DNA of 64,000 nt from Mustelus asterias (lineage: Eukaryota), in NCBI RefSeq assembly GCF_964213995.1, contig NC_135815.1, forward strand, positions 85,684,001-85,748,000, written 5' to 3'. Below are positions 1 through 64,000 of this stretch, in pieces. The notes beneath the pieces are model-generated. The model had not been told where the DNA came from. It made no database searches and saw nothing but the letters and a program-made list of their open reading frames with translations. Position 1 is the stretch's first letter. Each line of letters opens with the position of its first letter. The position numbers and the translations under genes are program-made.

Positions 1-1770
1 CAATCATGGCTGATATTTTTTCTCATCCCCATTCTCCTTTTTCCCATAACCCCTGATCCCCTTATTAATCAAGAACTTATTTATCTCTGTCTTAAAGACA
101 CTCAATACCTGGCCTTCACAGCCTTCTGCGGCAAAGAGTTCCACAGATTCACCACTCTCTGGCTGAAGCAATTCCTCCTCATCTCTGTTTTAAAGGATCA
201 TCCCTTTAGCCTGAAGTTATGCCCTCTAGTTCTAGTTTTTCCTACGAGTGGAAACATCCTCTCCACGTCAACTCTATCTAGGCCTCGCAGTATCCTGCAA
301 GTTTCAATAAGATCCCCCCCCCACCCCAATCCTTCTAAACTCCAACGAGTACAAACCCAGAGTCCTCCACCGTTCCTCATATGACACGCTCTTCATTCCA
401 CGGATCAGTCTTATGAACCTCCTCTGGACCCTTTCCAAGGCCAGCACATCCTACCTTAGATATGGAGCCCAAAACTACTCGCAGTACTCCAAATGGGGTC
501 TGACCAGAGCCTTATACAGCCTCAGAAGTATATCCCTGCTCTTGTATTCTAGTATTCAACATGAATGCTAACATTGCATTTGCCTTCCTAACTGCCGACT
601 GAACCTGCACGTTAACCTTAAGAGAGTCTTGAACAATGGCTTCCAAGTCCCTTTGTGTTTCTGATTTCCTCAGCATTTTCCCATCTAGAAAATAGTCTAT
701 GCCTCCATTCCTCCTTCCAAAATGCATAACCTCACACTTTTCCACATTGTATCCCATCTGCCACTTCTTTGCCCACTCTCCTAACCTGTCCAAGTCCTTC
801 TGCAGCCCCCTTGCTTCCTCAATACTACCTATCCCTTTACATATTTTTGTATCATCTGCAAACTTAGCAACAGTGCCTTAAGTTCCTTCCTTCAAATCAT
901 TAATGTATATTGTGAAAAGTTGTGGTCCCAGCACCGACCCCTGAGGCACATCACTAGTCACCGGCTGCCATCCTGAAAAAGACCCCTTTATCCCCACTCT
1001 CTGCCTTCAGCCAGTCAGCCAATCCTCTATCCATGCCAGGATCTTACCCTTAACACCATGGGCACTTAATTTATTTAACAGTCTCCTATGCAGCACCTTG
1101 TCAAAGGCCTTCTGGAAATCTAAATAAATCACGTGCTCATTCTCCTTTATCTAACTTCCTTGTTACCTCCTCAAAGAACTCTGACAGATTTGTCAGACAT
1201 GACCTCCCCTTGACGAAGCTGTGCTGACTCAGTCCTACTTTATCATGTACTTCCAAGTACTCTGCGATCTCATCTAAAATCTTGCCAATGACCAAAGTCA
1301 GGCTAACCAGCCTATAATTTCCCGTCTGTTGCCTCCCTCCCTTCTTGAACAGCGGTGTTACATTAGCTCCTCTCCAGTCCTCTGGTACCCTTTCTGCCAT
1401 GATGTGGAGATGCTGGCATTTCTGGTACCCTTCCTGCCTCCAGTGATGCCTAAAAGATCACCACCAATGCCTCCACAATTTCCTCAGCTATTTCTTTTAG
1501 AACCCTGAGGTGTAGTCCATCTGATTTATCCACATTCAGACCTTTCAGTTTCCTCAGAACCTTCTCCTTAGTGATGGCCACTACACTCACCTGTGCCTCC
1601 TGACTCTCCTGGAGCTCTGGCATGCCACTGGTGTCTTCCACCGTGAAGACTGATACAAAGTAATAGAATCATAGAAATCATAGAAACCCTACAGTGCAGA
1701 AGGAGGCCATTCAGCCCATCGAGTCTGCACCAGTTCTTCTGCCATTGCTTGGTTTCCTCTTATTTCCTTG
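1..1770 (-). mobile_element. Decayed CR1 LINE ORF2 3' part
   Basis: Broken minus-strand ORFs with CR1 RT motifs (PEDWRGANVTPLFKKG, NYRLVSLT, KCEVMHFG, TRGHNFRLKG). Confidence 0.85.
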
Positions 1771-1804
1771 TCACGAACCCTCATAATTAGGAACTAATTT
1801 ATTA

Positions 1805-3310
1805 GATCTTCTCTTAACTTTCCCTCTCATGAAATGAGCCATACCAGGGGACGTAATCTCATTTTATGGAGTTGGCCATTTAAGACTGAGATGAGGAGAA
1901 ATTTCTTCATTCAGGGGTTATGATTCTTTGGAACTCTCAAGTGGATAGTGTGGTGAAGAAGACATATGAAGTGCTTGCCTTCATTAGCCGGGGCATAGAG
2001 TGCAGAAGCGGGGAGGTCTTGGTACAACTTTATAAAACATTGATGCGGCCACAGATAGAATATTGTGTGCAGTTCTGGTTGCCACACAATTGAAAGGGTG
2101 TGATTGCACTGGAGAGGGTACAGAGGAGATTCACCAGGATGTTGCCCTAGATGGAAAGTTTCAAGTGTGAGGAGAGACTGGATAGGCTGGGTTTGTTTTC
2201 CCTGAAGCTGAGGGGGGATCTGGTAGAGGTATACAAAATTATGAGAGGCATAGATAGGGTAGATTGTAAGACCCTTTTCCAATGGCAGAGGTATCTTAAG
2301 ACCAGAGGGCATAGGTCTAAGGTGAGGAGTAAGTAGAGGGGACCTGAGGATTCTTTTTCACTCAGGGTAGTGGTAAAATGGAACTGCTGCTTGAGAGGGT
2401 GGTGGAGGCAGGTACTCTTGCTACATTTAAGAAGCATACGGGCAAGCACTTAAATCACCAAGGCATAGTACACTATGGACCAAGTGCTGGTAAATGAGGT
2501 TAGTATAAAAACATAAGAACTAGGAGCAGGAGTAAACCACCTGGCCCCTCGAGCCTGCTGCGCCATTCAATAAGATCATGGCTGATCTTTTCATGGACTC
2601 AGCTCTACTTACCCGCCTGCTCACCATAACCCTTAATTCCTTTACTGTTCAAAAATTTATCTATTCTTGCCTTAAAAACATTCAATGAGGCAGCCTCAAC
2701 TGCTTCACTGGGCAGGGAATTCAGTCCTAAATCTGCTTCCCCTTATTTTGAGGCTATGCCCCCTCGTTCTAGTTTCACCTGCCAGTGGAAACAACTTCCC
2801 TGCTTCTATCCTATCTATTCCCTTCATAATCTTATATGTTTCTATAAGATCACCCCTCATTCTTCTGAATTCCAATGAGCATAGCCCCAGTCTACTCAGT
2901 CTCTCCTCATAAGCCAACCCTCTCAACTCCGAAATCAACCTAGTGAATCTCCTCTGCACCCCCTCCAGTGCCAGTATATCCTTTCTCAAGTAAGGAGACC
3001 AAAACTGTACACAGTACTCCAGGTGTGGCCTCACCAGCACCTTATACAGCTGCAAAATAACCTCACTGTTTTTAAACTCCATCCCTCCAGCAATGAAGGA
3101 CAAAATTCCATTTGCAGTATTCTTAGTATAAATTGGTATTTGATGGTCAGCATAAACATAGATGTGGAAGCTCAATCATTGAGCATGTTTAAAACAGAAA
3201 TATCTGGGGATATGGAGATAGCACAGAAAAGTGGTGTTAAGGTAGAAGATCAGCCGTGATCTAATTGAATGGCGGAACAGGTTCAATGGGCTGAATAGCC
3301 TACTCCTGTC
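1805..3310. mobile_element. Cluster of nested CR1 3' fragments (about 1805-2505 +, 2510-3115 -, 3120-3310 +)
   Basis: RPHLEYCVQFWSP and RGDLIETYKI motifs on both strands; CR1-type 3' tails. Confidence 0.8.
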
Positions 3311-3797
3311 CAATCATTCTATTTCTCTTAATTTCTCCTTATACTGTAACTGTGGTCTCTGATTTGTTTTTATGATACATTCATGGGATGTGAATTTTGC
3401 TGGCAAGGCCAGGAATTATTGCCAAAATCCGAATTCTCCTTGAGAAGGCGATTGTGAGCACAGTCTTGAACTGCTGCAATTCATGTGCAATCGGTACACA
3501 CTGTGCTGTTTGGGAATTTGACCTGGCAACAGTGAAGGTGGTGTGTGAAATGGAGGGGAACCTGCAGGCATCATGTTCGAGGTGGTATAAGTTGTGGATT
3601 TGGCAGTAGCCGCCAAAGAACCTTTGGCAAATAGCTGCAGTGTATCTGTAGTTGATGCCACTTTGCCTCTGTGGTCGAGGAATTAAAAGTTTAAGGTGGA
3701 AGATGGGTTGTCAATCAAGTAGACTGTTTTGTCCTGAAGGTTGTTGAGCTTCTTGAATGTTGTTGGAGCTGCATTCATCCAGGCAATTGGAAAGTAT

Positions 3798-4589
3798 TGT
3801 GATGGAATCCAGGGTTTCAACGCTTGTATTTTTTGAGAGAGAATCTAATAGTATAGGGAAACTGACCTTTCTGGTTTCTAAGGAAACAAAGACTGAAACC
3901 GAGATTGGAAACCCAAACTTCTGGGGAGATTGCAACTGGATGAAAGGGTACGGAGCCATCAGAGCTCTGACAATAATCTCAGTCGTACAGTATCGACAAG
4001 TTGAAGAAGACGGAAGCTTGATCCATAAACTGAGAATAGGCAAATGTACCATTGCTGCGGCTGTTTGTGAAGGTAATGTTGATAGATCTATGGCATCCAG
4101 ACTGCCGTAAGCAGAGTTGAGGGAGTTCTGAAGAGGTGTTCTATTTTTGGTGAAGTCTATGCCCATGGAACTTGGTTTGGTTTGTGCCCGTGTCGCCTGG
4201 AGATCAGATTAAATCCTAGAAGAAAAGGAGCTGAAATTCTTTGTGAGGAAGACAGTTTTGAAGGACTTTGTGACTCAGATTGATGACTTATATGTTGAGT
4301 GTACTGCTGAACCAAATCATAAGATCTGTTTTAGTTGTGTCTGCTTTTTAATGTGTAATTTATAGTGTATATTTGATCACATTTTTCCTGTTTAGTCATA
4401 CTTAATAAGTGTTAATCCTGGGTTTTCGCATATAGATGGTTATCTAAACTGTTTGCTTTGTTTGATTCTTGTATAGTAAAAAAATCTTTTGGTTTTAAAC
4501 AGTGGAATCCTGCAGCTTCACTCTTTTAGTAAACAGCTGGGATTTCTGATTTTTATTTAAAGTAACTGGCCTCGACCAACATCGTAACA
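3798..4589. mobile_element. Probable solo LTR inside an old LINE fragment
   Basis: Starts TGTGATG, ends CGTAACA, about 790 bp, and interrupts a continuous old LINE sequence (3380-3797, 4590-5050). No clean TSD seen. Confidence 0.5.
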
Positions 4590-4830
4590 CCATCCTTAGG
4601 CCTTATAGATGGTGGGCCAGCTTTTGGGGGTGGTTAGTTGCAGAATTCCCAATCTGTTAACCTGCTCTTGCGGCCACGGTATTTATATGACTGATCCAGC
4701 TAACTACGTGATAAGTGGTAATGCCCTGGATGTTGATGGGGGATTCGGTGATGGTAATGTCATTGAATGTCAAAGAGCGACGGTTAGATTCTTTCTTGTT
4801 GGAGATCGTCATTGGCTGGCATTTGTGTCA

Positions 4831-4928
4831 CGATGTGGAGATGCCGGCGTTGGACTGGGGTAAACACAGTAAGAAGTTTAACAACACCAGGTTAAAGTCC
4901 AACAGGTTTATTTGGTAGCAAAAGCCAC
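4831..4928 (-). mobile_element. Short Penelope-like terminal fragment
   Basis: Near-identical to the terminus of the element at 55388 (cgatgtggagatgccggcgttggactggggtaaacacagtaagaag...). Confidence 0.85.
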
Positions 4929-5584
4929 ACACAGGTTACTTGCCACTTTTCAGCCCAAACCTAAATGTTGCCCAGGTTTTTCTGCATGTGGGCACAAGCT
5001 GCTCTATTGTCTGAGAAGTTGCAAATGGAACTGAAAACAATTCAATCGTCCCATTGATTCCTTTTTACTTACTTTTGAAATTTAACAACTGGGCATACAC
5101 TCCTTCATCTCCTAATGCAAATTTGTATCTATGTCTTAATTACTTAAGAGCATCCAACTTCGCCCTATTCACTTCAAATCTGTGTCTTTCACATCTTTTG
5201 ATATTCTAAGTCTTCAGTTTCATTAGTTACACTCAGCCCCCACAATCCTGCTTCACAGAGTACAGCATACCCCAAAAATATTAAAAACTAATATCCTCCT
5301 CTTCACAGACGTGAAATACTAGTTAACCCTGTAAAAGACAAGTATATTTACTCTTGCTAAAAACCGAATATAATGAAATACACTCAAACATCAGAATTGG
5401 ATATTTATTAGCTTATGCAGATATCAGCAATCAAAACCATGCAATGCAAAGTTCTGTTCTATCATGGACTACTTAACACTCAAAATATGGCATGAGATTT
5501 TATATATAATTATCCCTAAGCAGTCATCTTCTGGTCATTGTAGTCCCTTTAGTGATTGACCAACTCACTATTTCCTCTGTCAGT

Positions 5585-8500
5585 AAAGGTTAAAGTTTAT
5601 TTATTAGTCTCGAGGAGGCTTACATTAACACCAATGAAATTTTTTTTATTTCAAATATTCAAATATTCATTTAAAAAAATTCTCAAATAAGCCATTGCAA
5701 AACGACATATCCAATAATTACAAACAGCGTAAAAAAAGACCATTCATTTTTACAATACTACACGATGTTCATTTACAGGACATTGCATTAATTTCATTTC
5801 AGTACTTGAAACTATATACATTCATTAGGTTTTACTGTGTGCTGTTTTTCAGATTAGCACACAGTTACGCAGTCCGAGGGTGTTCTGCAGTTACCAGGCC
5901 CTCGGTCTGCCTCGGCTGAAAAGCTTTACACGGTGGCCTTTCCCCTTTGTGGCAGCTGCCCCAAGCTTGAGCGGGTCCCTCAGCACGTAGTCCTGGACCT
6001 TGGAATGTGCCAGTCTGCAACACTCGGTCGAGGACAAATCTTTCAACTGGAAGATCAGCAAGCTTCGGGTGGACCAAAGTGTGTCCTTCACCGAGTTGAT
6101 GACCCTCCAGCAGCAGTTGATATTTGTCTCGGTGTGCGTCCCTGGAAACAGCCCGTAGAGCACAGAGTCCTACATCACAGAGCTGTTCGGGATGAACCTC
6201 GACAAATACCACTGCATCTCACTCCAGACCTTCTTTGCAAAGGCACATTCCAAAAGGAGATGTGTGACCGTCTCATCACCCCCGCAGCCGCGTCGAGGGC
6301 AGCGTGCAGTGGTGTTGAGACCTCGAGCATGCATAAAAGATCTGACGGGAAGTGCCCTTCTCGCCACCAGCCAAGCCAGATCTTGGTGCTTGTTTGTGAG
6401 TTCTGGTGATGAGGCATTCTGCCAGATGTCACTGACAGTTTGCTCAGGGAACCATCCGACAGGATCCTCCATCTCCGTTTCTCTCAGGGCCTCAAGGACA
6501 TTACGTGCTGACGACTGCTTGATCGCCATGTGGTCAAAGGTGTGTTTTCGGAAAAATTTCTCCACGAAGGACAGATGCTGCAGTACAGTCCAACTACTTG
6601 GAGCATTCCGCGGCAGTGTGGCCAGACCCGTCCTCCGCAACACTTGGGACAGGTAGAACCTCAAAACGTTGTGGCACTTGCTGTTAGCATACCGAGGATC
6701 TACACACAGCTTGATGCAGCCGCACACAAAGGTGGCCATCAGGATGAGGGTGGCGTTGGGAACGTTTTTCCCTCCTTTTTCCAGAGATTTGTGCATCGCT
6801 TCCCTCTGGACACGATCCATCTTTAATCTCCATATAAATTTGAAGATAGCCTGGGTGACTGCTGCTGCGCAGGATTTGGGAATAGGCCAGACCTGCGCCA
6901 CGTACAACAACATGGACAGTACCTCACACTGGATGACCAGGTTTTTTCTGGTGATAGAGAGGGAGCGTTGCTCCCACAAGCCCAATTTTTGCCTCACTTT
7001 TGCAATGCACTCTTCCCAGTTTTTGGCACATGCCCCTGGCGCTCCAAACCATATCCCCAGCACCTTAAGATAGTCTGCCCTGACAGCGAGGGGACAAAGG
7101 ATCTGTCAACCCAGTTACCAAAGAACATGGCCTCGCTCTTACCCCGGTTGATTTTGGCTCCCGAGGCCCGCTTGAACTGCTCACAGACTTGGAGAAGCCT
7201 GCGAACAGACGAGGGGTCCGAGCAGAAGACAGCCAGGTCATCCATGTAGAGGGAGGCTTTGACCTGCGTGCCTCCGCTGCCTGGGATGGTAACCCCTTTG
7301 ATGCCTGGGTCCCTTCTGAGGGCCTCGGCAAAGGGTTCAATGCAACACACAAAAAGGATGGAGGAGAGAAGGCAGCCCTGTCTGACTCCAGACCTGATCT
7401 GAAACCTATCTGATTCCCACCCATTGATTGAAACTGCGCTACTGATGTCTGTGTAGAGCAGTTGGATCCAATTGCAGATTCCCTCCCCAAAGCCCATTTT
7501 GGAGAGCACATCCATCATGTAGCTGTGCAATATTCTGGCAAACGCCTTCTCCTGGTCTAGGCTGATGAGGCAGGTATCCACCTGCCTGTCCTGCACGTAG
7601 GCGATTGTATCCGTGAGTAGCACGAGGCTATCAGAGATCTTCCTGGCGGGTACAGCACAGGTTTGATCAGGATGGATCACTGACCCCAGGGCAGACTTGA
7701 CCCGGTTGGCGATGACCTTGGGCTAGAATTTTATAGTCCACGTTCAATAGTGAAATGGGTTGCCAATTTCTAATTTCTTCCCTTTCCCCCTTCTGCTTGT
7801 AGATGAGGGTAATGATGCCTTTCCTCATGGATTCTGACATGCTGCCTTCCAGAAGCATACTCTTGTATACTTCCAGCAGGTCCGGGCCCGTCAACTCCCA
7901 CAACGCCGAGTAAAACTCAGCCGGTAAGCCATCGCTTCCGGGAGTTTTACCCTTCTGAAAGGACTCGACAGCCTTTGTCAGCTCATCCAGAGATACCAGT
8001 CTGTCCAGGCTCTCCCGCTCGCCGTCGTCTGAGACCCGTGTGAAAGATGACAGGAAAGACTGGGAGGCCGTGCTGTCTGTTGGCTTCAGGTCATACATTC
8101 CAGCATAGAAGGATTTGCAGATCCTCAGAATGTCAGACTGCGATGACCTTACAGAGCCATCTTCTTCCTTCAGGCTGCTGATCACAGAGGTTTCTCTGTG
8201 CACCTTTTGGAAGAAGAAATGCGAGCACGTTTCATCCTGCTCCACGGAGCGGACCCTGGATCAGAAGATGACCTTGGAGGCCTCCGAGGCAAAGAGTGAG
8301 GCTTGCTGGCTCTTCACCTCCCGGAGATCCTCCTTGACATCAACCCCCATCGACTGCAGTTGGAGTAGATTCTGCATGCTTTTCTGGAGTCGGGACATTT
8401 CCCCCCGTCTCTCCCTGGCCTTCTGAACTCCTTTGCGGATGAAGAACCTCTTGATGTTGTCCTTGATGGTTTCCCACCAGAGCGATGGAGACTCAAAGAA

Positions 8501-8635
8501 GGGTTTCACGGTTCTCCAACCGTGGTAAACCCTTTTAACACCAATGAAATTACTGTGAAAATCCCCTAGTCACCATAGTCCAGCGCCTGTTTGGGTACAC
8601 TGAGGGAGAATTTAGCATGGCCAATGCACCTAACA
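5585..8635 (-). mobile_element. SINE 3' portion (second tail type) split by the Tx1 insertion
   Basis: 5585-5641 joined to 8552-8635 reconstitutes the reverse complement of the SINE tail seen at 41070-41196. Confidence 0.75.
5642..8534 (-). mobile_element. 5'-truncated, frameshifted Tx1-clade non-LTR retrotransposon
   Basis: Successive ORF pieces with KTPGSDGLPAEFY, PISLLNVDYKILA, SLDQEKAF, GVRQGC, YMDD and a C-terminal CPRRGC..ETVTHLLLEC zinc knuckle. A-rich tail near 5642. 17-bp TSD ttaacaccaatgaaatt at 5625-5641 and 8535-8551. Confidence 0.9.
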
Positions 8636-9404
8636 GTGAGGCTTACTTAACCTGTCTTTGCCGCCTTGTCCAACAGTGGACAGTCTCACTGTCCTATCAA
8701 AATCCCACTTGGTTACAATATCCAGTGGTATGTTGAGGGTTTTTTTAAAACCACGGAATTAAAGCCTGCTTTTGTTGTCCATTCTCCTCAAGCTTCGAGA
8801 GCTGTCACACATATCTTCTACCTTTGCACAACTAAGCTTTTACTTTATCTTTCCCTATCTCATTCTAGGCAGTTCTCCACAAATCTCAAAATCCAGTCTC
8901 TATCCTGCAGGCTGACTTTCCGAGCTTCCTCGCTTGTGTTCATTTGCTACAATCAGTTATGCTCAGAATTGTTCACTATGGTTATCCAGTCCAAATACCT
9001 AATGATCTTATCAGACTGCTGAATTCATTCTAAGGGACATACTAATTAGCTTTGCATTCCAACAAGTATAATGACTTAACAGAGCTTCAAAATATGATTG
9101 TTTGTTTTCTTTAACTCTCTTTTATAACAGTGGGCCTCACAGCCAAACATTCCATGAGCTGGAGAATCTTGTTTTGCCTTGTGTGAAAAGGAAGCTTGTA
9201 AAATTTAGCACGCATTTTACTTTGAAAAGTCTTTCAATCATGCAAAGTATGCTGGTAGTGTTTGGTTAACTACAGTGACGTGTATTCTTACAGGCTTCAG
9301 ATGGAACAGTGTGTTCAGTTTTGGCATCAGACTTTAGGAAGGTGTCATAGCCTTGGAAGAGTACAAAGAAGATATGCTGGAATGATGGCTGAGATCGGGG
9401 TTTT

Positions 9405-9730
9405 CATAGAAATCCTACAGTGCAGAAGGAGGCCATTCGGCCCATCAAGTCTGCACTGACAACAATCCCATCTAGGCCTTATCCCCGTAACCCCACATAT
9501 TTACCTGCTAAGCCCTCTAATCTACACATCCTGGGACACTAAGGGGTAATTTAGCATGGCCAATGAACCTAACCCGCACATCTTTGGACTGTGGGAGCAA
9601 ACCAAAGTACCCGGAAGAAACCCACGCAGACACAGGGAGAACGTACAGACAATCACCCAAGCCGGGAATCAAAACCAGGTTCCTGGAGCTGTGAGGCATC
9701 AGTGCTAACCACTGTGCCACCGTGCTGCCC
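9405..9730 (-). mobile_element. HE1-like tRNA-derived SINE with CR1-type tail
   Basis: Head with A/B-box-like GTGGCACAGTGGTTAGCAC and GGTTTTGATTCC, shared central core, tail GGGCCGAATGGCCTCCTTCTGCACTGTAGG. Confidence 0.85.
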
Positions 9731-10166
9731 CCAAGTTATGTAGAGAAGCTGGTTTTATTCTCCTTCGAGCAGAGAAGGTTAAGAGTTGGTCAAAATCGGG
9801 AATAATTTTTGTAAAGTAATTAAGGAAAATCTGTTTTTAGTGGCAGGAGGGTCAGTAACTAGAGTACATGGATTTCAAATGATTGGCAAAAGAAACAGAG
9901 GTGACACAAAGGAACATTTTTAATAAACTCAGTGAATTGTTGTAGAATGCAATGTCTGCTGGGTGGTGAGAGCAGAATTTGATAGTAATGCTCAAGAGGA
10001 TTGGATAAATAATTGAAAAGAAAAGAAAATACAATGCTGTACTGAAAGAGCAACGGTATGGGATTAATTAGATAGCTCTGTCAAAGAGAAAGCACAGGCG
10101 GATGGGCTGAAAGTCCATTCTATGATTCTATCTTCCTTTATCTTGATCTTTTCCCTTGTTCCACAG

Positions 10167-10264
10167 GACATCGATGATTGCATATTAGAAAATTATGCAG
10201 AATGCAGCAACCCTAGGGTGTTCTACATTATTCCATATTTTTGTGGGCAGCATCCCAAATGCAG
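10167..10264 (+). CDS. UST: UST-family (uronyl 2-O-sulfotransferase) internal coding exon, 98 bp
   Basis: Polypyrimidine tract ending ccacag, donor AG|gtgaga. Translates DIDDCILENYAECSNPRVFYIIPYFCGQHPKC(R), closely resembling the vertebrate UST segment DINECILENYPECSNPRLFYIIPYFCGQHPRCR as I recall it. Phase 2 end fits the next exon. Confidence 0.93.
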
Positions 10265-10399
10265 GTGAGATAAATTCAGCATTTCTTTTTTTCATTTTCT
10301 AATTTATGACTGCACATCCTTTATTCAGCTTTGAAGAAACAAGCTTGAACCTTATGAGAAAGTGACATCAGAATGGATATGGGAACTTAAGACAATTAA

Positions 10400-11800
10400 T
10401 ATCTTAGGTGAAGCCTGAACTTGGATAAGGAATTGGCTGGAACTAATGAAGCAGTGCATATTGGGTCAGTCAGTTTGGGCTGGAATGATACACTGAGGGA
10501 TCGCTGCTGGGGCGATGTAATGAATGGAGTGTTGCATGGTGAGGTTCTAGTATAACATGTCGTGGACAGATACAGAGGATAATCAGAAAGACTAATAAAA
10601 TGCTGGACTAGAGTACAAGAGGATAGAAGTTGTGTTACAGCTATACAAAGCTATAGAGCACAACTGGTGTAATGTGATCGGTTCTGGATGTTGCACCTTA
10701 GGAAGGATGTATTTGTCTTGGAAGGAGTGCCCAGTAAATGAACCAATTTAATACCTGGACTCCAAACATTCCATGACACAAACAAGGGTTGTATTCTCTG
10801 GAATATAAAAAAATTAAGGGAGATGTGATTAAAGTTTTCAAGATATAGAGGGTGGGGAGTTCAACTGGTTGGGGAGTCTAGGATGAGGGGACACAGTTTA
10901 AAAATTAAAGCCAAACCTTTCAAGAGTGAAATTAGGAAACACTTCTAAACGTAAATGTTGGTAGAAATTTGGAATCCATTTTCTCCAAGGGCAGTTGATG
11001 TTAGATCAATCGTTAATTTTAAATCTGATATTGACAGAGCTTTAATCAAAGGTATTAAAGGATATGGAGCAAAATATGGTATGTGGAGTTAGATCACAGA
11101 TCAGCCATGATCTCATTCAGTGTTGGAATAGGCTTGAGGGGCTGAATGGCTGACCCCTGTTCCTGTGTTCCGAGAGTCTGCAGTCTCTGCGGCATTACAG
11201 AACGACCTAGGCAATTGAGCTGAAGTCTAGAAGATACAATTCAATGCAGATATGTTTTAAGGAATGTTCAAAACAAGAATGGGAGAATGATGTTATGTTA
11301 GCTCGGGGAGAGGGTGGGAACCTTGTGAGACTGATCACAGAATCAATACTCACCATGTTAAGTCATTATAGGGAAGAAATCAACAAAGCAAATGGACTGC
11401 TGAGCTATTCTACCAGTATGGTAGAGTACAAGTCTCTGGCCACCATGCTGAAATTGCACAACACGCTGGTCAGACAACGCCATGAATACTGTGTTCATTC
11501 CTCATCACAGAGACACAAAGAGAATTTCCAAGCTCTGCTAGGGGTTCTGATCACTTGTGTCAGAGGGGCTGAATTATGGAGGAAAAGGTCCTGAAAGGAG
11601 GCAGTGGATCAAAGTGGAATAGAAAAGGTTATTCGTGATCTTAATTTGAAGCTAGGCCAGGACGAGGGGATGTGGCTATAAGCCAGGTAAATCAAGTTCA
11701 GGACTGATGTGAAGAACTATCTCACCACACTATGATCAATACCGAAAATGGGTCTGGGGAGTGAAGCGGAAGCAGGACCTGCATCATTCAAGGGGCGGGT
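10400..11800 (+). mobile_element. Old CR1 fragments in the UST intron
   Basis: Degenerate RT C-terminal motifs (VEYKS..LVRQRHEYCVH) and a CR1-type 3' tail near 11100-11170. Confidence 0.7.
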
Positions 11801-11922
11801 GAATGCTGTTCCGGGAGGTGACAGATGTTCTGTGTATTAATTACAATGATTTTACATTCCAATTGAAAGTGACTGGATAATAATCAGCACTATGCCTTTA
11901 TTCAATGTTCTCAATTTTAAAG

Positions 11923-12080
11923 GGATCCAGGGGAGTGGGCGTTGCAGAGAGCCAAAGAGAACATGAATGAGAATTACCTGCTCGTGGGAATTCTAGAAGA
12001 ATTGGAAGATGTATTGCTTTTACTGGAGCGACTTTTACCTCATTACTTCAAAGATGCTAGTGCTGTGTATCATAGTGAAG
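11923..12080 (+). CDS. UST: UST-family penultimate coding exon, 158 bp
   Basis: Acceptor ttttaaag|G, donor GAAG|gtaata. Translates (R)DPGEWALQRAKENMNENYLLVGILEELEDVLLLLERLLPHYFKDASAVYHSE(E). Phases are compatible with both neighbouring exons. Confidence 0.93.
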
Positions 12081-12389
12081 GTAATATTTGCCACTGTTTC
12101 TATTTCATTAGCCTGTACAAATGTTTGTTTAAAAGTTGTAACTAGTGCCTTGTTTTATTTCTATAAATATCACGTGCTGCAAATGCAGCAGACTGGCATT
12201 TTACCTGAGCTCTTATAACCTGGCTCAACCAGATCTTTCAGTAAGTTGTGAATAAATTGTGGGTTTGTTTATTGAGCTTACTCTTGCGAAGAAAGTACGT
12301 CAAAAGTCTAATGTGCTTTAAAGTGAGGGTATCTGAAATAAGTGGTTTTCAACAGTGAAATAGTGAGATAATGTAAATCCATTGATATA

Positions 12390-12900
12390 AAGATACATAT
12401 GTGCAGTTTTGGTCTCCTTATTTAAGGAAGGTTGTACATGCTTTGGGGGCAGTTCACTAGATTGATACCTGGAATGAGCAGATTGTTTTATGAGGATAGG
12501 TTGGACATGCTGAGCTGGTTTCCACTGGAGTTTAGAAGAGTGAGTCATGACTTGATTGAAGGATGTAAGATCCTGAATGGGATTGACAAGGTAGACGTGG
12601 AAAGGATGTTTCCTCTTGTGGGTGAGAGCAGAACTAGGGGACACTGTTTTAAAATTAGGGGTTGCTCATATAGGACAGAGATGAGAATATTTTTCTCATG
12701 AGGGTTGTCTGACTTTGGAACTCTGTCTCAGAACATGCTGAAAGCAGGGAGGCAGATACATTCTTCTTAGGCAAGAGAATTAAAGGTTATCCGGGGATGG
12801 ATGAGAATGCAGAACTCACAAACTGATCAGCCAAGATCTTATTGAATGGCGGAGCAGGCTCGAGGGACTGACTAGCCTACTTCTGTTTAATATGTTCGTA
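12390..12900 (+). mobile_element. CR1 3' fragment
   Basis: DLIEGCKILNGIDKVDVERMFPLVGESRTRGH followed by a CR1-type 3' UTR. Confidence 0.8.
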
Positions 12901-13685
12901 TTATAACCAGGTAGTTTGTGCAATAAGCTGGCAAAAGAGTCTAGAAGCTGAACGTGGATATAAGGAATTAGCTGGAGGATTTCTAGTTTAGAGGATTGGC
13001 CATTGGCCAAGGAAAAGGAGGTGGAATACCCACTAATTAGGGCTAGAAACAATGAGTGCATATCAAAACAGTGAAAAAAATGCAGCAGAGGTTCCCAGAA
13101 ACGTTGTCAGATTTAAGAGAAATTATTTATTAACAGCCTTGAAATGAGTCATTCAGTCCATCAATTCTTTGCCAGTGCTTTCACCACAAAAACAACCTAG
13201 ACAAAACCACAGTCCTTTTGTTCCCCGTACTGCTTTAATATACAAAGTCTAATTCCATTCTTCTGCTCACTCCCCATAATCCTTTAATATTCCACCCAAT
13301 CTAATTCCACTCTGTTCCTTCCTACCCATACTCTTCAATATTTGCAACTCTGAAGATTTCTGATCAGACAAATGGGGAAAAAACTATTTCCACATGTTGG
13401 TGAATTGGTAACTCGAGGCCATGAAAATGCAATTATCAAATGAACAAAGGGAGAAAAACTGGGACGATATTTCCTTGTATAGAGGGTTTTTGAGATATAG
13501 AAACAGTGACGAGAACAAAATTCATAATAGCTTCTAAAATGGTAAATATTTGAAAATTAAAAAAAATAAAAGGACAGGCAGATGGCATTAATTGGACAGA
13601 TATTTACCGACATGGCATGTGCCATTATGAACAGATTTCAGAAGATACAGGCTATGGTGGGGGTAACAGATCTGCTAACTGAGCT

Positions 13686-16600
13686 GTAATTGTAATATAA
13701 GGGTCTGGCACATACATATAGGGCTAATGCTCTTCTGAAGAAAAATGATATGGACTTGAAATGTTAACTCTGTTTCTCCCTCCAGCGATGCTGCCAGACC
13801 TAAGTTTTTGCAGCATTTTCTGTTATTCTATATTGGGGTTAATGTGGGACTGAGTACAGTACTGTCTACACAATGATGTACCCAGGACCAGTTGTGTTGA
13901 GTACCAGCAAACATGGAGACACCTAACTTGTGCCCTTTACCGTATATGTGTAAATAGCTCTAAGAGTCAGTTAAGACATGTGGCATCCGAGCTCACTCTG
14001 AAACAATCATGAATAATTAATTGAATAGTCCAGGAGAATTGCAACTTTTTAAACCCAGCTGAAGACAAGCAAAAGACAGAAAAAGACATATTTATGACTT
14101 TTAACATCAACATTGAGCGAGAGAACTCAGCAGGCAGCCATTCCAGGCATTTTCAAGTTGAGTACCGTCGCCATTGCAGCAGACCATGCCAAAATGAGCA
14201 AGTGCAGGAAATCCCTTTGCCTCCAAGTGAATGATGACACCATCTTGAAATTCAGAAAGCAGCAGCAACAAGTCCACAATACATGTGACTGAGCTCAAAT
14301 TAATGAAAAAAGTTTTAAAACTGAAGGCAGAGCTTAAAAAATGTTCCAGCATATATTCTTTGATTTCAAAATCTACGCGATGGACAAGGCTTCTTGTTTT
14401 AGAGGTTTTCTACAGACTAATGTGTTTTTAAAAAACGGCCCCTTCAACGTAACGGAAGCCTGCTGAAATCTGATCATGGGAACAACAAAGGGAAGGAGAA
14501 TTATGGTTACTGAAGAGTTATCTTGGAAGAAAAAAAGATGGAGGTACTCACTTATTATGAAAAACAGCCATTGATAGGAAATTAAACTAGCAGACCAACT
14601 CGGGCTAAAACACGGACCGAATCAGACCCACAATTGGGTATCTTGGAGAAGATAACATTTAGATTACAGGAGTACATCAGGGCTAAATGGGAAAGTCAGA
14701 AAAGGTCCAGATTAATGCCTTTTTGTACTCGTTTGGTGAACTTGAGGAATAAGTCATCCTAATGCAAGGCATTGATGAATCCTTAAGCAGCATCGAGGAA
14801 ATATTGAAAGCCTTTGACAAATATCTGAATCTTCAAGTTGTGGATTGCATAGAGCTTAAAAGGGGGGATTTTTAAAACTCTAGTAAATTTACGAAAGGAA
14901 AAAAAAGACATGAACTGAGCAAACCGCACAATGGCACCCAGGCACGAGAGAGGCAAATAACTTTCCAGAAGTTTCAAAAAATATATATATTTTTGGGAAA
15001 CCTGACACAGTACCCAAGCTGCAACAATAGGTGGCAGTGTGGAACAAGCTGCCTGACTGTGTATAAAGGAAAGCTAGCTGGTGAAGTCCAAAATACACAA
15101 ATTCTGCAAAAGGAAAATTAAATAATGTTGGAAAATGTTTGTACCAAAGCTGGATTGGAAGATTTGAAACACAGAATTCAAGTTTAGTACATACCTTTGA
15201 AAATGCATGATAAAACTAAAGTCTTCAATAAACCAAACTGTTTCAAGATCTGAACAGAAGCATTTACTGAGGTACCACAAAGGTATCTTGAGGTAATAAT
15301 ATCTCTGAACTCCATTATTAGCAAATCGAAGCAGGCGCTGGGAAAACTGAACCAGAAATACAGCCAGGCACAACAGGCAGAAAATGCTGAAAGAAACTGA
15401 AAGACTCTTTGAGGAACCAATACATGCCCCTGGGAAAACATGAGTTCAGAAGTTGAATATTACTTGAAAAAACTCTGTTGGAGCTATCAGTAGTAACAAA
15501 GCAATGCTGAGGGGAACAGAACGAGAAGGTAAAGGCTGAACTGGAAAATAAACTGTTAAAAGAACATCTGACTGTCCTTCAAGATCAAATTCTAAAACCA
15601 TGCATAATCCTTCAATAGAATGAAAGAATAAAGACTGCCTTGAACAGCAGAATGCAGCAACAGCAGAATAAACTAAATGAGACTTGGTTAAATTACAATA
15701 AAAATTCCAGGGGATGTAATTGCACTTCACAAAAATGGAAAGCCTGCTAAAGTACCTTCACAACCTCGGGATCTCTCTGATCAAGTTAAAGTTTAAAAGT
15801 TTGAAGTTTATTTATTAATGTCACGAGTAGGTTTACATTAATATTACAGTGAAGTTACAAAGTTAGTTCCCCTGGAAAATTACAAAGTGTCACTCTGAAG
15901 GAACTGAAGAACCACTTGGCAGAGAAGATTCCAGAATGTTATAAAAGTACGGTTGCCGTAGTCCCAGATGACCACAGGCTACTCTCCCCTTTGAGGGGCA
16001 AGATTGAGAAGGCGGTGGGCCTTTATGAATAACCTCAGCTGGTACGGGATGGAAGTAAAAGAAACAGCAAGGAGATGAGCACAGTGTTCATTCCCCCAGC
16101 AGAAACCAGCTAAAGCGGTGTAATGTCCTAACTAATGTTAGTGGCTGTAGGTTTTAAACAAAAATAAGATATGTGGTTGCACACGTAGATTCAAACTAAC
16201 AACAACAGATTTATTCTAGGAGCTTTTGCTTGTACAGAATGCAAACTGAAAGTAAAACAGCAGCCTCTGCAACACCCTAATGACACCATCTCATATCACG
16301 TGATCAGTTCTTAAAGTAACTTGCAACCATTTAAATATATGTAACAAGTAGTAACCACTGATCAGCATAAAGACTGCACTGAACAAGAATGGTTCAATAG
16401 AAAAGAACAGTGGAAAAGGATGGAAAAAATCCCAGTTACCAGAACAGCCTGCAAACCAACCGAGAGAATCATCAGTGACAGAGCCTACCATTTTCTCCTA
16501 TAGTAATGCAAACAAGATATGGAAGGACTATAAGACCTCTGGACTGAAGTAGGGAGTTGGGCAGCGATGATGTAGTAATGTAAATGTATGATAGTAATCA

Positions 16601-17241
16601 TAGAATCATAGAAACCCTACAGTGCAGAAGGAGGCCATTCGGCCCATCGAGTCTGCACCGACCACAATCCCACCCAGGCCCTACCCCCACATATTTTACC
16701 CGCTAATCTACACATCCCAGGACTCTAAGGAGCAATTTTTTAACCTGGCCAATCAACCTAACCCGCACATCTTTGGACTGTGGGAGGAAACCGGAGCACC
16801 CGGAGGAAACCCACGCAGACACGAGGAGAATGTGCAAACTCCACACAGACAGTGAGCCGGAATCGAACCCGGGACCCTGGAGCTGTGAAGCAGCAGTGCT
16901 AACCACTGTGCTACCGTGCCGCCCTCAACCACTGTGCTACCGTGCCGCCCTTATAATGATATAAGATAAGGGAAACTATAATCACTTTAAAGTACCCTGG
17001 ATAAAGACTTGGGGTGAGGTAAAGTATAAGGCCCAGGCACATATGATGTGGGTCTGAGTACCATGCTGCCCACACAGTGATATAAGAGAGCACATGACGC
17101 ACACCCAGGGTCAGTTGAGTAGATAGAGCTGTGTACACCGAAAAGCCTGGAGATGGTAGTTCTAAGAGCCAATAAAAACTTAGTTAACCTATGTGTGATT
17201 ACAAAGACTTCTTCAGACTGATGAAACTGCAACTTTACAAC
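13686..17241 (+). mobile_element. Highly decayed Gypsy-like LTR retrotransposon remnant
   Basis: Related LTR-like segments at about 13686-13979 and 16570-17241 (TGTAGT...ACAACA, internal AATAAA). PBS-like tggcatccgag at 13981, purine-rich tract before 16570, gag-like residue KVQINAFLYSFGE near 14700. Confidence 0.5.
16598..16951 (-). mobile_element. HE1-like SINE, young copy with duplicated head
   Basis: Full head, core and CR1-type tail. The 25-mer aaccactgtgctaccgtgccgccct occurs at 16901-16925 and 16927-16951. Confidence 0.88.
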
Positions 17242-18647
17242 AGTTAGGAAAGCCCTCAAGGAGTTGAATTCTAAATATTCGGGACAGGAACTGTATTCTT
17301 GGTAAACAGAGTAATTTAGTTATTCATAAAGTCTAAATTTGGCAATCATTGAGAAATCTTTTCCAATTTACTCCTTTTCAGAATTGTTTAATTTGAATTG
17401 TTCGACAATTCAAAATGTTTTTATTGCAAAAATTGACCACAATAAGCTACAACAATTGCAAAGGTTTCTCAACTTAATGCAGTTCTTTGAAGAATGCAAT
17501 GCGTGCTATCATTCATCTCTGTTACATGTCCCTACAATAAGATCTGATTGTGTGTGATCAGTTTTACCCCACAACCCCTCCCCCCCCCTCTTCTCTGATC
17601 CCTTCCACCCTTGTTGCTCAATAGAATTGTAAAAGGAGCTATGTTGAAATAAGTGCATCTTTTTCATCTTGTTTGTGTGTTGGTATGAATAATTACAGAT
17701 CAGCATGGCACAAGTCTGTGAATGTATCTGTTTTGTGTTACTAGTCTTGTATATAATATCCACTTTCTTGAGGCGAGTCATTTCCGAGGTGGAGGGGTTC
17801 CTGTTCTTAAATTATCTTCTGAACTGATGCATCATAGCTCATTTGAAACTGTTCTTGTGCCATTGCAAATGTCCAGTTTGGATTTGGAATGATCAAATAG
17901 TTCATGTACATGACTCAGGAGAAAATGAGTTAAAAGCTCTGCTAAAGAGTGCAAGCTCGATATTATCTCATGTTGCTACTTACCTGTTACTTTAATAACC
18001 TGCTTCTGTAGTTTATAGTGTGTGCCAATTAGAATGTTCAAGTTTCCATCTTCTGAAGTCTGAGACGACAAGAGAGTCTGTGCTATATACCATAAGTTTA
18101 AAAAGTGTGTTTCGTTTGACCCTTCAGCAACACTGCAATACCAGATATTGTATATATAAATTTGCAGTGCTCCTCTCAGAAGCAAAGGCTTACTTACAGG
18201 AGTTAGGTTTTACACAGAGAATAAGAGAAATACGTACAAAAAACTGAGACTTATTAGAAAGGGTTCACAGAAGAATGACTAGACCTCTGGGAACTAAGTT
18301 ATGAAGAAACTATTCTGTGTTGGAAAAACATGAGGTGGAACATAATACAGGTAAAGATAAGATTCAACCAAGCTCTCTGTTTGACTTGGATATTGGAGAC
18401 ATGGCTAAAGAACGTGAGCCCAGAATTCACATTCCTCAAACAAGGTTAAAGGTTAGAAAACCCTTTACCTCGCCCACAGGATAGTGGAACAGACATTTGA
18501 TACAACCTAGCTGGATGCAGAATCAACTGGAGCTTTAACAGGAATTCAATTCATGTCAGTAAACTTATTTTGGCTTGTAATTTGAAGGGAAATCTTTCAG
18601 TGGCACAGGATTAGATACTGGGAGACTAGAAAATCTGCCTTGGTGTC

Positions 18648-19015
18648 AGCTATGGCTCAGTTGATACCACTTTCGTTTCTGTACCACTCCACATATCCGA
18701 GCCGGATACCTGAGCACAAAAATCTAGGCTGACAGTCTCGTGAGGTACTGAGAGAGCGCTGCACTGTCAATCTGATGGATAAGGCATTAAACTGAGACCC
18801 TGTCTATTTTACGAGGTGGATATAAAACATTTCTTGGCACTATTTTGAAGAAGAGCAGGGAGTTAGACCTGGTGTCCTGGCCAATTTACCCCTCAATCAA
18901 TTAGACGAAAACAACTCATCTGGTAATTATCATATTGCTGTTTGTGGGAGTGTGCTGCATGGGTAAATTTGCTCCTGTGTTTCCTACATTACAACAGTTT
19001 CCTACATTGCAACTG
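18648..19015 (+). mobile_element. DeuSINE-type (SacSINE1-like) old SINE
   Basis: tRNA-like head tggctcagttg, then the Deu-domain-like ggcactattttgaagaagagcaggggagtt..ggtgtcctggccaattt. Confidence 0.65.
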
Positions 19016-19025
19016 TACAACTTCA

Positions 19026-19325
19026 GAGCGTCACAGTGGTTAGCACTGCTGCCGCACAGCACTAGGGACCGTGATTCGATTCCCAGCTTGGGTCACTGTC
19101 TGTGTAGTGCTTACACATTCTCCCCATGTCTGCGTGGGTGGAAATCCACGGTTTCCGGGATGCTCCGGTTTCCTCCCACACCCCAGAGATTGGTGTTGGT
19201 CAAGATCAATGCACAGGGTTACGGGGATAAGGCGGGGAGGTGAGCCTAGTCAACTCTTTGGGAGGGTCAGTGCAGACTTAATTGGCCGAATGGCCTCCTG
19301 CACTGTAGGGATTCTACGGATTCTA
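19026..19325 (+). mobile_element. HE1-like SINE
   Basis: cacagtggttagcactgctgcc head, core, CR1-type tail ggccgaatggcctcctgcactgtagggattcta. Confidence 0.8.
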
Positions 19326-19919
19326 TTACTTCATTGACTCTTGAGCATTTTGGATCATTCTGAGGTTGTGAAAGTCGCAAGTTAAATGCAAGTTGTTATT
19401 TCTTTAGGTTCCGATAGCCGGACCTGTGGCGCATTAATGTTGGGCATCATTTCCCAGTAAGCCTTTTAAACAAGGGTACAACATTCTAGCCAAAAAGCGT
19501 TGCAACTTCATGTAAATATTATAATGAACTGAAACCCTAGCTTAATTTCCATCCATTTACCATAGTATTGGATGGGTGCTGCTTTTGCCTATCTGTAGTG
19601 AGACCAACCAAAGCTCTGTAGACAATGAAGCCTTTAAAGTGTCCAAAACTATATTTTTCTAAATCAAGTTTCAGGCTGGCTGCTGCTTTCAAATTTTTGT
19701 AACAAAATAATTTGCATTTTTTGTCGAGATTTTTACGTCTTGCTCCTCTTGTTCTTTAAGAGGCAGGAACTGCAGAGTCTTCTGGCTGTGCACTACTCTC
19801 AACTGGTACCCAGTATTGTGGACTGCTGGGAGTTCAGTCCAAACTATGGCAATGATAAGCAAGGGACTGCACAGGGGAACAGCATATGGTAGAAATGGAG
19901 TAATTAACAGAGATTCCAT

Positions 19920-20362
19920 CATCAGGATGTTGCCTGGTATGGAGGGCATTAGCTATGAGGAGAGATTGGAGAAATTTGGTTTGTTCTCACTGGAACAACA
20001 GAGGTTGAGGGGCGACCTGTTAGAAGTCTACAAGATTATGAGGGGCCTGGACAGCGTGGATAGTCAAAGCTTTTTCCCAGGGTGGAAGAGTCAATTCCTA
20101 GGGGGCATAGGTTTAAGGGGCAAGGTTTAAAGGAGATGTACGAGGCAAGTTTTTTACCCAGAGGGTGGTGGGTGCCTGAAACTTGCTGCCGGGGGAGCTA
20201 GTGGAAGCAGATACGATAGTGACTTTTAAGGCGTCTGGATGGGAATAGAGGGATATGGTCCCCGGAAAGCTAGGGGGTTTTAGCTCAAATGGGCAGCATA
20301 GTCAGTGCAGACTTGGAGGGCCGAAGAACCTGTTCTTGTGCTGTAATTTTCTTTGTTTTTTG
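19920..20362 (+). mobile_element. 5'-truncated CR1
   Basis: RMLPGMEGISYEERLEKFGLFSLEQQRLRGDLLEVYKIM followed by a 3' UTR and tail. Confidence 0.85.
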
Positions 20363-20523
20363 AGGTTAGTGTGGATTTCTGTGTGGATTCTATTAGTTCA
20401 TTGACTCCAGAGCATTTTGGATCATTCTGAGGTTGTGAAAGTCGCAAGTTAAATGCAAGTTGTTATTTCTTTAGATTCAGATAGCCAGACCTGTGGCACA
20501 TTAATGTTGAGCATCATTTCCCA

Positions 20524-22110
20524 TCATGAGCCCCACATGGTGTTCTGCCTCTCTGGTGGCCAGGTAAAGGACATCATGGAGAATATTCTGAGGGTGATCC
20601 AGATATTGTGGTATACATAAGGTGCCAATAGCAAATATTGAGATTCTATGATCAGACTTCCAGGAGTTAGGGAGCAGTTAGGACCTTGAAGGGCATATAA
20701 TCTGTGGATTACTTGTGCTTGGCCCTCTCTCCACTCACATTGTCTGTACCTTTAAGACTTGATTATCTGTAAAGACTTGCATTCCAACCATTATCTTGTA
20801 AATTGAGTTTGTGTCTATATATGCCCTGTTTGTGAACACAACTCCCACTCACCTGATGAAGGGGCAGTGCTCTGAAAGCTTGTGCTACCAAATAAACCTG
20901 TTGGACTTTAACCTGGTGTTGTGAGACTTCTTACTGTGATTACTACAAGTGCCATGCACTAGCAAGAGTCAAGATAGGACAATGAGGAGGGTGAATCCAT
21001 GTCTCGAAGAATGGTGCAGAAGTGAAAGCTTCCAATTCTTGGGGCAGTATTAAAGAGGACAAGTTGCACCTCAACAAGACTGGAACTGCTGTCCCTGTGG
21101 GGATATTAACTTGTGTGAATGGGGAAGATTTAAACTAAATCGGCAGTATTAGGCACCAGGATATGAAAGGAGTAAAGGGCGCTTAAATTGAGTGGGATTG
21201 TAGTAGAAAAGGAAGCGGTGACATACTAGATAAGGGCAGACTAAGAAAATAACATGATGTACAAAGACAACTTTAGAAATCATGTATGTGAATTGGGCAG
21301 AAAGTGGTGAATAAGGTTGGTGAGCTATAAACATTGATATCTTTGTGGGGAATATGATGTGGTAATAGAAACATGACTTAAAATAGTGAGGATGGTGCAA
21401 TTAATATTCACAGATACAAAGTGTTCAGAAAAGATGAAGAAGGAAGAAAGAGAGGTGGATAGCAGTACTGAGTTGGAATTACGTAATGTTGGAAAGAGAA
21501 GATGTCATTGAGAGGCAAAAAGACAGAATGAGAGTGATGATTGTATCATGAGGCTTAGATTAGTAATGAAGAAGAGTAAGGAAAAATCTAAAGTAAAACT
21601 TCTAAATCGGAAGAGGGCTAATTTCTCTGGAATAAAAGGAGAGATCATGTCCAGGTAAAATGGAACCAAAGACTGAAAGGAGTAAAGGCTACAGAACAAT
21701 AGGTGATCTGTAAGGACGGAATGTTTCAAGAACAGGCGAGGTACATTCCAACAATGGCAGGGGAGCAAAAACCAAAACTTCATGGATGGCATAGCAGATA
21801 GAGAAAATTATGAAACAAAAAAAATGTATATGGTGCATGGCAGATAAATGCTTTATGCAAGAACTAGGACAAATCCAATAAGTTGAGGGGGGAAGTGAAG
21901 AGGAAAATAAGACTGGCAAAGGGAGAAAATGAGAAGAGAGGGACATTTAAAATGAAAGGGAAACCAAATATCCTCTGCTGGCTTGTAAGCAGGTAGCATG
22001 AGGTGGGTGAGGTCAATTAGGGACCGATATATAAAGGCTAGAATACTTGAGTATTTCGTATTGATGTTTACTAAGAGGATGCTGACACAATATCAGTGGA
22101 AGCGCGAGGG
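20524..22110 (+). mobile_element. Very old CR1 remnant spanning ORF1 esterase and ORF2 N-terminus
   Basis: Degenerate match to the ORF1 end (tctgcctctctggtggccaggtaaaggac, ...gaagatttaaactaa) and endonuclease region of the intact copy at 34472-39163. Confidence 0.6.
20724..20937 (+). mobile_element. Solo Penelope-like pseudo-LTR with hammerhead motif
   Basis: Matches 57191-57408. Contains CAC-CTGATGA-AGGGGC-AGT-GCTCT-GAAA-GCTT-GTG at 20850-20884. gattact occurs at both flanks (20708 and 20938). Confidence 0.85.
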
Positions 22111-22129
22111 TACAGGTAATAAACTGAAT

Positions 22130-22983
22130 ACCCAGGTGAAGTTGTTACACTTATGAATTCCACAGATAATTCTGAAACAAAGGCAACTGAACTTAGCAGA
22201 GTAGTTGCTGAGCTGAATGAAAAGATCCAGAAGCTCGAAGAACAACTAAAGTTGTGAAACAAGTGGGAATGAATGTTCCATTCTTGAAATGTAACCTCCC
22301 ACATACATCACTGTGAACTGCACTTGGGAAGAAAAACAGAATGAGTACTACAGATGTGCAGAAAGTTTGTTCTCATAAGGAATGTGATAAAACAATGACC
22401 ATTTATAATACCAGTTTAAATTTTGGGCATTGAGAAAGAACGGTTCAACACCAAAAACGCAGGAAATAAAAGAATTAAGATCAACTGACTAATGTCAGAA
22501 TAACCACATCCAAAACAACCTACTTTTCATCAAGGTTTGCCCAATTCAACAGAATCTACCACTCCAACTGTTTAACGACAAGATCTAGAAGTATTATAAA
22601 GCTTGCAGACTACCTTAACCTGTAAACAGAGACTTGAGGGGGTGGCGGAGGGGAAGAGGTAGCAGAAGTAATGAAAAAGTATGTTGGGTAAACAGGAAGG
22701 CTTTGTAAATATGTCGGGTAAAGACTTGTGGCGGGCGGGGGGGGGGAATTAATGTGGGACTGGGTACAGTACCATCTATAGTGGTGAAACAGAACACATG
22801 ACCCGAGTCTGGAGGGCAGTCTATGATAGAGATGTGTATAGCGGCAGGCTGGGTGACAGCTCCTAGCTTAGATCTTACACTGTATATGTGTTTATATAGT
22901 TATTAGTAGTTACTAAACACTTGCTATTAAACTATACAAGACTCAGAAACTCTTCATGAATGCTACTGAACTGCAAATAACAT
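22130..22983 (+). mobile_element. Gypsy-like 3' remnant with LTR-like segment
   Basis: Purine tract near 22635-22660, then a segment sharing ttaatgtgggactg(a/g)gtacagtac with the LTR-like region at 13840. Confidence 0.4.
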
Positions 22984-24191
22984 CCTGTAATATTACCCAC
23001 AGCCACTCACTTGCCATTCTTGTGACCTCCACGGACTCAAAGACTTAACTATTAATCATGGTTATCTGACCATTCCCTCCACTTGACCTTCCACAATTCC
23101 TCCCCCATTCGCCCATCAGTTCTGAAAGAAAGTGTCCAAACCCCAATCCCCCCCCACACCCCACTCACCAGCTCTCTCCCTAACTTTGTCTGCTCCGACC
23201 TTCCATTCAACACGATCCCTTTGATGCCGGCAAATGCCTCGATTATTCTCTTATCTCTGCCACTGTCTTTGCTTCCCACAAATTGTTAATTGTCTCCCTG
23301 TCACCCTCAACCCACCCCTCCCAAACATGTGCAATCTCCAGACGCAGCATGTTATCAGCATAACTAGCTGGGTCATCCATTACTTTTAGAATTGCCGAAA
23401 ATTTACAACACAGACTGAGGCCATTCAACCCACGGTGTCGATGTTAGTTGAAGAAGAGCTACCCAGCCTGATCCCACCTTCCTGCACTTGGTCCACACCC
23501 CTGCAGAGTCACAGTTTTCATTTTACATTTTATTTGCACTTCCATATTTTACTTAAACTTACATTCTTTTGAACTTTAGATAATTAACAGTGTAGAGAAC
23601 AACAGTGATATAGTTAATGTACAACACAGAAAACGGCTATTCAGCCTAATTGACCCATGGCGTTTATGCTCTCCGAGTTCCCTCCCACCTCTTGTTAATT
23701 TAACCGAATCAGCATAATCTTCTCTCTCATGTTTTATCCAGATTTCTCCTAAATGCATCTGTGCTAATTGTCTGAGCTGCTACTTATTGTTTTGACAACG
23801 TGCTAGTATTTCTAGCATTAGAGGGTGCTCCAATATACAAACGGACCGTTCAGCCTGTCAAATAGCACTAGTTATTGCCTCCATGAACGACCTAGTCTAA
23901 TCTCACTCTCCTGGCACACCTCCCAGTAGACCTCCAAGTATTATTTTAACTGTGCTTGTGTTGCCTCTACCCTCCATTTCAGACGGGTTCCCTATCGCCC
24001 TATGGGTAAAAAAAAATGTTTACACATTTCTCTTCTAACCCTTCTACCAAGTAGTTTAAATCTGAGTTTGGATTTTGACTCTTCTGCAATCTTATGGACC
24101 AATTTGATCTATTATGCTTGTTATGAGATTTGGTCATGTTGTATTCTGAAGATTTTGGATTTTTAAAAATTGGTTTTTAGATGTTGCATTT

Positions 24192-24524
24192 TTTTAATAC
24201 TTTTCCAATTCAATCAAATCAAATCCAATTCAGAGTCTCAACAAGTTGAGACATTTCAGATCCAGGCTGACAAGACAGGACGGGAGACCAAAACCACCCT
24301 GTCCTGGGCCTGATCTACATGAGTCAAGCTGATTGGAGAAGGGGGAGGATCCTCCTCCAAGACTTGAGCTCATTTGCATCTTAGCCAAAAGGCCGAGATG
24401 CTGCTTTTAAAAATTGCTTCATATGAAACATATGAAGCCTCAGCGTAACCCAATGACCTCAACCAAGTGCGGCCGACAATGGGGTGCCGACACTACACTT
24501 GATCTTAGCCAAAAGGCCGAGAAG
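24192..24524 (-). mobile_element. U2 snRNA-headed short retroposon (candidate SINEU / U2-Keno chimera)
   Basis: The minus strand begins with U2 nt 5-37 (24524-24492), has a second U2 nt 7-27 copy (24398-24378), ends in an A-tail, and is flanked by the 9-bp TSD gttgcattt (24183-24191, 24524-24532). Confidence 0.85.
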
Positions 24525-26073
24525 TTGCATTTGCTACAGCTGAGTGGCTTGCTTGGTCATTTCAAAGCATAGTTAAGAGTCAAATACATTGATGTGTGGG
24601 ATTGGTGTCACATGTAGGTCAGACTTGGTGAAAATGGCCGATATTTTCTCTATAAGACCTGAGTGAAACAGTTGGGTTTTTACAACAATCATCCAGCATC
24701 CTGTTCATTTTTACTGATGCCAGCTTCTTTTTCCCAGAGCTTTTGAAAACAAGTCAAATTCTCAAACTGCTTTGGTGGATTTTCAACTCAGGTTCTTTAT
24801 ATTAGCAGTCTAATATAACTACTGCACTACCCTAGATATGCTGGGGTAGTTCATCAGCTATTATAAGCATTATTATAAGTTTGACGTGCTTCCAGGGTAT
24901 TTTAATATTAGAACTTTTCCAAACTTTCGTATAGGTCAAATGGTCACACAATCCAAGTTCTTTCTTTCTGGTTTTTGTAACTTGTGAATTGACAGCTACC
25001 TAACACTTGCAATGGCATAGCTGTTTTAAGGGAAAGAACACTGCGTTTTAATTTACATTTTATTTGTACTTTAAACTGACATTCCTTTAAACTTTAGATA
25101 ATTAACAGTGTAGAGAACAACAGTGATTTAGTTAATGTACAACATAAAAAAGGCTATTCAATCATGGTGTTCCTGCTCTACATGAGTCCCCTTCTACCCG
25201 TCCTTCATTTAACCAAATCAACATAACTTCCTATTCCTTTCTCCCTCGTTTTAATCGAGCTTTCTCTAAAATGCATCTGTGCTATTTGCCTCAACTGTTA
25301 CTTATTGTTTTGACGACATGCTAGTATTTCTAGAATCAGAGGATGCTCCAGTTTGCAAATTGACCATTCAGCCCATTAAATCTGCACCAGTCATTGCCTC
25401 CATGAGCCATGTAGTCTAATCCCACTCTCCTTGCACACCAACCTCACCCCCCCCTCCCCCATCCCAGCCAATAACTTTCAACATTCCTCTTTCCCGAGGA
25501 TTTTATTGGGATTTATGTATTCTGCTGCAACAGTAGCTTGTGGCAGAAGATTCTACATTCTAACCAGCCCTTTAATTCTTTTTCATATTTCCGGTTTACC
25601 AAGGCACAAGGGGAAACCTCTGAGCAGTGGAGGCGATACAGACAAGGGCCACGAGGCTGATCCCTGGTGTCAGAGGACTGAGTTGTCAGGAAAAGTTAGA
25701 AAAACTTGGACCCTTCAGTCTTTGAAAGTAGGTGAATGAGAGGACACATTATTGAAGCATAGGAGACACTAAGTGCAATAGAAATAGGTCATCCTGAGCA
25801 TTTTTTCACCACGGATGGAGGGCAAAAAGATAAATCGACACAAGGACTGGTGTCAAAAATACTTCACGCATACAATGACCAATGCTTGAAAAGCCTCGAG
25901 ATAGAAGTATCAATAAAAGCTCAGAAGCCAGTTAGGCTCTATTTAGGGGTGACACAGGAGGGACTATAGACCCTCTGGGGAAGATGAGGTAGATTGACCC
26001 CCCCCCCTCATCTGTATTAACCTTTCATAAGCACAGTTAGAAAGAGCTGGCCTTAATATTTCCTCTCCCTTCT

Positions 26074-26412
26074 CATAGAAACCCAACAGTACAGAAAGAG
26101 GCCATTCAGCCCATCGAGTCTGCACCGACCACAATCCCACCCAGGCCCTACCCCCATATCCCGACATATTTACCCACTAATCCCTTTAACCTACGCATCT
26201 CAGGACACTAAGGGCAATTTTTAGCATGGCCAATCAACCTAACCCGCACATCTTTGGACTGTGGGAGGAAACTGGAGTACCCGGAGGAAACCCACGCAGA
26301 CACGAGGAGAATGTGCAAACTCCACACTGACAGTGACCCGAGCTGGGAATCGAACCCAGGTCCCTGGAGCTGTGAAGCAGCAGTGCTAACCACTGTGCTA
26401 CCGTGCCGCCCT
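26074..26412 (-). mobile_element. HE1-like SINE
   Basis: Nearly identical to the copy at 16598-16925. Confidence 0.88.
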
Positions 26413-27059
26413 GCAGGGCATCTCGATGTTTGACAACCATTGAGTTGGTTTTTTTTAAAATGCTATGATATCCTTGTATGGTCAAACATGGTAGTCTATT
26501 TGTAAGATGTAAATGACCAGTTAATCAGTTTGGTTGTTCTTGGTTGGGGGATAAGGATAGGCCAAAACCCTGCTCTTTAAATAGTGTTAAATGCATTTCC
26601 AATGATGCAATTCTCCTTCAGTATTGCATTGAAATGTCAGCCCAGATTATGATCTGAACTGTGACTTGAACCCACAGCTTTCTGACTGAAAAGGCAAGAG
26701 TGCTATACATTTTAGTCGGGTTGATCTTCAGCTTCAAAATGTCAACTCAAACAGTAAGATCAATGTGTCATCCTCTGTGTCCCAAGCAAGTTGTCCTTTA
26801 CAAATGGATGACTCTTGAGCAGTCCAGTCTCTTTTGTGTATTTGTTGCATGTGGGATCTTGCCAATTTAGTATCATAATAGAGCGACTGCATGGAAAAAG
26901 GACTTTACAGAACAGTTAAATTGAGGAATGAGCCTATAGTTTGCTGTCAGTGTGGTGATACTCCAGCGCTAATGGTGTAATTTTAGCCAGTGGTTTTGAG
27001 TGGCAAAGTCTGCATGGTTCCTAGTCACTGAAACTGTTGTGATCCATGCAATGTCATGC

Positions 27060-28190
27060 ACCTCATTCTTGTGTCAAATACTTCCATGACTTTGCCCCTC
27101 CCTATCTTTCTAACTCCCACCAGCCGCACATCCCCCAAGAGCTCTGAATTCACTTAGTTCCATCTTCTGTACCCCTGATTTTCATCACTCAATCATTGGT
27201 AGCCAACCCTATCCTACATTCTGGAAGTCCCTCTCTTTACCTCCCAAATGCTTTCATTCAAAATGCACCTCAAATGCTCTTTGCTCAAGCTTTTGCTTAT
27301 CTGTTTCCTTTTGTGTCTTTTTGGAGATTGGCTTCCTGCACCTATGACATTTTACTATGTTAAAGATGCTACATAAATGTAAGATTTTGTATCATCAATG
27401 TTTGTGTCAACCTGCTGGGCTTTGTCTGAAAATTGACTCTCAGGTGGCTCCTTAATGAAGCTCCCTCACCTGGCCCTTATTACCAAGTCATATTTTGGCT
27501 TCTTCAGTGTCTTGCCCTTTAAAACCTTCATTACCACCTGACAATCCTATCTCAAGTTTCTCCAGGCTTTGCCCTCACCTAATAACCCCAGTGCTCTTGG
27601 ATAATACTGCAGAGCAAAGATAACTCTTGGCTTCTGTTCTCCACTGTCAACTACCTCCTCAAATCTCTCTCTTCTGCCCGTTCTACCCTGTTCAACTACT
27701 ACAAGGAGCCCACTGGTTGTTTCTTCCGAACTGAAATCACACCTCCAGTTGTCTCATCTGCTTCCCATTCCCTTGCCCAAGTCTCTGCAGTTACTCCAGT
27801 TCCCTGCATGCCTCCCAAGAGCTTATCTTGCTGATGAGACCCACCACTCTTGGTATCATTGCAACTAACCACCTAATCAGCTTCTCTTTCTGGCCCCTTT
27901 GCAAATTGACATTATAAATGGTTCCCCCAGGGTGCAATATCCCACCCCTCGAAACCTGCCGTCAACGCCCTCCACAATAAAACCCACTCTCAACTCTTCT
28001 GTTCCTGCAAACTCCTTCTTGCCTTTCCTCTCCAAAGTCCTTGAACGTGTTGGTTCCCAGAATCTGCAACTCTCCGTTTTGGATCCCTTCAATCGAGTTT
28101 TCTGTTTCCCACTGAGAGGGCCTAAACCAAAGTATGATCCTTTTCCTTCCTGCAGCTTTTAACACAGTCTACTATACCATCTGTAATAAC
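27060..28190 (+). mobile_element. Old L2-like LINE fragments
   Basis: Degenerate RT motif remnants (LPFLSKVLERV) and an L2-type tail (ctacataaatgtaag). Confidence 0.55.
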
Positions 28191-28439
28191 TTTTGTTCCT
28201 GTCCCCACACCTTTACCAGGGAAAACATCCTCCCTACATCTAGTCTGTTCAGCCCTGTTAGAATTTTATATGTTTCATTCAGATCTTCCCTCATCCTTCT
28301 AAATTCCAGTGAATACAGACACTGTTAAACCAATCTCTCCTCAGAGGCCAGTCCCGGTGTCAGTTTAGTGAACCTCAGCTGCACTCCCTCTGCGGCAAGT
28401 ATATCCTTTCTTAGTGTAGTAACTTGGCTCCACCAATTT

Positions 28440-28726
28440 AGAATCATAGAATCCCTACAGTGCAAAAGCAGGCTATTTAGCCCATTGAGCCTGCACCGAT
28501 AACAATCCCACACAGATCTTATCCACATAACCCACGTACTTACCTACTAATCCCCCTGACACTAAGGGGCAATTTAGCATGGCCAATCCATCTAACCCAC
28601 ACATCTTTGGACTGTGGGAGGAAACCCAAGCAGACACGGGGAGAACGTGCAGACTCCGCACAAGCCGGGAATCGAACCCAGATCTCTGTTGCTGTGATGC
28701 AGCAGTGCTAACCTCTGTGCCACCCT
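28440..28726 (-). mobile_element. HE1-like SINE inside the Gypsy LTR
   Basis: Head, core and tail as in the other copies; it interrupts the LTR alignment with 39171-39375. Confidence 0.85.
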
Positions 28727-29958
28727 CAAGAACAAGAACAAACTATAGATGTCTATTAACGAACACCAACTATCAATGGGGTGATACAGATTCAATATTT
28801 CCAGACATGGCTTTAGGATCTAACTGCGGGACAAGCCCAGACAAGATGGAGTGAAGCCCAACTTGGTTCCTGATTGGTCAGCCCAGGTCATGTGACTCTT
28901 TCAGAAGCTTGCTCCTTAAAGGGGCCAGACACCATATCCCTCTAAGTTTCTTTATACACAGAGTAATAGCTAAGTGATACAGTCCCCCATAATTTGCTAC
29001 AATTAAGACTTTTAATCAGTCCATCAAAATCTCTGTTTCTAGTGGTTTCCCTTCCTTGTAGAGCAATGCAACTCTGTTGACTGGGGTGCTTCTGCTGGGG
29101 TACTTTCACACATGGTCTCTCTTCTGGTGCTGATGCTACTATTCTCCAGCAGTGGAAGACGACTGAGGGCATCACCTTTGGCTGTTTGTGTCCCTGGTTG
29201 GTGTTCAAATGTGAATTCATAGGCCAATAGGATCAGTGCCCAGTGCTGATAGAATTGATGGAATAGTCTTGTCTGCCTTGAATAGACCCGATGTGGAGAC
29301 ACTGATTGGTCCTGTGGCAGAGGGAGTGCAGCTGAGGTTCACTAAACTGACACCGGGACTGGCCTCTGAGGAGAGATTGGTTTAACAGTGTCTGCCTTGA
29401 ATAGACCCAACAGTGGCTTGTGGTCTGTCAGAACAGTAAAATGTCTTGGGTAGACATACAGGTGGAATTTTCTCACTCCGAACATGATAAACAGCCCTTT
29501 TTCTATTTGCGAATAACCATTCTCAACTTCTGAAAGGGTTCTCAACACTTACGCAATAGGCTTCTCAGACCCACTATCCATTCTATGAGACAAAACTGCC
29601 CTAACACTGTATGGAGAGGCATCACACGTCATTACTAACTTCCTGGACAGATCAAAATGTGCTAATAGACAAGATGAATGTAATAGTTGCTTGACCGTAT
29701 TAAATCCTTCTTTCTGTGGCATTTCCAGAACCATTTTGGTGTTTCTTCAGTTACACGTGTAAAATAGCCAATTGTGTTGACAGACACACCCGTAATAATT
29801 AACAAGCCCTAGAAATGATTTGAGCTCCAAGGTATTTCTAGGGGCTGGTGCTCCTTAATTTCCTTATTTTATCCTCCATGGGATACAGTCCCTGGGCATC
29901 CACATGGTAGCTGAGATAAGCTATTACGCTGGCCTGGAAAGTGCATTTTTCCCTTTTT

Positions 29959-31598
29959 AGGAACATAGAAATTAGGAGCAGAAGTAGGCAAATTCAGCCC
30001 TTCGAGCCTGCTCTGCCATTCAATCAGATCATGGTTGATCTCTCCCTGGTCTCAGATCCACCTCCCCACCTGTTCCCCATTTCTGTTTTAAATCTACCAC
30101 CTTTCTACCGATACCCGTGACCTCTTGTTCTTGATTGCCCCATAAGAGGAGACACTTGGTTTACATTTACTTTATCAATCCCTTTTTAAATTTTATATAC
30201 TTCGACCAGATCCCCGCTCACCCTACTAAACTCCAGCGAGTATAAGCCCAAACTGTTTAATCTCTCCTCATACATCAACCTTTTCATCCCCAGAATCAAT
30301 TGAGTGAACCTCCTCCAATGCCATCACATCCTTCCTCAAATAAGGAAATCAAAGCTGGACACAATACTCCAGGTGTGATCTCAGCAACACCCTATACAAT
30401 TGCAACAACACTTATCTAGTTTTATACTCCAGTCTCTGCAATAAATGCCAACATCCAATGTGCATTTTTTATTACATGCTGCACCTGCATACCGACTTTG
30501 TGATTCATGATCATAGACACCCAGATTCCTCTGCCCGGACACATTTTGAATCTACTTTCCATTTAGGTAATAATTTGCCTTTCTACTTTTTTTGCCAAAA
30601 TGGGCAATCTCACACTTGTCCACATTAAACTCTATCTGCCAAATTTTGGCCCATTCTTCTAGCCTATCTACATCCATCTGTAAAATCTTAATATCCTCTT
30701 CATTGCCTGTTTTTCCACCTATTTTAGTATCATCCGCAAATTTTGCTATGTTACACTCTGTCCCTGCTTGCAGATTATTTATATAGATTATAAACAGTTG
30801 AGGTCTAAGGACTGACCCCTGTGACATCCCGCTAGTTACATTTCACCAGCCAGAGAAAGACCCATTTATCCTGACCCTCTGCTTTCTGTCAGACAGCCAA
30901 TCCTCAATCCAATCCAGTACTATACACCACATCCACAGGTTCTCCACTACCCACCTTGCTGGTTATGTCCTCAAAGAACTCAAGCAAGTTTGTTGAGCAT
31001 GATTTACCCTTCATAAAACCATGCTGACAATGGTGGATTGACCTTTGCCTTTCTAAATGCTCATTCATCTCTTCCTTAATGATTGATTCCAACAACTTCC
31101 CCACCACAGAGGTCAAACTAACCAGCCTATAGTTTCCTACTTTTTGCCCCTCTCCCTTTTTGAATTAGGGCATCACTTAAGATGTTTCCAATCCACCTGG
31201 ACCTTACCAGAATCCAAGGAATTTTGAAATATCACAACCAATGCATCCACTATCTGTGCTGCCACCTCCTTTAATACCCTAGGGTGCAGGCCGTCGGGTC
31301 CCAGAGACTTATCTGCCTTTAATCCCATTAGTTTATTCAATGCCTTCTCCCTGGCAATGGTTATTGCACCAAGTTCCTCTGCATTAACAACAGTTTTTTG
31401 GAAAATCTTCATTATTCTCTACTGTGAAGACAGGCAAAATATTAGTTTCGTGCCTCCGCCATTTCTATATTCCCCTTTAATACCTCACCAGTGTTGTCCT
31501 CGAAAGAGCCAATATTTACTTTAGCTATTCTCTTCCTCTTTATGTACTTGTGGAAGCTTTTGATATTTGTGTTTATGTTTTCTGCTAGTTTCCTTTTG
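29959..31598 (-). mobile_element. 5'-truncated decayed CR1 inside the Gypsy RT
   Basis: GPDGLHPRVLKE, QHGF, QGSVL and FADD motifs; CR1 tail near 29960. Confidence 0.85.
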
Positions 31599-33755
31599 TC
31601 AACTCCCGCCTCCTGAAATCATCTCAGTACTACTTCTAGATTGTGTTCTTCTTCGGTTGCACTAATAATCAATATGTCATCCAAATATACGACGTGCGAA
31701 AATCCTGTAATAAACTTTCCAAGGTTATTTGAAATATGGCGCAAGCTGATGAGATGTCGAAAGGCAAGCATGTATATTGATATAAACCTTTATGGGTGTT
31801 AATAGTCACGTAGCCTCTAGAAGAATCATCCAACTCCAGCTGCTGATATGCATAGTTCATATCTAATTTCATATATGGCTGTCCTCCAGTCAGTCTTGCA
31901 TATAAATCCTCTATCTTTGGAAAGCGTATTTGTCCATCTTTGCAACCTGGTTTACTGTCAATTTATAGTCTCCACAGATATGGACTGTTTTATCTCGAGC
32001 ACTGTAGGTGCTGCCTGTGACGACCTTCAGGACTTGCATGGGAAATCATTGATTGACTTCCCTGTATGACTCGTAGAATACAAGCTCCCTGGGGATTGGT
32101 AGTTACCTTATCAGGTGAAGCTTGTATACCGATCCCTTTATAAAGTAGGTCCCGAAGTGGGTCCATTAGAGTATTGTCCCAGTTGGGACTTGTTTGCGTT
32201 CACCACAGGCTTGTGGTTTTGCTTTACTTTATTTTGTGCAATAAACCACTGTTCCTTTACAACTGATACTTGGAGTTATTATACTGCCTATTCTGCAAAC
32301 TGGACCAGCTGTATAATACCCAGTTCTTATAGCCTTTTTAGTTCGGTTTTGACTTTATCCAACAAAATATTGGGCACATGTCTAAGCCTGAAATATTTTG
32401 GGCTGGCTTCTAGGTTTATGTGAATTTTTGACTTCAAGCTTTTAATCTTCCCAAGTTCATCTTGAAAAATGTGCTGGTACTTCCATATTACTTTAGGCCT
32501 CCTTCCTTAATTCTCCAGTCAGCTAAGGTTAATTGTCCAGACATCATGATCAACGTAAGTTTGGCAGATTGCTGCCAGTAGCTCAAAGGGGTTTCGGTTG
32601 TACCCACAATCTTGATCACCTCCCCCGTGTAGGTTGTCTGTCTTGTTGAGGTGTTCTTTAATTTCAGAGGCTGGATCCCTTTGCTCCGATATCTGTAGGT
32701 CTGTTCCCCTACTACGGTATCAGAAACTGCCATGTCGCGTTCCATTCTCAATGGTTTACCATTGACTAATAGCGCCACCATGACGGGGGCTACCTTGCCT
32801 GCTTTTTTACATTATTTAATGATGGGACCTCCTGCTCACTCGCAGGAACTGGTGCCGAGTTGTTCACTCTGCTGCTGCCAGGCAGACTCTGCTTACTTTT
32901 GGATCTGTGCCTCAAATGGCCCTTCGTATGGCACACAAAGTACTCTGCCTCCTTGAATCTGCAAATCTCTGTGGAATGATTTCCCCCACCCCTGTAACAA
33001 TCTGTAATGATCCTAGGCTGTTGATTCATTCTCCTGAATCTTCTAACTCTACCAGCTTCTTTATTTGTTTCTCAGTTTGAACTGGCATCTTTGCTTTTGG
33101 CGCCACTAATGCCTACAGCTTCCTCCCCTAACAGGCAGACCACACCATTCTGCGCACTCTGAAGTTCCCGGACGCACGTCTCTGTGCTCTCCATCGCTCA
33201 TACTATTTCCGGTACCTTTTTTAAATTAATCTCCGTTTCTGCCAGCAACTTCCTCTGTATAGACTCATCATTTACTCCACAGACCAATCAGTTTCTCACG
33301 GTGCTCCGCAATTTGCCTAAGCCTTGCTATTTAGGTTGCAGTGGTCTCCCCTGAGGCTCTCCCCGTGGAATTGAATTTAAATTGTTGCAAAATCAGAGAG
33401 TGCTTTGCGTGGGAGTGCCCTTTCACCAAATCCACAATCTCAGCAAAGAAGCTTGCATTGGGCGCATTTGGGAACATTAGACAATGGATAAACTTATAGG
33501 TTTGGGTCCCACATGCGTTTAATAATATCACCACCTTCTTCTTTTCCTCCTACTCTATTCTGTTTGCTTTGAAGAAATATTCTAATCCCTCAACACATTG
33601 TACACACTCTTCAGCAGAGACATGGAAGGGATCCACTCTCTAAATACAGGCATCTCTGCAACTCTGTTCTACTTTGCAAGCTTGACTAGGACTGATCCAG
33701 GTTCTTTGCTGATAATTAATCGCACTTTCTGCTTTTTACCTTGTCGTCAAATGTA

Positions 33756-34471
33756 CAAAGAACAAAGAACAATACAGCACAGGAACAGGCCCTTCGGCCC
33801 TCCAAGCCCGCGCCGCTCCCCGGTCCAGGATTGAATCCTGAATCCAGGATCCCCGCCCAATTTTCCAGCCTATCTACATACCAATATCCTATCCACCGAG
33901 CTGTCCCTCACAGCTACGATGCTTTGTTCATTACAACCTATTAACTCACCCCCACCCCCCTATTCCAGACCATGTGATCCCCAGGGAGAGGCGAAAACCC
34001 AGAGTGAAAAACCCCAGGGCCAATATGGGGAAAAAAAAAATCTGGGAAATTCCTCTCCGACCCCCTGAGGCGATCGAAACGAGTCCAGGAGATCACAATG
34101 GCCCTGATCGGAAAATGCTTCCCAACCCTCGTCATTTCCACTTCCATGAACACCATATGAATTCCCTGCCCCCGAGACAGGTTCCCAACTATCCACAGTC
34201 TCGCTCTGTACTGGCACCAGCAAGATGATCATAGAATGAAGCCTTGAAACGAGAAACAAGGAACAATTAGCCCGCGCCGCTCCCTGGTCCAAACTAGACC
34301 ACTCTTTTGTATCCCTCCATTCCCACTCCGGTCATATAGCTGTCTAGATAAGTCTTAAACGTTCCCAGTGTGTCCGCCTCCACCACCTTGCCCGGCAACA
34401 CATTCCAGGCCCCCACGACCCTCTGTGTGAAATATGTCCTTCTGATATCTGTGTTAAACCTCCCCCCCTTC
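33756..34471 (-). mobile_element. 5'-truncated CR1 with an expanded, structured 3' UTR
   Basis: RT C-terminal remnant at about 34300-34471 and a (GTTCTTT)n tail at 33756-33770. Relative to the 3' end at 34472-34700 it has an extra ~440 bp between 23-bp direct repeats. Confidence 0.85.
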
Positions 34472-34543
34472 AAAGAACAAAGAACAGTACAGCACAGGAA
34501 ACAGGCCTTCGGCCCTCCAAGCCTGTGCCGCTCCTTGGTCCAA

Positions 34544-37465
34544 CTAGACCAATCGTTTGTATCCCTCCATTCCCAGACTGCTCATGTGACTATCCAGGTA
34601 AGTCTTAAACGATGTCAGCGTGCCTGCCTCCACCACCCTACTTGGCAGCGCATTCCAGGCCCCCACCACCCTCTGTGTAAAAAACGTCCCTCTGATGTCT
34701 GAGTTATACTTCGCCCCTCTCAGCTTGAGCCCGTGACCCCTCGTGATCGTCACCTCCGACCTGGGAAAAAGCTTCCCACTGTTCACCCTATCTATACCCT
34801 TCATAATCTTGTATACCTCTATTAGATCTCCCCTCATTCTCCGTCTTTCCAAGGAGAACAACCCCAGTCTACCCAATCTCTCCTCATAGCTAAGACCCTC
34901 CATACCAGGCAACATCCTGGTAAACCTTCTCTGCACTCTCTCCAATGCCTCCACGTCCTTCTGGTAGTGCGGCGACCAGAACTGGACGCAGTACTCCAAA
35001 TGCGGCCTAACCAGCGTTCTATACAGCTGCATCATCAGACTCCAGCTTTTATACTCTATACCCCGTCCTATAAAGGCAAGCATACCATATGCCTTCTTCA
35101 CCACCTTCTCCACCTGTGTTGCCACCTTCAAGGATTTGTGGACTTGCACACCTAGGTCCCTCTGTGTTTCTATACTCCTGATGACTCTGCCATTTATTGC
35201 ATAACTCCTCCCTACATTATTTCTTCCAAAATGCATCACTTCGCATTTATCCGGATTAAATTCCATCTGCCACCTCTCCGCCCAATTTTCCAGCCTATCT
35301 ATATCCTGCTGTATTGCCCGACAATGCTCTTCGCTATCCGCAATTCCAGCCATCTTTGTGTCATCCGCAAACTTGCTGATTACACCAGTTACACCTTCTT
35401 CCAAATCATTTATATATATCACAAATAGCAGAGGTCCCAGTACAGAGCCCTGCGGAACACCACTGGTCACAGACCTCCAGCCGGAAAAAGACCCTTCGAC
35501 CACTACCCTCTGTCTCCTATGGCCAAGCCAGTTCTCCACCCATCGAGCCACTTCTCCTTGTATCCCATGAGCCTTAACCTTCTTAACCAACCTGCCATGT
35601 GGGACTTTGTCAAATGCCTTACTGAAATCCATATAGACGACATCCACGGCCCTTCCTTCATCAACCGTTTTTGTCACTTCCTCAAAAAACTCCACCAAAT
35701 TTGTAAGGCACGACCTCCCTCTTACAAAACCATGCTGTCTGTCACTAATGAGATCGTTCCGTTCTAAATGCACATACATCCTGTCTCTAAGAATCCTCTC
35801 CAACAACTTCCCTACCACGGACGTCAAGCTCACCGGCCTATAATTTCCTGGGTTATCCCTGCTACCCTTCTTAAACAACGGGACCACATTCGCTATCCTC
35901 CAATCCTCAGGGACCTCACCCGTGTCCAAAGAAGCGACAAAGATTTCCGTCAGAGGCCCAGCAATTTCCTCTCTCGTCTCCCTGAGCAGTCGAGGATAGA
36001 TGCCATCAGGCCCTGGGGCTTTGTCAGTTTTAATGTTCCCTAAAAAACCTAACACTTCCTCTCTCGTAATGGAGATTTTCTCTAACGGGTCAACACCTCC
36101 CTCCGAGACACTCCCGGTTAACACGCCCCTCTCCTTCGTGAATACCGATGCAAAGTATTCATTTAGGATCTCCCCTATTCCCTTGGGTTCTAAGCATAAT
36201 TCCCCTCCTTTGTCCCTGAGAGGTCCGATTTTCTCCCTGACAACTCTTTTGTTCCTAACGTATGAATAGAATGCCTTAGGATTCTCCTTAATCCTGCCTG
36301 CCAAGAACATCTCGTGCCCTCTTTTTGCCCTTCTAACTCCCCGTTTGAGATCTTTCCTACTCTCTCTGTATTCCTCCAGAGCTCCATCTGTTTTCAGTTG
36401 CCTGGACTTAACGTACGCCTCCCTTTTCATTTTAATCAGATCCTCAATTTCCCTGGTTATCCACGGCTCTCGAATCCTACCTTTCCTATCTTTCCTTTTT
36501 ACAGGCACATGCCTATCCTGCAGCCTTATCAATAGTTCCTTAAAAGACTCCCACATGCCAGACGCGGACTTACCCTCGAACATCCTCTCCCAATCAACAT
36601 CCACCAATTCCTGCCTAATCCGGCTATAGTCAGCCTTCCCCCAATTTAGCACCCTGCCCGTAGGACAGCACTCATCCTTGTCCATTACTATCCTAAAGTT
36701 AACAGAGTTGTGGTCACTATTTGCCACATGTTCCCCTACCGAAACTTTGACGACCTGACCGGGCTCATTTCCCAGAACTAGGTCCAGTATAGCCCCCTCT
36801 CTAGTCGGGCTATCTACATACTGTTCCAAAGAACCTTCCAGTACGCATTTTACAAATTCCTCCCCGTCCGGTCCCCCAGCTCTAAGCACTTTCCAGTCTG
36901 TGCCAGGGAAATTAAAGTCCCCCACTACAACAACCCTATGTTTTCTGCACCTATCCAGAATCTCCTGACATATCCTTTCCTCCACTTCCCGTGGGCTGTT
37001 GGGTGGTCTGTAGTACACCCCCAGCATAGTGACTGCACCCTTCCTGTTTCTGAGTTCCACCCACAGCGACTCGGTACATGACCCCTCTAAGTTGTCTACC
37101 CTCTGCACCGCGGTAATATGCTCCTTAACTAATATCGCTACTCCCCCACCTTTTTTAGCCCCTCCTCTGTCTCTCCTAAAACACTGATACCCCGGAATAT
37201 TCAGCTGCCAGTCCTGTCCTTTTAACCAAGTTTCCGTCACCGCAACCACATCCAAATTCCGCACAAGCATTAAGGCCCTAAGTTCGTCTGTTTTACCCGT
37301 TACACTCCTCGCATTGAAGCAGATGCACTCCAGACCTCCAGGCCCAGTCAGGTCCTCCTCCTCCAGAGTGCTCCTCTTCTTAGCTAGCCTTGCCTTGGCC
37401 CCCAGCTCGACCCCAGCCTCAGTATTTACTGACCTCCTGTTTTGTTCCCCACCCCCCTGCCACAC
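34544..37465 (-). CDS. CR1 ORF2: APE endonuclease plus reverse transcriptase (973 codons, GTG start)
   Basis: APE motifs CFNARS, VTETW, YRPP, GDFN, LDL, SDH. RT motifs [35 protein letters not shown]1 C-terminus RPHLEYCVQFWSP. Confidence 0.95.
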   Translation of the reverse strand: MWQGGGEQNRRSVNTEAGVELGAKARLAKKRSTLEEEDLTGPGGLECICFNARSVTGKTDELRALMLVRNLDVVAVTETWLKGQDWQLNIPGYQCFRRDRGGAKKGGGVAILVKEHITAVQRVDNLEGSCTESLWVELRNRKGAVTMLGVYYRPPNSPREVEERICQEILDRCRKHRVVVVGDFNFPGTDWKVLRAGGPDGEEFVKCVLEGSLEQYVDSPTREGAILDLVLGNEPGQVVKVSVGEHVANSDHNSVNFRIVMDKDECCPTGRVLNWGKADYSRIRQELVDVDWERMFEGKSASGMWESFKELLIRLQDRHVPVKRKDRKGRIREPWITREIEDLIKMKREAYVKSRQLKTDGALEEYRESRKDLKRGVRRAKRGHEMFLAGRIKENPKAFYSYVRNKRVVREKIGPLRDKGGELCLEPKGIGEILNEYFASVFTKERGVLTGSVSEGGVDPLEKISITREEVLGFLGNIKTDKAPGPDGIYPRLLRETREEIAGPLTEIFVASLDTGEVPEDWRIANVVPLFKKGSRDNPGNYRPVSLTSVVGKLLERILRDRMYVHLERNDLISDRQHGFVRGRSCLTNLVEFFEEVTKTVDEGRAVDVVYMDFSKAFDKVPHGRLVKKVKAHGIQGEVARWVENWLGHRRQRVVVEGSFSGWRSVTSGVPQGSVLGPLLFVIYINDLEEGVTGVISKFADDTKMAGIADSEEHCRAIQQDIDRLENWAERWQMEFNPDKCEVMHFGRNNVGRSYAINGRVIRSIETQRDLGVQVHKSLKVATQVEKVVKKAYGMLAFIGRGIEYKSWSLMMQLYRTLVRPHLEYCVQFWSPHYQKDVEALERVQRRFTRMLPGMEGLSYEERLGRLGLFSLERRRMRGDLIEVYKIMKGIDRVNSGKLFPRSEVTITRGHGLKLRGAKYNSDIRGTFFTQRVVGAWNALPSRVVEAGTLTSFKTYLDSHMSSLGMEGYKRLV

Positions 37466-38493
37466 TAGTTTAAATCCTGCCGAAACACTCGAGTAAAACT
37501 CCCAGCCAGGATATTTGCTCCCTTCCAGTTAAGGTGTAACCCATCCTTTCTGTACAGTTGCCATCCTGACTTGAAGATTTCCCAGTTATCTATGAATTTA
37601 AAACCCTCCCTCTTGCACCAGTCCTTTAGCCACGCATTCAACTGTAGAATCTCCCTGTTCCGAGCCTCACTTGCACTAGGCACCGGGAGCAGTCCAGAGA
37701 TTGCTACACTGGAGGTCTTACTTTTTAGCCTAGCACCCAACTCCCTGAATTTCTCTCGTATGACCCCCCTGCTCTTTCTACCTACATCATTTCCCCCAAT
37801 GTGTACAATCACATCCGTTTGACTACCTTCCTTTTTAAATACGCTTCCTACCCTCTCGGAGACATCCAGTACCCCGGCACCAGGGAGGCAGACTACCATC
37901 CTGGATTCTCGTTCAGTCCCACAGAAGCGCCTGTCCGTGTTTCTAACTATTGCGTCCCCCACAACTATCGCTCTCCTAAACCCCTTCTTTCCCTTCCGGA
38001 CCCCTGAGACTGTCCCCGTGGAGGCGATCTGGTCCTCGTGGCTTACCCCTGGAGGGTCATCCCCCTCCACAGAATCCAAAACAATATACCTATTGTGGAG
38101 GGGGACAACCACAGGGGATCCCTCCACAGACTGCTCACTCCCTTCCCTTCTCCCATCTGTTGCCCATCCCTTTCTCTTATGGGAGACTGCCACTGGGGTG
38201 CTTTCTGGCACATCACCCTTCTGACTATTACCCCTCCTAACCGTGACCCACGTGTCTTCCTTCCGAGACCCTGGTGTCACTACCTGACTATAACTTTTAT
38301 CTATGACTCTCTCATTTTCCCTAACTAAACTGAGTTCATCGAGCCTCAGCTCCAGCTCCCTTACACGATCCTTCAGGAGATGCAGTTCCACACATCTGGC
38401 ACAGATATGGACTTCCGGGAGGCAAGTTGTCTCCAGGAACTCCCACATCCCACACCGAATGCAGTATACTGGCCTCCCACTCATACCAGCCAT
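37465..38493 (-). CDS. CR1 ORF1: zinc finger, leucine zipper and SGNH/GDSL esterase-like domain (342 aa from first ATG)
   Basis: CIRC...HICARC, heptad LLKDRVRELELRLDEL, SGNH blocks IVVGDA / LPGAG / HIGGND / DGLH. Confidence 0.9.
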   Translation of the reverse strand: MAGMSGRPVYCIRCGMWEFLETTCLPEVHICARCVELHLLKDRVRELELRLDELSLVRENERVIDKSYSQVVTPGSRKEDTWVTVRRGNSQKGDVPESTPVAVSHKRKGWATDGRREGSEQSVEGSPVVVPLHNRYIVLDSVEGDDPPGVSHEDQIASTGTVSGVRKGKKGFRRAIVVGDAIVRNTDRRFCGTERESRMVVCLPGAGVLDVSERVGSVFKKEGSQTDVIVHIGGNDVGRKSRGVIREKFRELGARLKSKTSSVAISGLLPVPSASEARNREILQLNAWLKDWCKREGFKFIDNWEIFKSGWQLYRKDGLHLNWKGANILAGSFTRVFRQDLN

Positions 38494-38760
38494 GTCCTTT
38501 TTAGTTTTGGGGATAAAACAAAAAGGGGGTGTAACCGAAGAAAAACAAACAAACAACCTTCCTCGCCGAAGCCCTGTGAGCCAAAGCCCTTTTTAGCTCT
38601 CACTCTGTCCCCTGCTCACTCCACTGCCCGCTAACGACGCTGCCCGCTCAAAGGTGCGGCCTACTTTTAAACCCTCCAAAATCTTCCCAGGCTGCTGCTG
38701 GGCCTATTTCCTGTTTAGAAAAAAAAAAAGAACTGAAAAATAATTAAATAAATTAATTAC

Positions 38761-39160
38761 TCTACTGCAGCCCGAGCAGCACTCCCACAGTGAGACACCA
38801 ACTGTCACACTCTACTGCAGCCCGAGCAGCACTCCCACAGTGAGACACCAACTGTCACACTCTACTGCAGCCCGAGCAGCACTCCCTCACTGAGACAGCA
38901 ACTGTCACTCTCCACTGCAGCCCGAGCAGCACTCCCTCACTGAGACAGCAACTGTCACTCTCCACTGCAGCCCGAGCAGCACTCCCACAGTGAGACACCA
39001 ACTGTCACACTCTACTGCAGCCCGAGCAGCACTCCCACACTGAGACACCAACTGTCACACTCTACTGCAGCCCGAGCAGCACTCCCACAGTGAGACACCA
39101 ACTGTCACACTCTACTGCAGCCCGAGCAGCACTCCCTCACTGAGACAGCAACTGTCACTC
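38761..39160. repeat. 8 x 50-bp tandem monomers at the CR1 5' end
   Basis: Unit tctactgcagcccgagcagcactcccacagtgagacaccaactgtcacac, with a variant ...ctcactgagacagcaactgtcactc in copies 3, 4 and 8. Confidence 0.97.
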
Positions 39161-39624
39161 TCCGTAGTAATGTAGTAATTGGGCTCCACCAGATAAGAAA
39201 CTATATAAGTTTATTAATGAACAACAACTATTTACAGGATGATGCAGATTCAATGCTTCCAGACATGACTCTAGGATCTATCTATCTTGTAGGACAAGTC
39301 CAGACAAGTTGGAGTGAAGCCCCAATTCGGTTCCTGATTGGTCAGCCCTGGTCATGTGATCCTTTCAGAAGATTAGACAAAGCCATCATGTGTTTATGAA
39401 AGGCAAATTATGCTTAACAAATTGACTGGAGTTTTTTCAGTATGTAACTAGTAGAATAGATAAGGGAGAACTAGTGAATGTGATGTATTTGGACATTCAG
39501 AAGGCTTTTGCTAAGGTACCTCATAAGAAGTTAGTGGACAAAAATGAAAGGGGGTAATTTGTTGGCATGGATCGAGAATTGGTTGACAGACAGGAAACAG
39601 AGAGTGGGGGGCAGGACATCGCAT

Positions 39625-41745
39625 TTAGGTAGGGAGACCAAAACTTTACTCAATACTCCAGGTGTAGTCTAAGACCCTGTATAACTGCAGGAAGACATCC
39701 CTACTTCTGAACTCAAATCCTCTTGTAATGAAGACAAACATTCAATTTGCCTCCCAAATTGCTTGCTGCACCTGCCTCTCCACTTTCATTGACTGATGTA
39801 CAAGAACTCCCAGTTCCCTTTGTACATTCACACTTCCCAATATATCACCATTTAAATAATACTCTTCCATTCTGTTTTTTACACCAAAGTTTATAACTTC
39901 ACATTTAGCCACTTGTACTGCATCTGCCATGTGTTTGCCCACTCTTTCAACTTATCTAAATCACCTTGAAACCGCCTTCATCCTCCTCCCAACTCTCAAT
40001 TCCACTCAGTTTCATGTCATCAGCCAACTTGGAAATGTTACATTTGGTTCCCTCATCCAGGTCATTTATATATATCATGAACAGCTGGGGCCCAAGCACT
40101 TATCCCTGCAGTACCCCATGCGGTGTACTATTTGCCACTCAGAAAAATACCTATTTATTCCCATTCTCTGTTTCCTGTCTGTCAGCCAATTCTTGATCCA
40201 TGCCAACAAATTACCCCCTATTTCATGTGCTTTAATTTTGCCCACTAAATTCTTATGAGGGACCTTAGCAAAAGCCTTCTAAATGTCCAAATACATCACA
40301 TCCACTAATTCTCCCTTATGTATTCTACTAGTTACATACTCAAAAAGCTCCAGTAGATTTGTTGAGCATGATATGCCTTTCATAAACACATGATGGCTTT
40401 GTCCAGTCCTGTTAAAATGTTCTGTTATCACAACTTTTGTAATACACTCTAGCATTTCCCCACTAGTGATGTCAGGCTAACTGGCCTGTAATTCTCCCTT
40501 TTTTTTTCTCCCTCTCTTCAAAGTGGGGTTACATTTTCCACGCTCCAATCTGTAGGAACTACTACAGAGTCCATAAAATTTTTGAAGATAACCACTAATG
40601 CATCCAGTACTTCCAGGGCCACTTCCTTTAATATTCAGGATGTAGATTATCAGATCTGTCAGCCTTTAACCCCGTTAATTTCCCCAGCATCATTTTCTTA
40701 CGAATACTGATTTCATTCAATCTGCCCTCTCGCTAGACCCTTGGCTCCCTAACATTTCTGGGAGGTTATTTGTGTTCTCTTTTGTGATGATAGAACCAGA
40801 GTATGTGTATCAATTTTTCTGTCATTTCTTTGTTCCCCATTACAATTTCCCCGGCTTCTGACTCTGTAAGGGCCCTACATTTGTCCTCACTAATCTTTTG
40901 CTCTTGAGGGCGGCACTGTGGCTAGCACTTCTGCCTCACAGCGCCAGGGATCCGGGTTCGATTCCCGGCTTGGGTCACTGTCTGTGTGGAGTCTGCACAT
41001 TCTCCCCGTGTCTGCGTGGGTTTCCTCTGGGTGTTCTGGTTTCCTCCCACAGTCCTAAAGATGTGCTGGTTAGGTGATGCTAAATTCTCTCTCTGTGTAC
41101 CCAAACAAGCGTCGGAGTGTGGCAAATAGGGGATTTCACAGTAACTTCATTGCAGTGTTAATGTAAACCTACTTGTGACACTAATAAATAAACAAACATT
41201 TATAGAGGTTTTAATGGTCAGTTTTTATGTTCAATGCAACTTTAGTCTCATATTCTCTTTTCCCCCTCTTGATCAATTTTTTTGTCCTCTTTTGCTGACT
41301 TCTAATATGCTGCCAATCCTCAGTCTGGTTCCTTTTTCTGGCAATTTTATATGTCTCTTCTTTTAATATTATCCCTAATTTATTTGTAAGCTGTGGTTCA
41401 GCCACTTTTTCTTTTATTTTTGTGCCAGATACGAATGAATGATTGTTATAATTCATGCACGCATTCTTTAAATGTGAACCATTTCCTATCCATCATCAAT
41501 CCCTTTAATAAGGTTCCCCAATCTATCCTTGCAAATTCGTGACTCACATCCTAATAGTTACCTTTATTAAGATTCAGGACCTTAGTTTCAGATTTGACTA
41601 CTTCATTCTCCATCTTAATGAAGAATTCTGTCATATTATGGTCGCTCTTCCCCAAGATTGTTAATTAATTTCGTAATGAAAATTCCCAGTCTAGAGTAGC
41701 CTGTCCTCTGGTTGGTTCCTCAACATATTGTTCTAAAAACCATCA
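39625..41745 (-). mobile_element. Old CR1, host of the Gypsy insertion (3' part continues at about 28210-28414)
   Basis: RT and endonuclease remnants; the sequence is collinear across the TTAG TSD. Confidence 0.8.
40907..41196 (+). mobile_element. tRNA-derived SINE with the HE1-like head and core but a different tail
   Basis: Tail ggggatttcacagtaacttcattgcagtgttaatgtaaacctacttgtgacactaataaataaac. Confidence 0.85.
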
Positions 41746-41819
41746 CTGGCCATCATTGGTCTAAAAGATCTGCTCTTGTATCCACACTGAACTAGCTAAT
41801 GATGATCCATTTAAGCTTG

Positions 41820-43800
41820 TTGTCAGTTGTAACCACTAAGACGTTGTTGGTAGAGTATTAAATAATGGTAATGCCATTGAATGCCAAGGGGATTGGGTAA
41901 ACCCTCTTGTTGGAGACGGTCATTGCCTAGCAAAAGTTGGTTGTCACTTAGCAGCCCACATTTGGATGTTGTCCAGGTCTTGCTGCATGTAGGCATTGAC
42001 TGGTTCGTTATCTGAGAAATTGCAAATGGAACTGAATACATTGCAATCATCAGCAAACATTCCTACTTCTGACCTTACGATGGAAAGGGAGTCATTGATA
42101 GAATAGTTGAAAATGGTTGATTTAAGGATGCTGTACAAGGACCCCTTCGAGCAACGTCCTATAACTTAAGTAATTGGATTCCAACAACTGCAACCATCTT
42201 CCTTTATGCTCGGTATGACTCCTACCATTGGACAGTTGATTCCCATTAACTTCCATCTTACTGGGTCTCCATGGTGTCAGACCTGGTCAAATGCTGCCTT
42301 GATGTCAGGGGCAGTCACTCATACCTCAGCCCTAGAATTCAACTCTTTTCACCATGTTTGGATTCAGGGCTGTAGGAAAATCTCAATCCGGAGCCCAAAC
42401 GAAGCATTGGCGAGGAGGTTATTGGTGAGTGAGTGCCCCTTCCATCACTTGAAAGTAGGCTGGCGAGACAGTATTTGGGCTGATTTGACTTGCCCTGCTT
42501 TTTCTTGATAGGACATTCCTGAGCAATTTTCCACTTTGGCAGGTGGACGCCACTGATTATAGCTGTACTGGAGCAGCTTGGCTAAAGAATTGGTTAGTTT
42601 TAGAGCGCTTCACTACAGCTGGAATGTTGAACGAGCTCATAACCTTTTCTGTGTTTAATGCAGTCAGCTGTTTCTTGATATCAAATCCAATTAATTGACT
42701 TGGCTGAAAACTATTATCTACAATGATGAGGACCTCAAGAAGAGGCTAAGTTGAGTCATCAACTTGGCTCTTCTGTTTAAAGTTTGTTGTAAATCTTTCT
42801 GCCTTGTCTTTTGCACTTGCGTGAAGGACTCTACCATCAATGAGGATGGAGATGGTTTTGGAGTTTTCTCCTCCTGGTTGTTTAATTGATTACTCCCATC
42901 ATAGGAGGGCAGTTTTGATCTGATCCCTTGGCTGTGGGATGGCTTTATATTGCATGCCGCTTCTACCATTTAACATTAATGTAGTCCATGTTGTAGCTTC
43001 ACCAGGTTGGCAGTTCAGTTTCAGGTGTGCCAGTTGATGCTCCTTGCATGCTCTTCTACACTTCACATTAAACCATGGTTGGTCATTGGCTTGATGGTAA
43101 TGGAAGAGTGAGGGAGATGCAAAACTATGAGGTTGGATTTGAGCTGTTAATTCTGTTCTGAATCTGTCCATTTAGCACAGTGGTAGTCCCATGCAGTGTG
43201 CTGAAGGATGTCCTCAGTGCAAAGATCAGACTTTGTCTCTGTAAGGACTGTGATCATATATACCAATACTGTCATGGACAGATGCATCTGATACAAGTAG
43301 ATTGATGAGGATATGTCAAGTAGTTTTTTTCCCTTGTGGTTTTCACCACCTGTTGCATATCGTCAGGACTTGGCCAGTTAGGTCATAGTGGTGCTACCAA
43401 GCCACTATTGGTGATGGACATTGAAGTCATCCACCCAGAGTACAGTCTGTGTCCTTGCTGCCCTCAGTGCTTGTTCTGCGGTGAGAGAGTGGTAACCAGC
43501 AGCAGGTTTTCTTGCTCATGTTATCCCTGATGCCATGGGGTCTGGATATTGAATACTCTGAGTGACTCACTCCTGATTATATAATGCTGTACCATCACCT
43601 CTACTGGATTTGCCCTGTCTGTGGGCAGGATGGATCCAGATATGCTAATGAAGGAGTCTGATGTTGGCTGAAAAGTATGATTTGCTGAGTATGACTGCCA
43701 GGCTGCTGCTTGGCTAGTATGTGGATAACTCTCTGGAGAGCTTTAAAGAATCAACCCCGCTGAAAGTGCCTTTGATGTGTTCAAAGCCGATGCCAAGGTA
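41820..43800 (-). mobile_element. Decayed CR1/L2-group LINE of a second family
   Basis: FADDC, DIKAAFD-like, DQPWFN and DFNVHH remnants on the minus strand. Confidence 0.7.
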
Positions 43801-45320
43801 GATGCTGAAACATCTTAAGTGGCTTGCTAGACCGTTTCAGAATACTTAAGAGTCAACCACTTTGCTGGAGGCTGACGTCATACTTGGATCAGATATACAG
43901 ATTTCCTTCCCTCGAGGTCATTAGTGAACCAGTTGAGTTTTGTCAACAATTCGATAGCTTCGTGGTCACTATCACTGGTGTGTTTTTCTTTTCAGAATTA
44001 TTTATTTAATTGAGTTCAAATTCACGACGGCCATGTTGGGACCCTGGATTATTAACCCACATTTGTAGTCCAGTAACTTGGCCACTATTTATTCTGTATA
44101 TGCTTCATCATCATTTTATCCTTTGTGGATGCATCTTATTGGACACAAGGGTAGCTTTCATGTATATAATGACAGTACTCCTATACCTCTACTATCTCAC
44201 TGCAGCCTCTCTCCATTGCCTCTGTGCTGTCAAGCTGCTTATTCCAAAATTCAGTTTCGGAGGATTCACAACTTTCTCCCACTAAACATGAGGAGGACTA
44301 AAACCACTGCCTTAAATCCCCAACATAAGCTATGTACCCTTGGCGCTGACTCCATTCCTGTACCTGGTAACTGATCCAGACCTTTGGTTTACTTTGTGTC
44401 CTTTTTCACCCTAAGTTGAGTTTTTAACCTCATCCTCTCCAAGACAAAGACTGCTGACTTCGACTTCTGTAACATGGCCCTTCTCCACTTCCATCTTAGC
44501 TCACCTGTCACTGAAACATTCACCTGTGCCTTTGGCACCTTCAGATTTGATTTGATTACTGTAATGTTCTCCTAGCTTAACCTCTGTAGCCTATCCAAAC
44601 TCTGCAGCCCCTATTCTGCTTTGTTCCAAGTTCCACTCACCATTGTCCTCCTAATCTACAATGTCTCTTAGTCCTATGAAATTTTAAATTCTCATTCATC
44701 TTCAGATTTGTTTAGGCACTTGCTGGTCTCTTAGTCTGTAACCTTTTCCAGCCCTAAAAACTATTCCAAAGTTTCCATGTTTCCTGACCCATTTCCATAT
44801 AATCTTATTGTATTTCACCCCCCTCCCTTCTTCCCACCATTGGCAACCATGCCTTCAGCTCTTGAATTCTCTCCCTGAACCGCAACCTTTCAACTTCCCT
44901 CTGCTTCTTTACGAACGTCCTTAAACACACCTCTCTTGTAATGTACATTTTATTCTATATCTGCTATATTTCTCATCCTTACTGCTGTTCTCTCTACCCT
45001 TGCTATCACTAGTACTATCATTCCATAGTCCTGCTGCTGAACTCTTTCCTTACTGCCACTGCTCTATTCTCCCTTATTCTTTTACCTTATTTTATCTTTG
45101 TGTGTATTCTGTAGTGTTTATTGTGTCTTGGCTGATTGTTTTACCATAGTGCATGCAAATGCAACTATGGTAAGATTTCCAAAATTGTTCTGAAATCTAT
45201 TTTGATTTAATTTTTTTTAAATCCGAGTTCAGTTCAATTGGCAACAAATAGTTTGTTCATTAGGGAATTTTTTTTAAACAAAATTTATTTCCAGCTTAGA
45301 AAATATTTTTTAGTAAATAC

Positions 45321-45588
45321 GGGCGGCACAGTGGTTAGCACTGCTGCCTCACAGTGCCAGGGACCTGGGTTCAATTCCCAGCTTTGGATCACTGTCTATG
45401 TGTAGTCTGCACGTTCTCCCTGTCTCTGCGTGGGTTTCCTCTGGGTGCTCCGATTTTCTCCCGTAGTCTTAAAGACGTGCTGGTTAGGTGCATTGACCCG
45501 AACATACGCCGGAGTGTGGCGACTGGGGGAATTTCACAGTAATTTCATTGCAGTGTTAATGTAAGCCTTGTGACTAATAAATAAACTT
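45321..45588 (+). mobile_element. SINE (second tail type) 75 bp upstream of the UST terminal exon
   Basis: Same structure as 40907-41196. Confidence 0.85.
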
Positions 45589-45662
45589 AAATAGTTTATT
45601 GTGACATATTTGATATTTGGGTTTTTTTTTAAAGAACTGACAATACTGTATTTCCTTTGCAG

Positions 45663-45913
45663 AGTATAGGAAACTCGGAAATGGAACGATTACTGTAAAG
45701 AAACAAGTACCCTCCCCGGAAGCACTGAAGGTGCTGTATCAACGAATGCGATATGAATACAACTTTTATAACTATGTCAAGGATCAATTCCATTTATTGA
45801 AACGGAAGTTTGGCCTGAAGACTCGAGGCAGTGCTCCAAGTAAAAGGAATGAGATTGCGGGGCCTGGTCATGAAGATGATGATGACGCATGGTTGAAAGA
45901 TATTTATCGATGA
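45663..45913 (+). CDS. UST: UST-family terminal coding exon
   Basis: Acceptor tttcctttgcag|AG. Translates (E)YRKLGNGTITVKKQVPSPEALKVLYQRMRYEYNFYNYVKDQFHLLKRKFGLK...DDDDAWLKDIYR, TGA at 45911-45913. Matches the UST C-terminus (LYQRMRYEY...FHLLKRKFGL...WLxDIY). Confidence 0.93.
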
Positions 45914-46323
45914 TGGCAGTGAGCCACTCGTGGGGGCTTCTTTGCATTGGACATTTCACAAGGAACTGCAATTTGGTCAGGAGATACTGCAGTGGTTGTC
46001 TGTTCTGGAGATTAGATTAACATGTTCACAATTGCAGTCAGTCTTTGCCAGGCAGATGTTTGTAACTTACACTTTTCATGCTATTGCATGATTTTTATTT
46101 TTTTTATTTCTGATGTTTCTTTACCAACTGCTGTACCAGCAGGTGAGACACTTTCATTTACTATATCTGCATATTAAAATATATATTGAATGATTTATTT
46201 AGTTACTTGTTTAAAAAAAAAGTAAAGAAGATAACACATATCTGAGAGAGGTACTAATCCAGTTATACAGTAGCTCATTTTCCTAAACTGCTGCACCTTC
46301 AGATGGAAGGCACCATCAAAGGA

Positions 46324-46410
46324 AATAAAATTGAACAGGGGCATTTAAGGAAGTGGATTTTGTAGTCTTTGCAGCACTGTACTCACATTTGTGATTTGTC
46401 AGAAAATAAA
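46324..46410 (+). promoter_or_regulatory. Candidate polyadenylation signals of the UST 3' UTR
   Basis: AATAAA at 46324-46329 and 46405-46410 (another at 46653-46658), with U-rich tracts near 46485-46507, within AT-rich non-repetitive sequence after the stop codon. Confidence 0.4.
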
Positions 46411-48639
46411 ACAATTTGAAAGCATTGTAACAACTGTCAGACCAGAAAAATCCAAGATTGTTTGTTAGCGATATTACCCTTTCACTTTTTTTTTTCTGGC
46501 TTTTTTAAGTGAAAGCATTTTCTGTTGACAAACTTGGGCCTGATTGGATATAATTTACACCTAGACCACATGGACTGCTGTGACTCAAGGGCAATTACGC
46601 ATGGGCATTAAATGCTAAGCTTGTCAGCAACACAAACGTCCCAGAATGGATAAATAAAATATATACAACTTAGAAATAGGTCATTCAGTCCAGCCCATCC
46701 ATCCCTTTCATTTTTTCGCCACTTGAACCTCCATCATCTAACTCTTACCAGCATAATCCTTTATCCCCTTCTTTCTTAGAAGCTTTTTCTTTAGCTTCCC
46801 CTTCAATGCATCTATGCTGTTTGCCTTAACTACTCCCTGTCTTGCACATTCTCATCACTATCCTTGTAAAGAAGTTTCTTCTGAGCTCCCTATTTGACTT
46901 TACATTTTGGCTGATATAAATGGCCTCTAATTTTACTCTTCTCCACTCGTCCGCTTCTGCTTCATCAAAACCTTTCATTATTTTAAAGATCTCTCATTCT
47001 TCCATTTTCGAAGAGACTCGGGCCATTCATCCTTTTCTGATAGGTACAACCTCATATTTCTGGTATTGCCTTTGTGAATCTTTTTTGCATCCTCTTCAAT
47101 ATCTCTTTTTTTATGTAATAAGGCAGCTAGAACTGTATGCACTACTCCAAGTGTGATCTACTTGTGTTCGATACAAATTTAGCATTGAATTGCATGCACA
47201 TAATACCGATGTTCGTGTTACATGAAACATTGTCAGGGAAAGTCAGCATACATTTGATAGAGAGTAAAGTTCTAAAGTCTCTCCCACTGTAATTCAACAA
47301 GTGCTTTAGCCCGGGCGTCATAACAATGCTGCTGTTACAGCAATGTGACCACTTTCCATTTTCTAACCACCCATCCTGTAATTGCTTCAACATAATGAGC
47401 AACTGGTACCATTATGGGGCAGTTTTATATTATAGTCCCCTAATCACAGGGATGGAGGTACCTAGCAGACATAGGAAGCTTTAATTTCAGTGTTGTCACT
47501 GGATTTAAACCAAGATGAGATGAAGTGCATGACAAAATCCTCAGTAATCTCCATTTTATCACAATTAAGGTGTGTCAGGTATTGTTGGCAAAATGAGCTG
47601 CTCCCTTTGCATAATTTTGTATTTGGAAGTTATTCATATCTCTAATATGAACACTTGCAGCAGCTCTGCAGTTACTCGGCTCCTTGGCATGGGAACTCAG
47701 CTTTCCAACACTTCGATCGTGCTATTTTCACGGCCTGTTGGGGATATTCTTAATCTGTATAAGTGCCTTGGTGTTCTGGGGATATTGCACACTATTACAA
47801 TCACTGCCTTGAACTTCGCCTCCTTTGATTCCTTAGCCACCCTAACTCCTTTTGCAAGTTGTCAAAACCATGGAATTTCTATCTTTGACTTTCATTCCTC
47901 ATTTAATCTGTGGATTTTGAAAATGCACATTTTCATATATCTTAGTGTTATCATATCACAATTTTTGATTTATATATTAATCTTTTTAACCTTAGACCTG
48001 TGGTCCTTGACCCTCCCCGGTTTCTCTTCTCAAAACTGAGAAAGTATTTCTTCGTCTCCTGATTTGTGATAAGACCTGGTTCCATATTTTGCTTAATTCT
48101 TTGTCAGCAGCAGCAAGCCCTTGATTTTCTAACTTATGGGAATGCCACCAGTCTGGAATGTGCAAGCAGGGTTTGGAATTCTGGCAGAAATCACCAGAAA
48201 GCTGGCTGTAGCATATTCATTCATATGTGCTGTGCACGAAGGAAGGTCTTTGGATCATTGTGTGTTGATGCTTCTTCCTGAACTCTTTTTTTTAGTGGTG
48301 GTTCACCATTGTCTTTCACTTTCAGGGCCAGGACAAGAAGGTAGATCCCAAATCTACCTTGGCTGGAACAGGAGTCGAACCCGCGTTGTTGGTGTTATTT
48401 TGAACCACGTGCTAGCCATTTATAGCATATACAAGACAGAAAATTATCGTGTTTCTAAGTGAAAGTTGAAGATCCAATGCTGGCACCAAATCAAGCTCAA
48501 ATTAAGAATGGAGTTTGGTTTCTAAATCCTTCCCAAATACACTAATTCACGATTGAAGTGAAACAAGATGAAAAAGGCTTACACCAAGATCAGCAATCGC
48601 CAGTGCTGGACTGCTTGCAGCTGGTATTATGTAGTCAGT

Positions 48640-48940
48640 GGAAACTAATACTAAGGGGCATGCGCTTAACATGAGAGGGGGAAAGTTCAAAGGAGATGTG
48701 AGGGGCAAGTTTTTTTACACAGAGTGTGGTAGGTGTCTGGAATGCGCTGCCAGGGGTGGTGGTGCAGGCAGATACGATGAAGGTGTTTAAGGGGCTTTTA
48801 GATAAGCACATGGATATGCAAGGAATGGAGGGATGTGGACCAAGGGCAGGCAGAAGGGATTAGTTTAATTTAGCATCATGTTCAGCACATCATCGTGGGC
48901 TGAAGGGCCTGTTCCTGTGCTGTACTATTCTATGTTCTAT
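48640..48940 (+). mobile_element. CR1 3' end
   Basis: RGHA...KFKGDVRGKFFT remnant followed by a tail ending tattctatgttcta. Confidence 0.8.
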
Positions 48941-50206
48941 CTGCAAACTGACGTACCAGTAACACAGCTGTACCGTTTACTGCAATGGATTTCTTGGATG
49001 GATATGGATTTCTTTGAGTTAATGAAGCTGTTCATCAAACTCAAAAGCACATCAATCTTTCCAGGCAGGCAGAGAGATTGGCTATTCTATCAACTAATGT
49101 ATAAAGCAGGTGACTCGTGCATCAGGGCGGCATTGTATGTGGGCAGTGAGACTCCTGGATTGCCACATCCTCAGGAAATGTCTCTGAGTCAGAATCATTA
49201 AATTGGAGTGAGTTAGAGGCACGCCAACATGTTAGGGAGGCGTAGGAATTTCTGGAATTTTTTTACGTGTGCAGTCACACTTCAAGAGAAATGTGCAGAA
49301 AGGGGACAGTGTGAAAGTCAATCAGCCGGGTAGGGGGAGCCATGGAGAAATAGAGGAAACCCTACAGATCCTTTGTTTTAGTACCTGAGAATAAAGATGA
49401 AGATTGCAGGGAGAATTACTAGAATTTTAATGATGCAGCTTGGAGTAGAATAGCAAGATTATAGACATAGAGAGAATTTGATAATTAGGGGTACGGATAG
49501 GGTTCTTTGAGCACAACTGAGAGGAGGATGTTTTGATTACCTGATGCCGCAACTTGCAGTGATATAGTGTCTTTAATGTAGTAAAGCATTGCTAACTGCT
49601 TCACATGAGCATTACAAAACAAAATATAACACTGAGCCACCTTAGAAGGTATTGGGTCTGATGACCGAAAGCTTGGTCAAAGAGAGACATTTTATGGAGT
49701 GTTTTAAAGGAGGAAATTGATGTAGAAAGGTAGAGAAGTGTAGGGAGGGAATGCTAGAGCTTAGAGCCAGGCAACAGAAGGCACAGCCACTGATGGTGGT
49801 GCGATTGAAATTGGGATACTCATGAATCCAGAATTAGAGGGGTACAGATATCTCATAAGGATAGTGAGGCTGGAGGAGATTACAGAGCTTGGGAGGTGTG
49901 AGGCCATAGAGGGATTTGAAAACAAGGATGAGAAGTTCCTGGCCTTTGGAGGGAAAGAGATTGGAGATGGGTCAGTCATTTGCAAGAGTCGAGAATTCCT
50001 TTGAGTTAATGGAGAAGAACTTGGACAGGGGGAGTATTCAGCTGTCCTTGTTGGGACCATGATATGGGAAGAGTAAAGATCCTACAAAGAGAATATCAGA
50101 TACTGTGAAATTAAAAATTACTACCTGAGCAATGTGTTAGGGATAGATCGATCAGGAATGTGAATGCATAGCTGAAAGACTACTGTGGGAAAGGTGCGGT
50201 TCCCTT

Positions 50207-50750
50207 TAGAACATAGAAAAACTACAGCACAAACAGGCCCTTCGGCCCACAAGTTGTGCCGAACACATCCCTACCTTCTAGACCTACCTATAACCCTCCA
50301 TCCTATTAAGCTCCATGTACTCATCCAGGAGTCTCTTAAAAGACCCTATTGAGTTTGCCTCCACCACCACTGACGGCAGCCGATTCCACTCGCCCACCAC
50401 CTTCTGTGTGAAAAACTTACCCCTAACATCTCCCCTGTACCTACCCCCGAGCACCTTAAACCTGTGCCCTCTCGTAGCAGACATTTCCACCCTGGGAAAA
50501 AGCCTCTGAGAGTCCACCCGATCTATGCCTCTCAACATCTTATACACCTCTATTAGGTCTCCTCTCATCCTTCGTCTCTCCAAGGAGAAAAGACTGAGCT
50601 CCCTCAGCCTATCCTCATAAGGCATGCCACTCAATCCAGGCAACATCCTTGTAAATCTCCTCTGCATCCTTTCAATCTTTTCCACATCCTTCCTATAGTG
50701 AGGCGACCAGAACTGAGGGCCTGTTTGTGCTGTATTTTTTCTATGTTCTA
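50207..50750 (-). mobile_element. Young 5'-truncated CR1 with an inverted second tail
   Basis: Open RT C-terminus at 50284-50685. 50717-50750 is the reverse complement of 50207-50240 with one mismatch. Confidence 0.88.
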
Positions 50751-50829
50751 TGTTTTTTTCCCCTCAAGTCCTCAGATGTGTTGTTGCCTCTCAAATCTAG
50801 TTCCAATCTTTCCCAGAACTCCATATTTG

Positions 50830-52320
50830 AAACAGTCAAATCAAATTTCTACCCTCTGCCACAGTATTGAAACGGCTCTTATCAAAATCACAATTGACAT
50901 CCTATGTGACTGTGACAAAAGTAAACTTTCCCTTCTCGTCTTGTCTGCAGCCTTTCACAAGGCTGACTATGCCATCCTCCTCCACTGTTGTCCAGCTGAA
51001 TGGGATTGCTTTCGTTTAATAATAACCAGTATAAAGCTTACAATGGTTTCTTTTCCTGCTCCCGTGTTATTAACTCTGGTGTCCCTCAAGGATCTATCCT
51101 TGGCCCTTTCCTATTTCTCATCTACATGCTGACCTTGGTGACATCATCTGAAAACATGGTGTTAGCTTTCACAGATATCCCTATGACAGCCAGCTCTGTC
51201 TCACTGCTGCCACAGAAATTTCCTCCAATTAAATATTGGGAAGACTGAAGTCATTGTTTCCAATCTGCATTCCAAACTCCATTACCGAACTAACAAATCC
51301 ATCCCTCGCTTTGGCAACGGTCTGAGACCAAGACAGTCTGTTTGCAACTTTGATGTTTCAATTTAATTTCACATTTGCATTATTTCTCCATAACATCATT
51401 CAAATTTGTCCCAGCCTCAGCTCCTCTGCTTCGGACGACTTCATTCATGCTTTCTAGACTTGACTGTGTATATTGGGCTTGACTGTGTAAAAGTTGTGGA
51501 GCCAAAGATATATCTAAATCATAAGAGGTTTATTGTAAGATCATAACCATTTACAGATGCGCAAGACCAGGGCGTACATTTTCCAGATAATTTGAGGGAC
51601 CAGTGAAAGCCCGTTGACCTCGAGTAGGAATTTCCAGTCCTGGGGTGGGTGAAACCGGAAAATCTCAACTCGGTGTTACTCAGTCTGAGCCCGGAACATT
51701 CTAAATGAGACTGTTAGTCATGTGACTCTTGCATCATCATGTGGGCGATACTTTTTCTCCAGTCCCACACACTGACTATTTCAGCCCTAAGGACCTTAAT
51801 ACTACATTGATTCATCCAATGCACTCCTGGCTTGCCTCACACATTATACTCTCCATAATCTTGGGGTCATTCAAACCTCAGTTGCCAATTTGTTAACTTG
51901 CACCAGGTCCCTTTCACCTATCACCCAGTGTTTGCTGATGTTCATTGGTTCCCTGTCAAACAATGTCTGGATTTTAAAATTCATATTCTTGTTTTCAAAT
52001 CCCTCCATGGCTTTGCTCCTCCTTACCTCTGTAGTCTCCTCCATTAAAATCCTTGATTTTAATTGCTCCCCCATTGGTAACTATGCCTTCAGTTGCCGAG
52101 GCCCTAAACTCTGGCATACCTTCCCTACACATCTCTACCTCTCTTATTTTGTTTTCCTCCATTAAGATATTGCTTGAAATCTATTTCTTTGATCATTTGA
52201 CTTTTTGGTCATTTGATCTAATATCTCCTTATATGACTTGGTGTCATATTTTGTTTTATTATGCTCCTCTGAAGTGTCTATGTTTCATTACTCTAAGGCA
52301 CTATACAAACATACGTTGTT
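50830..52320 (+). mobile_element. Decayed L2 LINE
   Basis: HSIETALIKI, LSAAF and SGVPQGSILGPFLFLIYM motifs; L2-type tail. Confidence 0.75.
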
Positions 52321-53294
52321 TTCAGAAGGGTGTGCCAAGCTTTTACTATTCTTAGAAGTGTTTTCTAACTTCAGTCCTGAAAGATCTAGCTCTAATTTTT
52401 AGATCATATCCCCTAGATCTAGACTTCCGAACCAATGGCAATAATTTCTCTTAATCTACCGTATAAATTCCCCTCATTATCTTGAAAACCAATTAAATTG
52501 CCCCTCAACTTTAAACATTTCAGGAAATACAGAACTTAGCTATTCTTGAATTTGAAAAACCAGAGCTGTTCGCAATTTCCATGAATGATTTGGACTTGGA
52601 GATTGGAAAAACAATTTCAAAATTTGCTTATAGTTCCAAATTCAGTATGGTTAACGGAGAAGACTGTGCCAAAACACAAGACGATTCTCGCAAACTTGCA
52701 GGTGGCATGTAATCACCAGAATGAATTCCAATTTGTTAGACCAGAACACAATTGTATTGAGGGAAACTTGTAGGGTGGATAAAGAGAAATTATTGCCATT
52801 GGTTCGGAACACAGTGTGGTCTCCATTTTATAAAAAGGATGGGGATGTTGCCAAAAAGATTTACATGGCTGATACCAGAACTGAGAAGTCATACTTATCG
52901 GAAAGGTTGAAGGAGCTAGGGTCATTTTCTCTTGAAAAGAAAAAGCTGAGCAGTGACCTGATAGTTCAAAATGATGAAAATGTTTAATAGGATAGTCATA
53001 AAGATGTTTCCACCAAAAACAGGGCCATAAGTATCTGAACGTCACCAATAAATCAAACGGGTAACTCAAAAGAAACTTCTTTACTAAACAGTACAAATGT
53101 GGAACTTACTGCTCGCATGAAACAGTTGAGGCAAGTTGCACAAATGCATTTAAGGGGAATCTAGATAAATATTTGAGGTAGAAAGTAGTATAAGGATATG
53201 CTGATAGTGTGAGGAGTGGAGGAGATTCATATGGAGCATAAACACCAGCACAGACCTGTTGGGCTGAATGGCCTGCTTCTATGTTGTACTCTAT

Positions 53295-53490
53295 GGCTGG
53301 AATTCATGCCGGCGGGATTCTCCAGTCCCGCCACAGCACACCCCCACCCACGAGTTCCCTTCGGAGTGGGGTGATGTCAATGGGAATTCCTATTGACAGT
53401 GGCGGGACCAGAGAATCCTGCTGCTAGCAAACAATGCACTATCTCCCACCAACAGGAAACACATGGCTGGAGGGGCCGGAGAGTCCCGCC
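53295..53490. mobile_element. Short MITE-like element
   Basis: Imperfect inverted ends (ggcgggattctcc / ggagagtcccgcc) and internal palindrome gtcaatgggaattcctattgac. Confidence 0.55.
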
Positions 53491-53561
53491 AATTATTTTC
53501 ATTTTCATCCTCACAGGAAGCAATATCAGCATATCACAGCTACCAAAGTTCACCATGCCAC

Positions 53562-54307
53562 TGTTAGGGCCCTGGACCTGAAACCCAAGGTATAATGAAG
53601 TCAGACTAGACCCCAACATTTTTTTTCATTTCGGCATAAATGTGAGGATGGGATGCTTCACTCCAGGAACAATTCCACTGACAAATTAGGAATATTTTAC
53701 AGTAAAACAAATTTTATATAATAACACCGTTTCACTGTAACTCCCAACAAATGAATCAGCTTAACTATGACCCATTGGACAATATTTAAACAAGAAAAGA
53801 AACTTCTAATTTCTAACATCACTTATCACTGTTTCTGTTCCAAATAGGCAACATTCTTCTTACAGACTCAAAAACCACTTTAAATACAGTTAGCAACCAC
53901 AAATACACTTGCTATGATGAGTGTAAATGGCGTTCTTGCTTTCAGAGAGATTTTGTGGAGAGCAGCTTGCAGACCTCTGTCTTTAAACAAATCCCAGACA
54001 GAACTGAAAACTTTTTTTTCTCTGCTACAAACCTAGCTCCTCCCATTAACCACATTATCACATGACCTTGCCAATCCTGAACCCATCTACCATACCTTTA
54101 ATGAAAAACCCCAGGGGACCTTTTCTTTTTGAAAACAAAAGTCCATTAGTTCTCTTCTAAGTAAACGCTACATGGCTAAAATGAGTAATTATCCTGCTCT
54201 CCCAGCATCTGAGCTGCATTCTTTCCAGATATACCGACTACATGCAAAAAAAATTGAACTTTAAAACAGTCCCCTTAAACATAAATACATAGCACACTGT
54301 CATCACA
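53562..54307. mobile_element. Solo LTR
   Basis: TGTTAGG...CATCACA termini with 4-bp TSD CCAC at 53558-53561 and 54308-54311; 746 bp. Confidence 0.75.
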
Positions 54308-55482
54308 CCACTATGTATCCTAAAGTTATGAGCCCATTACTTTTGGCAGCCACATAGACAACAGGGCTTCAGCTTGCTGCTACTCTTCGGGTAGAATTCT
54401 CCTGCCACGTCAGATAGTTGTGGCTGATGCCCCGCTGAAAGGGGCATCGATCAAATATCAGGATTCCCAACAGTCATCAAGGCAATTGGGATTCACCTGA
54501 CTTGATCCACCTGCCCCGATTATTATTTCAAACACACTAATTTTAATGCAATTAGCAGGCTCCATAGAATCTCTCCATTGCAGAAGGAGGTCGTTCGGCC
54601 CATCAAGTCTGCATCAACTCTCCAACAGAACATCTTACCCAGGCCCACCTCCCGCCCTGTCCCCATAACCCATGTATTTACCCTGCTAGTCCCCCTGACA
54701 CCAAAGGGCAATTTAGCATAGCCAATCCATCTAACCTGCGTATATTTGGACTGTCAGAAGAAACCAGAGCTCCCAGAGGAAACCCACGCAGACACGGGGA
54801 GAACGTATAGACAGTCACCCAAGGCTGGAATTGAACCCGGGTCCCTGGTGCTTTGAGGCAGCAGTGCTAACCACTGTGCCATCCAATGGGTTTGATGGCA
54901 CATTTATTGGCCACCAACCATTCACCTGCATCTTCAGCAGGAAATGCACCAAGTTGGTTTTGGTGCTGATCATGAACAGCTTGGAACTGGCATGCCGGAC
55001 CCCAAGGGTCCAGGGGAGCACCAGCAAACTCTCTGAAAACAGGGGCATCCTCCCCCTTCTCACACCACACAGGTTATGAGGGTGACCTGAACTGACTCCC
55101 CCGCCCCCACCCCCCAATTGCCAATGGTGCTCTGCCTCCTGGCACTGACATCCAGGCCTGGTGCCTCAGGCCCCAAGAGGGGTCAAGATGGTAGATCCTG
55201 GGGGTATTTGCCCCGCTGCCACTGCCAGGCTGCCGAGGGACTGTCCCCAATAGAATTGGGTTAGGTGGGCCTGGACTGGGGGCAAGGGATTGACCTCGCC
55301 ACTCATCCCCGGGCCAGGGGTCTCCTGGTTGGACTATTCCTTCTAGCCCTGGCAAGCCAGAAGATCACCCCTGGCATGGTGATTTCATGATGTGGAGATG
55401 TCGGCATTGGACTGGGGTAAACACAGTAAGAAGTCTTACAACACCAGGTTAAAGTCCAACAGGTTTATTTGGTAGCAAACAC

Positions 55483-55517
55483 CACTAGCTTTCGGAGCGC
55501 TGCTCCTTCGTCAGGTG
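55483..55517 (-). ncRNA. Minimal hammerhead ribozyme of the Penelope pseudo-LTR
   Basis: Minus strand CAC-CUGACGA-A-GGAGC-AGC-GCUCC-GAAA-GCUA-GUG: intact core, stem II, palindromic AGCU in place of stem III, stem I CAC/GUG. Confidence 0.85.
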
Positions 55518-57316
55518 AGTGGGAGTTCTGTTCACAAACAGGGCATACAGAGACACAAACTCAATTTACAGAATAATGATTGGAATGCGATTCTTTACAG
55601 CTAATCAAGTCTTAAGGTACAGACAATGTGAGTGGAGAGAGCATTAAGCACAGGTTAAAGAGATGTGTATTGTCTCCAGACAGGACAGCCAGTGAGATTC
55701 TGCAAGTCCAGGCAGGTTGTGGGGGTTACAGACAGTGTAACATGAACACAAGATCCCAGTTGAGGCCATCCTCGTGTGCGGAACTTGGCTATCAGTCTCT
55801 GCTCAGCGACTCTGCGTTGTCGTGTGTCGTGAAGGCCGCCTTGGAGAACGCTTACCTGAAGATCAGAGGCCGAATGCCCATGACCGCTGAAGTGCTCCCC
55901 AACAGGAAGAGAACAGTCTTGCCTGCTGATTGTCGAGCGGTGTTCATTCATCCGTTGTCGTAGCGTCTGCACAGTTTCCCCAATGTACCATGCCTCGGGA
56001 CATCCTTTCCTGCAGCGTATCAGGTAGACAACGTTGGCCGAGTTGCAAGAGTAGGTACCATGTACCTGGTAGATGGTGTTCTCACGTGAGATGATGGCAT
56101 CCATGTCGATGATCCGGCACGTCTTGCAGAGGTTGCTGTGGCAGGGTTGTGTGGTGTCGTGGTCACTGTTCTCCTGAAGGCTGGGTAGTTTGCTGCGGAC
56201 AATGGTCTGTTTGAGGTTGTGCGGTTGTTTGAAGGCAAGAAGTGGGGGGTGTGGGGATGGCCTTGGCGAGCCGTTCGTCTTCATCAATGACATGTTGAAG
56301 GCTCCGGAGGAGATGTCGTAGCTTCTCCATTCTGGGGAAGTACTGGATGACGAAGGGTACTCTGTCCACCATGTCCCGTGTTTGTCTTCTGAGGAGGTCG
56401 GTGTGGTTTTTCGCTGTGGCGCGTCGGAACTGTCGATCGATGAGTCGAGCTCCATATCCTGTTCTTATGAGGGCATCTTTCAGCATCTGGAGGTGTCTGT
56501 TGTGATCCTCCTCATCCGAGCAGATCCTGTGTATTCGGAGGGCTTGTCCGTAGGGGATGGCTTCTTTAATGTGTTTAGGGTGGAAGCTGGAGAAGTGGAG
56601 CATCGTGAGGTTATCCGTGAGTTTGCAGTACAGTGAGGTGCTGAGGTGACCGTCCTTAATGGAGCCGCGTGTGTCCAAGAATGCAACCGATTCCGGAAAG
56701 TAGTCCATGGTGAGTCTGATGGTGGGATGGAACTTGTTGATATCATCATATAGTTGTTTCAGTGATTGTTCACCATGAGTCCAAAGGAAGAAAATGTCAT
56801 CGATGTATCTAGTGTATAGCATCGGTTGAAGGTCCTGTGCAGTGAAGAAGTCTTGTTCGAACCTGTGCATGAAGATGTTGGCAAATTGAGGTGCGAATTT
56901 GGTCCCCATGGCTGTTCCGTGTGTCTGGATGAAGAACTGGTTGTTGAAGGTGAAGACGTTGTGGTCCAGGATGAAGCGGATGAGTTGTAAAATTGCATCT
57001 GGAAACTGGCAGTTGTCGGCGTTGAGTACTGAGGCAGTTGCAGCAATGCCATCATCATGGGGGATGCTGGTGTAGAGTGCCGAGACATCCATTGTGACGA
57101 GGAGTGTTCCTGGTTCAACTGCTCCATGTGTGCTGAGTTTCTGTGGGAAGTCCGTAGTGTCACGACAAAAGCTGGAGGGAGTGTTTAATGCTCTCTCCAC
57201 TCACATTGTCTGTGCCTTTAAGACTTGATTAGCTGTAAAGAATCACATTCCAATCATTATTCTGTAAATTGAGTTTGTGTCTCTGTATGCCCTGTTTGTG
57301 AGCAGATCTCCCACTC

Positions 57317-57353
57317 CACCTGACGAAGGAGCAGCATGCTCCAAAAGCTAGTG
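57317..57353 (+). ncRNA. Degenerate hammerhead in the inverted pseudo-LTR
   Basis: CAC-CTGACGA-AGGAGCAGCATGCTCC-AAAA-GCTA-GTG; the conserved GAAA is mutated to AAAA. Confidence 0.75.
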
Positions 57354-58728
57354 GCGTTTGCTACCAAATAAACCTGTTGGACTTTAACCTGGTTTTGTTA
57401 GACTTCTTATGGTGATTTCAGGCAGCTTTATGATCAACACTTCATTCCTGATTGTCAACGATGAAAATTTGAAGTGGCCTGGTCATTTAATCTCCATGCC
57501 TCCAGGTCAGCTGGCAGTCTTTTAAATCATAACAGCACTCCATTCTGCAGCAGGGATTTCACTTTCTCTCTGTCAAAAGCTGCAGGTATGAGCAGACCCC
57601 TTTGAAGTCCTTTGACAAAACAGAGATGTCAATTTCACTGGGGAAGATGGTTACCTCTCCTCAGCTGCTCACTCAGCCCTAGTGTTTTCTCATAGGTTTT
57701 ATTTGAAGTCTATGAGCCTTACTAGAAAGTCAAAATCTTTGCAACCCTCTCTATTCCATTTCAAACCTTTGAACCCTTTCAACTTCATCGTAAAAAAGTT
57801 AAAGTTTATTTACTAGTCACAAGTAAGGCTTACATTACCATTCCAATGAAATTATTGTAAAATTCCCCAAGTCGCCACACTCCAGCACCTGTTCGGGGCA
57901 ATGCACCTAACCAGCACGTCTTTCAGACTATGGGAGGAAACCGGATCACCTGGAGGAAACCCAAGCAGACACAGGGAGAACGTGCAAACTCTCCACAGAC
58001 AGTGACCCAAGCCGAGAATTGAACCCGGGTCCCTGGAGATGTGAGGCAGCAGTGCTAACCACTAAAGTGCTTTGAATTATGCTTTCATTGACAGCTTAAT
58101 GAACTTCGACTCAGCCCCTAGCCAGCTGTATTTACTTACTTTCCCTTCATACTTGAATGCATCTCAAGTACCCTCAATTGTTACTAACCACAATGTTTAC
58201 AGACTCCTAAGCCTGATTAAGAGCTGTGTTTTTCAAAGGGAATAAATGGTTTCACTTCCTCTTTTGCAAGTGATGCTCCCCTGGTCATAGGATCGTAGAT
58301 TCCCTACAGTGCAGAAGGAGGCCATTTAGCCCATCAAGTCTCCAGCAACCACAATCCCACGCAGGCCCTATTCCCGTAATCCCACACACTTACCCTGCTG
58401 ATCCCCCTGACACTAGGGTCAATTTAGCATAGCCAATCAACCTAACCTGCACATCTTTGGACAGTGGGGGGTGAGGGGGTGGGACATCATTTCCATTTTT
58501 GGATAACTTGATCTCTGAACAAGGGCTTGCTGGTGGGTTTCTCAGGATGCATTTGCATCTTTCAGGTGGGTGAATCCCAGAAGATTCTCCCAGATTCTCC
58601 CAGTGCAAATCACTCCCATTTTCACACTGGTGGGAACACTTAGCCTGAAAATGGGAGAATTCTGTCCTTCCACTGCCATCATTTAATCACTCTTCATCCG
58701 TGCACCACTGTGTCTCATCCTGTGCAGC

Positions 58729-58915
58729 GTGACTCACCCACTGCCCTCCTAATCTATACAGTGACTAACCCAGTGTTCTTCTAGTTTATACAATTACTAC
58801 CCCAATGTCCTCCTAAAATGTACAGTTACTAACCCAGTGTCCTCTTAATCTATACACTGTGACTAACCCAGTGTCCTAATCTATATACTGTGACTAACTT
58901 GGTATGCTCCTAATA
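58729..58915. repeat. Degenerate ~32-bp minisatellite, about 6 copies
   Basis: Consensus gtgactaacccagtgtcctcctaatctataca. Confidence 0.8.
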
Positions 58916-60030
58916 CCTATCCTATGAGGTACCCAGTAGCTTCACCTTTGCATCACTGCGACTCTCCATGTGCTCCTGCTCCCCTTTGTATAAGAACGCA
59001 CTTTGTAAGCATCTCACAAATGCACCTTAATTTATTTGGTGCTTCTACTTACCTGTGCACCGTAACTCACATGTACACTCCTCACCTTGCACCAAGGCAG
59101 CCTGTACTTTGAACTCCTGCTCACCTATGCAGCATCTCATTTGGTACCCTCACTTATTCACCATAATTCACCCAGTTCTCTCTTTATCAATGTACCAACT
59201 ACATTTGACGCTTCTGTTCACCTGTTGCACCATGACATGCCCAGTCCCCTCCTCACCTGTTGCACTACGATTCACCCAGTATCCTCACCTATGCAGTGCA
59301 AATCACCTGAAGCTCAGTAAGCACACAGTCTATTTTGTATGTGGCTGTGCTGGTGTTTGCAGATCTTGATGCGAGGCTGTGTTGAAGCGCAGCATTGTTC
59401 TAGGTCACTAGCTGCTCTTTTAGGCCGGCAGTGACAGGAACATAATATTGGCTCCAGACACACTTTCAAACAGAGCTTTCATTGTAAGACACTGTGTGTG
59501 ACATCTGTGTTATGAAGCCTGGGAGTGAGTGAGAAAAGGGTCAAGTGCAAGGGATCAAAGAATCAGGCTGAATGTAAATCGCACAGAGGACAAATTAAAA
59601 AGGAAATAAGAGGGACAAAGAGACAGTAGGGGAATTGATCAGCAGCTAACGTAAAGGGGAATTTAAAGTTCTTCCATAGACACAGTCACAGTGAAAGGGT
59701 TATCAGAGAAGTAGTGGGGCCAATTAGGGATCAAAGTGAAGATCGAATGTTAAAGACAGAAACCATTGCTGAGGGATGAAATGAATACTTGGCATTGGTG
59801 ATTACTGCAGATTATTTTTTGTAGGTACCGAAGACTTTTGGAAACAATAATCTGGGAGAAAATTAATGGCCACTTGGATCTCAGCATCTGTGGCAGTTGG
59901 TAGCAGTCTTGCCTCTGAGTCGGAGATTTCCAGGTTCAAGTCTCACTCCCGGACTAGAGCACAAAATTCAAGATTGACGCTCTAGTGCAGCAGCAAAGGT
60001 GCTGCATTGTCAAAGGTGCTGTCTTAGAAA

Positions 60031-60107
60031 GTTAAGATGGCTTAGCAGTCTATGGTGCCGCGTTCAAGTCACGGTCTTGACTCTGGGTTCGAATCCCACT
60101 TCTGACA
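60031..60107 (+). pseudogene. tRNA-Leu pseudogene
   Basis: gttaagatggcttagcagtctatggtgccgcgttcaagtcacggtct..gggttcgaatcccacttctgaca resembles vertebrate tRNA-Leu(CAG/CAA). Intact B box, mutated D arm, shortened variable arm, A-run about 25 nt downstream. Confidence 0.75.
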
Positions 60108-61462
60108 AATCTCATTTGTTGAATTTATCTGCAAAAAAAATTAAAATAACAAAAGCCAGCACAAATTTACGACGGGCAAATCATGGTCAACTAACTTGAT
60201 TGAGTTTTTTTTAATGAGGTAACAGAGAAGATAAGTGGAGGCAGTGCAGTTGGCTTCTGGACTTTCAAAAGGCAATACAAATTGCAATAACTGATATTAA
60301 AAAATGCATATGGGGTCCTTGGCTTTATTAATAGTGGAAAATAGAATAACAAAAAAGGAGGTTATGCTAAATCTTTATAAATCACAGTTTTGGCCTCAGC
60401 TGGAGAGGTTGGGCTCAATTCTGGCCACACCTTAGGAAGGACGTCAAGGCCTTGAAGAAGGTGCAGATGTGATTTGGTATCATGTTATCAGGGATGAGGA
60501 ACTACAGTTATATGGAGTGACTGCAGAAGCTGGTCTTGTTCACCCCCTTATAGCGGCACAATTTGATAGGGGTCTTCAAAATTATGAATGGTTTTGTTAA
60601 GTGTAAATAAGGAGAAGCCGTTTCCAGTGGTGGAATAACCAGAGGTCACAGATTGAAGCAGACTGGCAAAGGACCAGAGGCAACATGAGGAAACATTTTT
60701 TTACACAGTGAATTGCTATCATCTGGAATGCATGGCATGAGGGAAAGGTGAAAGCAATTTCAAGAGTAAAGAAGATTGGATAAGCACTTGAAGAGAAAAA
60801 TTTACGGGGCCAGGGAGAAAAAACAGGTGAGTTGTGATTAATTGGATACCTCTATGAAAGAGCTAGTACATGCATGCTGGACTGAATGGCCTTTTTCGAT
60901 GGTGTATCTTTATTTCTATGATCGGGTTCCCTGTAACCTCCGTTGCCCATCTTTAGCCGCCAGGTTGGCCCTGCAGGTAGGTATGGTTTGCGACTCAGTC
61001 TTAGGGTAAGGTCATTTCCAGTTAGGTCTCCTTTCTAACAAGTCAACTGGATATTTAATTTTTCACAACACCTCCCTGCGTTTATATGAGATAGTAATCA
61101 AAGGCTACCAAATGAATCCTCAATCCCTGTATTTTAACCCTTTATCCAAAGACTATCTGGAAATTTGCTGTCTTCCACCTCTGGAAATACTTTTGTTATG
61201 ATCCCAGTTGATATTATAACTGGACGGGAATATCCCAGAATGGAATCCTGGCTCAAAAGACCGTAACTTTTAATTTTTTTTTTTACAAAAGATGAAAGAA
61301 CAGAGTCACAGGACTACTGATTAGTTTTAACAAGGAAAAAAGGATTTATTAAACATGAAAAAATTGATTATGATACAATATTCCTTTACTCCCCCTTAGT
61401 TTAACAGTTACACACATATTTTATAATTAACACAGATTACAAAGTGCATCTTAAGTCACAAA

Positions 61463-62815
61463 GTTAAGACAACTATCATCCCTATATCAAAGAAAAGTCA
61501 GGCAGCTTGCCTTAATGACTACGACCCAATGGCTCTGACATCCATCGTCATGAAGTGCTTCAAAAGGTTAGTCATGGCACACATCAACTCTGGTTTCGGG
61601 TTGCCTGGATCCACTACAGTTCGCCTATCGCCGCAACAAGTCCACAGTAGACATAATCTCCCTGGCCCTACACTCAACCCTGGGACACCTGAATAACAAG
61701 GACACTTACGTCAGACTTCTATTCATTGACTACAGCTCAGCCTTCAACACCATAATCTCAACAAAATTCATCCCCAAACTCCATGGCCTAGGGCTCAGCT
61801 CTTCTCTCTGAGACTGGATCCTAGATTTTCTAACTCACAGACTGCAGTCAGTAAGGATAGGTAACAACGCCTCTTCCACGATTATCCTCAACACCGGTGC
61901 GCCACAAGGCTGTGTCCCCAACCCCTTATTATACCCCTTATACACTTATGACTGCGTGTTCAAATTCCGCTCCAACTCCATTTTCAAGTTTGCTAATGAC
62001 ACCATCATAGTGAGTCCGATCTCAAACACTGACCAGACGGCGTATCGGAAACAGATAAAGAATTTGGTGAAATGGTGCAATGACAATAATCTCTTCCTCA
62101 ATGTCAGTAAAACGAAGGAGATAGTCATCAGCTTCAGGAAACGTAGTGGAGGACTTGCCCCTGTCTACATCAACAGTGATGAAGTGGAAATGGTCGAGAG
62201 CTTCAAGTTTCTAGGTGTCCAGATCACCAACAACTGTCCTGGTCCCTCCACACTGACACTAGAGTTAAGAAAGCCCATCAACAATTCTACTTTCTCAGGC
62301 GGCTAAGGAAGTTCAGCATGTCCAATCTTTACAGATGCACCATAGAAAGCATCCTCTCTGGTGGTATCACAGCTTGGTATGGCTCTTCCTTTGACCAATA
62401 CTGCAAGAAACTACAAAGGGTTGTGAATGTAACCCAGTCCATCAGACAAACCAGCCTCTCATCCATTGACACCGTCAACACTTCGCACTGCCTTGGAAAA
62501 GCAGCCAGCATAATCAAGGACCCCACGCATCCCAGATATATTCTCTTCCACCTTCTTCCTTTGGGAAAAAGAAAAAGTCTGCAGTCACATACCAACCGAC
62601 TCAAGAACAGCTTCTTCTCTGTTGCCATCAGACTTTTGAATGGACCTACCTTATATTAAACTGATCTTTCTCTACACCCTAGCTATGACTGTAACACTAC
62701 ATTCTGCACCCTCTCCTTTCCTTCGCTTTAAATGGTGTGCTTTGTGTAGCACGCAAGAAACAATACTTTTCACTGTATCCCAATACGTGACAATAATAAA
62801 CCAAATCAAATCAAA
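61463..62815 (+). mobile_element. 5'-truncated Rex1/Babar-like LINE
   Basis: [60 protein letters not shown]; tail gtgacaataataaaccaaatcaaatcaaa. Confidence 0.8.
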
Positions 62816-63006
62816 GGCTCAGTAACACATAGGCCAGGATTCTCCAAAAAAAGTTCTAAGTGTAGAATTCGTGGGGAAACTGGAGTAAATCACTCTGTTT
62901 TTTTCAGTGGGAGTTCACACTAGAATCTCCCACACTCTGTGTAATACAGAGTCACCAGTGTGATTATCACTAGATTTCAGGGGGTGGTGTCTATTCCCAT
63001 CTGGGA

Positions 63007-63675
63007 GAACATAGAACATAGAACAGTACAGCACAGAACAGGCCCTTCGGCCCACGATGTTGTGCCGAGCTTTATCTGAAACCAAGATCAAGCTATCCCA
63101 CTCCCTGTCATCCTGGTGTGCTCCATGTGCCTATCCAATAACCGCTTCAATGTTCCTAAAGTGTCTGACTCCACTATCACTGCAGGCAGTCCATTCCACA
63201 CCCCAACCACTCTCTGCGTAAAGAACCTACCTCTGATATCCTTCCTGTATCTCCCACCACGAACCCTATAGTTATGCCCCCTTGTAATAGCTCCATCCAC
63301 CCGAGGAAATAGTCTTTGAACATTCACTCTATCTATCCCCTTCATCATTTTATAAACCTCTATTAAGTCTTCCCTCAGCCTCCTCCGCTCCAGAGAGAAC
63401 AGCCCTAGCTCCCTCAACCTTTCCTCATAAGACCTACCCTCCAAACCAGGCAGCATCCTGGTAAATCTCCTCTGCACTCTTTCCAGCGCTTCCACATCCT
63501 TCTTATAGTGAGGTAACCAGAACTGCACACAATATTCCAAATGTGGTCTCACCAAGGTCCTGTACAGTTGCAGCATAACCCCACGGCTCTTAAACTCCAA
63601 CCCCCTGTTAATAAAAGCTAACACACTATAGGCCTTCTTCACAGCTCTATCCACTTGAGTGGCAACCTTTAGAGA
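63007..63675 (-). mobile_element. Young 5'-truncated CR1 inserted in a GC-rich repeat
   Basis: Open RT C-terminus (SLKVATQVDRAVKKAY...RPHLEYCVQFW); tail (TATGTTC)n at 63007-63024. Confidence 0.9.
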
Positions 63676-64000
63676 CTGACAGTTCAGGGCCTCTGTGCAT
63701 ACGCGTGGTCCTGAACTGCCATCCTCACACTCTGCTGGCCAGCCCGGGACCCATGCAGTGCTGTCCCCCAACCCTCCCCCCACAGCCCGATCGCGCCCCC
63801 CCCCCCCGACTATTCACAGACTAGCACCAAACCCTCCCGCCCCACCTCCCCCCACCGTCCCAGACCACCTGTTCTCCAGGCCCCCTTCCCCTGCAGACCA
63901 CCTCCACCACCACCCCCCCAGCAGAATCCCCTCCCCCAATGACCACCTCCCCCAAGCCCGTCCCGGTTGCTGGCCTCCCTCCAGCCCCCATCGATTGCAA

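Follow-up and report, generated by a model that had tools for sequence, protein, structure and literature searches.

A dispersed U2-headed SINE family in Mustelus asterias and its likely use of the U2 gene promoter

We analysed a stretch of 64,000 nucleotides of the Mustelus asterias genome (contig NC_135815.1, positions 85,684,001 to 85,748,000; hereafter the window) and found that it contains, at 24192..24524 on the minus strand, a 333-bp non-coding SINE copy. The copy is young and belongs to a dispersed retroposon family that is marked by A-tails and individual TSDs, and its head is identical to the genome's own U2. The family likely uses the promoter of the U2 gene itself, as is suggested by SINE copies that stand directly behind U2 upstream DNA, and we consider it probable that the source copies are U2 genes that were converted by homing, are transcribed from the U2 promoter and are scattered by a U2-targeting LINE. 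Of the sequence-only reading of the window that this analysis followed up, the U2-headed SINE family, the targeting LINE and the copies in U2 genes were recovered, whereas the origin of the element from a truncated LINE was not.

Architecture of the window copy

The element and its borders comprise the following parts:

24192..24524, minus strand: SINE copy of the youngest subfamily sampled; its 5' end is U2 nt 5
24524..24532, plus strand: TSD on the element's 5' side; the preceding bases (element strand) fit the family target AGY/A
24183..24191, plus strand: TSD behind the A-tail, an identical 9-bp direct repeat
24492..24524, minus strand: head, exact U2 nt 5-37 in comparison with this genome's own U2 gene (locus L031)
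about 24491-24476, minus strand: variable hairpin apex within 24439..24491 (predicted fold)
about 24475-24439, minus strand: fold-back arm, predicted to pair with the U2 head
24416..24438, minus strand: 10-bp hairpin (arms 24438-24429 and 24425-24416), shorter in older subfamilies
24409..24415, minus strand: unpaired A-U5 stretch in an Sm-site-like position
24376..24401, minus strand: inner U2 stem-loop I (U2 nt 7-27 at 24398-24378), stem extended by 3 bp
24372..24379, minus strand: candidate octamer-type motif, exact in 99 of 113 copies
24321..24371, minus strand: hairpin module 1, containing the palindrome 24355-24344
24258..24316, minus strand: hairpin module 2, a duplicate of module 1
24235..24252, minus strand: short perfect hairpin (arms 24252-24245 and 24242-24235)
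24192..24234, minus strand: 3' end with short pentamer-like repeats, terminal motif and A-tail

The head, the A-tail with its direct repeats, the inner U2 piece, both perfect hairpins and the palindrome had been described before and were all confirmed to the base. Base 24524 is common to the TSD and to U2 nt 5, which amounts to one base of microhomology, and the head extends into what we take to be the branch-site recognition region of U2. The motif at 24372..24379 is presumably of the octamer type. The base that follows the A-U5 stretch is A, not G, in 102 of the 113 copies.

The element RNA (337 nt) had a predicted fold of -140.4 kcal/mol (z -10.5), and because none of 100 shuffles reached this stability the strong fold is not a product of chance, in agreement with the earlier description of the element as highly structured. 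According to the prediction the U2 head would pair with the downstream arm rather than remain stem-loop I; the head-arm duplex was equalled by 0-2 of 500 shuffles in each of eight groups, and the score of module 2 against module 1 (older-subfamily consensus) by none of 1000. Of 928 cells 5 were two-sided, 45 one-sided and 52 broken, a modest covariation, with variable columns making up 45 of 232 paired versus 27 of 101 unpaired ones. With 41.4 bits (E 1e-6) the Rfam U2 match to the element stayed under the gathering score, which is 46; the Rfam scan gave no family at gathering score anywhere in the window and detected no ribozyme or other Rfam family for the element.

Various candidate sources of the parts were rejected. 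A classical Pol III SINE with a tRNA, 7SL or 5S head does not fit the absence of a tRNA at the locus, the absence of such an Rfam match and the T-runs in the head; for a body derived from U2 nt 41-125 (a SINEU-3-like internally deleted U2), the score of the left arm was reached by 49-585 of 1000 shuffles; and the alignment of the arm with the reverse-complemented U2 head as its sequence source was not significant, so that it is the predicted pairing which suggests that the arm may have arisen by inverted duplication. Two further observations concern the surroundings: a near 1.5-kb duplication adjoins the element, the insertion site lying outside it so that no empty site was seen, and Pfam matches occurred in 6 of the 17 ORFs scanned, all of them retroelement domains.

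The dispersed family and its partner LINE

A 19-base motif from the body had 5,734 exact matches in the genome (2,844 + 2,890; control 0), and a search with the element gave 3,033 candidates, of which 49 were scored; the best 40 of these were 96-100% identical. A TSD was recovered at 63 of 125 tails (median 15 bp), and the predicted dispersed snRNA-headed SINE family with individual TSDs is thus present. The copies formed six subfamily clusters, 2-3% from their own consensus and up to 16% from the window copy. In an unbiased sample from C1 (106 pieces), 44 pieces started at U2 nt 1-5 and 38 at nt 6-16, and U2 nt 1 is the start of many sister copies; the printed upstream flanks contained neither a shared sequence nor a shared non-U2 5' extension. 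The junction had been expected to be fixed at nt 37, yet among 113 near-full copies the U2 identity ended at nt 37 in 31, at nt 39 in 32, at nt 40 in 16 and at nt 32-36 or 38 in 27 (7 unscored). In the alignment the position goes with the subfamily and not copy by copy, and we interpret the junction as an evolving hairpin apex that spans nt 32-40. In runs of two other organisms (run type uncertain), 51 and 78 contigs contained variants of the element's 3' 220 bases, and one further run gave 0 matches; these contigs are no evidence of transcription, and among the runs listed for the element none was recorded as RNA.

The insertion sites were collected from TSD-defined sites only, with 11 inner tandem copies set aside. 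At these 52 sites position -3 was A in 28, position -2 was G in 28 (p 8e-7) and position -1 was a pyrimidine in 40 (p 5e-5); the resulting target AGY/A is a degenerate version of the U2 site, which reads AGT/AT. Tandem copies are frequent in the family: re-insertion beside an older copy was seen at 13 of 88 loci, with less than 0.5 expected (roughly a 25- to 80-fold excess). A short SINE-tail piece directly before the head occurred at one of the 88 loci (L137), and SINE tails as 5' extensions are not a general feature of the copies. Contig C192 contains seven identical copies within a 15-18 kb tandem unit that lacks U2 upstream DNA; these were passively duplicated and were therefore counted once.

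The predicted U2-targeting LINE is present in the same genome. It is of the Tx1 type, measures 5.6 kb, encodes an APE endonuclease, an RT, a zf-RVT and a zinc-knuckle ORF1, starts with its own U2 head (U2 nt 1-35 followed by a fold-back) and inserts at U2 nt 38/39, with U2 38-191 standing behind it. Its nearest family-named protein match was the 'transposon TX1 uncharacterized 149 kDa protein' (48%), and no named Keno sequence was among the 120 matches listed for its protein. The LINE is widely dispersed (916 candidates); an unbroken ORF2 was found in 0 of 4 long copies checked, and dispersed copies with a visible 5' end had their TSDs after a pyrimidine in 6 of 8 cases (by eye). LINE and SINE use common sites at loci L026, L156 and L263, and on the strength of these common targets the LINE likely mobilises the SINE.

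The partnership raises the issue whether the SINE body is itself a heavily diverged LINE remnant, i.e. a 3' UTR or a U2-headed 5' end, like the R2 SIDEs. Such an ancestry would be compatible with the life cycle that we propose and we hold it to be unlikely. The LINE too starts with a U2 head and fold-back, and within their terminal ~85 nt SINE and LINE share collinear short matches, whose score was reached by 9 and 30 of 1000 shuffles; the median over 35 LINE tails was reached by 0-1 of 150 shuffles for four of seven SINE copies, but for the other three the likeness lay within the null. A profile of 16 LINE tails failed to confirm this weak likeness (SINE ends max 3.5 bits versus 4.1 in shuffles), 17-394 of 500 shuffles reached the score of the LINE 5' UTR against the right arm of the SINE (8 comparisons), and BLAST of the element against the 5.6-kb LINE found U2 pieces only. 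The earlier claim that the body is a truncated piece of the U2-targeting LINE was therefore not upheld.

U2 genes as the probable source of SINE transcripts

The SINE occurs within U2 genes. Of 13 pattern matches, 12 have a SINE tail that continues directly with U2 nt 38/39 (control 0). Duplications in U2 measure 17-21 bp; an alternative insertion point at U2 nt 23/24 had 0 pattern matches. Eleven copies, belonging to several subfamilies, stand seamlessly behind U2 upstream DNA, as had been predicted, ten of them behind that of a second, variant U2 gene (175.5 bits). This gene forms a cluster of 448-bp units on C21, where both LINE and SINE copies were found seamlessly behind its upstream DNA, and the subfamilies behind U2 promoters are up to 16-21% apart. 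Behind the main U2 promoter a single, internally deleted SINE copy was found (two patterns); it was rejected as a proven source, as its deletion had no progeny (1 match, itself). For the youngest subfamily, to which the window copy belongs, several pattern searches of the genome gave neither a U2-embedded nor a promoter-linked copy.

Upstream DNA of the variant U2 was also recovered at 18 dispersed loci, where it was followed by the SINE (8), by a U2-headed LINE piece (5) or consisted of distal parts only (5). In five of the eight SINE blocks a single TSD pair (10-18 bp, by eye) encloses the block, and since the U2 upstream DNA lies within one TSD pair, the templates lay in U2 genes. Exported blocks are located at C14:62.23 Mb, C1:80.33 Mb, C8:80.29 Mb and C2:160.60 Mb. 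Such TSD-bounded blocks bring U2 upstream or downstream DNA onto other chromosomes, and one locus (L199) has U2 pieces on both sides inside its TSD. Promoter-carrying SINE blocks are rare (8 loci versus at least 5,734 copies), and what they prove is read-through templates, not transcription from +1. The promoter divergence tracked subfamily age (rho -0.81, p 0.015, n=8), whereas an earlier, cruder version lacked significance (rho 0.54, p 0.21, n=7); old insertions moreover decay in both parts anyway.

We propose that the U2-targeting LINE likely pastes the SINE into a U2 gene at nt 38/39, upon which the U2 head of the cDNA would anneal to the upstream half of the cut gene and thereby rebuild a full-length SINE under the U2 promoter, as has been postulated for R2 in 28S genes. 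The embedded SINE would then be transcribed from the U2 promoter, most transcripts likely starting at U2 +1, and its RNA be scattered through the genome, likely by the same LINE. Rare read-through from upstream units of the array would yield the promoter-carrying blocks as possible new sources, and the sources would turn over with the U2 arrays, such that the body drifts and the head is reset to U2. The fold-back arm, if it folds as predicted, would hide the splicing-active part of the head, and the homology of the head may favour re-insertion in front of older copies. More tentatively, and with somewhat less than even confidence, we envisage a promoter-less homing SINE whose head could serve as homology arm, transcript start and landing pad and whose fold-back arm could silence splicing activity, with SINE and LINE exporting U2-promoter cassettes that found sources outside the arrays, and which would have an origin separate from that of the crocodilian SINEUs.

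Alternatively, dispersed copies could be read through from unrelated promoters and acquire their head when the LINE RT jumps onto abundant U2 snRNA or a U2-headed RNA, the U2-embedded copies being by-products. Repeated switches of this kind are favoured for SINEU-2 in the consulted portions of Kojima 2015 (PMC4494074), the youngest subfamily has no U2-embedded copy, and U2 pieces were indeed added at the 5' end of three copies (U2 nt 12-45, 6-48 and 13-48 in L258, L292 and L172), from which we conclude that template switching to U2 RNA may also contribute. As the general account we find it decidedly unlikely: the junction goes by subfamily rather than copy by copy, the printed flanks lack shared non-U2 5' extensions, and the TSD-enclosed U2 upstream DNA requires templates in U2 genes.

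A promoter inside the element has also been considered. In Drosophila HeT-A the promoter in one copy drives the next copy in a tandem array, and the octamer-type motif with a short U2-upstream match might likewise drive the element or the next tandem copy, or Pol III might transcribe it. The conservation of the octamer, similar motifs upstream of U1 genes in this genome, the frequent tandem copies and the arrangement at L137 are in line with this reading, which is nonetheless very unlikely: the U2-upstream match is limited to young subfamilies, forms part of a hairpin arm and lies about 85-100 nt and not about 60 nt before the start of the next copy, the copies are not generally extended by SINE tails, and Pol III should terminate at the stretches of 4-5 T that both head and body contain (an argument taken from the portions of Kojima 2015 seen, PMC4494074). 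A single U2/mRNA chimera, or several processed pseudogenes of independent origin, for which the U2 head alone speaks, is refuted by the 5,734 motif matches, the shared body, the nested subfamilies and the individual TSDs and can practically be dismissed.

Transcription from the U2 promoter, if true, would answer how snRNA-headed SINEs get transcribed, a question that, in the sections consulted, Kojima 2015 (PMC4494074) leaves open since neither U1 nor U2 contains an internal promoter. A 2018 publication from this line of research, in its available part, still introduces these SINEs as newly proposed. The question is now testable at named loci with a SINE at U2 +1, a young and abundant family with a candidate partner LINE is available for study, and the transduced blocks record U2-gene templates for subfamilies of different ages. 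Among the papers listed in our searches of the open literature there was no report of an snRNA-headed SINE family outside crocodilians, and a shark SINE paper (PMC5499810), searched by term, mentions neither snRNA nor Tx1; the proposed cycle would, if true, give a vertebrate SINE a life cycle based on an snRNA promoter, of which the literature searched has no example. In addition, SINE and LINE are seen here consuming a small variant-U2 cluster and offer a route for snRNA promoters to move around the genome, and the re-insertion excess is relevant to the part that sequence homology plays in completing LINE-type integration, a matter of interest for gene insertion by retrotransposons.

Comparison with known systems

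The class of snRNA-headed SINEs (SINEU) is known from crocodilians, and by structure the present family is a SINEU: it has a U2 head, is shorter than 500 bp, non-coding, with poly(A) and TSDs, is present in many copies of one structure and shares its target preference with a Tx1-type LINE. As far as the consulted text of Kojima 2015 (PMC4494074) goes, SINEU-1, -2 and -3 are reported only from crocodilians and are likewise short and non-coding, carry a U2-derived head and more than one U2 piece, end in poly(A) and have TSDs. Like the present family they contain T-runs, an argument against Pol III, occur as tandem copies around a TSD, lack a clear LINE tail and have a Tx1-type partner inferred from common targets. 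According to the same text they differ in their target, Mariner-N4_AMi with Tx1-Mar as partner, versus the U2 gene and a degenerate U2 site here, where the flanks as printed show no relation to one another, an argument against a single transposon as target. Their transcription is left open there with flanking promoters as a suggestion, whereas here copies stand at U2 +1 and export U2 upstream DNA. The crocodilian copy numbers given there (about 7,700 old SINEU-1, 1,600 SINEU-3 and 1,058 SINEU-2) compare with at least 5,734 motif matches here, in a family that includes copies 98-99% alike.

Keno is described, in the part of PMC4640811 consulted, as a U2-specific member of the Tx1 clade with an APE endonuclease, and Keno and Utopia use U2 nt 38/39, the same site as the partner LINE, which has an APE endonuclease as well; in APE endonuclease and RT, Tx1 type and insertion site the LINE is thus Keno-like. 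Reptile Utopia has, by the same source, 20-bp TSDs, which the duplications in U2 genes resemble, and a relaxed specificity. The SINE differs from both in being non-coding, and the partner LINE in being widely dispersed with its own U2 head. R2 and the R2/R1 SIDEs are, in the portions of PMC3414825 and PMC3774820 seen, also non-autonomous, located inside a target gene and dependent on its transcription, and their uniform 5' junctions are postulated to arise via annealing of co-transcribed target sequence, as we propose here. The SIDEs are internal LINE deletions with a ribozyme and depend on Pol I and rRNA genes, whereas in the present SINE no ribozyme was detected, LINE ancestry is at best putative, the 5' end of the target RNA itself forms the head, and copies outside the target gene number in the thousands.

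Family and anatomy of the element

Compared with this genome's U2 gene, which was located by Rfam RF00004 (48 scored matches, every one on contig C24), the U2-headed element at 24192..24524 (-) displays all features that the sequence-only reading had described, at the same positions, and the dispersed family that it had envisaged is present: a search of the own genome with the element gave 49 scored matches among 3,033 candidates, and a 19-base body motif has 5,734 exact occurrences (control 0), which is a lower bound on family size. The element is a real member of a young SINE family, whose class is known already. Close variants were found in sequencing runs of other organisms (five with at least half of the words, two organisms).

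Features of the window
5644-8536 (-): 5'-truncated copy (89% identical) of the Keno-like LINE treated below, 16 kb from the SINE
23516-23881 and 25046-25439: direct duplication (76-77% identical), 1.5 kb apart, flanking the SINE
34544-38592 (-): LINE whose long open frames encode a 994 aa endonuclease-RT and a 375-aa esterase-type ORF1, presumably CR1-like
55655-57200 (-): RT with a weak GIY-YIG match, presumably Penelope-like
60031-60107 (+): tRNA-Leu(CAA) predicted by ARAGORN, either a gene or the head of a SINE

An unbiased sample from contig C1 drew on the first 97 of 100 listed places and comprised 88 distinct loci (two overlapping loci were dropped). The 5' starts of its 106 pieces of at least 100 bases lay at U2 nt 1-5 (44), nt 6-16 (38), nt 17-40 (5) or later (19). 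The 113 near-full copies from all collected loci fall into nested subfamilies: six clusters (≥ 3 copies each) diverge by 2-3% from the respective consensus and by as much as 16% from the window copy, and a loose oldest group of five copies is 21% from the latter. The U2 head shows no drift across the subfamilies and the most visible change concerns the hairpin apices. Change in the sources appears to have far outpaced decay of the copies, a pattern to be expected of source copies that retrotransposition replaces repeatedly. At L069-L070 (C192), a 15-18 kb tandem unit holds a single young SINE together with another Tx1-like ORF.

From 5' to 3' the layout is: U2 head, variable apex, head-pairing arm, hairpin, unpaired A-U5 stretch, second U2 stem-loop I, two hairpin modules, short hairpin and tail. 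The head spans U2 nt 1 to 32-40, and its end varies by subfamily instead of being fixed at nt 37, as had been supposed. The two modules are duplicates (score reached by 0 of 1000 shuffles). The minus-strand RNA of the window element has a predicted fold of -140.4 kcal/mol (z -10.5), and in a rougher test (25 shuffles each) the z values of six subfamily consensus sequences ranged from -3.9 to -8.9. The predicted pairing of head and arm has an energy of -25.7 to -40.0 kcal/mol, which 0-2 of 500 shuffled arms attain per group (8 groups), and it would cover the U2 portion that reads the branch site. The predicted structure is kept among the subfamily groups, with modest support from covariation (116 pairs in 8 groups, with 757 cells showing no change, 45 a consistent change on one side, 5 a change on both sides, 52 a broken pair and 69 a gap).

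The partner LINE and the common target site

A U2-targeting LINE, as the sequence-only reading had postulated, does exist in the genome: the U2 arrays on C24 contain a 5.6-kb LINE that is headed by U2 nt 5-35 and has U2 nt 38-191 behind it. It encodes an ORF1 with zinc-knuckle and ZCCHC3-type domains and an ORF2 with APE endonuclease, RT and zf-RVT domains; the nearest match bearing a family name, among the matches listed, is a Tx1 protein. According to the text of PMC4640811 available to us, Keno and Utopia use the same U2 site and Keno has an APE endonuclease; we call the LINE Keno-like because of this described site and endonuclease. It is dispersed beyond the arrays (916 candidates), and no unbroken ORF2 was found in the four long copies checked. 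The SINE body had been thought a truncated piece of such a LINE, a derivation that these comparisons do not support: BLAST matched it to the LINE only in the U2 pieces, and the 3' ends have a weak pairwise likeness (reached by 9 and 30 of 1000 shuffles) that a profile of LINE tails did not confirm. In the subfamily alignment, the terminal motif of the younger SINEs is nearer the LINE's last bases than that of the older ones, a possible convergence on the partner's tail.

Two further arrangements were observed. At C24:44.81-44.94 Mb (L061), an 8,035-bp unit with one intact and one LINE-interrupted U2 gene is tandemly amplified ~15 times, with identical LINE tails. At L062:7683-8870 and L066, a 1.2-kb U2-headed, internally deleted LINE derivative, with a short U1-like piece in front, adjoins U2 genes and is possibly a second non-autonomous family.

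The SINE and the LINE share their target. SINE tails run on into U2 nt 39-48 in 13 pattern matches (control 0), 12 of which are genuine (L197 resembles chance), and around one SINE in the main U2 array U2 nt 38-54 is duplicated (17 bp). At 52 dispersed SINE junctions, defined by automatic TSD calls of which some are visibly wrong, we found A at -3 in 28, G at -2 in 28, a pyrimidine at -1 in 40 and A at +1 in 44 (the last biased by the tail), a relaxed version of the U2 site AGT|AT. Of eight dispersed LINE copies whose 5' end can be seen, six have a TSD that follows a pyrimidine, and three insertion sites (L026, L156, L263) are common to LINE and SINE. At L263 (C7:58.16 Mb), five LINE fragments and two SINEs stand in train and have variants of one spacer in common.

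Within 200 bases, 13 of the 88 unbiased loci have a second SINE copy, against 0.16-0.49 expected at one to three times motif density, an excess that a weak four-base target cannot explain. Same-strand pairs have one locus-specific spacer in common, and 5 of 6 pairs examined have the younger type upstream, as expected if one nick were used sequentially. Several new TSDs extend into the older copy's head, a hint that homology of the head assists the completion of integration. Neighbours on opposite strands occur at L101, L171, L176 and L162; at L101 the newer SINE lies inside the first hairpin of the older one, the reverse strand of which resembles the U2 target site.

SINE copies fused to U2 upstream DNA

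Transcription from the U2 promoter had been proposed, and SINE copies do occur in U2 genes behind upstream DNA, one in each of two gene types. In the main array, one internally deleted SINE is located at +1 of a unit whose upstream DNA is intact; no progeny sharing this deletion were found. The second U2 gene, reached via SINE tails, is 84-90% similar to the first, scores 175.5 bits in Rfam and forms a cluster at C21:28.05-28.08 Mb (L251-L254) with a 448-bp unit. The majority of its units are interrupted by LINE or SINE, and seamless junctions at +1 are seen for two LINE copies and one SINE. Four intact U2 genes remain and internal inversions are present. Both U2 genes have a motif in common (10-of-12 identity) near -54, where the proximal promoter element is located.

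When the upstream DNA of this second gene served as query, 29 matches were obtained: 9 in the C21 cluster and 20 at 18 dispersed loci (L289 being counted within L287). Eight of these loci lead into a SINE and 5 into a U2-headed LINE piece; the other 5 have distal parts only. Five of the eight SINE blocks lie inside one TSD pair, judged by eye; for those on C8, C11 and C18 no enclosing pair was seen in this way.

SINE blocks with upstream DNA inside one TSD pair
C14: 18-bp TSD; ~1.66 kb, three SINEs
C6: 16-bp TSD
C7:131.9 Mb: 13-bp TSD
C2: 10-bp TSD
C1: 10-bp TSD; ends in a LINE tail

A second SINE in the C14 block is accompanied by 29 nt of upstream DNA, which stand behind a U2 duplication, and at L199 U2 pieces flank the SINE on both sides, within the TSD. 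Altogether, fusion to upstream DNA of either type is seen in 11 SINE copies, at 10 loci. The attached DNA diverges more from the present cluster in older subfamilies (rho -0.81, p 0.015, n 8, omitting one locus with 36 nt only and the main-array copy); an earlier measure of this relation gave p 0.21. SINE templates were thus located in U2 genes during much of the family history. Ordinary copies, judging from their 5' ends, would derive from transcripts begun at +1 of such U2-embedded loci. A promoter-fused copy of the window's own subfamily was not found; the exact patterns used miss variants, and the arrays may be incomplete or individual-specific. As a whole, the sequence evidence points to a probable U2-promoter life cycle.

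Comparison with known systems

By its features the element fits the SINEU class. In the parts of Kojima 2015 (PMC4494074) available to us, no SINEU is given outside crocodilians and SINEU transcription is left open; tandem SINEU-3 copies around a TSD are described there, like those found here but within a repeated target. The literature searched contained no report of this SINE family, which Repbase, Dfam or the SINEU supplements could contain, and a further search on promoter transduction likewise had no result. In its putative life cycle the family is similar to R2 and the R2 SIDEs of 28S genes, as far as these are described in the accessible portions of PMC3414825 and PMC3774820.
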